From positions 818 to 64,817 of the forward strand of contig JAJZRE010000004.1 of assembly GCA_021802945.1 (NCBI GenBank): DNA of 64,000 bases, read 5' to 3'. This document shows, in pieces, positions 1-64,000 of the stretch. The stretch is from Pseudomonadota bacterium. GTDB taxonomy: Bacteria; Pseudomonadota; Gammaproteobacteria; Burkholderiales; Thiobacillaceae. The notes below the pieces were generated by a model, which was given only the letters and a program-made list of their open reading frames with translations, ran no database searches and was not told where the DNA came from. Position numbers and translations under genes: made by a program. Positions within the stretch are counted from its first letter, which is position 1. Each line of letters starts with the position of its first letter.

Positions 1-2
1 AT

Positions 3-845
3 ATTGAAATTGCTTGTGCTGTTCTTGAAGACGGGCGAAGGCTAATCACGCAAAGTGGCTTCATGCGAGCGCTGGGTCGTGCCAGACAGGCTAAGGGACG
101 AGACCATTACGATGGTGATGTGAATTTGCCTGCATTTCTGACTGCAAAGAACCTTAAACAATTTATATCTAAAGAATTGGAAGTTACGTCAAGCCAGGTC
201 GAATTTAAGCCCCTAAAAGGCGCGCGTGCATTTGGCTATCCAGCTGATTTGCTTCCGAACGTATGTGGCGTATTTTTGGACGCGGACGAAGCGGGTGCTT
301 TGACTGCGATGCAGAAGCACGTCGCGACTAGAGCGCGAGTACTAATTCGTGGGCTCGCTCACGTTGGTGTTACTGCGCTGGTAGATGAAGCGACCGGCTA
401 TCAAGAGGTTCGAGATCGGCACGCGCTGCAAGCGATCCTTGACCAGTATTTGAAGAAAGAGCTTGCCGCATGGGCAAAACGCTTTCCAGATGATTTCTAC
501 AAAGAAATGTTCAGACTCAAGGGCTGGCCGATGAACCCGCTTCAAGTGAAACGACCCGGCGTGGTTGGAAAATACACCAACAACATTGTGTATGAACGAC
601 TTGCCCCCGGCATTCTCGATGAACTTGAAAAGCGGAATCCGAAAGATGACAGAGGGAACCGCAGAGGCAAGCACCACCAGCTATTGACTGACGAAATTGG
701 TCATCCTGCTCTAGCTCAGCACCTGTACGCAGTGATTGGCGCTATGCGCGCCCACACAAATTGGGATGATTTCCTGAGGTTTATCAATCGAGCTTATCCG
801 AAGAAAAATTCGAACCTTGAATTGCCTTTGGATGAAACGAGCTAA
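3..845 (+). CDS. P63C domain-containing protein (5'-truncated by window edge)
   Basis: Frame open from position 3 (IEIACAVLEDGRRLITQSGFMRALG); GLAHVGVTALVDEATGYQ, WAKRFPDDFY and HHQLLT motifs typical of phage/mobile-element P63C proteins; lower GC than neighbours. Confidence 0.8.
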   Translation: MEIACAVLEDGRRLITQSGFMRALGRARQAKGRDHYDGDVNLPAFLTAKNLKQFISKELEVTSSQVEFKPLKGARAFGYPADLLPNVCGVFLDADEAGALTAMQKHVATRARVLIRGLAHVGVTALVDEATGYQEVRDRHALQAILDQYLKKELAAWAKRFPDDFYKEMFRLKGWPMNPLQVKRPGVVGKYTNNIVYERLAPGILDELEKRNPKDDRGNRRGKHHQLLTDEIGHPALAQHLYAVIGAMRAHTNWDDFLRFINRAYPKKNSNLELPLDETS

Positions 846-921
846 TCAGACCATCTAGCCCTATAGAGGCTATAGGCCCCGCCCTGCGGGCCTTGCCAAT
901 TTGTGTTGCTCGGACCCACTA

Positions 922-1398
922 ATGAACCCCGCCTACGCCCAGACACTCCGCGAGCTGCTGCAAACGCAGGAAGTCGCTGCCCTTGGCACCCTGCACAACG
1001 GCCAGCCGTATGTGTCCATGGTGCCCTTCGCCTTGCTTCCCGGCGGTTCGGGTTTCGTCATCCATGTCAGCCAACTCGCGGCCCACACCAGGGACATGCT
1101 GTTGAGCCCGCACGTGAGCCTGCTGGTGATCGCGCCGCCGACGCCCGACGTGCCTGTCCAGGGATTGGCCCGGATCACGGTACAAGGCCGGGCTGTGCAA
1201 GTCGCCGACGGAACCGAAGGCCATGCCGAGGCAAAGACAGCCTATCTCTCGCGGTTTCCCCAGAGCGCGGAGTTATTCAGCTTTGCCGACTTCTCGCTGT
1301 TTGCGATATGGCCGGACTCGATCCGCTTCGTCGGCGGGTTTGCCCAGGCCACGACGCTTTCGCCGGAAACGCTCGCTGAAGTGCTGGGCGAAGGCTGA
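922..1398 (+). CDS. Pyridoxamine 5'-phosphate oxidase-like / HugZ-type FMN- or heme-binding split-barrel protein
   Basis: LGTLHNGQPYVSMVPF, HVSQLAAHTRDM, VSLLV, RITVQG, RFVGGFAQA. Confidence 0.75.
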   Translation: MNPAYAQTLRELLQTQEVAALGTLHNGQPYVSMVPFALLPGGSGFVIHVSQLAAHTRDMLLSPHVSLLVIAPPTPDVPVQGLARITVQGRAVQVADGTEGHAEAKTAYLSRFPQSAELFSFADFSLFAIWPDSIRFVGGFAQATTLSPETLAEVLGEG

Positions 1399-1444
1399 AA
1401 GCAATGCTGCCGGGCATATGCCCTACATTCGCTGAGGCGCAGTG

Positions 1445-1777
1445 TTACGCGTTCTTTGGTGCGAACATGATGATAGCCATGCCTGCAATGGCGACCGACG
1501 ACCCGGCCAGATCCCAGGCCGTGGGCCTTATGCCGTCAACCGCCCAGAGCCAAAGAATGGCCACGAAGATATAAACGCCGCCATAGGCGGCATAGACACG
1601 GCCTGCCGCGGTTGGGTGCAGCGACAAAAGCCAGGCGAAAACCGCGAGGCTCAAGCCGGCAGGAATAAGAAGCCATGCGCTTTTCCCTTGCGTGAGCCAG
1701 AGGTAGGGAAGATAGCAGCCGACAATCTCGGCCACGGCCGTGAGCAGGAAGAGCAGGATGGTTTTGATTTCAAGCAT
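1445..1777 (-). CDS. ynfA: YnfA/UPF0060 family small membrane protein
   Basis: [25 protein letters not shown]; 110 aa with four hydrophobic segments. Confidence 0.9.
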
Positions 1778-1944
1778 GGCGACGACTATCTCCTGAAATG
1801 CGTAGGCTGCATTCTAGCGCTCGTGCCCTATCAGACGCGGCACAGCGCCGAGACATCGGTGTGTTCGTCCATTCCTGATTCAAATCGATAGCCATGCGCT
1901 GATCCTTTCTTTCCCATCATGCAGCGCTGAGCGCGACCACAGGC

Positions 1945-2337
1945 TCAATCGCCCCGATCCAGGCCGTCTTCTTCGGCCAGCTCCACCCCCGTGACGCAGA
2001 CATCGCCGTCGTCGATCACCAGGGTGACGGGAGTCAGCTGCTGCCCCCTGCACGGCCCGATGAAGCAGTTGCCGGTATCCAGGTCGAACTGCGCGCGGTG
2101 GGTGCCGCAGGTGAGGAAGTTGCCGTCCTCATCGAGGAAGCGCCCGGGCTGCGTATCCAGCCGGCTCCCGGTGTGGGGACAGGCGTTTTCGTATCCGAAA
2201 AATCGGTTTCCCTTGCGCCCGATCACGATGGGCCAGGGCCTGGCTTCGCCGGTTTCGCTACGCACGGCCAGCCAGAATCCGCTCGGCCGGTCTTCGTCGA
2301 TTTCGTTGGTGCGGCAGATTGCAAAGAGTTCATTCAT
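1945..2337 (-). CDS. Rieske [2Fe-2S] ferredoxin
   Basis: CPH...CGTH Rieske ligands and GPC; start placed at ATG 2337 (MNELFAIC). Confidence 0.85.
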   Translation of the reverse strand: MNELFAICRTNEIDEDRPSGFWLAVRSETGEARPWPIVIGRKGNRFFGYENACPHTGSRLDTQPGRFLDEDGNFLTCGTHRAQFDLDTGNCFIGPCRGQQLTPVTLVIDDGDVCVTGVELAEEDGLDRGD

Positions 2338-2405
2338 GGTGGTGGTCCTGTTTCGGGTGAGGGGTGGGAAGACGGCGCGAGATCGTCGCTGAAGCAGCGC
2401 GGGCG

Positions 2406-2807
2406 CTATTCGGGCTGGTTGCGCATGAAGTCCGCGGTCTTGAACAGGGCCTGCTCGAGTTCCGTCCGCAGGTCGGCCGCCAGCCCGACGTCCTGCATGG
2501 CACGCGCCATGCACCCCATCCATTGATCGCGCTCGCTCACGCCGATGGCAAAGGGCGCGTGGCGGCGGCGCAGGAAGGGCTGGCCGATGTGCTCGGAGAA
2601 CAAGGCCGGGCCGCCCGTCCACTCGCTCAGGAACCAGTAGAACTTGTTGCGGGATTCGCCCAGGTCCGGCGGATGCAGTTTGCGGATGCCGTAGTAATCC
2701 GGATCGGCGTCCATCAGGTCGTAGAAGCGGTCGACCAGGCCGCGCACGGCTTCCGCCCCGCCGATCCGCTGATAGTGGGGATTTGCCTTGACGATTTCAG
2801 CGTTCAT
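2406..2807 (-). CDS. Group II truncated haemoglobin
   Basis: YQRIGG, LVDRFYDLM, WTGGPALF, LRRRHAPF, ERDQWM. Confidence 0.9.
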   Translation of the reverse strand: MNAEIVKANPHYQRIGGAEAVRGLVDRFYDLMDADPDYYGIRKLHPPDLGESRNKFYWFLSEWTGGPALFSEHIGQPFLRRRHAPFAIGVSERDQWMGCMARAMQDVGLAADLRTELEQALFKTADFMRNQPE

Positions 2808-2888
2808 GATTTGCCGCCCCCTGGCCTCTGGATGGATGCGCGCGCGGGGTTTGTAGCAAACCCTACGTTTGATGCGCCGCCTTGGGGA

Positions 2889-4184
2889 TCAAGCAGAATG
2901 TGTTCCAGGTCCCGGGCCGCCGATCTCGCGCGCATGCCTGAACGCGCTGCTCACCTTGTCGATCTGGGCGGCGGGAACGCCGTATTCCTCGAAACGGTTT
3001 TTCCATTCGCGCACGACGCGCCACACCCTGTCGATGGTCGCCCGCGCCCTGTCGCGGGTCAGCCCGAAGCGGGCGGCCCAGGCCATGGCGTTGGTCAGGG
3101 TGGCCAGGCGCCCCTGGGGGCCGATGCCCAGATGCAGGAAGCGCTCCGTAGCCTGCGTGGGCCGCGGCACCACGTCATACAGGGGGCTGAGCGTCCAGGC
3201 CCGCGCGTCGGGTTCCCACAGCAGCCCATGGTTGCGCAGGTGGTCGTCGTCGTTGCTGACCAGGATGTTGAATACCATGCGGGCGAACAGTTCTTCCAGG
3301 TCCGCCGCAAGGCGCCGGGCCGCGCCGAATTTGCGCAGGGCATCGGCGATGTCGGCATAGTTCCTGTTCGGCGAATCCTGTTCCGGGCAGCCGACGAGGG
3401 TGAGCGCGCTGATGAAGTGCCGCCGGCTCAATGCGCCGACGACGCCCGCGCGGTCGAAGCGTTCGATCAGCATGACGTGCCGGCCCTCGCCGACATCGAC
3501 CATTTCGATTCGCGGAACGGTCAGGCCGGCCGCGCCGGCGAGCTTCAGGGTGGCCGCTTCCACGACGGGGACGTCGTAGCCGTCCCCGCGCGACGGGAAT
3601 TTCGCGAGCCAGAGCTTGCCGTCCGCATCCGCCACCGTTGCCTTGGGCCGTGCGCCGCCCAGCGCGCTGCCTGCATCGAAGAAGGCTTCGAGCCGTGCGG
3701 GGAGCGGCAGGCCTTCTTCGATGCGATGGGCGGCTTCGAGAAAGTAGTCGAGTTTGCGGACATCGCCGAGTTCGCCCGCGGCTTCGCCGGCATCGAGGCC
3801 GGCGCGCACGTCCAGCGCCCCGACGCGGTTGGAACCGGCCGCCAGCAGGTATTCCGATTCCGGCAGGCTGTTGAGCGGCACCTTGCGCCGCGCTTCGATG
3901 ACGCGCCGGCCCCAGGCGTCGGGCGCCGCGTCGCGGATGGCGCCGAACAGGGCAAGCCCCGCAACGGGATGGAGCCGTACGCCGCGCGCCGCCTCGCGGT
4001 CCTGCAGGCTGAGGCTGACGGGGTCGATCTCGATGGCGTTGGGGCGATCGAGATAGCGCAGGCCGTAAACGAAATCCGCCCCCTGCGGTACCGCCCCCTC
4101 TTCTTCCAGGGTGAGCAGGCCGGCCGGCACGGCCGTGGCTTCGCCGGGCAGGTGGGCGAAAACGGCCAGTTCCCTAGAACTCAT
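2889..4184 (-). CDS. hipA: HipA-family kinase toxin
   Basis: PDAWGR, GSALGGARPKA, WLAKFP, IERFDR, NDDDHLRNHG, LSPLYDV. Confidence 0.9.
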   Translation of the reverse strand: MSSRELAVFAHLPGEATAVPAGLLTLEEEGAVPQGADFVYGLRYLDRPNAIEIDPVSLSLQDREAARGVRLHPVAGLALFGAIRDAAPDAWGRRVIEARRKVPLNSLPESEYLLAAGSNRVGALDVRAGLDAGEAAGELGDVRKLDYFLEAAHRIEEGLPLPARLEAFFDAGSALGGARPKATVADADGKLWLAKFPSRGDGYDVPVVEAATLKLAGAAGLTVPRIEMVDVGEGRHVMLIERFDRAGVVGALSRRHFISALTLVGCPEQDSPNRNYADIADALRKFGAARRLAADLEELFARMVFNILVSNDDDHLRNHGLLWEPDARAWTLSPLYDVVPRPTQATERFLHLGIGPQGRLATLTNAMAWAARFGLTRDRARATIDRVWRVVREWKNRFEEYGVPAAQIDKVSSAFRHAREIGGPGPGTHSA

Positions 4185-4515
4185 AGTGCTTCAGCGCCTG
4201 CGGGGAGAGCGTGCGGGCACGCTGCCGCTTCTCCGACTTTTCGAGCATGGCCAGCGCGGCATCCTGCGTCTCGTACAAGCGGCCCAGGGTCGCGCCGGGC
4301 GCGATGACGTCGAGATAGCGCACGACCTGGCCGATGGCGACGGCCGCGTCGCCGTTTTCGATGCGCGAGGCCGTCTCGCGGCTGATGTTGGCGCGCAGCG
4401 CGGCGTCCGCCTGCAGCACATGGCGGGCCTTCCGCATGCGCGCGATGCGTTCGCCCATGTCCCTGAGCGCCTCGGCCAGAGGCGGGGGCATGGATGGGTT
4501 TTGCGCTTTCTTCAT
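4174..4515 (-). CDS. XRE-family HTH antitoxin (HipB-like)
   Basis: GERIARMRKARHVLQADAALRANISRETASRIENG; overlaps hipA start. Confidence 0.8.
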   Translation of the reverse strand: MKKAQNPSMPPPLAEALRDMGERIARMRKARHVLQADAALRANISRETASRIENGDAAVAIGQVVRYLDVIAPGATLGRLYETQDAALAMLEKSEKRQRARTLSPQALKHYEF

Positions 4516-4544
4516 AAGGCTTATTTCCTGCACTATCAGGATAA

Positions 4545-4640
4545 TGACGGATTTAAGCCATACTAGATCGGGAAACACGTGCGGTCAAGAAATATGGCTC
4601 AATACCGGCACTACTGCCATAGTGACGGTTATATGCCATA
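4545..4640. promoter_or_regulatory. Two related operator-like sites upstream of the hipB-like gene
   Basis: TGACGGATTTAAGCCATA (4545-4562) and TGACGGTTATATGCCATA (4623-4640). Confidence 0.5.
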
Positions 4641-4668
4641 CAGCGCAACCGTGGAGCCGCTCGCTTGC

Positions 4669-4788
4669 CTACTCCACCAGCGCCACCGCCTTGATCGTGT
4701 CGTCTGCCATTTTCCTCGACGGTGGTAGGCAGGACATTGAGGATGCTGCTGTCGGCGTGGGCCCAGGATGCGCACTCGCACATGCTGC
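4669..4788 (-). pseudogene. Degenerate copy of the modC 3' end
   Basis: Three blocks match 6238-6500 (CCACCAGCGCCACCGCCTTGATC; GTGTCGTC...GGATGCTGCTGTCGGCGTGGG; AGGATGCGCAC) with two internal deletions. Confidence 0.8.
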
Positions 4789-4794
4789 CCAAAG

Positions 4795-4833
4795 AAAAAA
4801 GGGCAGCCCCCAAACGGAGGCCGCCCTTTTTTT
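4795..4833. terminator. Intrinsic terminator, probably bidirectional, downstream of the glpQ-like gene
   Basis: AAAAAAGGGCAGCC-loop-GGCCGCCCTTTTTTT. Confidence 0.8.
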
Positions 4834-4848
4834 GGAATGAGCCTGACT

Positions 4849-6105
4849 TTACTTCAGGTCCATGCAGTTGGCGTAATAGGTCACCGTGGCGGGCCAGTCA
4901 GAGAAGATGCCGAGGATGCCGACCTTGCGGGCCAGGACGTCGAGGGCTTTGTACATGTCGCTGTCCTTCTTGATCGCCTTGCCCTCGGGGTCGAACAGGT
5001 AATACCAGCCGCCCTTGGAGGCGCCCTTGCGCAGGTCGGCGCGTTCGAAGGTCCAGGTGATGATGTCGAGTCCCGCCTTCCTGATGTCGTTCGCATATTC
5101 GGAAGGAACGACTTCGCCGGCATCGTTCACCGACAGCAGCGCCCACATCGGCGGGGCGATGATGCGCACGCCGTCTTTCTTCAGCTGCTTCAGCTCATCC
5201 AGGGTCTGACGCGGGATGGCGGGGGTAACGGTCGGGTCGATGCTGTCCAGATAGACGGCCTGCTTGCCGAAGCGCGGCTCGTTCTTGATCCAGTAGAGGA
5301 TGTCGTCCTTGTTGAAGGACTGGACCCAGGCATCCTTGGGCGATACGCCGGCATTCCTGAGCTCGTCGATGAACTTCTGGGCGTAAGCGGCCTGGCTGCC
5401 GAAGATGGCATCGACGCGGTCCTGGTGGTCGGCGCCCTTGAGTTCGGGTGTGTGCTTCACGCCGAGCTCCTGGTTGAGCGCGATGCTTTCCTTGAAGGTC
5501 ATCACCTTGGCCTGGCCGGTGTACAGGTCGGTGCGCCAGCTGGCGGTGCCGCCCAGGTAGCCTTCGGGCGTGGTTGCACTGGGGTTGCTGGCATCCATCT
5601 TGGGCTTGAGCGACTTGAATTCGTCGAGGGTCAGGTCGCTGGTGCAGCACTTGGGCTTGGGATCCTGGCCGGGGCCGCTCCAGGGCACGGTGCACTTGTC
5701 GTTGAGGTCGGTGGCGACGATGTTGGTGGTGGTCTGCAGGTCGCATTCGCTGTGGCGGCAGACCAGTTCGCCGTCCTTGGTGAAGGTGACGTCGCACTCG
5801 ACGATGCCGGCGCCCATTTTCGCACCGGCGCGATAGGAGGCATCGGAATGCTCGGGAAACTGCAGGGCGGCGCCACGATGGCCGATGGAGAAATCGGTGC
5901 GGTAGAAGGGACCGTTCTCGCATTGCATCAGGCGGTCCTTGAGCTTGCCTTCGTCCATGCCCTGCACCAGGTAGAACGGGCGCGGGCCGAGTTGCACTGA
6001 ATCGTGTTTGTCGTGATCGTGGTCGCGATCTGCCTGGGCCATGGGTACGACTCCTGCCGTGGCGGCCATGGCAAGCGCCATGGCGAGGGTTACGGTTTTA
6101 CGCAT
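4849..6105 (-). CDS. Secreted glycerophosphodiester phosphodiesterase (GDPD/GlpQ-like)
   Basis: Signal peptide MRKTVTLAMALAMAA; IGHRGA, FPEH, VECDVTFTKDGELVCRH, QSF, GIFSDWP. Confidence 0.88.
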   Translation of the reverse strand: MRKTVTLAMALAMAATAGVVPMAQADRDHDHDKHDSVQLGPRPFYLVQGMDEGKLKDRLMQCENGPFYRTDFSIGHRGAALQFPEHSDASYRAGAKMGAGIVECDVTFTKDGELVCRHSECDLQTTTNIVATDLNDKCTVPWSGPGQDPKPKCCTSDLTLDEFKSLKPKMDASNPSATTPEGYLGGTASWRTDLYTGQAKVMTFKESIALNQELGVKHTPELKGADHQDRVDAIFGSQAAYAQKFIDELRNAGVSPKDAWVQSFNKDDILYWIKNEPRFGKQAVYLDSIDPTVTPAIPRQTLDELKQLKKDGVRIIAPPMWALLSVNDAGEVVPSEYANDIRKAGLDIITWTFERADLRKGASKGGWYYLFDPEGKAIKKDSDMYKALDVLARKVGILGIFSDWPATVTYYANCMDLK

Positions 6106-6238
6106 CGGATTGCTCCTGTCAGGTTGAGGGTTGGGGCAGCGGCGCCCAACCTGACTCTGCACTATGAAAGTTTAGTCCCGATGGCGATCAGATTTTGTTT
6201 GCATGAAGCTTGGCATGAGCCGACGGGCAGCGGGTGCC

Positions 6239-7318
6239 TCACCCCACCAGCGCCACCGCCTTGATCTGCGCCCACACGGCCAGACCCTGGCGCAGGACCA
6301 GCCTGGCCGCCGAGCGCCGCGTGATGCGCGCGACCAGCGGGGCGCCGGCGGCGTTCAGTTTCACCAGCGCCAGCGCGGGGTGGGTGTCGTCGGCCAGTTC
6401 CTCGACGGTGGCGGGCAGGACGTTGAGGATGCTGCTGTCGGCGTGGGGTTCGAGGGCGATGCTGATGTCGCGCGCGAGGATGCGCACGCGCACGTGCTGT
6501 CGGATGGGAACGCCGCTGTCGCGCACCCACAGGCTGCCGCCGGCGAAGGCGACGCGCGCGAGGTGCCACGCCTGGTCTATCTCGGCGATCTCGCCTTCGA
6601 GCACGACGCCGGCGTCCTCGCCCAGGCGGATCGGCAGGTCGAGCCGCGCCAGGGTTTCGCCGAGCGGGCCGCTGGCGACCGCCCGCCCCTGCTCCAGCAC
6701 CACCAGGTGATCGGCCAGGCGCGCGACTTCGTCGGGGGCGTGGCTGACGTAGATCAGCGGGATTTCCAGTTCGTCGTGCAGGCGTTCCAGGTAGGGCAGG
6801 ATTTCCTGCTTGCGCGCGAGGTCGAGCGCGGCGAGCGGCTCGTCCATCAGCAGGATGCGCGGGCTGGTGGCGAGCGCGCGGGCGATGGCGACGCGCTGCT
6901 TTTCACCGCCGGAGAGCCAGTCCGGCATGCGCTCGAGCAAGGGGGCGATGCCGAGCAGTTCCACCGCATGGTCGAGCGAGACCTTGCGATCACGCTCCGG
7001 CACGCGCCGCATGCCGTATTCCAGATTGCGGCGGATGGAGAGATGCGGAAACAGGCTGGCTTCCTGGAACACGTAGCCCAAGGGCCGCTGGTGGGTGGGC
7101 ACGAACAGGCCGCGGCTGTCGTCCTGCCACACCTCGCCGTTCACGCTGAGCGTGCCGCCGGGCGCATGTTCCAGCCCGGCGATGGCGCGCAGGCAGGTGG
7201 TCTTGCCCGAGCCCGATGCGCCGAACAGCGCGCTGACGCCGCGCCCGGGCAGCAGCAGGTCGACGTCGAGCGTGAAGCCGTCGTGGGCGACGCGGAAACG
7301 GGCGTGGATGGATTGCAT
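6239..7318 (-). CDS. modC: Molybdate ABC transporter ATP-binding subunit
   Basis: [23 protein letters not shown]-terminal TOBE domain (SILNVL, AQIKAV). Confidence 0.95.
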
Positions 7319-7354
7319 CACGTTTGCCCTTGGTGAATGAAATAACAGCAAATC

Positions 7355-7437
7355 TTTATCCGCGAAGGGCGCGAAGGGACACGAAGAAAACCAATGAAAG
7401 AATTCCTTGGCGTTACTTCGCGTCCTTCGCGGATAAA
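7355..7437. repeat. Inverted repeat built from 9-mer units (CGCGAAGGG) between modB and modC
   Basis: TTTATCCGCGAAGGGCGCGAAG ... CTTCGCGTCCTTCGCGGATAAA. Confidence 0.8.
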
Positions 7438-7451
7438 CAGGTTTTGAGAAT

Positions 7452-8135
7452 TCATTTCCCGCCGCTTTTCCGTTTGCCGCTGCCGGAAGCATGGAGCGCA
7501 AGCAGCACGGCGAAGGAAAACGCCAGCATGCCGGCGGAAAGCCAGTGGGCCTGGGTGTATTCCAGCGCTTCCACGTGGTCGTAGATCTGCACCGAGACGA
7601 CGCGCGTCTTGTCCGGGATGTTGCCGCCGATCATCAGCACCACGCCGAACTCGCCCACGGTGTGGGCGAAGCCGAGGATGCCGGCGGTGATGAAGCCGGG
7701 CCGCGCCAGCGGCAGCACCACCGTAAAGAAACGATCCCACGGCCCGGCGCGCAAGGTCGCCGCCACTTCCAGCGGACGCTCGCCGATGGCGTCGAAGGCG
7801 TTCTGCAGCGGCTGCACCACGAAGGGCATCGAATAGATCACCGAGCCGACAACCAGCCCCCGGAAGGTGAACGGCAGCACGCCGAGGCCGAGCGCCTGGG
7901 TCAGCTGGCCGATGGGCCCCTGCGGCCCCATGACCACCAGCAGATAGAAGCCGATCACCGTCGGCGGCAGCACCAGCGGCAGCGCGACCAGCGCGCCGAC
8001 CGGCGCCTTCAGCCAGGAACGCGTGCGCGCCAGCCACCAGGCGATGGGCGTGCCGACGAGGAACAGCAGGATCGTCGTCACGCTGGCGAGGCGCAGCGTC
8101 AGCCAGACGGCGGCGAGCGCTTCGTCGGTCAGCAT
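7452..8135 (-). CDS. modB: Molybdate ABC transporter permease
   Basis: [33 protein letters not shown]. Confidence 0.97.
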
Positions 8136-8141
8136 GGGCGC

Positions 8142-10005
<1,864 letters not shown>

Positions 10006-10015
10006 GCCGTTCTCC

Positions 10016-10327
10016 TCAGTTGCCGGCGGCGGCCAGTTTCTTGCGCGCCGTGTCCAGCGACTCGAAGGCGGCGACCGTCGCCTGCGCCACCTCCATGACC
10101 TTCTCCAGGCCGGCCGGCAGTTCCTCCGACAGGTCGTGCAGGGCCATGCGCGCCTCCATGGCGCGGGCGTTGAGCTTCTTCACTTCCGCTTTCAGCGTTT
10201 CCTTGTCTTCCACGTTCGTCTTCCCTTTCACCGTTTGCTCGAGGTAGCGCTCGAATTCCTCGTTCTCGATCATGTCGATCCAATGGGGGACGTCGACGTC
10301 CATTCCGCGTTCAAGTACCAAGGCCAT
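10016..10327 (-). CDS. CCE_0567/Rop-like nif-associated protein (start uncertain: ATG 10327 or GTG 10213)
   Basis: [27 protein letters not shown]. Confidence 0.8.
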
Positions 10328-10404
10328 GATGGGCTCCTTTTTCAACAGGCGTCTTGAACCCGGATGCAGGTCACGTACGCCGCACTGCCGCACTCGCGCG
10401 CGGC

Positions 10405-10878
10405 TCAACCATATTTGGCGGCACCGGGGAATTGCTCGACCATCGCTATCCCCGCCGCCACCTGCTTCTCGCCTTCCTCGGCGAGTTTTTCCATGCTCTC
10501 GAATCCGAAGCGGTGCACGTCCCGCAACTGCTTGTTGACCGCCACCAGTCGCCCGGCCAGCAGCACGATGCGGCCAAATCCCTCGTGCGACATCTTCATC
10601 ATGGGCGTCACCATGACCCCCGTCTGGCGCTCGATGGCCAGGCCGATGGCGTTGTAGAACAGCTCCACCCGCCACAGGGTTTCCGGATCGGGGTCGTCGA
10701 TGATCGGCATTTGCCGGCGCTGCTCGCGGGTGACGATGTAGGGCGCGAGCAGCGTGGCGTCGGTCTTGCCTTCCCATGTGCCGTGCGTGTCCTGGGCGCG
10801 CCACTGCTTGATCAGCTCCTTCACGAACAGCGACTGCATCGGGTCGGCAGCGGAAACGGCGGTTTCGGTATCAGGCAT
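10405..10878 (-). CDS. NifX-associated nitrogen fixation protein (DUF269)
   Basis: [34 protein letters not shown]. Confidence 0.9.
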
Positions 10879-11281
10879 CGTGAACCTCTTCGTCAAAATC
10901 GAACGTTTTTTCCTGGCCCTTCAGGACCGCCTTGCGCAGCCAGGGCGGCGGCGTGCCCTTCAGCACGCCCTGCAGCTTGACCAGGATGTCGTCGATGACT
11001 TCCGGCTGCTGCACCTTGATCGGGTGGATGTTGCTGGCCACCACGCGCGCCGCGCCGGAACCGCCGATCGCCGCCACGTAGAGAATGGCGCAGTCCTTGA
11101 TCGCCTCCAGCTTGGGCGCCAGCTTGTCCTCGTTGCCGTCTTCCTGGAGGTCGCCATCAAATTGAATCGTCTCCACGAAGCGGCTGTCGTCCGACGACAC
11201 GTCGTAGATGGCGATGTTCTTCGCCCAGCCGAAGTGGGCGTCGACCCGCTTCATGTCCTGTGTGCAAAACGCGACTTTCAT
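10871..11281 (-). CDS. nifX: FeMo-cofactor precursor carrier
   Basis: [38 protein letters not shown]. Confidence 0.95.
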
Positions 11282-11318
11282 AGTTGCCTCCGTTTGAAAA
11301 ACGTTTACCCCGCCGCCG

Positions 11319-12686
11319 TCAATGCGCCGCCGCCGACGCACAACTTCCACATGCCGCCCCCTCTGACGCGGGTTGCCGCCAGTCGTCCGGCGCCGGCTCA
11401 TGCGCCACCGCCATGAACAGGTTGGCCACTTCGAAAATCAGGTCGCGCGTGCCGCGATAGCCCACCGTCACCTGGTGCGCCGCCCCCAGGCGGTCGAACA
11501 TGGGGATGCCCATGCGCAGGAAAGGCAGGTCGAGGCGCTCCGCCATCTGGCGGCCGTGCGAGTGCGTCACCAGCAGGTCGCAGCCCTGCGCGCGGCTCTC
11601 CAGGTCTTCGAGGTCGCCGATCAGCACCTCCCGCGCCGGCAGCTTTTCCAGCAGCGGCGACTGCGTCGTGGTCACCACGGCGGCGAGTTCCGCGCCCATG
11701 CCGGCGAACAGGTTGCCGATGCCCCACAAGAGATCCGGTTCGGCGCCGAGGGCGATCTTCTTGCCGCCGAGGTAGAAGTGCGCGTCGAGCATGGCGTCGA
11801 CCAGCTGGCTGCGCTGGCGGCGGTATTTGTTGGGCGCCGGGCGGCCGGATTTTTCCGTGAGCAGGCTCATCAGGCGGTCGCAGCCGTCAAGCCCGGTCAA
11901 GGTTTCCAGCACTTCGAACGGCACGCCGCATTTGTCCTGCAGGGTCTGCGCGGCCTCGCGCATGTGCTCGCCGATGGCGAGCGTGAATTCGGATGAACCC
12001 GTCATGCGCAATTGCGTCAGCGTGGTGCCGCCCAGCGTGGTGGGGCTGAAGTTGTCCGGCACGTGGCCGTCCATCGAGCCCGACAGGTCGGGCAGGATGA
12101 TCGGCTTCAAACCAAACGCTTCGACGATCTCGCGGATTTCCTCGATGTCGCCCGGCGTGAGGTGGCTACCGGCCAGCACGTTCACCTGGCCGGCGATCTT
12201 CTGGCCGGGCTCGGCCAGTTCCTTCACGATCTTGGCCACCGCCTTGGCCCAGCCGTCCTGGAAGGCGCCCACGTAATCCGGGGTGGAGACGTACACCAGC
12301 GCCAGCTCGTCGAGTTCGGGGTGCTTCTTGCGGATGATTTCGAGATAGCCGTCGACGTCGTCGCCCTTGGTCTCCGTCAGCCCGGTCGAGGCGATGCCGA
12401 TGATGGCGGGCTGGGCGCGCTTGTGGATGTTGAGGATGGCCTGCTCGACGTTGTCCATGCCGCCCATGATGGTGGTGGCCTCGTTCATCGCCGTGGTCTG
12501 CATCGGCACGGCCTCCTTGAAATGGCGCACGAACAGCACCAGGCCGAAGGCGGTGCAGCCCTGCGAACCGTGCAGCGTCGGCATGCAGTTGTCCAGCCCC
12601 ATGAAGGCCAGCGCCGCGCCGATCGGCGCGCTCATCTTGAGCGGGTTGACCGCGCAGGATTTCTTGACGTGGGTGACGGCAGCCAT
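11319..12686 (-). CDS. nifN: FeMo-cofactor scaffold beta subunit
   Basis: VNPLKMSAPIGA, HGSQGCTAF, RHFKEAVPMQTTAM, PMFDRLG; true start at ATG 12686. Confidence 0.96.
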   Translation of the reverse strand: MAAVTHVKKSCAVNPLKMSAPIGAALAFMGLDNCMPTLHGSQGCTAFGLVLFVRHFKEAVPMQTTAMNEATTIMGGMDNVEQAILNIHKRAQPAIIGIASTGLTETKGDDVDGYLEIIRKKHPELDELALVYVSTPDYVGAFQDGWAKAVAKIVKELAEPGQKIAGQVNVLAGSHLTPGDIEEIREIVEAFGLKPIILPDLSGSMDGHVPDNFSPTTLGGTTLTQLRMTGSSEFTLAIGEHMREAAQTLQDKCGVPFEVLETLTGLDGCDRLMSLLTEKSGRPAPNKYRRQRSQLVDAMLDAHFYLGGKKIALGAEPDLLWGIGNLFAGMGAELAAVVTTTQSPLLEKLPAREVLIGDLEDLESRAQGCDLLVTHSHGRQMAERLDLPFLRMGIPMFDRLGAAHQVTVGYRGTRDLIFEVANLFMAVAHEPAPDDWRQPASEGAACGSCASAAAH

Positions 12687-12688
12687 GT

Positions 12689-14116
12689 TTATGCGACCGC
12701 CTTCAGAGGCATTTCGAGGGGAACGGCTTCGACCGGGATATCCCACGGCGCGGGCTTCCTGACCTGCTCCCACATCGGGTTGTGCAGCGCCTTGTCGATC
12801 TCCCGCACCAGCGTCACCATGCCGCTGTAGCCGGCATAGGCGTGATGGCGTTCCTGGTTGATGTCGAGCCAGGGCATCTTGGCCTTGAGCGCGATGAACT
12901 GCGAGCGGCCGCCGGAGAGCATGATCTCGGCCTGGGCGTCCTTCAGCATCTTGTACATCTCGCGCGGGGTCATGTCGTCGATCATGTGGGCGTCCTCGCC
13001 CATCAGTTCCTTGATCTTCTGCTTGTCCTCCAGCGTGGATTTCTTCACGCTGGTGCCGACGATCTCCATGCCGACTTCCTGCAGCGCGGACACCACCGAC
13101 CAGGATTTCACGCCGCCGGTGATGAGCAGCACCTTCACGCCTTTCAGGCGATCCCGGTACGGTTCCATCTGTTTCCAGAACGCGGCCTCCTCGCGCCGGA
13201 TGATGGCCTCGGTGCGATCCAGCAGTTCGGCCGGCGCGCCCTTCTCCACCAGCAGTTTGGCGATGTTGCGCAAGCTGTCGCTCATGTCGCTGATGCCGTA
13301 GAACGAGCCCTCGAAGAACGGAATCTGGTAGCGCTCGTCCATCTTGCGGGCGATGTTGATCATCGCCTTGGAGCACACCATCATCGCCGCCCTGGCGCGG
13401 TGGCTGGTGGCGACTTCCTGGTATTTGGCGTCGCCGGAGATGCAGGACAGGATGCGCACGCCCATCTCATCGAGCAGCGGCTTGACCTGCCACAGTTCGC
13501 CGGCGAGGTTGTATTCGCCGATGATGTTGATGTCGTAGGGCGTGGTGGTCTCGGGCTCCGCGGTGCCGATCACGTAGTCGAGCAGCGCCTCGCCGGCGAG
13601 CTTGTTGCCGAGGTTCTTGTTGCCGACGAAGCCGGGTGCGTTGACCGGGATCACCGGTTTGCCGAATTTCGCGGTGGCGGCCTTGCACACTGCCTCGATG
13701 TCGTCGCCGATCAGGGCGGTGACGCAGGTCTGGTAAACGAAGATGGCGGGCGGGTCGTACTTGTCGACGATTTCCTTCACCGACCTGAACAGGCGCTTCT
13801 CGCCGCCGTAGACCACGTCGAGTTCGTTGATGTCGGTGGTGAAGCCGGTGCGGTAGAGCCGCGAGCCGGAGGACTTGGCGCCGCGGTTGTCCCACGAGTT
13901 GCCTTCGCAGGCGATGGGGCCGTGCACCAGGTGGGCCACGTCGGTGATGGGCTGCAGCGCGATCTTGGCGCCGTCGAAGGCGCAGCCGCCGGCCGCAGCC
14001 CCGGGCTGCAACTGCTTGGTGCAGCCCTTCTTGCGGTCCTTCTCGGATTTCGCCTGGTTCTTGCCGCAGGCGGGCTCGTCGAAGACTTCCTGAACCTTTT
14101 TCGACAGTGCATCCAT
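12689..14116 (-). CDS. nifE: FeMo-cofactor scaffold alpha subunit
   Basis: [38 protein letters not shown]. Confidence 0.98.
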
Positions 14117-14127
14117 GACTTTGCTCC

Positions 14128-14201
14128 GTGAGGCGTTAGGGGTGAGGCGTGAGGTGCGAGGCTTGGCCGTTACGCCTCACCCCTCTCCCCTCACGCCTCA
14201 C
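14128..14201. repeat. Heptamer-repeat hairpin between nifK and nifE
   Basis: GTGAGGC GTTAGGG GTGAGGC GTGAGGT - 18 nt - GCCTCAC CCCTCTC CCCTCAC GCCTCAC. Confidence 0.85.
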
Positions 14202-14205
14202 CGCG

Positions 14206-15744
14206 TCAGCGAATGATGTCGTAGCTGTAGTCGGTCTTCGCCGGGATGATGGTGTTCTTGTCCATCTCGTCGAAGATCTTGTCCAGCACCCACACCAGCA
14301 CGTTCATCGCGCCCTGGTATCCCCACACCGGATAGCGGTGGTGGTGGTGGCGGTCGAACACCGGGAAGCCGATGCGGATCAGCGGGGTGCCGGTATCGCG
14401 CTCCAGGTACTTGCCGTAGGTGTTGCCGATCAGGAAGTCCACCGGCTCGGTGTTGAGCAGCGAGCGCATGTGCCACAGGTCCTTGCCCGGGTAGGCCTTG
14501 CAGCCCTTGCCGAAGGGCGAGCTGTCGAACAGCGCCTGCATCTTGATTTCCCACTCCTTGCCGCCGTTGGTGGACAGCACGTGCACCGGCTCGGCGCCCA
14601 GCTCCATCAGGAAGCTGGCGAGGCCGTAGCACAGGTCGGGGTCGCCGTAGATGGCGAACTTCTTGCCGTGGATGTGGGCGCTGGAGTCGGCGATGGCGTC
14701 GACCAGGCGGCCGCGCTCCTTGGTCAGCTCGGCGGGGATCGCCTTGCCTGTGATGCGGGCGACTTCCATCAGGAACGCGTCGGTCGCGGCCACGCCCACC
14801 GGGTGGTTGAAGGCGGCGACTTCCTGCCCTTTTTCCTTGATGTAGGCCAGGGTCTTCTCGGTGCAGTACTCCTGCATCGAGATCGTGGCCTTGGCGTTGA
14901 TCGCGGCCTTGGCGTCGTCCAGCGTGGTGCCGCCGTCGTACATGCGGAATTCGCCGTCGGCCGGGGTGTCCCACACTTCGCTGTTGTCGGCGAGGATGGT
15001 GTGCTCCACGCCCATCAGGTCGAACAGGCGCTTGATCTCGCGCAGGTTGCCGACGGTGTAGCCGTCGAAGCCGCCGATGAAGTTGATCTTGCCGTTGGGC
15101 GTGCGTTCCTTGCCTTCCCAGAAGTGGCTGACGATGCCCTTGAGCGCGTTGTCGTAGCCGGTGATGTGGCTGCCGACGAAGGCCGGGGTGTGGGCGTAGG
15201 GCACGTCGAAGTCTTCCGGCACGCTGCCCTTGGCGCGGGCGTTCTGGATGAAGCCGTTGAGGTCGTCGCCGATCACTTCCGCCATGCAGGTGGTGGACAC
15301 CGCGATCATCTTCGGCTTGTACATGTTGTAGGTGTTGGCCAGGCCGTCGATCATGTTGTTGAGGCCGCCGAACACCGCCGCGTCTTCGGTCATCGACGAC
15401 GAGACGCAGGAGCTGGGCTCCTTGAAGTGGCGGGAAAAGTGGCTGCGGTAGTAGGCGACGCAGCCCTGCGAGCCGTGCACGAAGGGCATGGTGCCTTCGA
15501 AGCCGACGGCGGCGAACACCGCGCCCAGCGGCTGGCAGGCCTTGGCCGGGTTGACCGTCAGCGCCTCGCGGGCGAAGTTCTTCTCGCGGTATTCCCAGCT
15601 CTTGGTCCACTCGCGCACTTCCTCGATCTTGTCGTCGGGGTACGGGTTCTCGAAATTCTTCCGCTTGTTCTCGAACATCTCGATGTATTCCGGGCCGCGG
15701 AACAGGTTGAAATGGTCGACTACGCTTTCTACATTCTGGGTCAT
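14206..15744 (-). CDS. nifK: Nitrogenase MoFe protein beta chain
   Basis: [52 protein letters not shown]. Confidence 0.99.
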
Positions 15745-15763
15745 TTCATTACTCCTTTAAATC

Positions 15764-15838
15764 AGGAACTAGGAACTAGGATCCAGGGGCTAGTGGAGCG
15801 GGGTTTTACTAGCCCCTAGCCCCTAGCTCCCAGCCCCT
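15764..15838. repeat. Heptamer-repeat hairpin between nifD and nifK
   Basis: AGGAACT AGGAACT AGGATCC AGGGGCT AGT - loop - ACT AGCCCCT AGCCCCT AGCTCCC AGCCCCT. Confidence 0.85.
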
Positions 15839-15844
15839 AACTTG

Positions 15845-17296
15845 TCACTTCCAGGGCGCCTTGGTCAGGCCCCACACCGGGTTGTTGATCGCCATGTCCA
15901 TGTCGCGGGCGAAGATGGCGAAGCCGTCGTAGCCGTGGTACGGACCCGAGTAGTCCCACGAGTGCATCTGGCGGAAGGGCACGCCCATCTTCTGGAACAC
16001 GTACTTTTCCTTGATGCCGGAGCCGACCAGATCGGGCTGGATCTTCTCGACGAATTTCTCGAATTCGTAGCCGGTGACGTCGTCGTAGATCAGGGTGCCG
16101 TCCTTGACGTAGTGGGTGGTGCGCTGGTAGTCGTCGTTATGGCCGAATTCGTAGCCGGTGCCGACGATCTCCATGCCCAGGTCCTCGTAGGCGCCGATGA
16201 CGTGGCGCGGACGCAGGCCGCCGACGAACAGCATCACGGTCTTGCCTTCGAGACGCGGCTTGTACTTGTCGATGACGGCCTGCATCATCGGCTGGTACTT
16301 GGCGATCACGCGCTCGGCGCCTTCCTTGATCCTGTCGTCGAAGTGGCTGGCGATTTCGCGCAAGCTGGCCGCGATCTTGGACGGGCCGAAGAAGTTGTAC
16401 TCGACCCAGGGAATGCCGTACTTCTCTTCCATGTGGCGGCTGATGTAGTTCATCGAGCGGTAGCAGTGCAGCACGTTGAGCTTGGCCTTGGGGGTGTTCT
16501 CCAGCTCGGCGATGGAGCCGTCGCCTGACCACTGGGCGATCACGCGCAGGCCCATTTCCTCGAGCAGGATGCGCGAAGCCCAGGCGTCGCCGCCGATGTT
16601 GTAGTCGCCGATGATGGCCACGTCGTAGGGCGTGGCTTCGAAGGCGGCGGGCTTGCCGTCCATCTTGTCGAACACCCAGTCGCGGATGGTGTCGTTGGCG
16701 ATGTGGTGGCCGAGCGACTGCGACACGCCGCGGAAGCCTTCGCAGCGCACCGGCACGATGGTCTTGCCATCGTATTCCTTGGACTTCTTCTTCGACACCG
16801 CCTCGATGTCGTCGCCGATCAGGCCGATCGGGCACTCGGACTGGACGGTGATGCCCTTGTTGAGCGGGAACAGATCCTGGATCTCGTCCATGATCTTCTC
16901 CAGCTTCTTGTCGCCGCCGAAGACGATGTCCTTCTCCTGGAAGTCGGAGGTGAACTGCATGGTGACGAAGGTATCGACGCCGGTGGTGCCGATGTAGTAG
17001 TTGCGGCGCGCGGCCCAGGAGTACTGGCCGCAGCCGACCGGGCCGTGAGAAATGTGGATCATGTCCTTGATCGGGCCCCACACCACGCCCTTGGAACCGG
17101 CGTAGGCGCAACCGCGGATGGTCATCACGCCGGGGATGGACTTGACGTTGGACTTGACGCCGCAATCCGGCTTGCCTTCCTCGTACGTGCCCAGGTGCTT
17201 GGCGCGCCGCTTGGCGGTTTTGTCCGGATAGACTTCCAGCACCTCCTTGATGAGGTCCTGGTTTCTGGCTTTGACTTCTTCGACTGTGAGGCTCAT
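15845..17296 (-). CDS. nifD: Nitrogenase MoFe protein alpha chain
   Basis: RGCAYAG, HGPVGC, ECPIG; FeMoco ligands LHCYRSMNY and FRQMHSWDY. Confidence 0.99.
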
Positions 17297-17470
17297 TTCG
17301 CCCTCCTGTTTGATGTGGACATCGATGTGAACACTGGATACCGGCAGCCCGGCCCCGGGAAAACTCTGCGAATGGCACCGCTCCGCGAAGCCGGCGATGC
17401 CCCTGGCAGAGGTCTCCCTCTGCGGATTGCGCCGCCCTTGCGCCGCAAGGCGCCCGGGCGACGGGCCCCG

Positions 17471-18385
<915 letters not shown>

Positions 18386-18514
18386 TTAAATAAATTCAAA
18401 ACCGGTTCGCCCTGGCAGCAAGCACTCAGCCGACTCGAAAGCATCTGCGTACCGTTTTTCTTCTTCTTTTCGGATGCGGATTCGGCAAAACATTCACTGC
18501 ACGTCTGTTGTTCA

Positions 18515-18529
18515 GCAACGACCGTGCCA
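18515..18529 (-). promoter_or_regulatory. Sigma54 -24/-12 promoter of nifH
   Basis: Minus strand TGGCAC-GGTCG-TTGC. Confidence 0.92.
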
Positions 18530-18598
18530 CCCCGGATTTTTCCTGATAACACAATGTTTTAAATGGATTTTTCATTCATGAAGCGCAGCTGTTCGGCA

Positions 18599-18643
18599 TG
18601 TTGCAAACGCGACAATCCGCGGAATGCTGTAGCGAAGGGGACA
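18599..18643. promoter_or_regulatory. Two NifA upstream activator sequences for nifH
   Basis: TGT-N10-ACA at 18599-18614 and 18628-18643. Confidence 0.88.
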
Positions 18644-18668
18644 CGTGGGGAAACGACGGGAGGGGCGT

Positions 18669-19124
18669 TCAGGATCGCGGCCGCACCTGCGGCAGATCGC
18701 TCAGCCGGTACTGGCCGCGCTCGACCGCCTCGGCCAGATGGCCCAGGGTCAGGCCGCCAAGATAATCGAGCATCTCGTGCTTGACGCGCTTCCATTTGCG
18801 GTGGACCGGACAGGCCGTCTCGTCGCTGCATTGCTTGAGCCCGAGCAGGCATTCGCGTTCAACCCGGACGCCATCCAGCAGGAGAACGATATCGAGCAGG
18901 CTGGTCCGCTCCGCGCCGCCGCGCAGGATGAAGCCGCCGCGCCGGCCACGGGTCGAATCCAGGATATGCCACCGGCTAAGGTCCTGCAGGATCTTGGCCA
19001 GATAGGCCGTCGGCACGCCGAGGCTGCCGGCGATCTCGCGATTGAGTACCGGCTGGCCGCGCGGCTGAGTGGCCAGGTAGATCAGCGCCTGAATGGCGTA
19101 TTGGCTGGTGCGGGAGAAGATCAT
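18669..19124 (-). CDS. Rrf2-family Fe-S transcriptional regulator
   Basis: MIFSRTSQYAIQAL, STRGRRGGF, C-x6-C-x5-C-x2-H (CLLGLKQCSDETACPVH). Confidence 0.9.
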   Translation of the reverse strand: MIFSRTSQYAIQALIYLATQPRGQPVLNREIAGSLGVPTAYLAKILQDLSRWHILDSTRGRRGGFILRGGAERTSLLDIVLLLDGVRVERECLLGLKQCSDETACPVHRKWKRVKHEMLDYLGGLTLGHLAEAVERGQYRLSDLPQVRPRS

Positions 19125-19137
19125 GGTGTACAGCGAA

Positions 19138-19321
19138 GCAACGCGCATGCCACGCGCTGGCGCCCCGCCAGGCCGCGCCGGTGCTACTCGAACCGAACTG
19201 CCGCTTGTCGCAAACCCTACACTTCGTCCCGCGCTGTCCGACATGCGACACGGCACGCACGCCTGCCTTCCGCGTCTCAACCGCGTCCGGATGCCATTTG
19301 CCGTATCGGAACGCTTCTTGC
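19138..19321. promoter_or_regulatory. Divergent sigma54 promoters flanking two NifA UAS
   Basis: Minus TGGCAT-GCGCG-TTGC (19138-19152); plus CGGAAC-GCTTC-TTGC (19307-19321); TGT-N10-ACA at 19206-19221 and 19235-19250. Confidence 0.8.
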
Positions 19322-19360
19322 TGATGTCATGGCGTACGCACGACATCCAGGAGAGAAGCG

Positions 19361-19783
19361 ATGCAAATTGGCGTGGAGACCGCGAAGGCGGTGGACAACA
19401 AGCGGCTGTTCGTGGTGGCCGACGACGACATCACCCGCATGGCGCTGCAATTCATGCTGCACGACGAAAACGAGACGCACGACCTGCCGACGCTGGAAAC
19501 GGCATTCGACAAGAGCGTAGCCTGGAAGCCCGACCTGCTGCTGCTGGGCATCGACGTCGTGCAGGCGCGCGGCACCGACGTCCTGCTGCTGATCCGCTCT
19601 CGCCTGCCGCAAACGAAGCTCCTGCTGGTGGCGGACCGCCGCGACGACCCGCTGGTGGCCGCCTGCCAGAGCATCGGCATCGACGGTCTGCTGGTGAAGC
19701 CGCTGACGGTCGAGGACACGCGCCGCAAGGTCGACGGCATGCTGGGCCGCAGGCGCGCACCGATCCCGATCCATGCGCTATGA
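19361..19783 (+). CDS. Stand-alone receiver-like protein lacking the phospho-acceptor Asp
   Basis: FVVADDD, KPDLLLLG, GLLVKP. Confidence 0.8.
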   Translation: MQIGVETAKAVDNKRLFVVADDDITRMALQFMLHDENETHDLPTLETAFDKSVAWKPDLLLLGIDVVQARGTDVLLLIRSRLPQTKLLLVADRRDDPLVAACQSIGIDGLLVKPLTVEDTRRKVDGMLGRRRAPIPIHAL

Positions 19784-20589
19784 CCTTTGCCGCGCTGCGC
19801 GGGCACAGCACCAATCTGGTGGGCGTGCCCACCGGCCTCCTGGCGAGCGCGGCATTCAATGATTTCCCGCTGACGCTGCATATCCGCGGCGTGCACGAAA
19901 ACCATGCCCGGCTGTTTGACGGCCTGGCGATGGCCGGCAGCCAGGCCGAGGCGGGGCAGCTATTCCGGGACTATATGGACAATATTTTCGGCCTGCGGCA
20001 ACCAACCGTCGACTCGGGCGGCGTACGGCGTCACCACGCCAGCTATCTGCGCCTGCTCAAAGGCTGGGGCTACGACGCCAACAGCCGCGAGGGGGCCGTG
20101 GTGAAGGGGTGGGTGGAAAGCCGCTTCGGCCTGTTCCCGACCTTCCACAAGACGCCGCTCGCGCGCTTTGCCTCGCCGGCCTGGTCACGCTATGTGGAAG
20201 ACAAACTGTCCAGCCGCTTCCACAACAATGCCATCCACGCGCAACTGGACCTGCTGTATGAGTTCTGCCAAGGGTCGCTCGCTCGCTGGCTGCGACCGGG
20301 GCGGCGCCACCTCACCCTGTATCGGGGCATCAACGATTTCCGCGAGATCAGCCTGTCCGACCACATCCATTACCGCCGCGGTCATGCGCTGGTCAGGCTG
20401 AACAACGTCAGCTCGTTCACCGCCCGCCGCGACATCGCCTGCGAATTCGGCGACACCCTGCTCGAAGCGCAGGTGCCGACGGTCAAGATCCTGTTCTGCA
20501 ACGACCTGCTGCCGCGCCACACGCTGCAGGGCGAGGCGGAATACCTGGTTGTCGGCGGCGACTACCGCGTCACGGTCAGCACCTACTAG
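19780..20589 (+). CDS. draT: NAD(+)-dinitrogenase-reductase ADP-ribosyltransferase
   Basis: SYLRLLKGWGYDANSREGAVVKGWVESRFGL, LYRG, NNVSSF, FGD, GEAEYLVVGG. Confidence 0.93.
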   Translation: MTFAALRGHSTNLVGVPTGLLASAAFNDFPLTLHIRGVHENHARLFDGLAMAGSQAEAGQLFRDYMDNIFGLRQPTVDSGGVRRHHASYLRLLKGWGYDANSREGAVVKGWVESRFGLFPTFHKTPLARFASPAWSRYVEDKLSSRFHNNAIHAQLDLLYEFCQGSLARWLRPGRRHLTLYRGINDFREISLSDHIHYRRGHALVRLNNVSSFTARRDIACEFGDTLLEAQVPTVKILFCNDLLPRHTLQGEAEYLVVGGDYRVTVSTY

Positions 20590-21603
20590 ATGAACGCGCC
20601 ACACGACGATCTGCACGAACGTGCGCTGGGCGCCTATCTCGGCTTCGCGGTCGGCGATGCGCTGGGGGCGACGGTCGAATTCATGACGCCGGGCGAAATC
20701 CAGCACGCCTACGGCATGCACCGCGACATGATCGGCGGCGGCTGGCTCAAGCTCAAACCCGGGCAGGTCACCGACGACACGCAGATGTCGCTGGCGCTGG
20801 GGCAGGCCCTCGTCGCCAGCGGCGGCTGGAATCCACGCGCCGCGGCGGATGCCTTCGTCGACTGGCTCCAGTCGAAGCCGGTGGACGTCGGCAACACCTG
20901 CCGCCGCGGCATCCAGCGCTACATGACGGACGGCACGCTGGCCGGCCCACCGAACGAAGGCGACGGCGGCAACGGCGCCTGCATGCGCAACCTGCCGCTG
21001 GCGCTCGCCCTGCTGGACGACGACGCAGGTTTTGCAGGCGCGACGCTGGAGCAATGCCACCTCACGCATTGCCACCCGCTGTCGGATGCGGCGACGGTGG
21101 CGCTCGGCAACATGACGCGCAGCCTGCTGCGCGGCGGCGGGTTCAAGGCGTGCCGCGAGGCGGCGAACCGACTGGTCGCCGAGCATCCGGCGTTCCGCTT
21201 CGATCCCTACCCCGGGCGCGCATCGGGCTACATCGTCGATACCGTGCAGACGGTGCTCTACCATTTCTTTCATACGGACAGCTTCGAGTCCTGCGTGACC
21301 GCAGTGGTCAACCGCGGCGAGGACGCCGACACCACCGGCGCGCTGGCCGGCATGCTTGCCGGCGCGGCCTACGGCGTATCCGACATTCCGGGCTACTGGC
21401 TGAAAAAACTGGACGCGAAGGTCCGCGTCCGCATCGAGGACCAGACCGGCGCGCTGATCGTGCTGGCGAGGCAGGCTAGAAAAAGGACAGGCCATGACCA
21501 CACTCATCTTCTACGAAAAGCCAGGCTGCGCGACCAACACGCGCCAGAAGCGCCTGCTGCGCGACGCCGGCCACGAGGTGATCGCGCGCGATCTGCTGAG
21601 TGA
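20590..21603 (+). CDS. draG: ADP-ribosyl-[dinitrogenase reductase] glycohydrolase
   Basis: GDALGATVEF, TDDTQM, GNGACMR, GEDADTTGA; 3' end runs 110 nt into the next gene. Confidence 0.93.
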   Translation: MNAPHDDLHERALGAYLGFAVGDALGATVEFMTPGEIQHAYGMHRDMIGGGWLKLKPGQVTDDTQMSLALGQALVASGGWNPRAAADAFVDWLQSKPVDVGNTCRRGIQRYMTDGTLAGPPNEGDGGNGACMRNLPLALALLDDDAGFAGATLEQCHLTHCHPLSDAATVALGNMTRSLLRGGGFKACREAANRLVAEHPAFRFDPYPGRASGYIVDTVQTVLYHFFHTDSFESCVTAVVNRGEDADTTGALAGMLAGAAYGVSDIPGYWLKKLDAKVRVRIEDQTGALIVLARQARKRTGHDHTHLLRKARLRDQHAPEAPAARRRPRGDRARSAE

Positions 21604-23500
21604 GCCGTGGACGGCGGCCAGGCTGCTGGAATTCTTCGGCGGCCTGCCGGTGGCCGACTGGTTCAACCGCGCCGCGCCGCAGTTGAAGTCCGGCGAGATC
21701 GATCCAGCCCACACCGATGCCGAGTCGGCGATCCGCCTGATGCTGGGCAACCCGCTGCTGATCCGGCGTCCGCTGATCGAAGCCAAGGGCTGGCGGGTGG
21801 CCGGCTTCGATGCGGAGGAAATCGAGGCGCGCCTCGGCATCGCCAGCGATCGGACGGACTCGGGCAGCCAGGAAGCCTGTCCGCGCCCGCAGGCGGCGAC
21901 GCCCTGCCCCACGCCGCATGACAGCGCGCGGGCGAAGATCGCGCTGGCCTACCACGAGCGTACCAAGCACCGGCCGGAACGCTACGCCGCCGGCCCGGAG
22001 ACGCTGGACTGGACCAGCCAGCCCGACCCGTTCCGCCGCTTCCAGGGCAGCCCGCGCGTGCGCCTGCCGCTCGCCGCGGGCCGTCTCGCGCGTACCGACG
22101 AGGAAACGGCCACGGCGTTCTCGCTGGATTCGATCGGCGCCCTGCTCGAACTCTCGCTCGGGCTCTCCGCCTGGAAGGAATACGGGCCGGACCGCTGGGC
22201 GCTGCGCTGCAACCCGTCGAGCGGCAACCTGCACCCGACCGAGGCCTACCTGATCGCGCACGGCGTCGCCGGACTGGACGACGGCCTCTACCACTACGCG
22301 AGCCGCAGCCACGCGCTGGAACAGCGCTGCCTGTCCCGCGCCGAACATCCGCCGGGGCTGTGGATCGGCCTCTCCTCCATCCACTGGCGCGAGGCCTGGA
22401 AATACGGCGAGCGCGCCTTCCGCTACTGCCAGCTCGACGTCGGCCATGCCATCGCCGCGCTGCGCTACGCTGCCGCCCTGCTGGGCTGGCAGTTGCGCCT
22501 GGTGGCCGGCTGCAACCGGCCGCGCCTGGAGCAATTGCTGGGCACCGGGCGCGACCCCGACTTCGGCGCTGCCGAGCGCGAGGAGCCGGACCTGCTGGTG
22601 CAGCTCAGTCTTGCGCCGCAGCCCGCGGTCGAGCCTTCGCCCTGGGCAAGCGACACACGCTGGAGCGGACAGGCGAATGTCCTCGATCCGCATCCGATGT
22701 ACCACTGGCCGGTCATCGACGAAGTCGCGGCAGCCACCGCCAGCGCGCTGGATGGAGCCGCGCCGGCGCGGCGGCGGGATCAGGCGCCGGGCACGTCGGC
22801 CACCCACCTGCCGGCGCCGGACGTCATCATGGGACGGCGCAGCGCGCAGCGTTTCGATCCCGGGTTCAGCATGGCTGCCGACGACTTCTACCGCCTCGTC
22901 GACAGCCTGCTGCCCCGCCCGCAGGCGCCGTGGGATCTCTGGGACGACGCGCCGCGGATCCATCCGGTGTTCTTCGTCCACCGCGTGGCAGGCGTTCCCG
23001 CCGGGCTGTACATCCTGGTGCGCGAGGCGGAGGCGGAAGCGAAGCTGCGTGCGGCACTGAGCGACGAGTTCGACTGGCAGCCGTTGGCCGGCTGCCCGGC
23101 GCACCTGCCGCTGTTTCGCCTGCGGGCCGGCCTGTGGCACAAGGTGGCGCGCGCCGTGAGCTGCGCGCAGGCGATCGCCGCCGACAGCTGCTTCTCGCTG
23201 GGCATGCTGGCCGAGTTCGAAGCCAACGTGCAGCAAGACGCCTGGCGCTATCGCCAACTGCACTGGGAGGCGGGCCTCGTCGGCCACGTCCTCTATCTCG
23301 AGGCGGAAACGCTCGGCCTGCGGGGGACCGGCATCGGCTGCTTTCTCGACGACGCCTTCCACGAACTGCTCGGCCTGCGCGACCGCCAGTTCCAGTCGCT
23401 CTACCACTTCACCGTGGGCCGCGCGCTCACCGATACCCGCATCACCACCCTGCCGCCCTACCCGGACCGCATGCCAGACGAAACGGAGGTCACCCCATGA
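21494..23500 (+). CDS. Fusion of an ArsC-like (NifO/DraB-type) domain and a SagB/ThcOx-type nitroreductase
   Basis: N-terminal FYEKPGC...LIRRPLI...GFD; then YHERTKH, RCNPSSGNLHPTEAY, WKYGERAFRYCQLDVGH, GIGCFLDD. Confidence 0.85.
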   Translation: MTTLIFYEKPGCATNTRQKRLLRDAGHEVIARDLLSEPWTAARLLEFFGGLPVADWFNRAAPQLKSGEIDPAHTDAESAIRLMLGNPLLIRRPLIEAKGWRVAGFDAEEIEARLGIASDRTDSGSQEACPRPQAATPCPTPHDSARAKIALAYHERTKHRPERYAAGPETLDWTSQPDPFRRFQGSPRVRLPLAAGRLARTDEETATAFSLDSIGALLELSLGLSAWKEYGPDRWALRCNPSSGNLHPTEAYLIAHGVAGLDDGLYHYASRSHALEQRCLSRAEHPPGLWIGLSSIHWREAWKYGERAFRYCQLDVGHAIAALRYAAALLGWQLRLVAGCNRPRLEQLLGTGRDPDFGAAEREEPDLLVQLSLAPQPAVEPSPWASDTRWSGQANVLDPHPMYHWPVIDEVAAATASALDGAAPARRRDQAPGTSATHLPAPDVIMGRRSAQRFDPGFSMAADDFYRLVDSLLPRPQAPWDLWDDAPRIHPVFFVHRVAGVPAGLYILVREAEAEAKLRAALSDEFDWQPLAGCPAHLPLFRLRAGLWHKVARAVSCAQAIAADSCFSLGMLAEFEANVQQDAWRYRQLHWEAGLVGHVLYLEAETLGLRGTGIGCFLDDAFHELLGLRDRQFQSLYHFTVGRALTDTRITTLPPYPDRMPDETEVTP

Positions 23501-24288
23501 ACCATGCGAAAACTTTCCGGCGCATCGACGCCGCCACCGCCAGCCAATTGCTCGGCCGCGACGACGTGCGGGTGTTCGACTCGCGCGACGCGGCCCGCTT
23601 CGAGCGGGCACACATCGCCGGCGCGCGCCGTCTGTCCGGCGCCAACCTCGACGCCACCCTGCTCGGCACGCCGAAGACCGTGCCGGTTCTGCTGGTCTGC
23701 TACCACGGCAACGCCAGCCAGACCTACGGCCAGATATTCGCCGACTTCGGCTTCGCGGAGGTCTACAGTCTGGATGGCGGCTTTGCGGCATGGCAGCGCC
23801 TGCAGCGGAAAACCGTGCCGCCCGCGCTCGGCCTGCAGCTTGCGCACTGGCTGCGGCAGCACGGCTATCCCGATGACAATCCCGACGCCATCGGCGAACA
23901 CGGCATGACGCCGCTGATGCGCGCGAGCAAGCTGGGCGACACGGAAACCGTGTTCGAACTGCTGCAGGCCGGCGCGGCGCTCGATGCCACCAACGCCGAC
24001 GGCAACAACGCGCTATGGCTGGCCTGCGTGGGGGAGAGCCTGGACGCCATGGACGTCCTGATCCGCGCCGGAATCGACCTGGACCATCAGAACGACAATG
24101 GCGCCACCTGCCTGATGTATGCCGCCTCGACCGGGAAACATGCGGTGGTGGACATGCTCCTCGCCAGCGGCGCCGATCCGCTACTCACGACCCTGGACGA
24201 TTTCAGCGCGCTGGACATGGCGGCGAGCATCGAATGTTTGCAGCTGCTGCGCCGGGTCACCAAGGGGGCGACACAAGCGGCGGGGTAG
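23497..24288 (+). CDS. Rhodanese (GlpE-like)-ankyrin repeat fusion protein
   Basis: CYHGNAS active-site loop, YSLDGGFAAW; ankyrin units GMTPLMRA, GNNALWLA, GATCLMYA. Confidence 0.85.
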   Translation: MNHAKTFRRIDAATASQLLGRDDVRVFDSRDAARFERAHIAGARRLSGANLDATLLGTPKTVPVLLVCYHGNASQTYGQIFADFGFAEVYSLDGGFAAWQRLQRKTVPPALGLQLAHWLRQHGYPDDNPDAIGEHGMTPLMRASKLGDTETVFELLQAGAALDATNADGNNALWLACVGESLDAMDVLIRAGIDLDHQNDNGATCLMYAASTGKHAVVDMLLASGADPLLTTLDDFSALDMAASIECLQLLRRVTKGATQAAG

Positions 24289-24315
24289 GCAGTCGTCGCG
24301 GTCGTCCCGCCGCGA

Positions 24316-25986
24316 TCAGGCAGCCACCCTCGCAGACCGGGCACGCCGCTGCCGGGTTGCCGACAGGGAAACCACGCGCGCTTCGCGGCGTGCAAGCGGC
24401 GCTGCCGTTCCCTGCACCAGCCTGAAGACGCCCACCAGTTCCGACAGTTTCTGCGCCTGCACCTGCATGCTCTCGGAAGCCGCCGCTGCCTCCTCGACCA
24501 GGGCGGCGTTCTGCTGCGTCATCTCGTCCATCTGCCCGACGGCCTGGTTGACCTGCTCGATGCCGGCGCTCTGCTCCTGACTCGCGGAGGCGATCTCGTT
24601 CATGATGTCGGCGACGCGCTTGACCGAGCCGACGATCTCGTTCATGGCCAAACCCGCTTCATCGACCAGCTTGCCGCCGGCGTCGACCTTGCCGACCGAG
24701 TCCTCGATCAGGGCCTTGATCTCCTTGGCGGCGCTCGCTGAGCGCTGCGCGAGATTCCTCACTTCGGTGGCGACGACGGCGAAGCCGCGGCCCTGTTCGC
24801 CGGCACGCGCGGCCTCGACCGCGGCGTTGAGCGCCAGGATGTTGGTCTGGAAGGCGATGCCGTCAATGACGCCGATGATGTCGGCGATTTTCTTCGAGCT
24901 CTCCTTGATCGAGGCCATGGTATCGACGACCTGGTGAACGACTTCTCCGCCCTTGACGGCGACGTCGGCGGTGGAGACGACGAGCCGGTTGGCCTGGTGT
25001 GCGTTCTCGGCGTTCTGCTTGACGGTGCTGGTCAGCTCTTCCATCGAGCTCGCGGTTTCCTCCAGGCTCGACGCCTGCGATTCGGTGCGGCTCGACAAAT
25101 CAGCGTTGCCGGAGGCGATCTCGCTGGCTCCGGTGTTGACGATTTCAGTGCTCTGCTTGATCTGCCCGACCAGCAGCTTGATGTTGATCTGCAGGATACG
25201 CAGCGCCTGCATCAGACCGGACACCTCTTCGGCGCCGCTGGCCACGATCCGTCCGGTCAGGTCGCCCGAACTCATGCGCGCGATATCCAGGCGGGCGTGT
25301 TCCAGGGGCACGACGACCAGGCGATAGCCCATGCCGGCAAACATTACGGCCAGCGGTACGCCCGCTGCGGCGATCGCCATCAGCCAGCCGGTGAACTGCT
25401 GATTGGCCTCGTTTGTAGCAAGCCAGGCCAGCACGCCCATCGCCACGAATATGACGGCCATCGAAACGGCGGCCAGCCCCAGGATCGCCTTCAGCGACAG
25501 ATTCAGTACGCCCGGGCAGCAACGCTGCAGGAAAGACGGCCTGATTGCATTGCCTTCATGAATGTGCAGCTGCTTGTCGCCTGCCCTGATGGCACGGTAG
25601 GCGGCCTCGGCGGCCTGAACCTGCTCCCGGCCGGGTTTGGTCCGGATCGAAGTATAGCCGACGACCTGGCCGTTTTCGATCAGGGGCGCGGCATTGGCCT
25701 CCACCCAGTAGTGGTCGCCGTTCTTGCAGCGGTTCTTCACCAGGCCGGTCCACGCCTTGCCGCTCTTGAGCGTGCTCCAGAAATCCGCGAATGCCTCCAC
25801 AGGCATGTCGGGGTGACGCACGATGTTCTGCGGCGCCCCCAGCAGTTCTTCCTCGCTGAAGCCGCTGATGTTGACAAAGTCCTGGTTGACGTAGGTGATG
25901 TTGCCGTGCAGGTCCGTCTTCGACACCACCGTTTCGCTGTCCTTCAGGACATATTCGACATTGGTCACTGGCAAATTGGTTCGCAT
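24316..25986 (-). CDS. aer: PAS-domain aerotaxis/energy-taxis chemoreceptor
   Basis: [35 protein letters not shown]; MCP core [27 protein letters not shown]. Confidence 0.92.
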
Positions 25987-26073
25987 AGCTGTGTCTTCCC
26001 ATAATTAATTATTGATTTCCCTACCCCTTTGCTCGGGGCCTGTTCGGCCGCTGTGTGAGCGGTTTCCCCGCAA

Positions 26074-26189
26074 GCAAACGACGTTCCAGCCAGAAAACTT
26101 TAATTAAGACACTGATTATTCGGCTATTTATTGACGATGCAGCGCCCCCGCACGCTGCATGCAAACAGCAAACGCACGCCGCTGGTGCA
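26074..26189 (-). promoter_or_regulatory. Sigma54 promoter of aer with an NtrC-like upstream box
   Basis: Minus TGGAAC-GTCGT-TTGC (26074-26088); GCAC-N7-GTGC at 26174-26188. Confidence 0.65.
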
Positions 26190-26197
26190 ACCGCCCC

Positions 26198-27064
26198 TCA
26201 GACGGCAACAGCCTCCCTCTCCAGCTGCTGCTCGCCGACCAACCGTTCTGCGAATTCGGCGAGGCTCATGTCGATGCGCGTGATGTTCTGCTCCTCGAGG
26301 AAGCGCGCCTCGTTGCGGCTGAGCTCGCCCGGCAGCACCGCCCAGTGCCTGTCCGAGGAACGCTTCATGATCTGGCGCGCGAAGGTGCGCTCCAGCTGAT
26401 TGCGGAAACGGCAGCCGAGAAACAGGAAATGGCGGCCGCTACGCAATTGCTGCACGATGTCCGGGATCGGCGTCTGGATGTCGATCTCGGTCAGCACCTC
26501 GACGAAGTCGGTGTCGGAGACCAGGAAGTTCTTGTCCGGCGCGATCGAGCCGAGCGGCTTGTAGAGCAGGGCCTCCCAGGTGTCGGCCTCGAACGGGTCG
26601 GCCTGCGCGCCGTTGTCGCGATAGTAGTGCGTCCAGGTACCGAAATGTTCGGACTGGCTCACCCCCTGCACCTGGCCAAGCAGGTTGCGCGACGCGAGCG
26701 CACCCGCCATGGCGTTGTCGTACCAGGCGTCGACGATCAGCAGCGGCTTGCGCACCATGCCCGCCAGGTAGTCGTGCAGCGGGGTCGGGGGCACGTCGAC
26801 GGCAAAGGCTTCCGCCATGAGCCCGACCAGGGTCTTGCGGTGCTTGAAGTTCTCGATGTACTGCGCGGCGGCGGTGAGGTTGCCGCGTATCTTGTGCGGC
26901 ACGCTCGACCTGGCCACCAGGCGCTGCACCAGCGCTTCCGGCGAATTGGGGACCGGGCTGCCGCCCGGCACCAGATCGAGCACCCCGGGCCCCAGATAGG
27001 GGACGACGCCGCCCTCTTCCAGGTGTGACGTGATCTCGCTCAGCAGGGCGTCAATCTGATCCAT
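26198..27064 (-). CDS. nif-associated SIR2-like (SIR2_2) protein
   Basis: VVPYLGPGV, IVDAWYDN, LYKPLGS and FLFLGCRF align with the SIR2_2 motif order. Confidence 0.75.
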   Translation of the reverse strand: MDQIDALLSEITSHLEEGGVVPYLGPGVLDLVPGGSPVPNSPEALVQRLVARSSVPHKIRGNLTAAAQYIENFKHRKTLVGLMAEAFAVDVPPTPLHDYLAGMVRKPLLIVDAWYDNAMAGALASRNLLGQVQGVSQSEHFGTWTHYYRDNGAQADPFEADTWEALLYKPLGSIAPDKNFLVSDTDFVEVLTEIDIQTPIPDIVQQLRSGRHFLFLGCRFRNQLERTFARQIMKRSSDRHWAVLPGELSRNEARFLEEQNITRIDMSLAEFAERLVGEQQLEREAVAV

Positions 27065-27077
27065 GATCGCTTCTCCT

Positions 27078-27293
27078 TTATGCCGCCGCCGATGACTTCA
27101 GCTCATCGACCTGGGCGCGCGACAGGCGGAACAGGGCACGCCCGCCGGACAGGGTCTCGTAGTTGTCCCGGGTCGAACTGGTCAGCAGGTTGAACCAGGC
27201 CTGCGCGCTGAGGGCACCGGGCCGCTCGCCGATTTCCGTCACCGTGCCGTTGGGCGCGAAACGGACGTGAATCATCACCTGATCTTTTTCCAT
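27078..27293 (-). CDS. Small nif-associated hypothetical protein
   Basis: IHVRFAPNGTVTEIGERP...QAWFNLL...LSGGR; RBS present; inside the nifB operon. Confidence 0.7.
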   Translation of the reverse strand: MEKDQVMIHVRFAPNGTVTEIGERPGALSAQAWFNLLTSSTRDNYETLSGGRALFRLSRAQVDELKSSAAA

Positions 27294-27317
27294 TGCTCTC
27301 TCCTAAGCGTGGATGGG

Positions 27318-27623
27318 TTAGAAGCCGGAACCGAAGCCCAGCAACTCGACTGTGACGTTCTCATTGCCCAGCTTGGCCTGGCAGGCCAGGCGCGACTTGG
27401 AGCCGACGCCGATGATGGTGTCGAGCTTTTCGTTTTCCACGCGCTGGACCTTGGACAGGCTCTTGCGCCCGTCGTGGACGAAGATGTGGCAGGACCCGCA
27501 TTCGGCCTTGCCGTCGCATTTGTGCGCGATCGGTTCGCCGGCGGCGAGCAGGGCTTCGAGGATGCTCATGCCCTCGACGGACGGGATGGTCTTGCCCGAG
27601 GGCTGGATGGTCAATACTGGCAT
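27318..27623 (-). CDS. [2Fe-2S] ferredoxin (adrenodoxin-type)
   Basis: HKCDGKAECGSCH, SRLACQ. Confidence 0.9.
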   Translation of the reverse strand: MPVLTIQPSGKTIPSVEGMSILEALLAAGEPIAHKCDGKAECGSCHIFVHDGRKSLSKVQRVENEKLDTIIGVGSKSRLACQAKLGNENVTVELLGFGSGF

Positions 27624-27661
27624 TTCACTGCTCCTTGCGTGTTTGGTTAATCGAAAGTACG

Positions 27662-28813
27662 TCATAGGTAGATGGCCGAGCCCGCGCCGATATTGATCGA
27701 TGCGTCCTTGGCGGTCTGGACGATGAAGCCGATCTGGTCTTCGACCAGATGGGCGTGAAAAGGCAGCGCGATGATGCGGTCGGCGACTTTCTCGGTGACC
27801 TTGAAGTCGCCCTTGCGATAGCCCAGGCCGGCGTAGAACGCCTGCAGGTGCTGCGGCTGGCAGTAGGCTGCGGCCTCGATCTTCTCGGTGGCGAGGTCGT
27901 TGACGATGGCGTCGCGGCTGCTCCTGGTGAAGCGCGTGCCGAGGTGCACCAGATAGAGGAACCAGTGCACTTCGGTCACGTCGGGGCCGATGTAGGGGTC
28001 CTTGATGCCCTCGAATGACTTCACGTAGTCGTAGTAGATCCGCTCGACGGCCTTGCGCCGTTCGAGAATCTGCTCGACGCGTCCGAGCTGGGTGAGCCCC
28101 AGTGCGGCGGTGGGTTCGTTCATGCCGGCCTGGTAAGGCACGCTGTTGCCGATCACCACGGAGAAGCGCTCGTCCAGCCTGCGGCTGCGCAGACTGCGAA
28201 TCCGGCTCGCCAGTTCGGCATCGTCGGTCAGCACCATGCCGCCCTCGCCGCAGGTCAACGCGCCCGGCTGGGAGAAATCGAACACGGCGACGTCGCCGAA
28301 GCCGCCGACCCGGCGCCCCTGGTAGGTCGAACCGATGGCTTCGGTGGAGTCCTCGATCAGGCGCAGTCCATGGCGGATGGCCATCTCGCGCAGCGCCGCC
28401 CACGGCGCCGGATGGCCGTTGGTGTTGCCGGCGAGGATGGCGCGGGTGTGCGGCGTGATCTTCTCCTCGACCTTTTCCGGCGCCAGCGTCCCCGACCAGT
28501 AGTCGATATCGGCGAACACCGGCGTCGCGCCCGCCAGCACGATGGCGTGCGCGATCTGGTGCCAGCTGTAGGGCGAGGCGATCACCTCGTCGCCCGGCCC
28601 GATGCCGATCGCCTTCAATGCCAGCAGCAGGCCCAGGGTGCCGCCGGCCACCGCCACGCCATGCCGACGGTCGGCGTACGCGGCGAAGGCGGACTCGAAC
28701 GCGGCAACGGCCGGCCCCTGGGAGAGGCGCGGCGACTTCAGCACGTCGACGACGGCATCCACCTCAAGGAGGCTGATGTCGGGGTCGGAAAGCGGGATCC
28801 AGCCTTGGTCCAT
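27662..28813 (-). CDS. DegT/DnrJ/EryC1/StrS-family protein
   Basis: IGPGDEVI, GATPVFADID, LIEDSTEAIG, GEGGMV, IALPFH. Confidence 0.88.
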   Translation of the reverse strand: MDQGWIPLSDPDISLLEVDAVVDVLKSPRLSQGPAVAAFESAFAAYADRRHGVAVAGGTLGLLLALKAIGIGPGDEVIASPYSWHQIAHAIVLAGATPVFADIDYWSGTLAPEKVEEKITPHTRAILAGNTNGHPAPWAALREMAIRHGLRLIEDSTEAIGSTYQGRRVGGFGDVAVFDFSQPGALTCGEGGMVLTDDAELASRIRSLRSRRLDERFSVVIGNSVPYQAGMNEPTAALGLTQLGRVEQILERRKAVERIYYDYVKSFEGIKDPYIGPDVTEVHWFLYLVHLGTRFTRSSRDAIVNDLATEKIEAAAYCQPQHLQAFYAGLGYRKGDFKVTEKVADRIIALPFHAHLVEDQIGFIVQTAKDASINIGAGSAIYL

Positions 28814-28822
28814 GACGGCTCC

Positions 28823-29083
28823 TCAGTGACGCGCGGCGACGACGACACCGGTCGCGGCCGCCGGATCGCCGGTCAGGCGCCAGCAGTGGCCGCGGCCGTC
28901 GACCAGGTAGAGGTTGAAGGACGGGTATTCGCGGTACGGCGCCTCGCCACCCATGTCGCCCGCGTCGCAGCGGGTGAGCGAGAGGCCGGGGAAGCGGCTG
29001 CGGAAATCGGCCAGCGGGTTGCCGCCCTGCGGCGGTTCCGCCAGCAGCTTGCCGATGCGCGCGAGATCGTCCGGGCTGATCAT
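28823..29083 (-). CDS. nif-associated small protein (DUF6129-like)
   Basis: RSRFPGLSLTRCD...LYLVDGRGHCWRLT..AATGVVVA. Confidence 0.7.
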   Translation of the reverse strand: MISPDDLARIGKLLAEPPQGGNPLADFRSRFPGLSLTRCDAGDMGGEAPYREYPSFNLYLVDGRGHCWRLTGDPAAATGVVVAARH

Positions 29084-29084
29084 G

Positions 29085-29294
29085 TCACTCCCCCAGGCGG
29101 CGTGCGTCGACCGTGATCGGCAGGGTCGTTTCCGCGGCCATGGCCGGCAGCTCCAGGCGCCAGCCGTTGGCCAGCGTGACGATGCCGCCCCACATGCCCG
29201 CCTGCTCCATCGCCACGATGGGCTCTTCGAGGTCCTTCTTCGGCACGTAGGCCGAGAGGGTTCCCTGCGCGTCTTTCCTGATCATGATCTTCAT
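29085..29294 (-). CDS. nifT: NifT/FixU protein
   Basis: MKIMIR, AYVPKKDLEEPIV, WGG, LANGW. Confidence 0.93.
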   Translation of the reverse strand: MKIMIRKDAQGTLSAYVPKKDLEEPIVAMEQAGMWGGIVTLANGWRLELPAMAAETTLPITVDARRLGE

Positions 29295-29320
29295 GCTGTT
29301 TCCTGGGGTTGAAAGTGGAT

Positions 29321-30466
29321 TTAGGCAGCTTCGGCGGTCATGCGCTGGATGACTGAACTCAAGGTGTCGAGCACCCGGTCGATTTCCGCCGCCGTCGTGT
29401 AGCGGCTGAGCGAAAACCGGATCGTCGCCCGCGCCTGTGCCTCGGTGAGGCCCATGGCCCGCAGGACGTGCGACGGCGCGCTGCCGGCGGCGGTGCACGC
29501 GGCACCGGACGACGCGCAGATGCCGGCGCGGTCGAGCTTGTCGAGGATCACCTCGGCCTCGAGTTCGCCGAAGCGCACGCTGCTGGTGTTGGCGACGCGT
29601 TCCGAGCGGCCGCCGTTGATGCTTGCCAAGGGGAAGCGCGCCAGCACGCCGGCCTCGAAGCGATCGCGCAGGGCGCTCATCGCCGCCGCCTTATCAAGCG
29701 CCTGCGCCGCGAGTTCGCACGCCACCCCCATGCCGACGATGCCCGGCACGTTCTCGGTGCCGCCGCGCCGGTTGCGTTCCTGGTGGCCGAACAGCATGGG
29801 TTGCAACTTCAGGCCCTTGCGCACGAACAGCGCGCCGACGCCCTTGGGCGCGTGCAGCTTGTGCCCGGACACCGACAGCAGGTCGGCCGGCAGCTGCGCG
29901 AGATCAATGGCGAGCTTGGCGGCCGCCTGCACCGCGTCGGTGTGGAACAGCGCGCCTTTCGACCGGGCCATGCGCGCGGCCTCGGCGACCGGAAACAGCA
30001 CGCCGGTTTCGTTGTTGGCCCACATCAGCGAGACCAGCGCGGTATCCGGCGTGATCGCGGTGTCCAGCGCGGCGAGATCGAGGCCACCGTTGGCGTCGAC
30101 CGGCAGGCGCGTCACCTGAACGCCCTGTGTTTCCAGCTGCGCCAGCAGGGCCAGCGTGGCCGGATGCTCGACCGCGCTGGTGACGATGTGGGTGCGGCCC
30201 GGGCGCGCCGCCAGCGCGCCGTGGATCGCCAGGTGATTGGACTCGGTGCCGCTGGCGGTGAACACGATCTCGGCCGGCGTCGCGTTCAGGAGCGTCGCCA
30301 CCGACGCGCGCGCCGCGATCACGCGCGACTTCGCCGCCTCGCCCACGGCGTGCTTGCTCGACGGATTGCCCCAGGACGCGCACAGGCATTCGAGCACCGG
30401 CGCCACGCATTCGGGCGCCACCGCCGTGGTGGCGTTGTTGTCGAGATAAACGGTGTGCTGCGTCAT
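29321..30466 (-). CDS. nifS: Cysteine desulfurase (NifS/IscS type)
   Basis: YLDNNATT, NPSS, HTDAVQ, SGHKLHAPKG, SSGAACT. Confidence 0.85.
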   Translation of the reverse strand: MTQHTVYLDNNATTAVAPECVAPVLECLCASWGNPSSKHAVGEAAKSRVIAARASVATLLNATPAEIVFTASGTESNHLAIHGALAARPGRTHIVTSAVEHPATLALLAQLETQGVQVTRLPVDANGGLDLAALDTAITPDTALVSLMWANNETGVLFPVAEAARMARSKGALFHTDAVQAAAKLAIDLAQLPADLLSVSGHKLHAPKGVGALFVRKGLKLQPMLFGHQERNRRGGTENVPGIVGMGVACELAAQALDKAAAMSALRDRFEAGVLARFPLASINGGRSERVANTSSVRFGELEAEVILDKLDRAGICASSGAACTAAGSAPSHVLRAMGLTEAQARATIRFSLSRYTTAAEIDRVLDTLSSVIQRMTAEAA

Positions 30467-30780
30467 GGCCAAAAAATCCGATCCGGGTCCTGGTTCAACA
30501 TCTGCAACAGCGCAGCCAGCGCGCCGAACTCTCCAAACAGCCTCCACTCGCTGCGCGCGTGGTCCTTGCGGTACAGACGCCAGCGCTGCAAGCCGCTCGC
30601 GTATTCCAGCCTGGCGATATCGATCACGCCGCCGGCCGGGTCGATATTGCGCGAGCAGCAGGGGCTCTCGATCCGGTAGCCGCCTTCCACGCCCCGCACT
30701 TCCGGGCTGACGTAGCGGTAGCGCGCGCGGGCTTCCAGCGCACGCTCGATGCGCTTGCGATCCACATCGTTCGGATGCAT
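30463..30780 (-). CDS. DUF3024-like nif-associated protein
   Basis: MHPNDVDRKRI, SPCCSRNID, DIARLEY, DPDRIFW. Confidence 0.7.
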   Translation of the reverse strand: MHPNDVDRKRIERALEARARYRYVSPEVRGVEGGYRIESPCCSRNIDPAGGVIDIARLEYASGLQRWRLYRKDHARSEWRLFGEFGALAALLQMLNQDPDRIFWP

Positions 30781-30838
30781 GCCGCCAGGCAGTACCACGT
30801 CGCCCACATTCCGCTCCGCATTCGTCCGGGCCGGGTGT

Positions 30839-31078
30839 TCACGCCGGCGTGATCTCTTCCTCTAGGCAGCCCACCACCCCGCCGGCCTCGAACTCGACCA
30901 GGTAGACCGGCAGGTTGAGTTCCTCGTGGTAGCCGACGTTGACGATTTCGCCGGGCGTGCCGGTGCTCACCAGAAGCGCCTCCGGCGCGCGGTCCGGGTA
31001 GGTGCCGTCGTTGAACAGGTCGGCCGTCGCCACCATGCGCTGGCCCCACTGGTATTTCGCTTCTCTCGGTTCGATCAT
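30839..31078 (-). CDS. nifZ: NifZ-family protein (short copy)
   Basis: DLFNDGTYP, GEIVNVG, YLVEF, VVGCLEEE. Confidence 0.85.
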   Translation of the reverse strand: MIEPREAKYQWGQRMVATADLFNDGTYPDRAPEALLVSTGTPGEIVNVGYHEELNLPVYLVEFEAGGVVGCLEEEITPA

Positions 31079-31194
31079 GCTGCGTCACCTCCGATGCGTT
31101 CTCGATTCATCAAGCGCCTTGGCGTCGGCTCCTGACGGCATTCGCTGCCGGTCGCACCTCCCGCCTGCGGCGGCAGGCACTGCTCCCTGCTCAT
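31075..31194 (-). CDS. 39-codon ORF bridging the two nifZ genes
   Basis: ATG overlaps the upstream nifZ stop (ATGA) and its TGA overlaps the downstream nifZ ATG; MSREQCLPPQAGG...RIGGDAA. Confidence 0.4.
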   Translation of the reverse strand: MSREQCLPPQAGGATGSECRQEPTPRRLMNRERIGGDAA

Positions 31195-31508
31195 GCCGTC
31201 GCCTCCTTTGCCTCGGCCAGGACGGCCGGCTTGTCGTCGACGAAGGCTTCGAGTTCCTTGCCGCGCATGCCGACGCGGTGCCCGGTATCGACGAAATCGA
31301 CGGCGTAGATGTAGAACTGCTGCAGGAAGGTGCCGATGCTGGTGACATAGCCGATGTCGCCTTTCCTCACCAGGATCTCGCCGATGTCCTTGCCGGCATA
31401 GGTGCCGTCGTTGCGCACCGTCTTGATGGACTTCACCTTCGCCCCGAAGTCGAATATCGGGTCGGCGGTGATTTCCACGATGTCACTGTCGCGACTGATC
31501 TTGGCCAT
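31191..31508 (-). CDS. nifZ: NifZ
   Basis: VRNDGTYAG, GYVTSIGTFLQQFYIYAVDF, VGMRGKEL. Confidence 0.92.
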   Translation of the reverse strand: MAKISRDSDIVEITADPIFDFGAKVKSIKTVRNDGTYAGKDIGEILVRKGDIGYVTSIGTFLQQFYIYAVDFVDTGHRVGMRGKELEAFVDDKPAVLAEAKEATA

Positions 31509-31532
31509 GTTCGAACTCCTGAATCCTGATCG

Positions 31533-32324
31533 TTAAAACGGTTGGCACGCCTGCTTCGGCACCACCGGACAGCTTGCGCCGCTGCCTCTGCCCAGGCGAT
31601 GACGGGCAACACCGCGCACGAGTTCGTCCTCGTCGTTGGCCAGGCGGTTCAGATGACTGCGCTCGGCCCGGCTGGCCACCTCGTAGCGCACGCGCCAGTC
31701 GGGATCGTCCATCAGCAGGAGCAGCTGCCACGCCTTCATGCGCCTGGCCACTTCGCGGCGAACAGCAGCCTCGCCGTCCCTTGCCATGGCCGGCAGCCAG
31801 GCATCGCCGATGCGGCTCGCCACCGTGCTGCGGACCGTGAAATCCGCATCGTGCATCATCAGGCTCAGCAGGTTTTCCGGGATGCGCCGCGCCACCACCT
31901 GGCGCACGTAGTAATCCGGATCATGGATCATGGCGTCCAGTTCTTCGGGATCGAGGCGCGCCGCCACCCGTATCCGCACTTCGCGGTGCGGGTCGTTCAC
32001 CAGCGTCAAAAGATGCCTCGACGGCAGCCTGAGCGCCGCGCTCCAGCGAACGGTCTCGTCCGGATCACGGATCAGCTGCGGCAGGTGGAACACGTCCACA
32101 TGCTTGGCCGCCACCGCGCGCACCTCGAAATAGGGATGGCCGAGAAAGTCCCTGGCCCGTTCCGGATTCCAGGAAAAGAAACGGTCGATGCGCTTGGCGT
32201 AGCGGTCGTGCACGCAGGCATGACCGATGCGGCAACGCTCCTCGGCCAGCAGCGCGCGGCAAGCACAGCCCGCGCAGTCCACCGCGCAGCCTTGCCAGTC
32301 GACGGGGGGGCCGAGATCACTCAT
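31533..32324 (-). CDS. 4Fe4S-binding leucine-rich-variant (LRV/HEAT) repeat protein
   Basis: N-terminal CAGC...CRIGHACVHDRY; repeated DPDETVR, DPHREVR, DPDYYVR, DPDWRVR units. Confidence 0.88.
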   Translation of the reverse strand: MSDLGPPVDWQGCAVDCAGCACRALLAEERCRIGHACVHDRYAKRIDRFFSWNPERARDFLGHPYFEVRAVAAKHVDVFHLPQLIRDPDETVRWSAALRLPSRHLLTLVNDPHREVRIRVAARLDPEELDAMIHDPDYYVRQVVARRIPENLLSLMMHDADFTVRSTVASRIGDAWLPAMARDGEAAVRREVARRMKAWQLLLLMDDPDWRVRYEVASRAERSHLNRLANDEDELVRGVARHRLGRGSGASCPVVPKQACQPF

Positions 32325-32880
32325 CCTCGTCCTCCCGCCCGTGGCGCGCCAGCACCTTGAGCAGCACCGCGGCGTTCAGCTTGTCGCTCGGGTCGAGTTC
32401 CAGCATTTTCGTCAGGACGGCATGGCTTTCCTCCAGCCGTCCCAAGCGCATCTGCAGATAGCCGCAGGCTTTCAGGGTGAACAGGTAGAAGCGCGGCAGG
32501 ATGGCATCGTAGCTGCCGAACTCCGCATCGCCGCACCGCACGCGGCGCCAGTCCTCGTTCAGGCGGTTGTCGCGCGCGGCCTTGGCCAGGCAGCGCGCGG
32601 CCACATCGAGCGCATCGGCAAGGCGCCCCTTGTAGAAATAGAATCGGTACAGCGCGATCAGCACGGCGGCGTGGCCGGGCGCCAGGGCCTGCGCCTGGAA
32701 CAGATGGCGCTCGGCGACCACATCGTGCTGGTAGTTGAGGCCGGCCAGGCGCAGATGCTGCTCGACCTGTTCCGGCAGATGGCCGCCGAGGCAGGCGCGC
32801 GCCAGCCATTCCGGATCCATGTCCGCCGGCACGGCTGGACTCGCCGTCACGATTCCGTCCCCTGTCACACCGGCCGCCAT
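32317..32880 (-). CDS. nif-associated helical-repeat hypothetical protein
   Basis: LYRFYFYKGRL, RFYLFTLKACGY, LELDPSDKL; inside the nifB operon. Confidence 0.7.
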   Translation of the reverse strand: MAAGVTGDGIVTASPAVPADMDPEWLARACLGGHLPEQVEQHLRLAGLNYQHDVVAERHLFQAQALAPGHAAVLIALYRFYFYKGRLADALDVAARCLAKAARDNRLNEDWRRVRCGDAEFGSYDAILPRFYLFTLKACGYLQMRLGRLEESHAVLTKMLELDPSDKLNAAVLLKVLARHGREDEDE

Positions 32881-32899
32881 CGCATCGCCCCCGCTCGCC

Positions 32900-33271
32900 T
32901 CAGTGCTTGTGGCCGATGCCGGAAATGTCGATGCTGGACACCCCGCTGCTGCTGGAACTGCTGCAGGCGCAGGATGGCGAATTCGGCGTGACGAAAGTCA
33001 GCCCGCTGCTGGTCGGCGTATCCGCGAAGTCGATGGTCGCGCCTTGCAGCAGCAGGCGGCTTTCCGCCGGCAGGAAGAGCTTGACGCCGCCGACCTCGAC
33101 CACCGCATCGCCGGGCAGCGGCGCCGACTCCACGGTGAATTCGGAGGCGAGCCCGGAGCAGCCGCCGGCACTCACCGTCAGGCGGAAGCCGCCGCTCTCG
33201 CCGGCGCTGCTGAATCGGACCATGCGGCGCACGAACTTCTCGGCGGCGGGCGTGAGGGACAGTTCCATCAT
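32900..33271 (-). CDS. HesB/IscA-type Fe-S carrier
   Basis: GGCSG, IDF, CAC. Confidence 0.88.
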   Translation of the reverse strand: MMELSLTPAAEKFVRRMVRFSSAGESGGFRLTVSAGGCSGLASEFTVESAPLPGDAVVEVGGVKLFLPAESRLLLQGATIDFADTPTSSGLTFVTPNSPSCACSSSSSSGVSSIDISGIGHKH

Positions 33272-33277
33272 GATCTC

Positions 33278-33499
33278 CTAGGCCGCCACGTAGCGCGGGT
33301 AGCTGTTGTCGATCACGCAGGTGTCGTCGACCGGGCAGACCGCGACGCACTGCGGATCGTCGAAGTAGCCGATGCACTCGGTGCACTTCTCCGGCTTGAT
33401 GACGAAGGTGCCGTCCTTCTCGCGAATGGCGTTGTTGGGACACTCCGGTTCGCACGCCGAACAGGCGGTGCATTGGGAGGTGACGATCTTGAATGCCAT
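33278..33499 (-). CDS. fdxN: 2[4Fe-4S] ferredoxin
   Basis: [18 protein letters not shown]...PQCVAVCP; directly after nifB. Confidence 0.9.
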
Positions 33500-33531
33500 G
33501 GTCTTGCTCTCCTAGCTGTTGCAGATAAAGG

Positions 33532-35091
33532 TCATGCGGCGATGTAGGCGCCCTGGCGGATGTCGGCGTCGCCGCGGGCGGCGTGCACGATTTCGCCGGA
33601 CTTCACTTTCGCCAGGTATTCCTTGAAGTACTTCACCGCGGACTGTTCGATAAATTCGTGCGCGTACTTGTCCACCGGGTCGATGCCCGCCGCCTTCAGG
33701 CTGTCTTTCGGGCAGCCGCCGATCTTGGCCACGAACACGGCGACGCAGTCGTTGATGGCACGGATCACGGTCGGCAGGGTGTCTTCCTCGCCGAAGCCGC
33801 CCTGGCAGTAGAGGTCGACGCGGCGATGGCCGACGAACTTGGAGCCTTCGGTGCTGAGTTCGTAGATCTGGAATTCCTGCGCATGCCCGAAGTGTTCGTT
33901 GATCCGCCCGTGGCCCTTGGTCGCGACGGCGATCAGAACCTTCACATCGCTGAACTCCGCCTCCAGGTCGGCCAGCTCGGCCTGCTTGGCCGCCACCGTG
34001 GCCTGGCGTTCCTGCTCCACCGCCGCCTGGTAGGCCTTGCGGCCTTCGAGGTCGTAATGAACGTCCATCGACTCGATCTTCTCGGTGGTGAACTCGGCGC
34101 TGCGGTCCTCGCCCAGCAGGCCGACGGCGTCGGCGCGGCACTGGCGGCAATGGCGCATCATGTTCATCTCGCCTTCGCACGAGTCCTGCAGCGCCTTGAG
34201 TTCCTGCGCGGTGGGGCCGCGCTGGCCGTTGAGGCCGAACACGGTGCCATGCTCCGGCGCGGAGATGAGCGGCATGATGTTGTGCAGGAAGGCGCCGCGC
34301 GACTTCACCGCCTTGTTCACCTCGACCAGGTGCTGGTCGTTGATGCCGGGGATCATCACCGAATTCACCTTGCACAGAATGCCGCGCTCGGTGAGCATCT
34401 CCAGGCCGCGCATCTGGTGTTCGTGCAGGATGCGCGCCGCATCGATGCCCTTCCAGCGCTTGTTCTTCCAGAAGATCCACGGGTAGATGTGCTGCCCGAC
34501 TTCGGGATCGACCATGTTGATGGTGATGGTGACGTGGTCGATGTTGTACTGGGAGAGACGCTCCACGTGCTCCGGCAGGGCGAGGCCGTTGGTCGACACG
34601 CACAGCTTGATGTCGGGCGCGGTCTGGGCCACCAGCTCGAAGGTCCTGAAGGTCTTTTCGGGATTGGCGAGTGGGTCCCCGGGGCCGGCGATGCCCAGCA
34701 CGGTCATCTGCGGAATGGTGGACGCGACCGCCAGCACCTTCTTCGCGGCCTGCTCGGGGGTGAGCTTCTCGCTCACCACGCCGGGTCGCGATTCGTTGGC
34801 GCAGTCGTACTTGCGGTTGCAGTAGTTGCACTGGATGTTGCAGGCCGGCGCCACCGCCACATGCATGCGCGCGAAGTGATGGTGCGCTTCTTCGCTGTAG
34901 CAGGGATGGTTCTTGACCTTCTCCCAGATGGCCGGATCCATGTCTTCCGGGCCGCCCGACGAGCCGCAACTCGCCTTGCCGCCCTCGCCGGAAGTGCCGC
35001 AGCCCTTGTGCTCGGCCACTTGCTGCATGACTTCTTCCATCGACTTGGGCCGATCGGCCCCTGTGCTCACACCACCTGCATGACTGTTCAT
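33532..35091 (-). CDS. nifB: FeMo-cofactor biosynthesis radical SAM protein
   Basis: [31 protein letters not shown]; C-terminal NifX-like domain; start must lie downstream of the promoter at 35171. Confidence 0.97.
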
Positions 35092-35170
35092 ACCTGGCTC
35101 CCGTCTGTGTCCATCGATAGCGGTCGCCGGTGCGGCCGACCGTTGAATGGGTTCGTACAGGAGCCTTTCA

Positions 35171-35297
35171 GCAACAAGCATGCCATGCGGGAAATTCACG
35201 GAAAGGCTCGAAAGACAAGGACTTGCGGAGATTTACGGTTTGTCGCAACTGTGACAAACCGGGCGCTCAAGCGGGGGGAATTGTCGGGAACGTTACA
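35171..35297 (-). promoter_or_regulatory. Sigma54 promoter of nifB with two NifA UAS
   Basis: Minus TGGCAT-GCTTG-TTGC (35171-35185); TGT-N10-ACA at 35241-35256 and 35282-35297. Confidence 0.9.
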
Positions 35298-35369
35298 GCC
35301 TGGGGCGATGAGTGGTGATGGATGATGCCCCGGGATTTACCATTTACTATTTACTATTCACCCATCGCC

Positions 35370-36992
<1,623 letters not shown>

Positions 36993-37052
36993 ATTCCGAC
37001 TCCGTTTCGCCCGGATGGCGATTTAATACAAAAACCTGCCTTTATCCATGAT

Positions 37053-37067
37053 GCAAGGAATGTGCCA
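37053..37067 (-). promoter_or_regulatory. Sigma54 promoter of nifA
   Basis: Minus TGGCAC-ATTCC-TTGC. Confidence 0.85.
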
Positions 37068-37191
37068 TATTGCCAGGGGGCAATACTATGATTATGTAAC
37101 TGTGCTTGCCTATGAGACGGAAGGAACCTTTCACAATTGGCAAAGCGGGCCGGTAGCGAGCCAGCTGTTAAAGCATAGCGCCAGCGCCTTT

Positions 37192-37261
37192 TCGACACCA
37201 AAATCCGCCATGTGACGAAGCCGGGAGCGAACCTCTTCCTGGAGCTTGGCTTCGCGCCCGC
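37192..37261 (+). repeat. 70-bp direct copy of 41013-41082 (5' part of the higA-like gene)
   Basis: TCGACACC(A/G)AAATCCGCCATGTGACGAAGCCGGGAGCGAACCTCTTCCTGGAGCTTGGCTTCGCGCCCGC; one mismatch. Confidence 0.95.
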
Positions 37262-37392
37262 TGTCGCGGTGATATCGACCTTGGCCGCGGTCACTGCCTG
37301 CCCAAGCACCCGGGTCGTGAATGGCAGGGAAAGATGCTCTTCGAGCATGGCGGAGAACCCGCCAGCCTGCTCTGATTCGTTGTAGGCGCCGT
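37262..37392 (-). pseudogene. Fragment of a 'calcium-binding protein' (CcbP-like) family gene
   Basis: Translates DAYNESEQAGGFSAMLEEHLSLPFTTRVLGQAV; no proper start or end. Confidence 0.45.
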
Positions 37393-37424
37393 CGGAGTCT
37401 CATTGTTGTACTGAAAGAGTCCAG

Positions 37425-37480
37425 TTGACAAACTCATAACCTTAAAGTTATAAATACTCAACTCATAACTTCTGGGTTAT
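37425..37480 (+). promoter_or_regulatory. Sigma70 promoter and twin ArsR-type operators
   Basis: TTGACA 37425-37430; ATAACCTTAAAGTTAT and ATAACTTCTGGGTTAT palindromes each preceded by AACTC. Confidence 0.65.
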
Positions 37481-37488
37481 TTATTCGA

Positions 37489-37812
37489 ATGCAATCCTCA
37501 GCCGACATCCTGTTCGCAGCGTTGGGCGACCCGACCCGCAGGGCAATCTTCCAGCGTCTGTCTCACGACGGCGAGCAGACAGTGCACGCCCTTACGGGCC
37601 GCGCCGGCATCTCGCAGCCGGCCGTGTCGAAGCATCTCGGCGTGCTTAAACGTGCCGGGTTGGTGAATGATCGACGCGCCGGCCGCGAAACCTACTACCG
37701 CGCCCGAGCCGAGGGACTGGCTCCGCTGATCGACTGGATGGGTCTCTATGGCGCTTTCTGGCGCGAGCGGCTCGACGCTCTTGAAGACTTGCTTGGAAGG
37801 ATGGACAAATGA
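37489..37812 (+). CDS. ArsR/SmtB-family regulator
   Basis: FAALGDPTRRAI, ISQPAVSKHLGVLKRAGLV, GRETYY. Confidence 0.92.
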   Translation: MQSSADILFAALGDPTRRAIFQRLSHDGEQTVHALTGRAGISQPAVSKHLGVLKRAGLVNDRRAGRETYYRARAEGLAPLIDWMGLYGAFWRERLDALEDLLGRMDK

Positions 37813-37983
37813 CCGACCGATACGCCCCCGTCCATATTGAAGCTCGAGAGGCAAATCCCCGGCCGCGCCAGGGAGTACGAAAGCTTGGGGTTTCGGAATG
37901 CGAGCCAAAAGACACCCACATCCATGAGGCGGTTCAGCGTGCCAAAAGGCATTTAAGTGAACGAGTACGGGAAATCTGGACGC

Positions 37984-38424
37984 ATGACTGACCCTACCGA
38001 ACACACTGGCTCCCTGGTGTTCGAACGCCAGCTGCCGCATCCGCCCGAGAAGGTCTGGCGCGCACTCACCCAGTCCTGGCTGATCGAGGAATGGCTGATG
38101 AAGAACGATTTCATCGCCGAGGTTGGCCATCGCTTCACCTTCCGCGCAACACCTCTTCCGGGCTGGTCCGGCGTTGTGAACTGCGAGGTCGTGCTGGTCG
38201 AGGCTCCGCATCGGTTGGCCTACCGCTGGGGCGACGGAACGGAGTCGGACAGCGGGCTATCGACGCTCGTCACATGGACGCTGTCTCCACGGAGCGAGGG
38301 AACGCTGGTTCGCATGGAACAGTCCGGCTTCCGTGCACCGGATGGAATGGCCTATCACCGCATGGGCGGGGGATGGCCGCGGATTCTTGGTCAACTCGAA
38401 CACGTTGTGGGAGGCATGAAATGA
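37984..38424 (+). CDS. SRPBCC/AHSA1 domain protein
   Basis: HPPEKVWRALT, EWLMKNDF, RLAYRW, LVRMEQSGF, GW. Confidence 0.9.
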   Translation: MTDPTEHTGSLVFERQLPHPPEKVWRALTQSWLIEEWLMKNDFIAEVGHRFTFRATPLPGWSGVVNCEVVLVEAPHRLAYRWGDGTESDSGLSTLVTWTLSPRSEGTLVRMEQSGFRAPDGMAYHRMGGGWPRILGQLEHVVGGMK

Positions 38425-39017
38425 ACACGTCGAACACTCGCATCGCCATCGTTTATCACAGCGGCTACGGCCACACGGCGCGCCAAGCCGAGGCCGTCAA
38501 AGCCGGTATCGAACAAGTGGATGGCACTGAAGCCTTGTTGCTGACGGTCGAGGATGCGCAAACGCGCTGGGGTGATTTAGCCAGCGCCGAAGCGATCATC
38601 TTCGGTACACCGACGTACATGGCCAGCGTTTCGGCCCAGTTCAAAGCCTTCCAGGATGCGACCTCCCATGCGGTCATGGCCCAGGGCTTCGCATGGAAGG
38701 ACAAGATCGCGGCCGGCTTCACCAACTCAGGCTCGCACTCGGGAGACAAGCTGGCGACGCTGATTCAGATCGCGCTCTTCGCCGCGCAGCATGGCATGCA
38801 CTGGGTCAACCTCGCCTTGCCGCCCGCGAACAACTCCACGACGGGATCGGAAGAGGATTTGAACCGTCTCGGCTTCTGGCTCGGTGCCGGCGCCCAGTCA
38901 AACACCGACCAGGGGCCCGATGTCGCGCCGCCGGAGGCGGATCTGGCTACGTCGCGTCATCTCGGACGACGTGTTGCCGAGGCAGCGCTTCAATTCGCAC
39001 GCGGTAGAATGGCCTGA
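38421..39017 (+). CDS. Flavodoxin-like WrbA-family NAD(P)H oxidoreductase
   Basis: IVYHSGYGHT, FGTPTYM, WKDKIAAGFTNSGSHSGDK. Confidence 0.9.
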   Translation: MNTSNTRIAIVYHSGYGHTARQAEAVKAGIEQVDGTEALLLTVEDAQTRWGDLASAEAIIFGTPTYMASVSAQFKAFQDATSHAVMAQGFAWKDKIAAGFTNSGSHSGDKLATLIQIALFAAQHGMHWVNLALPPANNSTTGSEEDLNRLGFWLGAGAQSNTDQGPDVAPPEADLATSRHLGRRVAEAALQFARGRMA

Positions 39018-39118
39018 CCATTATCCCAATCGCGCGGTGCGTCCGCGGGTACCGGAAGGATACGAATTTTCCGACTGACATCCTATTTATCGCGCAGTTC
39101 GTTTCTCCTCAAGGGACG

Positions 39119-39510
39119 AATTGAGTGGAAAACATCGATATTTACTGCGCAACAAATTGGTTTTACCGTCCGGGGCCATGCGGATATGACGGTAAACCCG
39201 GATGCCGATATTTCGAGGAAGAATCCACCGTCAGATTTACCGTCAAATCTTCGCGCGATGCAGACGCCCCGGCCACGAGCGGAAACGTACAAAATCTTTC
39301 GATATCAATCGCTTGCCTTCGAAAGTCCGTGTCGTTGATGATGTATCCACGGTCGTCATCGACACTTGACAAGTATTTGATATTTAAGGGGACACTTTCA
39401 AGGCCAAGAACCCCTCACTCCCACTCAATTGTTTCCAGTGGCCGGAAACCCGCATGAACACTCGATTTATTTGGCTTCGTCATCACACTTTACCGTCATT
39501 TATACCGTCA
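39119..39510. mobile_element. att-like junction: guaA-3'-end-like core with integrase arm-type repeats
   Basis: Minus 39415-39432 ACAATTGAGTGGGAGTGA (T-I-E-W-E-stop); TACCGTCA/TGACGGTA repeats at about 39161, 39187, 39225, 39236, 39489 and 39503; degenerate inverted core AATTGAGTGGAA at 39119. Confidence 0.65.
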
Positions 39511-39633
39511 TAAAACGGGCTCTTTTGCCGGCGCTGGAGATGGACTCGATTTGACGGGCGGCTATTCCAGCCCATCAATCGTCAACTATCGCTGCGAACC
39601 AGCAAGCCTGAAACTTTGGATTATTTGCTGTTA

Positions 39634-39717
39634 TCGTAGCACAACTACGACCAATGCATCCGAACAAAACTTGGCAGCCACTTAAAATAATGGTAAATGT
39701 CGTAGCATGGCTACGAC
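39634..39717. promoter_or_regulatory. AbiEi-type autoregulatory inverted repeats
   Basis: TCGTAGCACAACTACGA (39634-39650) and GTCGTAGCATGGCTACGAC (39699-39717, covers the ATG). Confidence 0.65.
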
Positions 39718-40444
39718 TGAAAGAACTAAGCTAAATTCCCTCTACCGGCAGTGGGCACCGGGAACTCCCTTGACGTCGGAAGACCTGGCGGCATTGGGCA
39801 TCTCCGCCGACCTAGCCGTCCACTATGCGCGTGCTGGGTGGCTCTCCCGCTTGGCGCGCGGGGTGTACCGTCGCCCCAACGATACGCTGGATCTCCATGC
39901 CTGTCTGGTCCTATTGCTGCGCTCCGTCGAAGGCCTGCATGTCGGCGGCAAGTCTGCCCTCGACTGGTACGGTGTGAGGCAGTACCTGTCGCAGCGGTCC
40001 GTTCTGCACCTTTACGGCTGGACAACCGTCCGCCTCCCCGGCTGGTTCACTGAACGCTTCCCGGCGGAGTACCACCGCAAGCGCCTGTTCGACGAGCCGC
40101 CAAACGATCCGCTTCATGCCGGACCGTTCGAGAAGCGCGACGGCGCGCCTCGGGTCTCGACACCAGAGCGAGCGCTGCTGGAAGTGCTCAGCGAGGTGGG
40201 CGTGCGTCAGCCGCTGCAGGAGGCACGCGAACTCGCCGAGAGCACCTATAGCCTGCGCGCCGATGTGCTGCGTGAGTTGCTGCAGCGCTGCACCAGCGTA
40301 AAGACAGTGCGTCTGTGCCTGCAACTCGGACGCGAACTCGCCCTGCCCTGGGCCGCCAAACTGGATGCCGCGCAACTGCCGACCGGCAGCGACCGCGCTT
40401 GGGTATCCCGTTCGGCCGATGGGCTGCTGGTGCTCAAACCATGA
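39707..40444 (+). CDS. Type IV TA antitoxin, AbiEi family
   Basis: GWLSRLARGVY, LHVGGKSAL, STPERALLE, LLQRCTSVKTVRL. Confidence 0.88.
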   Translation: MATTERTKLNSLYRQWAPGTPLTSEDLAALGISADLAVHYARAGWLSRLARGVYRRPNDTLDLHACLVLLLRSVEGLHVGGKSALDWYGVRQYLSQRSVLHLYGWTTVRLPGWFTERFPAEYHRKRLFDEPPNDPLHAGPFEKRDGAPRVSTPERALLEVLSEVGVRQPLQEARELAESTYSLRADVLRELLQRCTSVKTVRLCLQLGRELALPWAAKLDAAQLPTGSDRAWVSRSADGLLVLKP

Positions 40445-40551
40445 ACCAGAGCTATCTCGATACCGCACGTCTGCCAAGCCAAGTCGCCCCACTTATTTTT
40501 GCTGATGGTACGTTCGCGCTCAAGGGTGCGCGGTACTGCGCAGGACTGTGA
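40441..40551 (+). pseudogene. Truncated AbiEii nucleotidyltransferase toxin
   Basis: MNQSYLDTARL..QVAPLIF..GTFALKG, then homology is lost at the KGGTA motif and a stop follows. Confidence 0.8.
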
Positions 40552-40633
40552 CAGCATACGATGGACGATGCGATTACCGGAGCACCGGCCCAACACGTAC
40601 CCCGCGTGAAGCGTTTGACTTCCGTTCTCGATG

Positions 40634-40651
40634 TGTATAAACTTTTATACA
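40634..40651. promoter_or_regulatory. Palindromic operator upstream of the toxin-first TA pair
   Basis: TGTATAAACTTTTATACA. Confidence 0.65.
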
Positions 40652-40664
40652 TATTATTGAAGTG

Positions 40665-41009
40665 ATGAGCGACGAAAAAGAGATTCGCTGGGTGGGTTCC
40701 GCCTACGACGACTTGTTGGCATTCCCGGACGACCCACGTCGCTCCGCTGGTTTCCAGTTGGGTAAGGTCCAAGTTGGTTTGGAACCGGACGACTGGAAGC
40801 CGTTCGATGATGTCGGGGCCGGCGCCAAGGAAATCCGCATTCGGGAGGCCAGCGGCATCTATCGGGTGATGTACGTCGCCAAGTTCGAGGAAGCCGTATA
40901 TGTCCTGCACTGCTTCCAGAAGAAGACTCAGGCAACCAGTAAGCAGGACAAGGGTATTGCCGAGGCGCGCTACCGCGCCGTGGTCAATGCGAGAAAGACA
41001 CAGAAATGA
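40665..41009 (+). CDS. RelE/ParE-superfamily toxin (HigB/Gp49-like)
   Basis: AGFQLGKVQVG, EIRI, YRVMYVAKF, VLHCFQKKT. Confidence 0.9.
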   Translation: MSDEKEIRWVGSAYDDLLAFPDDPRRSAGFQLGKVQVGLEPDDWKPFDDVGAGAKEIRIREASGIYRVMYVAKFEEAVYVLHCFQKKTQATSKQDKGIAEARYRAVVNARKTQK

Positions 41010-41338
41010 AGATCGACACCGAAATCCGCCATGTGACGAAGCCGGGAGCGAACCTCTTCCTGGAGCTTGGCTTCGCGCCCGCCGAGGCCAAGCGCTTGCA
41101 GGCAGCCTCCCGCAAGCAGATCAACGACACCCAATTGCTGAAGCAGCAGTTGATGGACGAGTTGTCCACCTGGATTGCCGAGCATCACCTGAAGCAAGCC
41201 GAAGCGGCCGAGATCCTAATGGTTTCGCGTCCGCGCGTGTCCGACGTAGTGAACAAGAAGACGGCCAAGTTCACCATCGACACACTGGTGGAAATGCTCA
41301 GCCGCGTCGGCAAGCCAGTCAAGCTGGCCATCGGTTGA
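41006..41338 (+). CDS. XRE-family antitoxin (HigA-like)
   Basis: NLFLELGF, LKQAEAAEILMVSRPRVSDVV, KFTIDTLV. Confidence 0.88.
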   Translation: MKIDTEIRHVTKPGANLFLELGFAPAEAKRLQAASRKQINDTQLLKQQLMDELSTWIAEHHLKQAEAAEILMVSRPRVSDVVNKKTAKFTIDTLVEMLSRVGKPVKLAIG

Positions 41339-41350
41339 TGCCGATGTCGC

Positions 41351-42100
41351 ATGGCGATAGCGATCATTCTGTCCAACGGACGCACGTGGAAAACAAAAGC
41401 AGCCGCTCTGAGTCATTTCAAAGCAATGCTGGCGCGCTATGCCGATGGCGCGGTGACCGAGGATCGCAACGACCATGATGACCTTGTGGCGCTGCTCGAA
41501 CGCTACGACGAAGCCATCACCAATGGGCCAAGCAAGACGGGAGTGGGTATCGATCACTTCACCCGCACCCGAAACAACTTCAATGGGTATTCGACGCCAT
41601 CCTTCTGGGTCCATCGCACCGACGGCACTGCCACCGATTTCAGCTATATCTCAGGGGTGAATGGCCAACCCAAGGGGTATTCGCGCGAGTTTTATGATGC
41701 CTGCCGCGTAGCCGTGCAGGACGACCTGATAGCCGCCAAGCGCCGTTTCTTCAACGAGCACGGCGACGAGCAAGGCCGCGTGCTCTGCGAGATCACCAGC
41801 ACCCACATTGGCTTCGAGGACGCCCATCTCGATCACGCTTGGCCAACCTTCGGCCAGATCGTGGCGGCATTCCGGGCTGCGCGCACCTGGACCCGCGAGA
41901 TTCCTACCGGGATCGTCACACTGCCTGCCGACGCACAGACGCAGAGCGTGTTCCAAGACTTGGTTGTCGCCGAAGCCTTCAAAACATTTCATCACGACTT
42001 GGCAATGCTGCGTATTATTCAGCGCAAGGCCAATCTGTCGATGGCGGCCGGTCAGCGCCGACCCGTAGTGCAGCGGCCGCTCCGATTGAGCGCGTCGTGA
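41351..42100 (+). CDS. DCL/DUF3223-like domain plus HNH-like C-terminus
   Basis: KTGVGIDHF, FWVHRTDGTATDFSY (DUF3223-like); CEIT...HLDH..PTF...FH...LRII...NLS. Confidence 0.65.
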   Translation: MAIAIILSNGRTWKTKAAALSHFKAMLARYADGAVTEDRNDHDDLVALLERYDEAITNGPSKTGVGIDHFTRTRNNFNGYSTPSFWVHRTDGTATDFSYISGVNGQPKGYSREFYDACRVAVQDDLIAAKRRFFNEHGDEQGRVLCEITSTHIGFEDAHLDHAWPTFGQIVAAFRAARTWTREIPTGIVTLPADAQTQSVFQDLVVAEAFKTFHHDLAMLRIIQRKANLSMAAGQRRPVVQRPLRLSAS

Positions 42101-42125
42101 TACCCACGACGTCACGCATTCATAC

Positions 42126-42944
42126 ATGACGATACCCATCACGCCCTTCAACTCGCAACACTTGGAAGCGGCCTGCCGCGTACTGGCCGATACTGAGCGC
42201 GGTCTGACTGGCACGCAGATTGAACGGCTGCTGCAAGAAATCAAGATCGCCGATACCTCCCCCGGCATGACCAAGTGGAAGCGCCTGTTCAACGCACTGG
42301 CTGAAGCGCAGGACAAACACCAGCTCGGCAACCACCTGATCATGCTGATCAACCGCGCGATGGACCCGGTCAACTATGCGCGCGATCCAAACGCCTTCAA
42401 CTGGCGTCGCGATGAACTGAACGTGGTGCTCGCCTTTTCCGGCTTTTGCGTGCGCGAGGATGGCAAGGTCGCTCACGCCGACAAAGCCACGACACTGGAC
42501 GCCGCCCGCGCCCGCGCTGGTCGGCTGAAGGCGGTATTGGAAAGTCGCAACGTCCACGCCGAAGTGCTCAAGTACTGCCGCGCCGAACTGCTGGACGCAA
42601 ACTACTTCCACGCCGTATTCGAGTCCACAAAGGGCGTTGCCGAGCGCATCCGTTTGCTGTCAGGTCTCACCGCAGACGGTGCCGAGTTGGTAAACAAAGC
42701 ATTTTCGATTCAGAGCCCAGTCCTGGTCATTGGGCCACTCACCACCGAATCCGAGAGGAGCGAACAAAAGGGCTTTGCCAATCTGCTGGTCGGCCTCTTC
42801 GGCGCCATACGCAACCCGCTCGCTCACGCCCCCAAGACCAACTGGCCTATGTCCGAGCAGGATGCGCTCGACATCCTGACGCTGGTGTCGCTCATTCATC
42901 GAAAGCTGGACCGCGCGGAAAAGGCCGTCACGCCAGCCGCCTGA
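42126..42944 (+). CDS. TIGR02391-family protein (AbiJ-like N-terminus, HEPN-like C-terminus)
   Basis: GLTGTQI, TKWKRLFNAL, NYFHAVFE, SEQKGF, RNPLAH (Rx4H). Confidence 0.8.
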   Translation: MTIPITPFNSQHLEAACRVLADTERGLTGTQIERLLQEIKIADTSPGMTKWKRLFNALAEAQDKHQLGNHLIMLINRAMDPVNYARDPNAFNWRRDELNVVLAFSGFCVREDGKVAHADKATTLDAARARAGRLKAVLESRNVHAEVLKYCRAELLDANYFHAVFESTKGVAERIRLLSGLTADGAELVNKAFSIQSPVLVIGPLTTESERSEQKGFANLLVGLFGAIRNPLAHAPKTNWPMSEQDALDILTLVSLIHRKLDRAEKAVTPAA

Positions 42945-42960
42945 CCGGGCAGCGAGTTTT

Positions 42961-45597
42961 CTACGGGGCAGGAGCAGGCACTGCTGTTGCCGGCCCAGCC
43001 TTACGCTTCTTGGCCGTCTCCCCGCTACGCTTCTCGATCTCCGCACGCCAGGTTTCCAGGGCCGTGATGTCGGCAAGCAGTTCATCGGGTTCGGGAACGG
43101 CGACACCGCCCATAAGCGCCTTGTCGTGCGCGTAGTTCGAGCATTTCGTCATTCCGGCATTCACTTGGGCATAGTCCTCGTCCTCGACAACCACTCCGGC
43201 AAGGCGCTGCGTTTCGACGCCTTTGCGGAAGCGCAGGATGACCTCACGCAGCAACACTTCCTCGACGGCGCGCTCCCACGCCATGCGCAATCGGAAATAG
43301 GCATCAACGGTCTGCTTCCGATGCTCCTGCTCGTCGCCATCCTTGTGCAGCTTGGTGATGAACTGGTACTGAGCCTTCAGTGCACCGATCCGCTTACTGG
43401 CACTCTTGCCCTCGAACGGCAGTTCCGGATCAGCGACACCAAAGCCCTCGGTGCGCCGAATCAGGCTCTGCGTCGCAATCGGCACGCCCGCTGACTTGGC
43501 TTCCTCTGCCAATAGGCAAAGGAAATAGATGTCATGGGTGAACACAATAACCTGGCGCTGCGCTGCCTCGACAGTCAGGCGCTTCGCCACGCGCTCGCGC
43601 CGGCGATGGTCGAGCGAGGACACCGGATCATCAAACACGATGCCACCTTTGCCGCCACTCAAGCCGACTTCGGCGAGAAAAGAACCTATGGCGATGGCCC
43701 GCTGTTCGCCCTCGCTCAGGATATCGCCAGGACTGCGGCTCTGCGGCAGTTCCAGCTTCAGCTTGTGTAAGGCCTTGCCCTTGTCGGAACGACTCTGCAG
43801 CGATACGCAGAGTGTGCCGACACCTAGCGACTTGAATTCGCGGTTGAGCGCTTCAGCCAGTTCCTTCGAGACGACTTTCTCGGCCAACTCTGACGACTTC
43901 AAGGAAATGGCATTCGTCTTCACGGCCGACAGGCACTGCACGAGCTTGGCTTGGTGGCTGAGTCGGGACACGGCCGTGGCGACGGCATCCTTGACCTGAC
44001 TCAACCGTACCCGCGCATCGAGTTCGCCGAATTGCTTTTGCAGTGAGGCGCGCGCTTTCTCGTCCGAGGCCTTCTCTAAGGTCTCGGCTTCGGCATTCAG
44101 CTTGTCGGCCAGTGCCTGAAGTGGCGGCGCTGGACTGACTAAGGTCTGGTCGGTTCCGTCCCAAAGGTGTGAGACCACCGCCGCCTTGATGGCTTCCTGG
44201 CGAGCAGTCAGCGCCAACTCAAAGGCTCGGGTGTCCACGGCGAGCTGTGGGTCAAGGGCCTCGATCTCACCATAGGTCACATCGTCGAGATTCAGCGTCA
44301 AGACGTGCGCGGAAAACGGTTTGTACTCGGCGTATAGCGCGGTGCGGCGAGCTTGGGAGGTCTTCTCCGCTTCCTGCTGGATAAATGCCTCGAAGCGCAG
44401 CATGCGCGCAGCACCCTCGACGAGGGGCTGCTGGCACAAGGGACAAGGCGCATCCGCGCCCAGCTCGGGGAACGCCTTGTCCGGATGAGATTCGAGCGCG
44501 AACTTCCGCGCGGCATCGAACAGTTCACGCCACGCCTCACCGCCGGTGCCCGGCAGCAGGTTTTCGCCTTCCTTGAACTGCTTGGCAGCGAGCACGGCCG
44601 CAGTCTGTGCCGTGCGATAGCTGTCCGCCAGACCTCGCAGCTTGCTAATCACCGCTGGGTCCACCAGCGCGCCCTTATTGGTCGCATTCGCCGCAATGGC
44701 GGCGATGCGACGGGCGCGCAAGCGCAACTGGGTAGCCTTCTCCTTCGGATTGTTTTCTTTCAGGCCCTTGTCCAGTTCAGCATGTTTAGCCAGTTCTTCC
44801 GGCGTCAGCGTAGCCAGTGCTTCGATCTGGGCCTTTGTCGTCTTGGCGGACAGGGTCGCAATCAGCTTGCCGACAGGCGTGTCGCCCTGCAGCGGCGCGA
44901 ATGCCGTGAGGTCGGCGGCTGACTGCGTATGCTCGGTGTCGATAAGGGTCTTCAACTGCTTGCAGACCTTCGCCAGCCCCTCGAAAACATCGAGCCCATA
45001 AGGCACGTAAGAAAAGTCGTCCTCACTGTCGAGGTAGGCACGAGCACAGCGCGAGTCGAAGATCGCAAACGACGACAGCTCGGGAGGAGCCGCCTTGCCG
45101 TTGATCCAATGCACATCCTGCGTAACACCATTGACGACAATCTCGAAAGCGGCTTCGGCAGCAGCGACCTTGCTCGCTGGCAAGTTGGCGTTTGGGTGGA
45201 TCGCCTCCATTCGGTCGCGGGCGCGGCATGCGCGCTTGAGCACACGCGAATAGCCCGATTTGCCCGAGCCGTTGTCACCGTAAATAACAGTCAGCCCGGC
45301 AGTACCGAATGCCAGGTGTTGGTTCTCGGCAATCGCATTGACGTGCCGCATGTTCTTGATGGCACGCAGTTCAACATGCGTCGAGACCTTCACCGGCGCG
45401 GGAATCTGGTCGGCTGTAAGCGGCTTCGGCTTGCGCTCCTCTGGATCGGGAATGCCATGCGCTAGTTTGAGTAGCGCGTACAAGTCACTCAGATCGTCAG
45501 CGGTGAGGGCCGGCTTCGCCAACAGACGTGCTACAGCATCGCTTTGCCATGTGGGCAGCCCCTTGGTCCAGCCCAGTATTTCCTGCAGTATCGACAT
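42961..45597 (-). CDS. Rad50/SMC-like ABC ATPase with zinc hook (RloC/AAA_13-like)
   Basis: GDNGSGKS, CPLCQQ, LSEGEQR, VFDDPVSSLD, FTHD; C-terminal WERAVEE...AHD. Confidence 0.8.
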   Translation of the reverse strand: MSILQEILGWTKGLPTWQSDAVARLLAKPALTADDLSDLYALLKLAHGIPDPEERKPKPLTADQIPAPVKVSTHVELRAIKNMRHVNAIAENQHLAFGTAGLTVIYGDNGSGKSGYSRVLKRACRARDRMEAIHPNANLPASKVAAAEAAFEIVVNGVTQDVHWINGKAAPPELSSFAIFDSRCARAYLDSEDDFSYVPYGLDVFEGLAKVCKQLKTLIDTEHTQSAADLTAFAPLQGDTPVGKLIATLSAKTTKAQIEALATLTPEELAKHAELDKGLKENNPKEKATQLRLRARRIAAIAANATNKGALVDPAVISKLRGLADSYRTAQTAAVLAAKQFKEGENLLPGTGGEAWRELFDAARKFALESHPDKAFPELGADAPCPLCQQPLVEGAARMLRFEAFIQQEAEKTSQARRTALYAEYKPFSAHVLTLNLDDVTYGEIEALDPQLAVDTRAFELALTARQEAIKAAVVSHLWDGTDQTLVSPAPPLQALADKLNAEAETLEKASDEKARASLQKQFGELDARVRLSQVKDAVATAVSRLSHQAKLVQCLSAVKTNAISLKSSELAEKVVSKELAEALNREFKSLGVGTLCVSLQSRSDKGKALHKLKLELPQSRSPGDILSEGEQRAIAIGSFLAEVGLSGGKGGIVFDDPVSSLDHRRRERVAKRLTVEAAQRQVIVFTHDIYFLCLLAEEAKSAGVPIATQSLIRRTEGFGVADPELPFEGKSASKRIGALKAQYQFITKLHKDGDEQEHRKQTVDAYFRLRMAWERAVEEVLLREVILRFRKGVETQRLAGVVVEDEDYAQVNAGMTKCSNYAHDKALMGGVAVPEPDELLADITALETWRAEIEKRSGETAKKRKAGPATAVPAPAP

Positions 45598-45729
45598 GGT
45601 GTCCCTTCCCCGTTTCTTTTCACTTTTCTCTGTTTATCCACAGGCGTCGACACTCCACGCATGCCCTCGCTCTATTGCACCTCCACCACTGCCCGGAGCC
45701 GAGCCACGTACCCACCGCCAGTTTCGGGG

Positions 45730-46499
45730 CTACTTCGCGAGGAATTCAGCGTAGGTTGAGAACGCACGGTACCCTTTGGCAGCATTCTGCTTGGCCAGGA
45801 TCGTTTTGCTGATGCGCTGCTGCAGATACTCGCATACGGTGTCGAACTTTTCAGCCGGTAGCAGCTTCCACGGAGCGCCGAACCGGTTTTCTACGTTCGC
45901 CGAAATAACGCCGTAGTTAAACTTCGTCGCACGTGTCTTGTCCGCACTGGCGAATTCGTTATACCGCTTGATCAGGTGCTGCACGTATCGACTCAGCTGC
46001 TGGTCGGCACCAATGGTTCCTGGCGGCGCATTAACAGAGACGGCACGGCGGGTAGTCTTGACGTTGACCGTATGCGCCTGGATCGCCCCGGGGCTGTTGA
46101 TCGCAACGTTGCCGGTGTTGTTGGTCACTGTGACTTGCAAGTCATTCAGCAGGATTTTGGCAAAAAAGCTGTCTGCTGCCTGTTCGGCACGCCCTGCCAC
46201 ATCCTCATGGATTGCCTTCATCTCCCGTAGGGCTTCAGCGGTGTAGACGTCGGGTTGTGAATCGATAACTTTATGATGCTGTCGGCACAGCAAAATCAGG
46301 TTGTCGAAGCCATGCCGGTCTACATCGGTCTGAGAGGCCTCATATCGGGGACCGCCTTCGCGTCTGGCATGTATAGACATATCTCCCCTGTGACGGTGCC
46401 GACGCTCTCCACGATGGCCAGAGAACATCCGGGGTACGCGCAGATGTTGCCGGACAATGCAAAGAGTCGCTTGATCGTTTTTTCGGTTGGTTCTGCCAT
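45730..46499 (-). pseudogene. HNH endonuclease with a -1 frameshift near 46375
   Basis: Frame 1 MAEPTEKTIKRLFALSGNICAYPGC...TGEIC; frame 2 IHARREGGPRY...NLILLCRQHHKVID; one added A restores EICHIHA. Confidence 0.8.
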
Positions 46500-46531
46500 T
46501 CAATCTCCACAACGCCCGAGCTGATTCCGCA

Positions 46532-47107
46532 CTACAAAATGACCTGATAGATGGTTAGCGACTTGGCAGTTTGGACGAGTCCCTGCCTGAGCAACACATC
46601 GATGTAGTGGTCCGCGTCCATCGGCGGATTCTTGAGTTGGGCGCGCTGGCGTTGGGCGGCTGCGACGACCGCGGCCGGATCGAGATCGAATAAGTTCTCG
46701 ATGAACAGGTCTGGATGCTGTGCTTCGATACCGAAAGGCGACAGCGCCGATTGCGGGAAGTCCCTTTCGTTGAAGGTGACGATCACGCTGGCATTGCAGC
46801 GAATCGCAGCGGCCAGCACGTGGCGATCATCCGGGTCAGGTAAGGCCAAGCCTGCGATGAGCACTTCGTGATCGGTCACCAAACCATCCGGAATGGCCTT
46901 ATCCATCAGTGCCGACGTACGATCCAGTTGCTCGCGCGTCAGGTCAGCACGGTTCAGTAGCAAGTTGCGTTTCCACTCGTCGTGAATCTGCGCACTCCAC
47001 CGCGCACGGAACCGTCCGGATAGCCCGAGCCACATCAGGAAATCCCGCAGCGGCGCGGGATACAGAACGCAAGCATCGTAGACAGCCGTGAACGGCGAAT
47101 GCCTCAT
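46532..47107 (-). CDS. PIN-domain protein
   Basis: AVYDACVLY, IHDEW, LPDPDDRHVLAAA, IVTFNERDF. Confidence 0.9.
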   Translation of the reverse strand: MRHSPFTAVYDACVLYPAPLRDFLMWLGLSGRFRARWSAQIHDEWKRNLLLNRADLTREQLDRTSALMDKAIPDGLVTDHEVLIAGLALPDPDDRHVLAAAIRCNASVIVTFNERDFPQSALSPFGIEAQHPDLFIENLFDLDPAAVVAAAQRQRAQLKNPPMDADHYIDVLLRQGLVQTAKSLTIYQVIL

Positions 47108-47571
47108 TCGTAGCCCATCCCCAGTTCCTGGGCCTGCTTCGCCAGTTCTTCCATTGCTTGTTCGCTGGCGTGGTCACGATGACCCTTGAACAGCATCAGG
47201 TCAGCGAAGCGCACGCGTCGGTGCTTGCCGGTCTTGTGGAAAGGCAGCACGCCATCTTCCAGCAGCTTGACCAAATGCGGACGGGAGACGTTGAGCAGAT
47301 CGGCCGCTTCTTGGGTAGTCAGCTCCGCGTGGACGGGTACGACCTTGACGGCGTTGCCATCTGCCAGCTCGGCTAGGATGTCCACGAGCAGACGCAAGGC
47401 CGAGGTCGGCAGCTCAACCTGATGAGCCTGGTTCTTGTCGTCGAAGATCTGGATGCGCTGAATCTCGAACTGGGTGGCGAGGTAGGCCGCCAAGGCACGT
47501 TGACCTTGCACGGCCGCCTGCACTTCCCGTTCGACGGGCAGTGTCATCTTGGACAGGACGGTGGTGGTCAT
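47104..47571 (-). CDS. Excisionase-like HTH protein, likely antitoxin of the PIN gene
   Basis: ELTTQEAADLLNVSRPHLVKLLEDG, GKHRRV; ATGA overlap with the PIN gene. Confidence 0.88.
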   Translation of the reverse strand: MTTTVLSKMTLPVEREVQAAVQGQRALAAYLATQFEIQRIQIFDDKNQAHQVELPTSALRLLVDILAELADGNAVKVVPVHAELTTQEAADLLNVSRPHLVKLLEDGVLPFHKTGKHRRVRFADLMLFKGHRDHASEQAMEELAKQAQELGMGYE

Positions 47572-47833
47572 GGTGAACTCCGGTGGTGTCGGAAAATAAT
47601 TAATGCTACTATAATCGAAACAAACGAAAATCGCAATAAACGAAAAACTGCCCTCAGCCTCCAACTTCTACGCACGCACCAAGGACTATCTTTCATGACC
47701 CCACTTGCGACCGGCTGCCAGAACCCAAGCGATGCCACTTTGACGCTCGATGACGCAGCGGCCTACGATAATCGGCAGAAGTTTTGGTGGACGATCCAGA
47801 AGGACGCCGGTGGAGCCAGGGTGAGAAACGAGC

Positions 47834-49129
47834 ATGGATGAAGCGGTCGCCGTCTTTTCCCGAAAAGGTCTCTTTCAGATGCGGATCACTGCTCGCGAGG
47901 TTCGCAGCCGCGAGCACGCGCGCAAGTTGTGGCCCTTGGTCGCGCCGGGCGTCACCCAGCAGTTGGTGACTTGGGTGAGTCCTTCGTTCGAGAAGGGCAA
48001 GCTGCGCCGGCGCTCGCACTTCCGGCAACTTCCGGCCGGGAGGACCTATGACTTCAAGGCACAATTCGAAGAGGAAGAGACCAACCGACAGCGCGCCGTG
48101 CGCGAAAGCCCGGAACACCAGCGTGCCAAGGGGTTGATCGCCGCCGAACTGTCGCGTCGCCTCGCGGCTGGTCTAGCGATGCCATGGGCGTTCAAGGATG
48201 CCGATGCATCGGACTACCCTCTGGAGGGCAACTTACTGTTGGGTGCTGACCATGTCGCGACCGAGCATCCACTGGAGACCCCCTTCGGCAGTCGGTTTCG
48301 TCTCGACATTGCGGTGCTTGGCCCGCCCATCCAGACCGAGCCCATGGTGCTCGCTGGAGTCGAGATCGAACTGGGACACGCCTTCGACGGGCGAAAAGCG
48401 CTGATCGGCAAGTCGCTGGGCTTCGCGCTCATTTCCATCGACATCACCGAAATGACGATGGGCGAGATCACGCCGCAGTGGGCCGAACGAGCCTTGACCG
48501 CCACAACACGCAGCCATGAGCAAGGCCGCAGGCAGACCTATGTCTACCTGCATGATCTGCTGTATCCACTTTATGCTCAGTTGCCGACATTTCTGGACAG
48601 AGAACAGCGGCACCAGTACTTGGTGTTCTCGGACGACACCACCTTGCACCGGCTCGTGGGTTGGATGAACTTGCTGGCAAAGACTCTTGGCTATCCGACC
48701 GGTGCGGTAGCTGTCGCTATCGTCAATGGCAAGAGCGAACAGTCGCGCAAGATGCTGGAGCATGCGGGTCAGGTTGTCGGCCCCGATTGGGAACAGTTCA
48801 ACAACCATCAGTGCCTGCGTCTGACCGTCCCGCGCCCTAAGGGTCCCGCAGACCTGCAGGCCCATTGCTTTCACATGACGATGGCACGGCTACTGTTGTC
48901 GCACGCCGATGCGCTTGTGGGTTACAAATACCGCAATGGTGTGGACAACGACCATCCCGAGGAGGATGTCTGGATCGCGCATCGCTGGATAGCCGACCAG
49001 AAAATTCATACGCAGCACCGCGTATTGCCAAAACGTTTGGCTGAGCCGATCAATCGATTGATGAAGGTGGTTTCTGACCTGCAGCGCGGCCATGACAGCG
49101 GCGGTGCTTCTATTGCGAAGATTGGTTAA
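47834..49129 (+). CDS. Hypothetical protein with a CoiA-like PD-(D/E)XK region
   Basis: ESPEHQRAK...TEHPL...FRLDIAV...GVEIELGH. Confidence 0.55.
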   Translation: MDEAVAVFSRKGLFQMRITAREVRSREHARKLWPLVAPGVTQQLVTWVSPSFEKGKLRRRSHFRQLPAGRTYDFKAQFEEEETNRQRAVRESPEHQRAKGLIAAELSRRLAAGLAMPWAFKDADASDYPLEGNLLLGADHVATEHPLETPFGSRFRLDIAVLGPPIQTEPMVLAGVEIELGHAFDGRKALIGKSLGFALISIDITEMTMGEITPQWAERALTATTRSHEQGRRQTYVYLHDLLYPLYAQLPTFLDREQRHQYLVFSDDTTLHRLVGWMNLLAKTLGYPTGAVAVAIVNGKSEQSRKMLEHAGQVVGPDWEQFNNHQCLRLTVPRPKGPADLQAHCFHMTMARLLLSHADALVGYKYRNGVDNDHPEEDVWIAHRWIADQKIHTQHRVLPKRLAEPINRLMKVVSDLQRGHDSGGASIAKIG

Positions 49130-49132
49130 CCG

Positions 49133-50476
49133 ATGCCTGCCTCTGAAGACCGAACATGGCTTGATGCGCTACGGCAGCACGTGCAGACAAAGCCTTGCGT
49201 GATCCTTCGCCTGGACGAAAGCGACAGCGGCCTGCTTCATGCTTCTCGGCGTGGATTGAACGAATTCACGCTGGCGCGCGCGCATGAACTGTGCGCCGAT
49301 ATCAAGCCGCCCACGATCTGCCTGATTTTCGGCAAACTCTCCGAATGGGCGGACCCTGACAAGATTGAACACTTCGCCTACATCGGCTTGGTCAGTTCAC
49401 GCAGCCCGGTCACGACGCTGGAAACTCGCATCAAGATCAAGCGCGCAGTCAGCATGGCACCCGACACCGAACAGGCCATGTTCGCGCTGCTCAATGGCAC
49501 CACCCATGCGACGCAGCTGCAAAAGAAATTGCGGTCTTCAGCAGACGTACTCGTGCTATCGCCAAAACTGAGCGGTGCATTGATTGATGCGCTCGTGGCA
49601 ATCCCGGCGAACCAGGGGCCGATTCGAGCAGTGGCCGAATCCCTGACCGCGCCCAAGCGTTACGCCAACTTCTCTGCCGTGCAGGAGGACGCTGTGCAAA
49701 CCGCCCTCAAGGCGTTCGGCTTGGCTGCCAGCGATCGCGCCAGCCGTGTTGAGCTGGTCGGATCGCAATCCACGGCGCTGGCGCGCGTACCGCTGATGGA
49801 GGACTCGGTGATCGAACATGACGCACGTGCCGTCCCTGGCTACACGCTCTCGGCGAGCCATATCACCGGACGCGCCTTGTTTGAGAAGGGTACCGACAAA
49901 CTGGAAGTATTCACTGCCAACCGGCGCGACCTGGAGCATGTCTTCGGCGTGGATCTCATCTACCTCAACCTCACGAAGAAAAACATCGTGATGGTGCAGT
50001 ACAAGATGCTGGAGCCCAACGGTCACTTGGGCGAACCCACCGACTGGCTTTACCGTCCCGATCCGAAAATGGCGGACGAGGTGAGGCGCATGCGCGCCTT
50101 CGCCAGCACACATGCGGCGGGACCACTCGAATATCGATTGAATCCCGAAATGTTTTACTTGAAGTTCGTGCGACGCAATGGCAGCTTGGCCAACGGCAGC
50201 ATCATCACGCCAATTGATCACTATGAACGCCTGCTGCAGGACCCGTCCTGCAAGGGACCGCGTGGGGCGTTTCGTATCAGCTACAACACGCTCGGCGGCC
50301 GCTACATCCGGCAGGGTGCGTTTCTTGACCTTATTCAATCGGGCTACATAGGCGCGTACGCCGACACCACCTCAGCACTCAACACCCTGGTCGAGGCTAT
50401 CCTGAACGGTAATCGCGCGGTGGTCGCAGCCGTTCAATCGTCACGGCATGAGCCTGACGAAGCCATTGCCGAATAG
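49133..50476 (+). CDS. Hypothetical protein with a C-terminal PD-(D/E)XK-like motif
   Basis: LEHVFGVDLIY...VMVQYKM; starts 3 nt after the previous stop. Confidence 0.55.
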   Translation: MPASEDRTWLDALRQHVQTKPCVILRLDESDSGLLHASRRGLNEFTLARAHELCADIKPPTICLIFGKLSEWADPDKIEHFAYIGLVSSRSPVTTLETRIKIKRAVSMAPDTEQAMFALLNGTTHATQLQKKLRSSADVLVLSPKLSGALIDALVAIPANQGPIRAVAESLTAPKRYANFSAVQEDAVQTALKAFGLAASDRASRVELVGSQSTALARVPLMEDSVIEHDARAVPGYTLSASHITGRALFEKGTDKLEVFTANRRDLEHVFGVDLIYLNLTKKNIVMVQYKMLEPNGHLGEPTDWLYRPDPKMADEVRRMRAFASTHAAGPLEYRLNPEMFYLKFVRRNGSLANGSIITPIDHYERLLQDPSCKGPRGAFRISYNTLGGRYIRQGAFLDLIQSGYIGAYADTTSALNTLVEAILNGNRAVVAAVQSSRHEPDEAIAE

Positions 50477-50511
50477 AGCAATTGCTGACAAATCAGGCAG
50501 CAGCACGAAAA

Positions 50512-50760
50512 TCAGCGCGCCTTGTTCGCCTGACTCAGGACCGACGCTGCCAACTCCTTCGTTTCGTCCGCATAGCGCTCGCTGGCAAGCACTTTTGCAG
50601 CCAGGTCTTCCATCTCCGCCCCGGTCTGCTTGCTGCCGCTGCGCTGCGCGAGCGCAGACGCCGCGAGGCTCTTGGCGATCTGGGAGGCGCGCTCATTTTG
50701 CAAGGTTTCCGCCGCCAGCGTGGCGATGCGAGCGGACGTTTGCTTCGTGTTTTTCGGCAT
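50512..50760 (-). CDS. Small protein made of two internal repeats
   Basis: KQTSARIATLAAETL...AKSLAASALAQ / KQTGAEMEDLAAKVL...TKELAASVLSQ; AGGAG RBS. Confidence 0.75.
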   Translation of the reverse strand: MPKNTKQTSARIATLAAETLQNERASQIAKSLAASALAQRSGSKQTGAEMEDLAAKVLASERYADETKELAASVLSQANKAR

Positions 50761-50779
50761 GTCGATCTCCTATGGTGAA

Positions 50780-51991
50780 TCAAGCTTTGGGAGGGACCCG
50801 GAACGGCAGCACCGTATTGCTATCCATCGTCGGTCGATCCCCGGTACTTACTGGAGTAGTGCGCATGCGTGCAAGCTGCACGACCTTGCTCTTGCCCTGG
50901 AAATAGCCTTCAGGCAGTCCGGCTAGCATTTCGATGTCATGTCCTGCCAGACCGATGTGCCGAGGAATCGCATCCAGCGGCATCACGTTCTCGTCGACCA
51001 GTAGATCGACGGTGCGGCGTAGCAACCGGGGCCGCTCGGGTGACCGGTCGCCATCACCAGGTTCTGACTTGGCACCCCACCGCGCAGAGCGCCGCTTGAA
51101 GAGCGCCTGCGCGCCCTCCTCGTCCAGAATCTTCAATGCACGAAGCCTCATCACGATCGCGCCCACTGAGACTCCCCAGCGCCGCTTCAACAACAACAAA
51201 TCATCCAGCGTCACCGGCATCCGCACTTCGGTGGCAAGCGTCTCGGCGGGCAACAGGAATGCACCGGCGAAACGGTGCGCTTGCTGTTCCAACTGCTTGT
51301 GGCGATCACGCTCAGTGGGGCGCGGAATGTACCGATGAAGGATCAAATGCCCTAGCTCATGGGCCAGGTCGAATCGACTTCGGTACCCGTTATCCTTGTC
51401 GGCCGACAGAAGGACGAGAGGCCGCCCAAGCACTTCGCTCCATGCCGACAGGCCTTCTATTTGCGCAATGCCTGTTTCCTCGCGGATCAAAATGACGCCA
51501 GCACCTTCGACCGCGAGGGCAAGGTCCTGTACTGCCGCACGGCCGATGCGCCACATATCGCGGCACTCGCTGGCCGCCAGCTCGATCTCTTCGGGTGTGA
51601 TCTCCTCCGGATCGGAAAACGTGCGACCGGGCAGGTTCAGCGCCGGGTAGTCCACGAACTCCGACAAAGCGACAGCAATGTCCTGACCCCACTCAAGCCT
51701 AGCTTCGAGCATCGCACGAGCGGCGACGTGCGCCGACGCATTGCTGCGAAACAGCGGTAGCGACACTTTCGTCGTGGGCAATCGGGTGAACCATTCCGGC
51801 GTCACGTTGACGACGCCTGCAAGCCGATCCAAGGCCTCGCGCTCGGGCGCTTGGCTGCCTGAACGCCACTTGCTCACCGTCGCCGGCGAAACGCCAACAA
51901 GCGATGCGAGCTGCACCTGGCTCAGTCGGCGCGCTGCCAGTATCTGACTAAGGCGCTCCTTCTGAAAACCTTGAATACCACCACGGCTCAT
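50780..51991 (-). CDS. XRE HTH fused to ImmA/IrrE (M78) metallopeptidase
   Basis: LSQVQLASLVGVSPATVSKW, RFDLAHELGHL, EQQAHRFAGAFLLP. Confidence 0.92.
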   Translation of the reverse strand: MSRGGIQGFQKERLSQILAARRLSQVQLASLVGVSPATVSKWRSGSQAPEREALDRLAGVVNVTPEWFTRLPTTKVSLPLFRSNASAHVAARAMLEARLEWGQDIAVALSEFVDYPALNLPGRTFSDPEEITPEEIELAASECRDMWRIGRAAVQDLALAVEGAGVILIREETGIAQIEGLSAWSEVLGRPLVLLSADKDNGYRSRFDLAHELGHLILHRYIPRPTERDRHKQLEQQAHRFAGAFLLPAETLATEVRMPVTLDDLLLLKRRWGVSVGAIVMRLRALKILDEEGAQALFKRRSARWGAKSEPGDGDRSPERPRLLRRTVDLLVDENVMPLDAIPRHIGLAGHDIEMLAGLPEGYFQGKSKVVQLARMRTTPVSTGDRPTMDSNTVLPFRVPPKA

Positions 51992-52638
51992 TGCGAAGTT
52001 CCGTCTTTACCCTGCTTGCCAATGTTCTTCTTCAGCTTCGGCGTTGCGAGGTCATCTTGGGCCGAAGGCTTCTGTTCGTAGCGCTGCACGAAGGCATCCA
52101 GCGGCTCTCGGAAGAGCCAGCCGCGCATATCGCGATCAGGTACAGCAACCTGGATCGAAACCGGCGACTCAGGCTGGCTCCGCAACGATCCGGAAAAACA
52201 AGCCACGAAGAACGCCACCGCCTCGGACGGAGACACGTAACCCTCGAACAACTCCGGTTGAACCAACGGCTCGATTGCCTTGTTCGCCACGGACATCTGC
52301 CTGCGTGTGTGGCTGCGCCGTCCGTTGATCCAGAATCCTTCTGGAATGTTGAATCTGGCGAGGGTGAAGACGCCGGTCCGGCCGGTCACGATGCCATTGC
52401 CTCGAATCGCTGTCGGCGATGCATCGCCCATGGAGAGGGCTCGCTGAAATGACTCGTTCATGTGGAAGTGCCGCATCTGGCCAACGACGTGCGGCAGATG
52501 ACCCTCATCCATTCCTCTGGCTGCTGCGTAGGCGCGTTGTGCCCCTGCAGCCAAAGCCTCCTCGATGCCCATTACGAGCCCACGAGGGATGTTGCGTAAC
52601 AGCAGATCAGGAATCGAATCTATAGAGGCGCTGGTCAT
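51988..52638 (-). CDS. Hypothetical protein, candidate toxin partner of XRE-ImmA
   Basis: 216-aa ORF with ATGA overlap onto the XRE-ImmA gene; no recognised motif. Confidence 0.65.
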   Translation of the reverse strand: MTSASIDSIPDLLLRNIPRGLVMGIEEALAAGAQRAYAAARGMDEGHLPHVVGQMRHFHMNESFQRALSMGDASPTAIRGNGIVTGRTGVFTLARFNIPEGFWINGRRSHTRRQMSVANKAIEPLVQPELFEGYVSPSEAVAFFVACFSGSLRSQPESPVSIQVAVPDRDMRGWLFREPLDAFVQRYEQKPSAQDDLATPKLKKNIGKQGKDGTSQ

Positions 52639-52953
52639 AAGTGGGAGTCCAAGTCTGATTTCGCTTAGAAGGAATATACATCAAAATACTTTCGTTTAAA
52701 ATAGATTTTTTCACATATCATTTCGACATGACCACCCCGGTCAGTGCTAACTTGTTCGAGAGGCATAAACAAATTTCGGACAAACGCTTCTTTACCATCC
52801 ACGCGTCCCGGCGTTGCCGCCGTCGGGCCCGCGGACACGCCCCGCGCCTCGTGCCGAGTCGCGGCCATGCGGCTTTGATCCCTGACGCCTCCGGCCCACC
52901 GGGCCTGCGCGCTCCGCTTGCCAAGGAGACAGTGGAGTGTGTGAGAGGCGGCC

Positions 52954-53092
52954 TTGCTGTTCCCTTCAACGTACCACGTCGTTCTCGCCGTCAAGGGCTG
53001 CGCGTGCCCTGCACGCTGGCGTCCTGGCGGCCGTCTGCGACCCCTGACTGCTGCGCTGCGCCGTGTTCCTCCGGTTCCGGGCAATTCCGCCC
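52954..53092 (+). repeat. About 140-bp structured repeat, copy 1 (upstream of radC)
   Basis: TTGCTGTTCCCTTCA...CGTTCTCGCCGTCAAGG...GCACGCTGGCGTCCTG...GCTGCGCTGCGCCGTG...CCGGGCAAT; matches 57470-57608. Confidence 0.9.
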
Positions 53093-53113
53093 AATTCGGA
53101 CTGGAGCACGATC

Positions 53114-53620
53114 ATGTCACAACTTTCTCTTTCTCTCGATTCTTCCCTTCTCGTTCGCGATGTCGCGGGCGACTACCGTCTAGCCAATGCCGATGAGGTG
53201 TTGCAGGCTGCGCAGCGTGTGCTCGCCGGGCAGATGCGCGGCTGCGAAGCGCTGACCTCGCCGCAGGTGGTGCGCGACTTCCTGCGGGTCAAGCTGGGGG
53301 CGCTGGAGCACGAGGTGTTCGGCGTCATCCACCTGGATGCGCAGAACCGTGTCATCGACTACGTCGAGATGTTTCGTGGCACGGTGAGCCAGACATCGGT
53401 GTACCCGCGCGAGGTGGTCAAGGAGGCACTGGCCAGGAATAGCGCTGCGCTGCTGCTGGTGCATAACCACCCGTCGGGTGCAGCCGAGCCATCGCGCGCC
53501 GACGAGATGCTGACGCAGACGCTGAAGTCGGCGCTGGCGCTGGTGGACGTGCGGGTGCTGGATCACCTGATCGTCGCCGGCAGCGCCATCCTGAGTTTTG
53601 CCGAACGCGGGCTGCTGTAG
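53114..53620 (+). CDS. radC: RadC-like JAB domain protein
   Basis: EHEVF, GTVSQTSVYPREV, HNHPSG...PSRAD, VLDH. Confidence 0.93.
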   Translation: MSQLSLSLDSSLLVRDVAGDYRLANADEVLQAAQRVLAGQMRGCEALTSPQVVRDFLRVKLGALEHEVFGVIHLDAQNRVIDYVEMFRGTVSQTSVYPREVVKEALARNSAALLLVHNHPSGAAEPSRADEMLTQTLKSALALVDVRVLDHLIVAGSAILSFAERGLL

Positions 53621-53624
53621 ATCT

Positions 53625-53645
53625 GGGGGCTTTGCCCCCTTTTTT
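53625..53645 (+). terminator. Intrinsic terminator after radC
   Basis: GGGGGC-TTT-GCCCCC-TTTTTT. Confidence 0.8.
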
Positions 53646-54262
53646 GCTGTGCCCTTGGTTTCGAGAAAAAAGCTGCGCGCTGCGCTTGCCTCCAGGGGTC
53701 GGCTGACGCCCACCCCGCCGCGCAGGCTTGGCGCCCCGCAAGACCGCCGAACAGGCGGCGCCTGATCGGCCTGCGCACGATGCTGTTTTCGCGCTACGCG
53801 CTTCGTTCACTTCCATCAAGGCGTGCCTGTGGCACGCAGCAGCGCTCGCCGCGCGGCGTTGGCCCGTCGATCATCTGGCCGTAAGCCGGTCATCCGTCTT
53901 TCCCTCTCCTTCATCGCTGATCCCGCGACCGTAGCCAGCGGTGCCTGTCCGTCAAGGCGCGCAGGGCCGTGTCCTCGCTGCGCTGCGGGCCGCACCAACC
54001 CTGCGCTTTCTTCCTTGACCGCCAGACCCTCGCCGGCCCGGTTGTTCGCGGGCGATGAACTCAGGAAAGACGGCGGCAACGGCGACCAGCCCAGGTCACT
54101 GCGCCGAACAAACCAAAGTCCACACCGGGCTCCGAATCTTGGAATCCGGTCAGCTTTGGAAACCATAGGAGGCCGCGCATGCAGACACCAACACCGTGAA
54201 TCACCCAGCAAGTTTTCTTCTTCCATTTTTTCAATTTCCCGCGAGGGATAGGAGCGATCACC

Positions 54263-56227
54263 ATGAACACCCTTACCCATCAAGAAACCCAGGCCATGCA
54301 CGCAGTCACCACCGCTGCCGTTACGGCATACGAGCTGCTGTTGATTCCACTGTCGCAGTTGCGTCCTTCCAGCCGCAACGTGCGCAATAGCGGCGGCGCG
54401 TCGATTCCAGAACTAGCGTCGAGCATCGCCCGCGTCGGCCTGCTGCAAAACCTCACCGTCACCGCATCGAGCGACGGCGAACATTACGAAGTCGTCGCTG
54501 GCAAGCGGCGGCTGGCCGCGTTGAAGCTGCTGGCGAAGCGACGCAAGCTCGACAGGGCGCACGACGTGCCTTGCCTGCTGGTGCCGGATACTTCGGCACG
54601 CACCGTGAGCCTGACCGAGAACGTACAGCGCGAGGCCATGCACCCCGCCGAGCAGTTCGAGGCCTTCGCCGCCTTGGTGGCCGAAGGCCGGCCAGTCGAA
54701 GACATCGCCGCCGACTTCGGCGTGACGCCCTTGGTGGTGCGGCGGCGCTTGAAGCTGGCAAACGTCTCGCCGCGCCTGCTGGCCGACTATCGCGCCGATG
54801 CGGTCACGCTCGATCAGTTGATGGCGCTGGCGATCACTGACGACCACACCGCGCAAGAGGCCGCGTTCTATGAGTCACCACAATGGCAGCGCAGCCCGCA
54901 GGCCTTGCGCGAGCACCTGACCGAACGCGAGATCGACGCCACACGCGACGCACTGGCACGCTTCGTCGGTATCGAGGCTTACGAGGCCGCAGGCGGCGGT
55001 TTGCGGCGCGACCTATTCTCTAACGATACGCGGGGAGTGTTCCTGACCGATGCGTCTTTGCTGGACAGCCTTGCGCGAGACAAGCTCGCCACCACTGCGG
55101 ACAGCGTCCGGGCAGAAGGCTGGGCATGGGTTGAAGCTGTGCCGCGCATCACGTCGGCGGAACTGCACGGGTTCCGGCATGCTCGCCGTGACCGGCGCAC
55201 GCCCAACAAGTCCGAAGCCAAGCGCATCGCCAAGCTGCAAGCGCGGCAGCAGGCCATTGAGGATAGGCTGAACGCCGACGATACCGAGGACATCGCTGAA
55301 GAAGAAGCATCGAGACTCTACGAGGAAAGCGACAAGCTCGGTGCGGAACTCGACACCATCGAGCAATCGCTGCTGGTGTTCGCGCCCGAAATGCTGGCGA
55401 TGGCTGGGGCTATCGTGACCGTCAATCACGCGGGTGAGGTCGTCATCCATCGTGGACTGCTGCGCGAGCCTGAAGCCAAGGTATTGCGGGCGCAGGAACG
55501 GCAAGGCATGCAGGCTGGCGGCGAAGGTGAGTCACAGATGCCGACTGCGCCCGGCATTTCCGAGAAGCTGACACGGCGCTTGAGCGCGCACCGCACGGCG
55601 GCGCTGCAAGCAGAAGTTGCCCGCCATCCGCAGGTGGCGCTGGTGGCAGTGGTGCATCGCCTCGCGCTGCGCGTGGTGGTCGATAGCTACGGCTCGGGTG
55701 ATTCGCCGATCAACATCAGCGCTTCGCCACAGGATGGACTCGATGCGTTTGCGCCGGACGTGGCGCAGTCGCCCGCCCTGATCGGGTTGCGGGAAGTGCG
55801 GCTGGCGTGGGCGGCACGGCTACCCAGTGACCCGGACGCGCTGTTCGCCGACCTGCTGGCGCTGCCCCAGCAGGAAGTGCTGTCGCTGCTGGCGGTGTGC
55901 GTGGCCACGACGGTGGGCGCGGTTACGCCACGTGAAGATGCGCTGCCCGCTGTTGCACTGGCGCAGGCGGCGGGCCTCGACATGCACCGGTGGTGGACAC
56001 CGACCGCCGAAGGCTACTTCGCCCATGTGTCAAAGGCCAAGGCCATCGAGGCAGTGCAGGTGTTCGCACCGGAGCACGCGGCGCGGCTCGCCAAGCTCAA
56101 GAAGAACGACCTGGCCAGCGAAGCGGAACGGCTGGCGGTAGGCACGGGTTGGCTGCCGGTGATGCTGCGGGCAGCGGTACAGGAGGCACAAGCAGAAACG
56201 CTCCCGGATACTGAGGCCAGCGAGTAA
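54263..56227 (+). CDS. ParB/RepB/Spo0J-family protein (long ICE type)
   Basis: GLLQNL, VVAGKRRLAAL, SLTENVQRE.MHP, GWLP. Confidence 0.9.
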   Translation: MNTLTHQETQAMHAVTTAAVTAYELLLIPLSQLRPSSRNVRNSGGASIPELASSIARVGLLQNLTVTASSDGEHYEVVAGKRRLAALKLLAKRRKLDRAHDVPCLLVPDTSARTVSLTENVQREAMHPAEQFEAFAALVAEGRPVEDIAADFGVTPLVVRRRLKLANVSPRLLADYRADAVTLDQLMALAITDDHTAQEAAFYESPQWQRSPQALREHLTEREIDATRDALARFVGIEAYEAAGGGLRRDLFSNDTRGVFLTDASLLDSLARDKLATTADSVRAEGWAWVEAVPRITSAELHGFRHARRDRRTPNKSEAKRIAKLQARQQAIEDRLNADDTEDIAEEEASRLYEESDKLGAELDTIEQSLLVFAPEMLAMAGAIVTVNHAGEVVIHRGLLREPEAKVLRAQERQGMQAGGEGESQMPTAPGISEKLTRRLSAHRTAALQAEVARHPQVALVAVVHRLALRVVVDSYGSGDSPINISASPQDGLDAFAPDVAQSPALIGLREVRLAWAARLPSDPDALFADLLALPQQEVLSLLAVCVATTVGAVTPREDALPAVALAQAAGLDMHRWWTPTAEGYFAHVSKAKAIEAVQVFAPEHAARLAKLKKNDLASEAERLAVGTGWLPVMLRAAVQEAQAETLPDTEASE

Positions 56228-56231
56228 GCAA

Positions 56232-56261
56232 GATGCCCCGGCGAATCTTCGCCGGGGCATC
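56232..56261. terminator. Perfect hairpin after the parB-like gene
   Basis: GATGCCCCGGCGAA-TC-TTCGCCGGGGCATC. Confidence 0.65.
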
Positions 56262-56877
56262 TATTGCACGTCGCGCGCGGCAGGTATGCCGCGCGCGTTT
56301 CAACAGCCGGCAGCCCCAAACCCCTTCCGCAAAACGCGCACCACCGCAGATGCGGGGCGCCGGAGTGCGACAGACTTTGCTGCGCCCGGTTGTGCAATGG
56401 CGCACCACCCCCGACGCCGGCGGGCAGGTCGCCAGAACGACGGCGGCTCACCGACAGGCCGTCCACCATGCCCAGCCACACCGCCACCGATCAACCCCGC
56501 GCCGATATACGAGTGGCGTTCATACTGGATGATTCGGAACTGAGCTTGACGATGAGTGGGTGCGTACCGGCGAAGCCACTGTGCGGGGATGCCGGAACCA
56601 TGCTGCCTTTCGGTGAGGATCGCACCCAACGGCGGCCTTGGCTTGTCGTGAATCCTGGCGAGGCACCGGCTGCGCCTCGGGCTTCATGGCTGCAACCGTC
56701 CAGCCCAACAAATTTCCCCGGCACTGCGTGCCTTCCTCGCGCAACAAATTTCTTGTTCCTCCCGGTCCTCCACTGCGTTGCGGCCGCTGCGCGATGCAGC
56801 CCGCCCGTACCTCGCCCTTCGGATCACCGACAAGGCCGCGATGGGCGCGACCTTGCACCACCAAAAGGAGATTCATC

Positions 56878-57183
56878 ATGGCAAACATCGGCACCTTCAC
56901 CGCACAGAACGACAGCTTCACCGGCACGGTTCGCACCCTGACGCTCAATGTCAAGGTTAAATTCATTCCGAACGCCAAGGAAAGCGAGAACGCCCCGGAC
57001 TATCGCATCGTCGCCGGCAACTTCGAGATCGGCGCGGCCTGGAAGAAAATCAGCAAGGCGGAGCGACCCTATCTGTCGGCGACCCTCGACGATCCGTCGT
57101 TCCCGGCGACCATCTACGCTCGCCTGGTCGAAGGCGAGGATGGCGTACACAACCTGATCTGGTCACGCAGCAAGGGCGACTGA
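56878..57183 (+). CDS. DUF736 family protein
   Basis: MANIGTF, APDYRI, EIGAAW, LDDPSF, LIWSR. Confidence 0.9.
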   Translation: MANIGTFTAQNDSFTGTVRTLTLNVKVKFIPNAKESENAPDYRIVAGNFEIGAAWKKISKAERPYLSATLDDPSFPATIYARLVEGEDGVHNLIWSRSKGD

Positions 57184-57469
57184 TCATCACCCTCGGCGCC
57201 CCGCCCAAGCGGCGGGGCGCTTTCGAGTTCAGCGTCCGCGTTGGACGCATTTCCGTAAAAGCGCACTTGCGGCTTCGTGCATCCGTTGTTTTTACAGGAA
57301 AGTGGCTTCGATATTTTCAGGGATCAGGAAATTCCGTGCGTCCCCCGGCTGATGCCGGGGCACGCTGTCGTGCTGCACATCGAGCCACCATTGGCGTCTC
57401 GCCCCTTCGGCTTCCATCACTGACGCCTGCGCGCTTCGCTTGCTGTAGCGGGCGACGGTGGGGGCTGGC

Positions 57470-57608
57470 TTGCTGTTCCCTTCACCATATCACGGCGTTC
57501 TCGCCGTCAAGGTCTGCGCGTGCCTTGCACGCTGGCGTCCTGCGGCCGTCTGCGAACCCTGACGGCTGCGCTGCGCCGTGCTTGTCGCGGTCCCGGGCAA
57601 TCCCGCCC
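57470..57608 (+). repeat. About 140-bp structured repeat, copy 2 (upstream of DUF2958)
   Basis: Matches 52954-53092. Confidence 0.9.
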
Positions 57609-57631
57609 TGAATCCTTCCAAGGAGAAGACC

Positions 57632-57979
57632 ATGACGAAGCTCATCACCGACGAACAACGCGCACAACTTCTGGCCAACGGCCGGCAGTCCCTCGACAAC
57701 GACGACTTCGACCCACCACCCGTGGTCAAATTGTTCATGCCTGACGCGGCTGCGACCTGGCTGCTCACCGAGATCGATCCGCACGACCACGACCATGCAT
57801 TCGGGCTGTGCGATTTGGGACAGGGCTTCCCGGAACTGGGCTATGTGAGCTTGGCCGAGCTGAAATCGGTGCGTGGCCGATTTGGCCTTCCAGTCGAGAG
57901 GGACCTGCACTTCATTGCGACGAAAGCGATCAGTGCCTATGCGCGCGAAGCGCGGCTGGCGGGACGCATCATGACGTAG
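57632..57979 (+). CDS. DUF2958 family protein
   Basis: PVVKLF.PDAAATWLLTEID, FGLCDLG.G.PELGYV, ERDLHF. Confidence 0.9.
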   Translation: MTKLITDEQRAQLLANGRQSLDNDDFDPPPVVKLFMPDAAATWLLTEIDPHDHDHAFGLCDLGQGFPELGYVSLAELKSVRGRFGLPVERDLHFIATKAISAYAREARLAGRIMT

Positions 57980-58021
57980 CCGTCACGCGGGCGCTGCCGC
58001 TGGGCAGCGCCCTTCCCTCGC

Positions 58022-58309
58022 CTATTTTCCCTTCCGCCCCTGGATAGCGGCCAGCTCGCGCCGCACGCGCTCGATGACTTCGCCCACGCCCTTGCTGTCG
58101 CCGCCATAGGCCAGCGTCAGCAAGGTGAGCGGATGCACGTCCATGACCTCGCACAGTTCGGCGACCTTGCTCAGGGTCGGGCTTTTCAGGCCACGTTCAA
58201 GCGAACTCATGTAGGTCCGGCTCGACACGTCCGAGAACGCTTCCTGGCTGAGGCCACGGGCTTTTCTGACTGTCTTGAGCGCCGCAGGGAATGTATTCTT
58301 CGGTGACAT
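58022..58309 (-). CDS. XRE-family regulator
   Basis: RKARGLSQEAF, SSRTYMSSLERGLKSPTL. Confidence 0.88.
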   Translation of the reverse strand: MSPKNTFPAALKTVRKARGLSQEAFSDVSSRTYMSSLERGLKSPTLSKVAELCEVMDVHPLTLLTLAYGGDSKGVGEVIERVRRELAAIQGRKGK

Positions 58310-58611
58310 CAAGTCGTTTCGTGTAAAACGACGATGACATCCGATAGAACCCTATAGGACTACAATCTATAGTGTTCATTTGTAGCATTCCCTGCGTAAA
58401 CTTGCGTCGGGTGTGTCTATGCTGAAACCGCTTTTACTGAAATCATGGCTTTCGTACTTACGTATTCGTCGATTCGACCCTCCACGGATTCGGTGAAATC
58501 CGATTTGGCGATTTGGCGTAGAAGCGCACTGTCACAGTCACGCTTTGGCGCATCAGCACGTTTGCGCAAAACCGACGCCGCGTTGATCATGATCGCTTGC
58601 AGGCAGCGACC

Positions 58612-58959
58612 ATGAAACCCCTCATCACCGACGATCAGCGCGCCCAACTGCTGGACAACGGCGCTGCCGCCGCGCGCGGCGAGAAACGCGACCCGTTGCC
58701 GGTCATCAAGCTATTCACCCTGGACGCGCACGCGACCTGGCTGTTGACCGAACTCGATCCCGGTGATGGCGATACCGCCTTCGGCCTGCTCGACCTTGGC
58801 ATGGGCATGCCGCAACTCGGCCATGTGCGCCTGTCCGTCCTGGAAGGCATACGCGGGCCACGGAACCTGGCCGTCGCGCGCGATCCGCATTTCACGCCCA
58901 AACGGCGACTATCCGAGTATGCCCGGCTGGCTCGGGCTGACGGATCGATCAACGACTGA
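58612..58959 (+). CDS. DUF2958 family protein (second paralogue)
   Basis: PVIKLFTLDAHATWLLTELDP, FGLLDLG.G.PQLG. Confidence 0.88.
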   Translation: MKPLITDDQRAQLLDNGAAAARGEKRDPLPVIKLFTLDAHATWLLTELDPGDGDTAFGLLDLGMGMPQLGHVRLSVLEGIRGPRNLAVARDPHFTPKRRLSEYARLARADGSIND

Positions 58960-59260
58960 TCGATCTCTGCCTCGCCGCTCGTAGGCCACTCCATGCGATT
59001 CCGCAACGGTTCGCATTAGGAAGCCATGGCGCCGGATCCAAACTTTCCTGTACTGACACTAATCTGTAAAACACCTGTGCAACGCTGTCCAAAATAATAC
59101 GAATGCACGGCCTGTTGTCGGCCACCTGATTGACTGCTGCAGCGTGCCACGCTGATCCACGGCCGTGGTAACACGCTTGCCGACGTCGGACGATAATGGG
59201 ACTGCCCACCGTGTCCCCCATTGCGATTGAACTCCTCCCATCCGAGATGGAGATTTCGCC

Positions 59261-60007
59261 ATGGCAGATTCGCGCGCCGTCCACTGGCACCCAAGCGCTG
59301 CATACCTGTATGTCCTGCACCTGGACGGTCCCGCGCTGGCATGGGAATACCTGCGGCGCAACCCGGAATACCGGCTCGCCTGGCAACACCACCGGCACCG
59401 TCCGCAACATGAAGCAGAACGCTGGGGCTTGCGCCTGCTGGAAGACCCTGCGCGCGATGCGCGCGACGCACACCCCGACTGGTTCCCTGATCCCTCCTCG
59501 GTCGTCCAGGTCTATCCGGATGCCGATCCCACTGATGATGCGCTGTTGTTCCAGCTCTGGCACATCCCCGGCCGCAAGCAGCTGATGCACGACGGCAAGC
59601 GGCTGGTGCTGACCACCCAGCTCGTCGACCGCAAGCTGCGCATGGCGATATCGCCCACACTGGAAGATGGCATGGCTTACGCCTATGCCGTCCGCGCCGG
59701 TCGCCAGCTTCGCGAGCGCTGGCGCGCAATCGAAGCCGATCTGGCTATGCTCGATGCCTATAGCGCGCACCACAGCGCGATCGCCACGGACAGACCTGGT
59801 CGCACGGCCATGCTCCACATGCGCACCCTGCAGGCGCTCGATGGAACGCTGGCTGGTGCGTCGCACCGCGGCGTGGCCGAAGTCTTGTTCGGCATCACCG
59901 CCGTCGCCGAGCGCTGGTACGACGACAGCGATCTGCGCGCCCAGGTTCGCCGCCTCATCCGGCGCGGTCAGACGCTCATGGACGGCGGCTACCAGCGCCT
60001 ACTCTGA
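59261..60007 (+). CDS. DUF6499/DUF2285 (FseA-like) ICE activator
   Basis: AWEYLRRNPEY N-terminus; LQALDG..AGAS.R, LRAQVRRL, GGYQRLL. Confidence 0.82.
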   Translation: MADSRAVHWHPSAAYLYVLHLDGPALAWEYLRRNPEYRLAWQHHRHRPQHEAERWGLRLLEDPARDARDAHPDWFPDPSSVVQVYPDADPTDDALLFQLWHIPGRKQLMHDGKRLVLTTQLVDRKLRMAISPTLEDGMAYAYAVRAGRQLRERWRAIEADLAMLDAYSAHHSAIATDRPGRTAMLHMRTLQALDGTLAGASHRGVAEVLFGITAVAERWYDDSDLRAQVRRLIRRGQTLMDGGYQRLL

Positions 60008-60141
60008 CTCGGCACGGCCGCACAGGGACGTTCGCGCGGCGGCGCAAAACATCCCTGCGCAGAACGCCTGGCTTTCCCCAGACTGCTTCCATCCGGCGGC
60101 GATTGCCTCGTCGCCGATCTTGACCGATGGAGGCCCATGCC

Positions 60142-60441
60142 ATGAGACCCGCACCGTTACGGCCGCATCCCGTACCCGCTGCCACCCAGCAGCCTTCCCA
60201 GTCCACGCAGTCTGCGCGCTACCTGACTAACAATGAAGCCGCCGAGTTCCTGCGGCTGTCGCCGCGCACGCTGGAAAAACAGCGCGTCATCGGCGGCGGG
60301 CCTCGCTTTCGCAAATTCGGCCGGCGCGTGATGTACGCCATCAGCGACCTCGAAGCGTGGGCCGATGCTCGTAGCTTTGAGATGACCTCCGATCCGCAGT
60401 ACACCGAACAACACGCCGCACACCGTACCGGCGAACGCTGA
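60142..60441 (+). CDS. AlpA/RdfS-like excisionase HTH protein
   Basis: YLTNNEAAEFLRLSPRTLEKQRVIGGGPRFRKFGRRVMY. Confidence 0.88.
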   Translation: MRPAPLRPHPVPAATQQPSQSTQSARYLTNNEAAEFLRLSPRTLEKQRVIGGGPRFRKFGRRVMYAISDLEAWADARSFEMTSDPQYTEQHAAHRTGER

Positions 60442-60463
60442 GTGAAGATGGACGCCTTCACCG

Positions 60464-61345
60464 ATGGTCATCGGGCGCGATCCGCAGCGCGAGCAGCTCG
60501 AACTGTTCCACGCCTTCTCCGGCGAGTTGCCGGCACGCGACGCGCAAGACCTGATGGCCTACCCGTTCTTCTCGCTGGCCAAGAGCAAGCGCACGGTGCC
60601 GATCGACTTTCGCACCAGCAGCGTGACAGTGCGGGTCGAAGGCACGGCCGAGCATGGCCTGGCGACCATCTGGGATGCGGACATCCTGATTTGGGCGGCG
60701 AGCCAGATCGTAGAGGCACGCGACGCGGGGATTCGCTCGTCGCGGTTGATGGCGGCCACCCCCTACGAGATCCTGCGCTTTATCGGCCGTGGTACGTCAC
60801 TGCGCGATTATCAGCGCCTCAAGGCGGCGCTGGACCGCTTGCAGTCGACCAGCGTGGCCACCTCGATCCGTCAGCACAATGCGCGGCGCCTGCACCGTTT
60901 CTCGTGGATCAACGAGTGGAAGGAACGCGCGGACGGCCAGGGCCGGCCACAGGGCATCGAGCTGATCCTGCCGGACTGGTTCTATGCCGGGGTGCTCGAC
61001 GAGAGTCTGGTGCTGACCATCGACGCCAACTACTTTCGCCTGACCGGTGGCATCGAGCGCTGGCTGTACCGCCTTGTGCGCAAGCACGGCGGCTGGCAGC
61101 GCGACGGCTGGCGCTTCGACTTCCCGCAGTTGCACCGCAAGTCCGGGAGTCTGGCGCGCTTCACCGACTTCGCCTACGACCTGCGCCGCATCGTGGCACG
61201 GCAACCCTTGCCGGGCTACACGCTCGCCATCCTGCGGCCAAGACATGGGCCGGAGGTGCTGACCTTTCGCGCCGTGCCCTCCACGGCACCACTGCGCCCC
61301 GGAGGCAGCTTCAGTGCCGCTGCAGTGCCTGTGGAAAAACGGTGA
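60464..61345 (+). CDS. repA: Replication initiator protein A
   Basis: DLMAYPFFSLAK, GLATIWDADILI, YFRLTGGIERWLY. Confidence 0.9.
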   Translation: MVIGRDPQREQLELFHAFSGELPARDAQDLMAYPFFSLAKSKRTVPIDFRTSSVTVRVEGTAEHGLATIWDADILIWAASQIVEARDAGIRSSRLMAATPYEILRFIGRGTSLRDYQRLKAALDRLQSTSVATSIRQHNARRLHRFSWINEWKERADGQGRPQGIELILPDWFYAGVLDESLVLTIDANYFRLTGGIERWLYRLVRKHGGWQRDGWRFDFPQLHRKSGSLARFTDFAYDLRRIVARQPLPGYTLAILRPRHGPEVLTFRAVPSTAPLRPGGSFSAAAVPVEKR

Positions 61346-61351
61346 ATCCAG

Positions 61352-61525
61352 TCGTGCTATCGGGAGTAGGAATACTCGTGCTATCAGGCGTAGCGCTATC
61401 GTGCCATCAGGAGTACGAACGGGTTGCAAAGCCTTGCTCAGCGTGGATTTCGGCGTTTCCTAACTTAGCTTCTAACTTAAAATCTATAAAACTAACAATA
61501 AGAAGAGCCTGCGCGCTGTGGATAA
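61352..61525. other. Candidate oriV: three 17-bp iterons, AT-rich tract and a DnaA box
   Basis: TCGTGCTATCGGGAGTA, TCGTGCTATCAGGCGTA and TCGTGCCATCAGGAGTA at 61352, 61376 and 61399; CTAACTT repeats at 61460-61497; TGTGGATAA at 61517. Confidence 0.72.
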
Positions 61526-61550
61526 ACCGGCATGCAGCAGGCAGCGCATC

Positions 61551-62189
61551 ATGATCATCGCGCTGCTCAACCAGAAAGGCGGGGTCGGCAAAACCACCCT
61601 CGCCACGCACATTGCTGGCGAGCTGGCCATGCAAGGCAGCTCAGTGATCCTAGTCGATGCAGATCCACAAGGCTCAGCGTTGGACTGGACACAACGCCGC
61701 AGCCAGAACGGTTTGCCCAGGCTGTTCGGTGCTGTCGGCCTGGCAAGGGAAACCCTGCACCAGGAAGCGCCAGAACTAGCCAGGCGCTGCGATCACATCG
61801 TCATTGACGGACCACCCCGAATTGCCGCCCTCGCGCGCTCCGCGCTGCTCGCGGCGGACCTGGTGCTGATTCCCGTTCAGCCCAGTCCCTACGACGTATG
61901 GGCCAGCGCCGAGATGGTTTCGCTGATTCGCGAAGCGCAGGTGTTCCGGCCAACGCTGCGCGCGGCCTTCGTCATCAACCGGCGCGTCAGCACCACGGTG
62001 ATCGGACGCGAGGCGCGTAGCGCACTCGCCGATCAACCGCTGCCTTCGCTGCTCTCGGAAGTTCGGCAGCGCATCGTGTTTGCCGACAGCGTGGCCAGAG
62101 GTCAGCTCGCGCTCGAACTCGACGCGGACAGCATGGCTGCACGCGAGATCGCGACGCTCGCCGATGAAGTGTTGGGGATGGCGCGATGA
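61551..62189 (+). CDS. parA: ParA-family partition ATPase
   Basis: NQKGGVGKTT, DADPQGS, IDGPP, PVQPSPYD. Confidence 0.93.
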   Translation: MIIALLNQKGGVGKTTLATHIAGELAMQGSSVILVDADPQGSALDWTQRRSQNGLPRLFGAVGLARETLHQEAPELARRCDHIVIDGPPRIAALARSALLAADLVLIPVQPSPYDVWASAEMVSLIREAQVFRPTLRAAFVINRRVSTTVIGREARSALADQPLPSLLSEVRQRIVFADSVARGQLALELDADSMAAREIATLADEVLGMAR

Positions 62190-62431
62190 AAAACGGCAAA
62201 CGCGTTGCGATTGGCGCCCGCCCGCCTGCCAACCCGCACGCGGACGCCTGGGTGCGCCAGGGCGATGGTGCAGACATCGGCAAAGCCGATCTCTACACCG
62301 CCCGGCTGACCCTCGACGTGACGCCGGCGCTACGCGCCCGCATCAAGATCGAAGCCTTCACACGCAACCTCACAGTCGCCGAGATGTTGCGCGCGCTGCT
62401 GGAACATCAATTCCCGGAAAAGCAGCCATGA
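62186..62431 (+). CDS. ParG-like ribbon-helix-helix partition protein
   Basis: ADAWVR, YTARLTLDVTPALRARIK; overlaps the parA stop. Confidence 0.82.
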   Translation: MKNGKRVAIGARPPANPHADAWVRQGDGADIGKADLYTARLTLDVTPALRARIKIEAFTRNLTVAEMLRALLEHQFPEKQP

Positions 62432-62961
62432 ACGCACGCCCGCAAGCGGTCAACGATGCGCCACCCCTACCCCATCCCGTGCTTTCCAGCATCACGAACG
62501 ACACGCCGCTGACGCGTGTATCGCTGGCGTTCGTCAAGCACCGGATCAACGTCTACCTGCGCTTCGGTCACCCGGTGCGTGAACTGCGGATGGATCGCTG
62601 GCGGCGCTACGCGATCTTCACACCGGCGGCTGTGTTCTGCCGCGTGCGCTGGGAGTCCAACGACTATGGCACGACACGCTGGCAGCTCATGGTGCTGCAG
62701 GCGTGCACGCCACTCGATGCGGTGCAGCGCATCGCCGGCATCCAGCCGGGTGCGCACCTGCTGCTGTGCGCCGAGGGTGAACGGCAGGTGCAGTCGGTTT
62801 TGCCGCAGATCGACGCCATCGAAGCACTCGGCATCGATCCGGTAGCGGTATCGACCGCGTACTGGAGCACGTTGGGCAACCGGCTTTCTGCGCGCCTGCC
62901 GCTGCCGGCTTACACGGTCGAGCGGCATGCTGCCTACCTCGCTGGCGAGGTGTTGCGATGA
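62428..62961 (+). CDS. DUF2840 family protein
   Basis: LRFGHP, VRWESNDYGT, IDAIEALGIDP. Confidence 0.85.
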   Translation: MNARPQAVNDAPPLPHPVLSSITNDTPLTRVSLAFVKHRINVYLRFGHPVRELRMDRWRRYAIFTPAAVFCRVRWESNDYGTTRWQLMVLQACTPLDAVQRIAGIQPGAHLLLCAEGERQVQSVLPQIDAIEALGIDPVAVSTAYWSTLGNRLSARLPLPAYTVERHAAYLAGEVLR

Positions 62962-63476
62962 ACACCCGTCGCCTGCTTGTCTTGCTGTTCACCGTCCTCG
63001 GCATCGCTGCGCTCGCCTGGCAGTCGGTTCATACACCAGTTGCGCGCATCGTCTACAACCCCAGCGACAGCGTCCCGCCTGGCTGGTACCGCATCGGTGC
63101 GCCCCACTCGCTGCACGTCGACAGCATCGTGCTCGCCAGCCTTCCGGCAGACGCCGCTGCGCTGGCTGCGCAGCGTGGCTACCTGCCTCTGCATATCCCG
63201 CTGCTCAAGCGCGTCGGCGCGATGGCGCCACAGCAGGTTTGTATCGAGAAGCACATCGTTCGCATCGACGGCGTGGCGGAAGCTGTCGCCCGCACAGCCG
63301 ATGGCCGTGGCCGTCCACTGTCGGCCTGGCAGCACTGTCGGCGGCTTCATGATGGCGAACTGTTCCTGCTCAGCTCGACCAGCCCAGCATCATTTGACAG
63401 TCGCTATTTTGGTCCCGTTGCTGTCTCCGCCGTGATCGGCAGCGCGCAAGCATTATGGACGTGGGACACGCCATGA
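62958..63476 (+). CDS. traF: S26-family conjugal transfer peptidase
   Basis: YNPSDSVPPGWY, LLKRV, SFDSRYFGP. Confidence 0.9.
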   Translation: MNTRRLLVLLFTVLGIAALAWQSVHTPVARIVYNPSDSVPPGWYRIGAPHSLHVDSIVLASLPADAAALAAQRGYLPLHIPLLKRVGAMAPQQVCIEKHIVRIDGVAEAVARTADGRGRPLSAWQHCRRLHDGELFLLSSTSPASFDSRYFGPVAVSAVIGSAQALWTWDTP

Positions 63477-63795
63477 ATGTGCAGTGGTGTTTGCCAATTC
63501 TTGTGCAGTCCCACTGCACGTCGCTTGCCACACAGCCTGCAGCTGCGGTGCTTCATCCGTGCAGACGATCGCAGCCAGCCCGTCGGAGCCGGTCGCGCCA
63601 GCGATCGGGAAAGACGGAGGGCAAGATAAAAGGACGCGGCACTTCGTCTCGTCAAAAGGCTTGTCTGCACGTGGGTTGGCGCGGCACGCGCGTCGGGCGG
63701 CCGTGTGCCGCGTGCGGCGCGAAATCCCCGCCCGTGTTGGCCTATCAGCGTGCTTCGCCCGCTGGACTTGGCGGTGCCGCGCTGGAGTTCATGCC

Positions 63796-64000
63796 ATGAG
63801 CAAGCAGGACGATGACCGTTTCCGCGTCCGCCCCAGCGCACCCAAGAACCGCCAACAGAAGTTCGTCTCGCAGGTTTTGAAGGAGGTCAGCAAGGCTGGC
63901 GGCAAGTCGGTGCGCAAGTCGGGAGCGCGGCCTGGCGCACGCCTTGGGCGGGGGCATGTGGCCGCCCGTTTTACCGGCCGCTCTGCGCAGACGGGATCAC
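63796..64000 (+). CDS. VirD2/RlxS-type relaxase, 5' part
   Basis: MSKQDDDRFRVRPSAPKNR...FVSQVL...RPGARLGRGHVAARF; position after traF; frame open to the window end. Confidence 0.75.
   Translation, partial: MSKQDDDRFRVRPSAPKNRQQKFVSQVLKEVSKAGGKSVRKSGARPGARLGRGHVAARFTGRSAQTGS

Follow-up and report, generated by a model that had tools for sequence, protein, structure and literature searches.

The window (the whole 64,000-nucleotide stretch of DNA that was analysed) comes from a Thiobacillus-like, metagenome-assembled genome. The five genes considered here close a NifA/sigma-54 nifB operon of 15 genes, and all five ORFs are confirmed on the minus strand. Upstream of nifB lie a sigma-54 (-24/-12) promoter motif, TGGCATGCTTGTTGCT (35170..35185, minus strand), and, about 55-115 bp beyond it, two NifA-type TGT-N10-ACA sites (at about 35240-35300), in agreement with a preliminary description of this DNA that had placed the genes at the end of a nifB operon behind such a promoter. 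The operon opens with nifB (33532..35091, minus strand), coding for a protein with radical SAM and Nitro_FeMo-Co domains, and the interval between nifB and nifS holds fdxN, a HesB/IscA-like gene, genes for a TPR protein and for an LRV Fe-S protein, two nifZ genes and a DUF3024 gene. They are followed by nifS (cysteine desulfurase; 29321..30466, minus strand) and nifT/fixU (29085..29294, minus strand; TIGR02934, 2.7e-33), whose stop codon lies 1 nt away from the beginning of a gene for a DUF6129-like protein of 86 aa (28823..29083, minus strand). Next come the genes for a protein of the DegT/DnrJ/EryC1 fold (27662..28813, minus strand; 383 aa), an adrenodoxin/ISC-type [2Fe-2S] ferredoxin (27318..27623, minus strand; 101 aa), a conserved protein of 71 aa, here orf71, that matches no known family (27078..27293, minus strand), and a stand-alone SIR2_2 protein of the Msi351 family (26198..27064, minus strand; 288 aa). 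From nifB through the SIR2-like gene all genes lie on one strand with short gaps throughout, and a terminator-like hairpin with a T-rich tail (26173..26189, minus strand), 9 nt past the SIR2-like stop codon, probably marks the end of the operon. Contigs of a soil metatranscriptome (X19) match parts of the stretch, for example a 229-nt piece with 2 differences that spans the DegT-like/ferredoxin junction (27515-27743) and a contig piece that spans the nifT/DUF6129 junction; because DNA may be present in an RNA library and the contigs derive from relatives, they are not counted as proof of transcription.

The five genes had been described as a single module, a view that the orthologous loci do not sustain: they form two units, one consisting of the DUF6129-like, DegT-like, ferredoxin and orf71 genes, the other of nifT and the SIR2-like gene. 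In 80/80 loci the DUF6129-like gene immediately precedes the DegT-like gene; the ferredoxin is found in 72 of these loci, orf71 in 66 and NifT in 74. In alphaproteobacteria the SIR2-like gene is immediately 3' of nifT and the DegT-like quartet lies about 6 kb off, and rhizobia have the nifT-SIR2 pair but not the DegT-like gene; the ancestral neighbor of the SIR2-like protein is NifT. In Beta- and Gammaproteobacteria, including the window, the quartet sits between nifT and the SIR2-like gene. Even the quartet is not obligate, since some orthologous loci that retain NifT, the DegT-like and the SIR2-like protein do without the ferredoxin, orf71 or, in one case, DUF6129. Among 38 nifH-positive genomes, all 9 that harbor the DegT-like gene also have the Trp-type SIR2 protein described below, as do 3/3 acidobacterial genomes. 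A search for fused DegT-like proteins of 672-2000 residues at E <= 1e-80 came up empty, evidence that the tool grades as weak, and there was no in-frame DUF6129-DegT-like fusion in seven more distant loci, despite long stop-to-stop frames.

The DUF6129-like protein has conserved Cys39, His66 and Cys67 (RCD...DHC); it scores 21.9 bits against DUF6129 (PF19624), whose gathering cut-off is 23.6, and 13/21 orthologues match the profile at E <= 0.01 (best 2.8e-6). In the searched literature DUF6129 appears in one preprint only, and in the ESM Atlas orf71 falls into unnamed clusters only. The ferredoxin shares the Fer2 domain and the ligand pattern Cys-x5-Cys-x2-Cys...Cys with the ISC-type, adrenodoxin-like Fdx, and its score against the housekeeping fdx_isc equivalog TIGR02007 is 69.7 bits, under the cut-off of 132.1; it is a nif-operon paralogue. 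The preliminary description had also proposed complex modelling among the five proteins. For the DegT-like dimer with DUF6129 this gave a score of 0.54 (best of 3 controls 0.00), with at least 93% of contacts shared between runs and a partner pLDDT of at least 80. That mark is reached by 58/80 solved complexes and 2/110 mismatched pairs; at 0.60 or under, just 7 of these solved complexes reach it, as do both of the passing mismatches. The tool grades the prediction as weak support for binding of DUF6129 by the DegT-like dimer.

The DegT-like protein matches Pfam DegT_DnrJ_EryC1 (PF01041) above the cut-off (1.5e-91, positions 7-357 of 360). Its AF2 model (pLDDT 92) has the fold of the DegT-family nucleotide-sugar aminotransferases Per (PDB 3bn1/3dr4) and ArnB (TM 0.90 to 3bn1, 34% identity), with which it also shares the Asp facing the pyridine nitrogen, the GEGG motif and the full-length Pfam match. 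In the phmmer alignment to GDP-perosamine synthase (Per), FDFSQPGALTCGEGG of the query stands opposite FSFFGNKIITTGEGG, so that the Schiff-base residue Per Lys186 pairs with Gly184; the motif and the missing Lys that had been noted are therefore both real. At the equivalent position, 81 orthologues have G/S/F/L and a further 7, which are more distant, have S/A/G/Q; neither Lys nor His occurs there among the 88. The closest outgroups, at about 40% identity, retain FYPNKQITTGEGG including the Lys, which is found in 87/97 outgroup representatives. Unlike in Per and ArnB, the Lys loop reads FDFSQP[GS], the Ser of the Per FSF motif being replaced by an invariant Asp, the N-Y-R of the canonical NYRM is Q-A-G, and GNxNGHPAxW takes the place of PVHxxG. 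FDFSQP, GNxNGHPAxW and His89 are fixed specifically in this clade, as is an extra conserved C-terminal tail, NxGAGxAIY, that is absent from the outgroups; clade-specific fixed residues number 36, the tail included. The protein is confined to nif clusters. Between members from Beta-, Gamma- and Alphaproteobacteria and Acidobacteriota its identity is 64-70%, and its dN/dS is 0.10-0.25 (0.12-0.37 for NifS of the same operon). The DegT-like proteins form an ancient, nif-restricted paralogue clade in which the catalytic Lys was replaced at the base and purifying selection followed.

The loss of the family Lys need not make the protein inert. Asp155, the family's residue for binding the PLP pyridine nitrogen, shows no variation in either the clade or its outgroups, the SGT loop is mostly retained (Thr59 in 71/81) and so is the stacking aromatic; for Per, ArnB and WbpE, the PDB lists Lys-to-Ala variants in complex with PLP or a sugar ligand. 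Non-covalent binding of PMP or PLP, and hence catalysis, is therefore possible. ColD and E1 (CDP-6-deoxy-L-threo-D-glycero-4-hexulose-3-dehydrase) are natural Lys-less, PMP-dependent dehydratases of the DegT family, in which His replaces the Lys, and E1 partners the [2Fe-2S] reductase E3. By the same logic, the DegT-like protein could still be an enzyme that uses non-covalent PMP/PLP and electrons from the ferredoxin, whose gene adjoins it in 72/80 loci, to make or modify a small molecule for nitrogen fixation. E1 (3bb8) is a detectable, if only distant, relative (E = 4e-28, N-terminal half). The mean consensus frequency is also higher in the cleft loops (0.856) than elsewhere in the protein (0.756; permutation p = 0.0005), for which reason a rewritten ligand or cofactor site, possibly a catalytic one, is an option for this protein. 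The label of pseudo-enzyme given to it earlier holds insofar as catalytic residues of the family are gone, but the protein may still be active. Nevertheless, we regard an enzymatic role of this kind as unlikely. The Lys-equivalent position is variable, with a consensus frequency of only 0.53 at residue 184, and is never occupied by the His of ColD and E1; the invariant Asp in the FSF motif and the Q-A-G in NYRM depart from the canonical residues; and the nearest relatives are aminotransferases rather than dehydratases. Only Cys188 (77/81) and Cys318 (66/81) are conserved, so the protein has no E1-type cluster of its own, which takes four Cys ligands. Finally, the ferredoxin is absent from several orthologous loci that retain the DegT-like gene and is thus dispensable in some lineages, in contrast to the E1/E3 pair.

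The SIR2-like protein matches Pfam SIR2_2 (PF13289) above the cut-off (5e-21). A single-sequence phmmer search against the PDB gave chance-level matches only, such as levansucrase, and a profile of the orthologues was therefore needed; aligned to ThsA, it places Trp114 on the catalytic Asn112 (of TTNYD) and Leu171 on the catalytic His152. The model (pLDDT 88) has its best structural matches by Foldseek in the anti-phage SIR2 NADases DSR2, ThsA and KomC (E about 1e-10, TM 0.6-0.66), with which it has the SIR2_2 fold in common. It is a stand-alone protein of roughly the size of KomC and, in contrast to these three, has no sensor domain, carries Trp in place of the Asn in every orthologue and, in the window, Leu in place of the His, and has its fixed genomic place within nif operons, not defence islands. 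An origin of the gene from a defence island was considered and rejected because of this fixed nif synteny. The DAWYD and YKPLGS motifs described earlier are present and Trp occupies the Asn position in 69/69 orthologues; the proposed absence of NADase residues is less general for the His, which is kept in 16/69, all alphaproteobacterial, and in the rhizobial protein of R. etli, and is L/M/I/V/F in 53/69. The loss of this His is lineage-specific. The family has a near-invariant motif, SDxD[YF]VEVLTEIDIQTPIP, and a dN/dS of 0.09-0.33, to be compared with the NifS range given above. The SIR2-like proteins likewise form an ancient, nif-restricted paralogue clade, with Trp for the catalytic Asn since its base and purifying selection after.

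Nif-linked "sirtuin-like" ORFs of this family have already been noted: Msi351 of M. loti, Rcc03262 of R. capsulatus and ZMO1821 of Z. mobilis. The SIR2-like protein is an orthologue of the rhizobial Msi351. The R. etli protein, in a nifB-fdxN-nifZ-nifT-SIR2 position, is 49% identical to that of the window and shares the Trp and TEIDIQTPIP. Unlike the Msi351 type, the window and other Beta- and Gammaproteobacteria do not have the His, and the DegT-like quartet is inserted after nifT. In M. loti, msi351 is regulated by NifA and a mutant is Fix+ (PMC3538637), and the Rcc03262 protein was detected solely with NifA present (PMC6925177). For the Lys-less, nif-linked DegT-like protein, literature searches pairing DegT or DnrJ with nif returned no relevant paper. 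The nif-linked loci and the literature thus bear out the earlier statement that such genes recur in nif clusters without an assigned function.

The SIR2-like protein might still use NAD+, at least in its His-bearing alphaproteobacterial form, as an ADP-ribosyltransferase, a deacylase of Nif proteins or an NADase with alternative residues. It retains the overall fold, the Gly-rich loop YLGPGV and, from TTNYD, the Tyr-Asp, and one preprint proposes that nif-linked SIR2_2 proteins may deacetylate lysines. We consider such an activity unlikely, since the Trp is universal at the Asn position, where the PDB sequence 8bto, labelled "NAD(+) hydrolase ThsA", has Ala, since the His is missing from most orthologues with overall constraint undiminished, and since the msi351 mutant still fixes nitrogen in symbiosis.

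A further proposal was that the module acts as a sensor of NAD/ADP-ribose, PLP/amino acid or redox state, with an output to the DraT/DraG switch-off of nitrogenase. In the window, draT and draG are indeed found at a distance of about 5 kb from the module, and ADP-ribose or NAD are conceivable ligands of a SIR2 fold. However, DraT (PF07357) was found in only 16/40 module-bearing genomes, which makes the link unlikely; it was not found in module-bearing isolates of Xanthobacter, Azorhizobium, Bradyrhizobium, Methylocapsa, Ferrovum and Niveispirillum, and a 10.7-kb stretch of the R. etli symbiotic plasmid has nifT-SIR2 with no draT or draG annotated. We therefore give this proposal a very low probability. 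A reading of the substitutions as decay that set in recently and in this strain alone, turning ordinary enzymes into incipient pseudogenes, has nothing in its favor besides the missing residues themselves and can practically be discarded: the orthologue alignment proposed in the preliminary description shows the substitutions in 88 DegT-like and 69 SIR2-like proteins across phyla, dN/dS is about 0.1-0.3, the frames are intact and synteny is conserved.

Since both proteins are tightly conserved in nitrogen fixers despite their lost catalytic residues, we take them to be nitrogenase helpers rather than broken genes and propose, with some confidence, that they are binding or redox accessory factors repurposed for nitrogenase maturation. 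In this proposal neither protein would run the reaction of its family (sugar transamination for DegT, NAD+ hydrolysis for SIR2). The DegT-like homodimer would keep the cofactor cleft with a rewritten lining and may offer a platform on which a ligand or a partner, probably DUF6129, binds, with the ferredoxin connected to it for electron transfer; the SIR2-like protein may bind a nucleotide, or else NifT, the DegT-like tail or a similar partner, with no cleavage. Both would be accessory factors, dispensable in the laboratory, that aid the maturation or maintenance of the nitrogenase metalloclusters in aerobic and microaerobic diazotrophs, act independently of DraT/DraG and occur mostly in nif clusters devoid of three-domain NifU. 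As a whole, this is the best explanation at hand, which we put forward tentatively.

The distribution of NifU touches on the last of these features. Full-length NifU was found in 2/41 module-bearing genomes and, among the 38 nifH-positive genomes, in 2/9 with the DegT-like gene and 19/29 without it. Both are absent from 10 of the nifH-positive genomes, so that this suggestive anti-correlation is non-exclusive, and, the genomes being related, it may only mirror the lineage of the nif cluster. The Fdx of the ISC system is known to dock on IscS, a fold-type-I enzyme. By analogy, the DUF6129-DegT-like-ferredoxin-orf71 unit could form a platform for Fe-S or cofactor assembly and repair on a dead aminotransferase fold, replacing the redox and scaffold role of the NifU central domain in clusters devoid of three-domain NifU, with the Trp-type SIR2 protein as a nucleotide-gated partner; we hold this specific version to be quite doubtful.

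The transfer of nitrogenase to new hosts relies on a minimal nif list from Klebsiella and Azotobacter. Two strongly constrained proteins, whose dN/dS is no higher than that of NifS, are encoded in the nifB operons of numerous aerobic chemolithotrophic, methanotrophic and free-living diazotrophs of the Alpha-, Beta- and Gammaproteobacteria and Acidobacteriota. Their annotations as "perosamine synthetase" and "NAD-dependent protein deacylase" are contradicted by the residue evidence. Knowledge of the ligands of both proteins could expose a missing step of cluster maturation or protection in NifU-poor systems, and the pair would provide clean cases of enzyme folds reused after the loss of catalytic residues.

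The last genes of a long nif operon were identified on the minus strand of the window. Downstream of nifA (35370-36992) and nifB (33532-35091), genes for FdxN, a HesB/IscA-like protein, a TPR protein, an LRV Fe-S protein, two NifZ and a DUF3024 protein precede nifS (29321-30466) and nifT (29085-29294). They are followed by genes for a DUF6129-like protein (86 aa, 28823-29083), a DegT-fold protein (DegT-like, 383 aa, 27662-28813), a [2Fe-2S] ferredoxin (101 aa, 27318-27623), a 71-aa ORF (orf71, 27078-27293) and a SIR2_2 protein (SIR2-like, 288 aa, 26198-27064). Gaps between these last six genes, from nifT onwards, are 1, 9, 38, 24 and 13 nt. From nifA to the SIR2-like gene, this strand has a single exact sigma-54 motif (35185-35170); it lies upstream of nifB and is itself preceded by two TGT-N10-ACA sites. 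A terminator-like hairpin is present 9 nt past the SIR2-like stop codon. Promoter motif, gaps and hairpin fit the placement of these genes at the end of the nifB operon in the preliminary description, and we infer that the genes from nifB to SIR2 are co-transcribed. The nif operon is followed directly by a gene for a PAS-MCP chemoreceptor (24316-25986, minus strand), which is preceded by a one-mismatch sigma-54-like motif, TGGAACGTCGTTTGCT (26073-26088, minus strand); its product is a possible receptor for aerotaxis or energy taxis coupled to nif.

The DegT-like protein matches Pfam DegT_DnrJ_EryC1 (1.5e-91), and its AF2 model (pLDDT 92) superposes on GDP-perosamine synthase (Per) with a TM score of 0.90. 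A phmmer alignment sets FSFFGNKIITTGEGG of Per opposite FDFSQPGALTCGEGG, so that the Schiff-base Lys186 of Per corresponds to Gly184. We gathered 80 orthologous loci (64-96% identity) in species-representative genomes of Thiobacillus, Sulfuricella, Ferrovum, Gallionella, Methyloglobulus, Xanthobacter, Azorhizobium, Bradyrhizobium, Methylocapsa, Niveispirillum and Acidobacteriota. The Lys position is occupied by G, S, F or L in 81/81 sequences, within a nearly invariant FDFSQP, and by S, A, G or Q in seven more distant orthologues (50-63% identity). The closest outgroups (around 40% identity) have the canonical FYPNKQITTGEGG and keep the Lys. The loss of this residue, already noted from the sequence, is thus ancient and fixed. 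The clade is tight and isolated, since identities in a 50%-clustered library drop to around 40%, save for one full-length representative at 59% and short fragments.

The clade has 36 fixed positions whose residues are rare in the outgroups, among them His89 (Asn in outgroups), GNxNGHPAxW (PVHxxG in outgroups) and Asp179 (Ser in the FSF motif of Per), and N-Y-R of the canonical NYRM motif is changed to Q-A-G. Asp155, the pyridine nitrogen ligand, is invariant, and the SGT loop is mostly retained. The protein may still bind PMP or PLP non-covalently; the PDB lists mutants of Per, ArnB and WbpE in which the Lys is replaced by Ala and PLP or a sugar ligand is bound. The main rival reading, an enzyme of the PMP type that works without the Lys and is wired to the ferredoxin, appears unlikely. 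Conservation is higher in the loops that line the cofactor cleft of family members (0.856) than in the remainder of the protein (0.756; permutation p = 0.0005); within its loop, position 184 (0.53) is among the least conserved. The dN/dS against 11 relatives is 0.10-0.25, lower than the 0.12-0.37 of NifS, a genuine enzyme of the same operon. Taken with the fixed clade residues, these values argue for a cleft repurposed under constraint, and decay is rejected.

The clade also has a C-terminal tail, NxGAGxAIY, with no counterpart in the outgroups. In full (27662-27700, residues 370-383) it reads D[AS]S[VI]N[VI]GAG[AS]AIY(L), is nearly invariant down to 50% identity, is missing from canonical DegT enzymes and is of low confidence in the model; it may be a docking peptide. 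Predicting the DegT-like dimer together with DUF6129 gave a score of 0.54 (best of three controls, 0.00); the passing mark is reached by 58/80 solved complexes and 2/110 mismatched pairs, and of the solved complexes just 7 of 80 pass with 0.60 or less, as do both mismatches. The runs share at least 93% of contacts, with a partner pLDDT of at least 80, and the modelling weakly suggests a complex. DUF6129 orthologues share RCD...DHC, in which Cys67 is invariant and Cys39 and His66 are conserved in at least 90%.

The SIR2-like protein matches Pfam SIR2_2 (5e-21), and its model (pLDDT 88) is closest to DSR2, ThsA and KomC. A profile of 26 orthologues matches the NADase ThsA, with Trp114 at catalytic Asn112 and Leu171 at His152. 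Trp114 is found in 69/69 orthologues, making the replacement of the catalytic Asn, like the Lys loss, ancient and fixed; position 171 is variable (L 32, H 16, M 9, I 6, V 4, F 2), and the His-bearing proteins (16/16) are all alphaproteobacterial. Model confidence is low only at residues 188-196, which fall within the near-invariant motif SDxDYVEVLTEIDIQTPIP and would fit a segment that orders upon binding. This motif, the Trp and a His are present in a protein with 49% identity from the R. etli symbiotic plasmid, where the order is nifA-nifB-fdxN-nifZ-nifT-“SIR2 family protein”; the SIR2-like protein belongs to the Msi351 family. According to passages of published accounts, an R. capsulatus nifA mutant lacks the Rcc03262 protein, whose gene adjoins that of NifT (PMC6925177), nif-linked SIR2 genes also occur in Z. 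mobilis and Thalassolituus, and a preprint proposes deacetylation for such proteins. The recurrence of nif-linked SIR2 is therefore already on record; the passages on these genes make no mention of the Asn-to-Trp replacement. Another SIR2_2 subfamily, distant from the SIR2-like protein of the window (26-30% identity), is present in 13/38 nifH-positive genomes, for example at locus L106 (G383:C10:41564-42364), around 1-4 kb from nifH in 10 of the 13; the one protein inspected retains the catalytic Asn (DINRD) and has Met at the His position. Both catalytic residues together were found in no nif-linked SIR2 protein examined.

In 80/80 loci the DegT-like gene directly follows that of DUF6129; the ferredoxin is found in 72 of them, orf71 in 66 and NifT in 74. 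Searches for fused forms found none. The order is nifS-nifT-[DUF6129-DegT-like-Fdx-orf71]-SIR2 in Beta- and Gammaproteobacteria and DegT-like-SIR2-Fdx in Gallionella-like loci. In Xanthobacter, Azorhizobium and Bradyrhizobium the bracketed quartet lies around 6 kb downstream of nifS-nifT-SIR2, in Acidobacteriota (3/3) the DegT-like and SIR2 genes are around 18 kb apart on the contig, and minimal loci consist of NifT-DegT-like-SIR2. Rhizobia have nifT-SIR2 without the DegT-like gene, and Trp-type SIR2 is present in all DegT-like-bearing genomes checked (9/9 in the class sample, 3/3 Acidobacteriota), indicating two units with a one-way dependence: in these genomes the DegT-like unit never occurs without the NifT/SIR2 unit. 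The “pseudo-enzyme module” proposed earlier is right in part: the missing catalytic residues stand, a single obligate module does not.

An orthologue is carried by only 2/24 congeners searched. Metagenomes of mine drainage, sediment and coal, drawn from several studies, contain DNA near-identical to positions 26000-30600 (0.88-0.96 of sampled words). The locus of a Hyphomicrobiaceae MAG (L016, 96% identity) is near-identical to those of Thiobacillus, and that of a Chitinivibrionia MAG (L057) has the gene offsets and identities of a Rhodomicrobium locus (L058); both contigs are probably in the wrong genome bin.

Genes for DraT and DraG are both present in the window, Rrf2, DraT and DraG being confirmed by Pfam. 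The DraT domain covers residues 240-494 of a 498-aa frame (19093-20589, plus strand), of which the preliminary description had seen the upstream receiver-like part. Although both genes are at hand here, the suggestion that the module feeds DraT/DraG switch-off is disfavored by the presence of DraT in only 16/40 genomes with the module; searches of the isolate genomes of Xanthobacter, Azorhizobium, Bradyrhizobium, Methylocapsa, Ferrovum and Niveispirillum detected none. Three-domain NifU (TIGR02000 above cut-off) is present in 2/41 module-bearing genomes. Among the 38 nifH-positive genomes of a 400-genome class sample, it occurs in 2/9 with the DegT-like gene vs 19/29 without, an anti-correlation that is a lead rather than proof, given the relatedness of the genomes and the ten that have neither. 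The source of the window, a Thiobacillus-like metagenome-assembled genome (2.55 Mb, 87.6% complete), has no three-domain NifU above this cut-off. It harbors two IscU-like genes (contigs C71, 9439-9810, and C23, 72767-73135), and the nifB operon instead carries HesB/IscA, LRV, TPR and two nifZ genes.

We tentatively favor, at somewhat less than even confidence, a reading in which the DegT-like and SIR2-like proteins would be accessory factors in nitrogenase maturation or maintenance, repurposed for non-canonical binding or redox roles.
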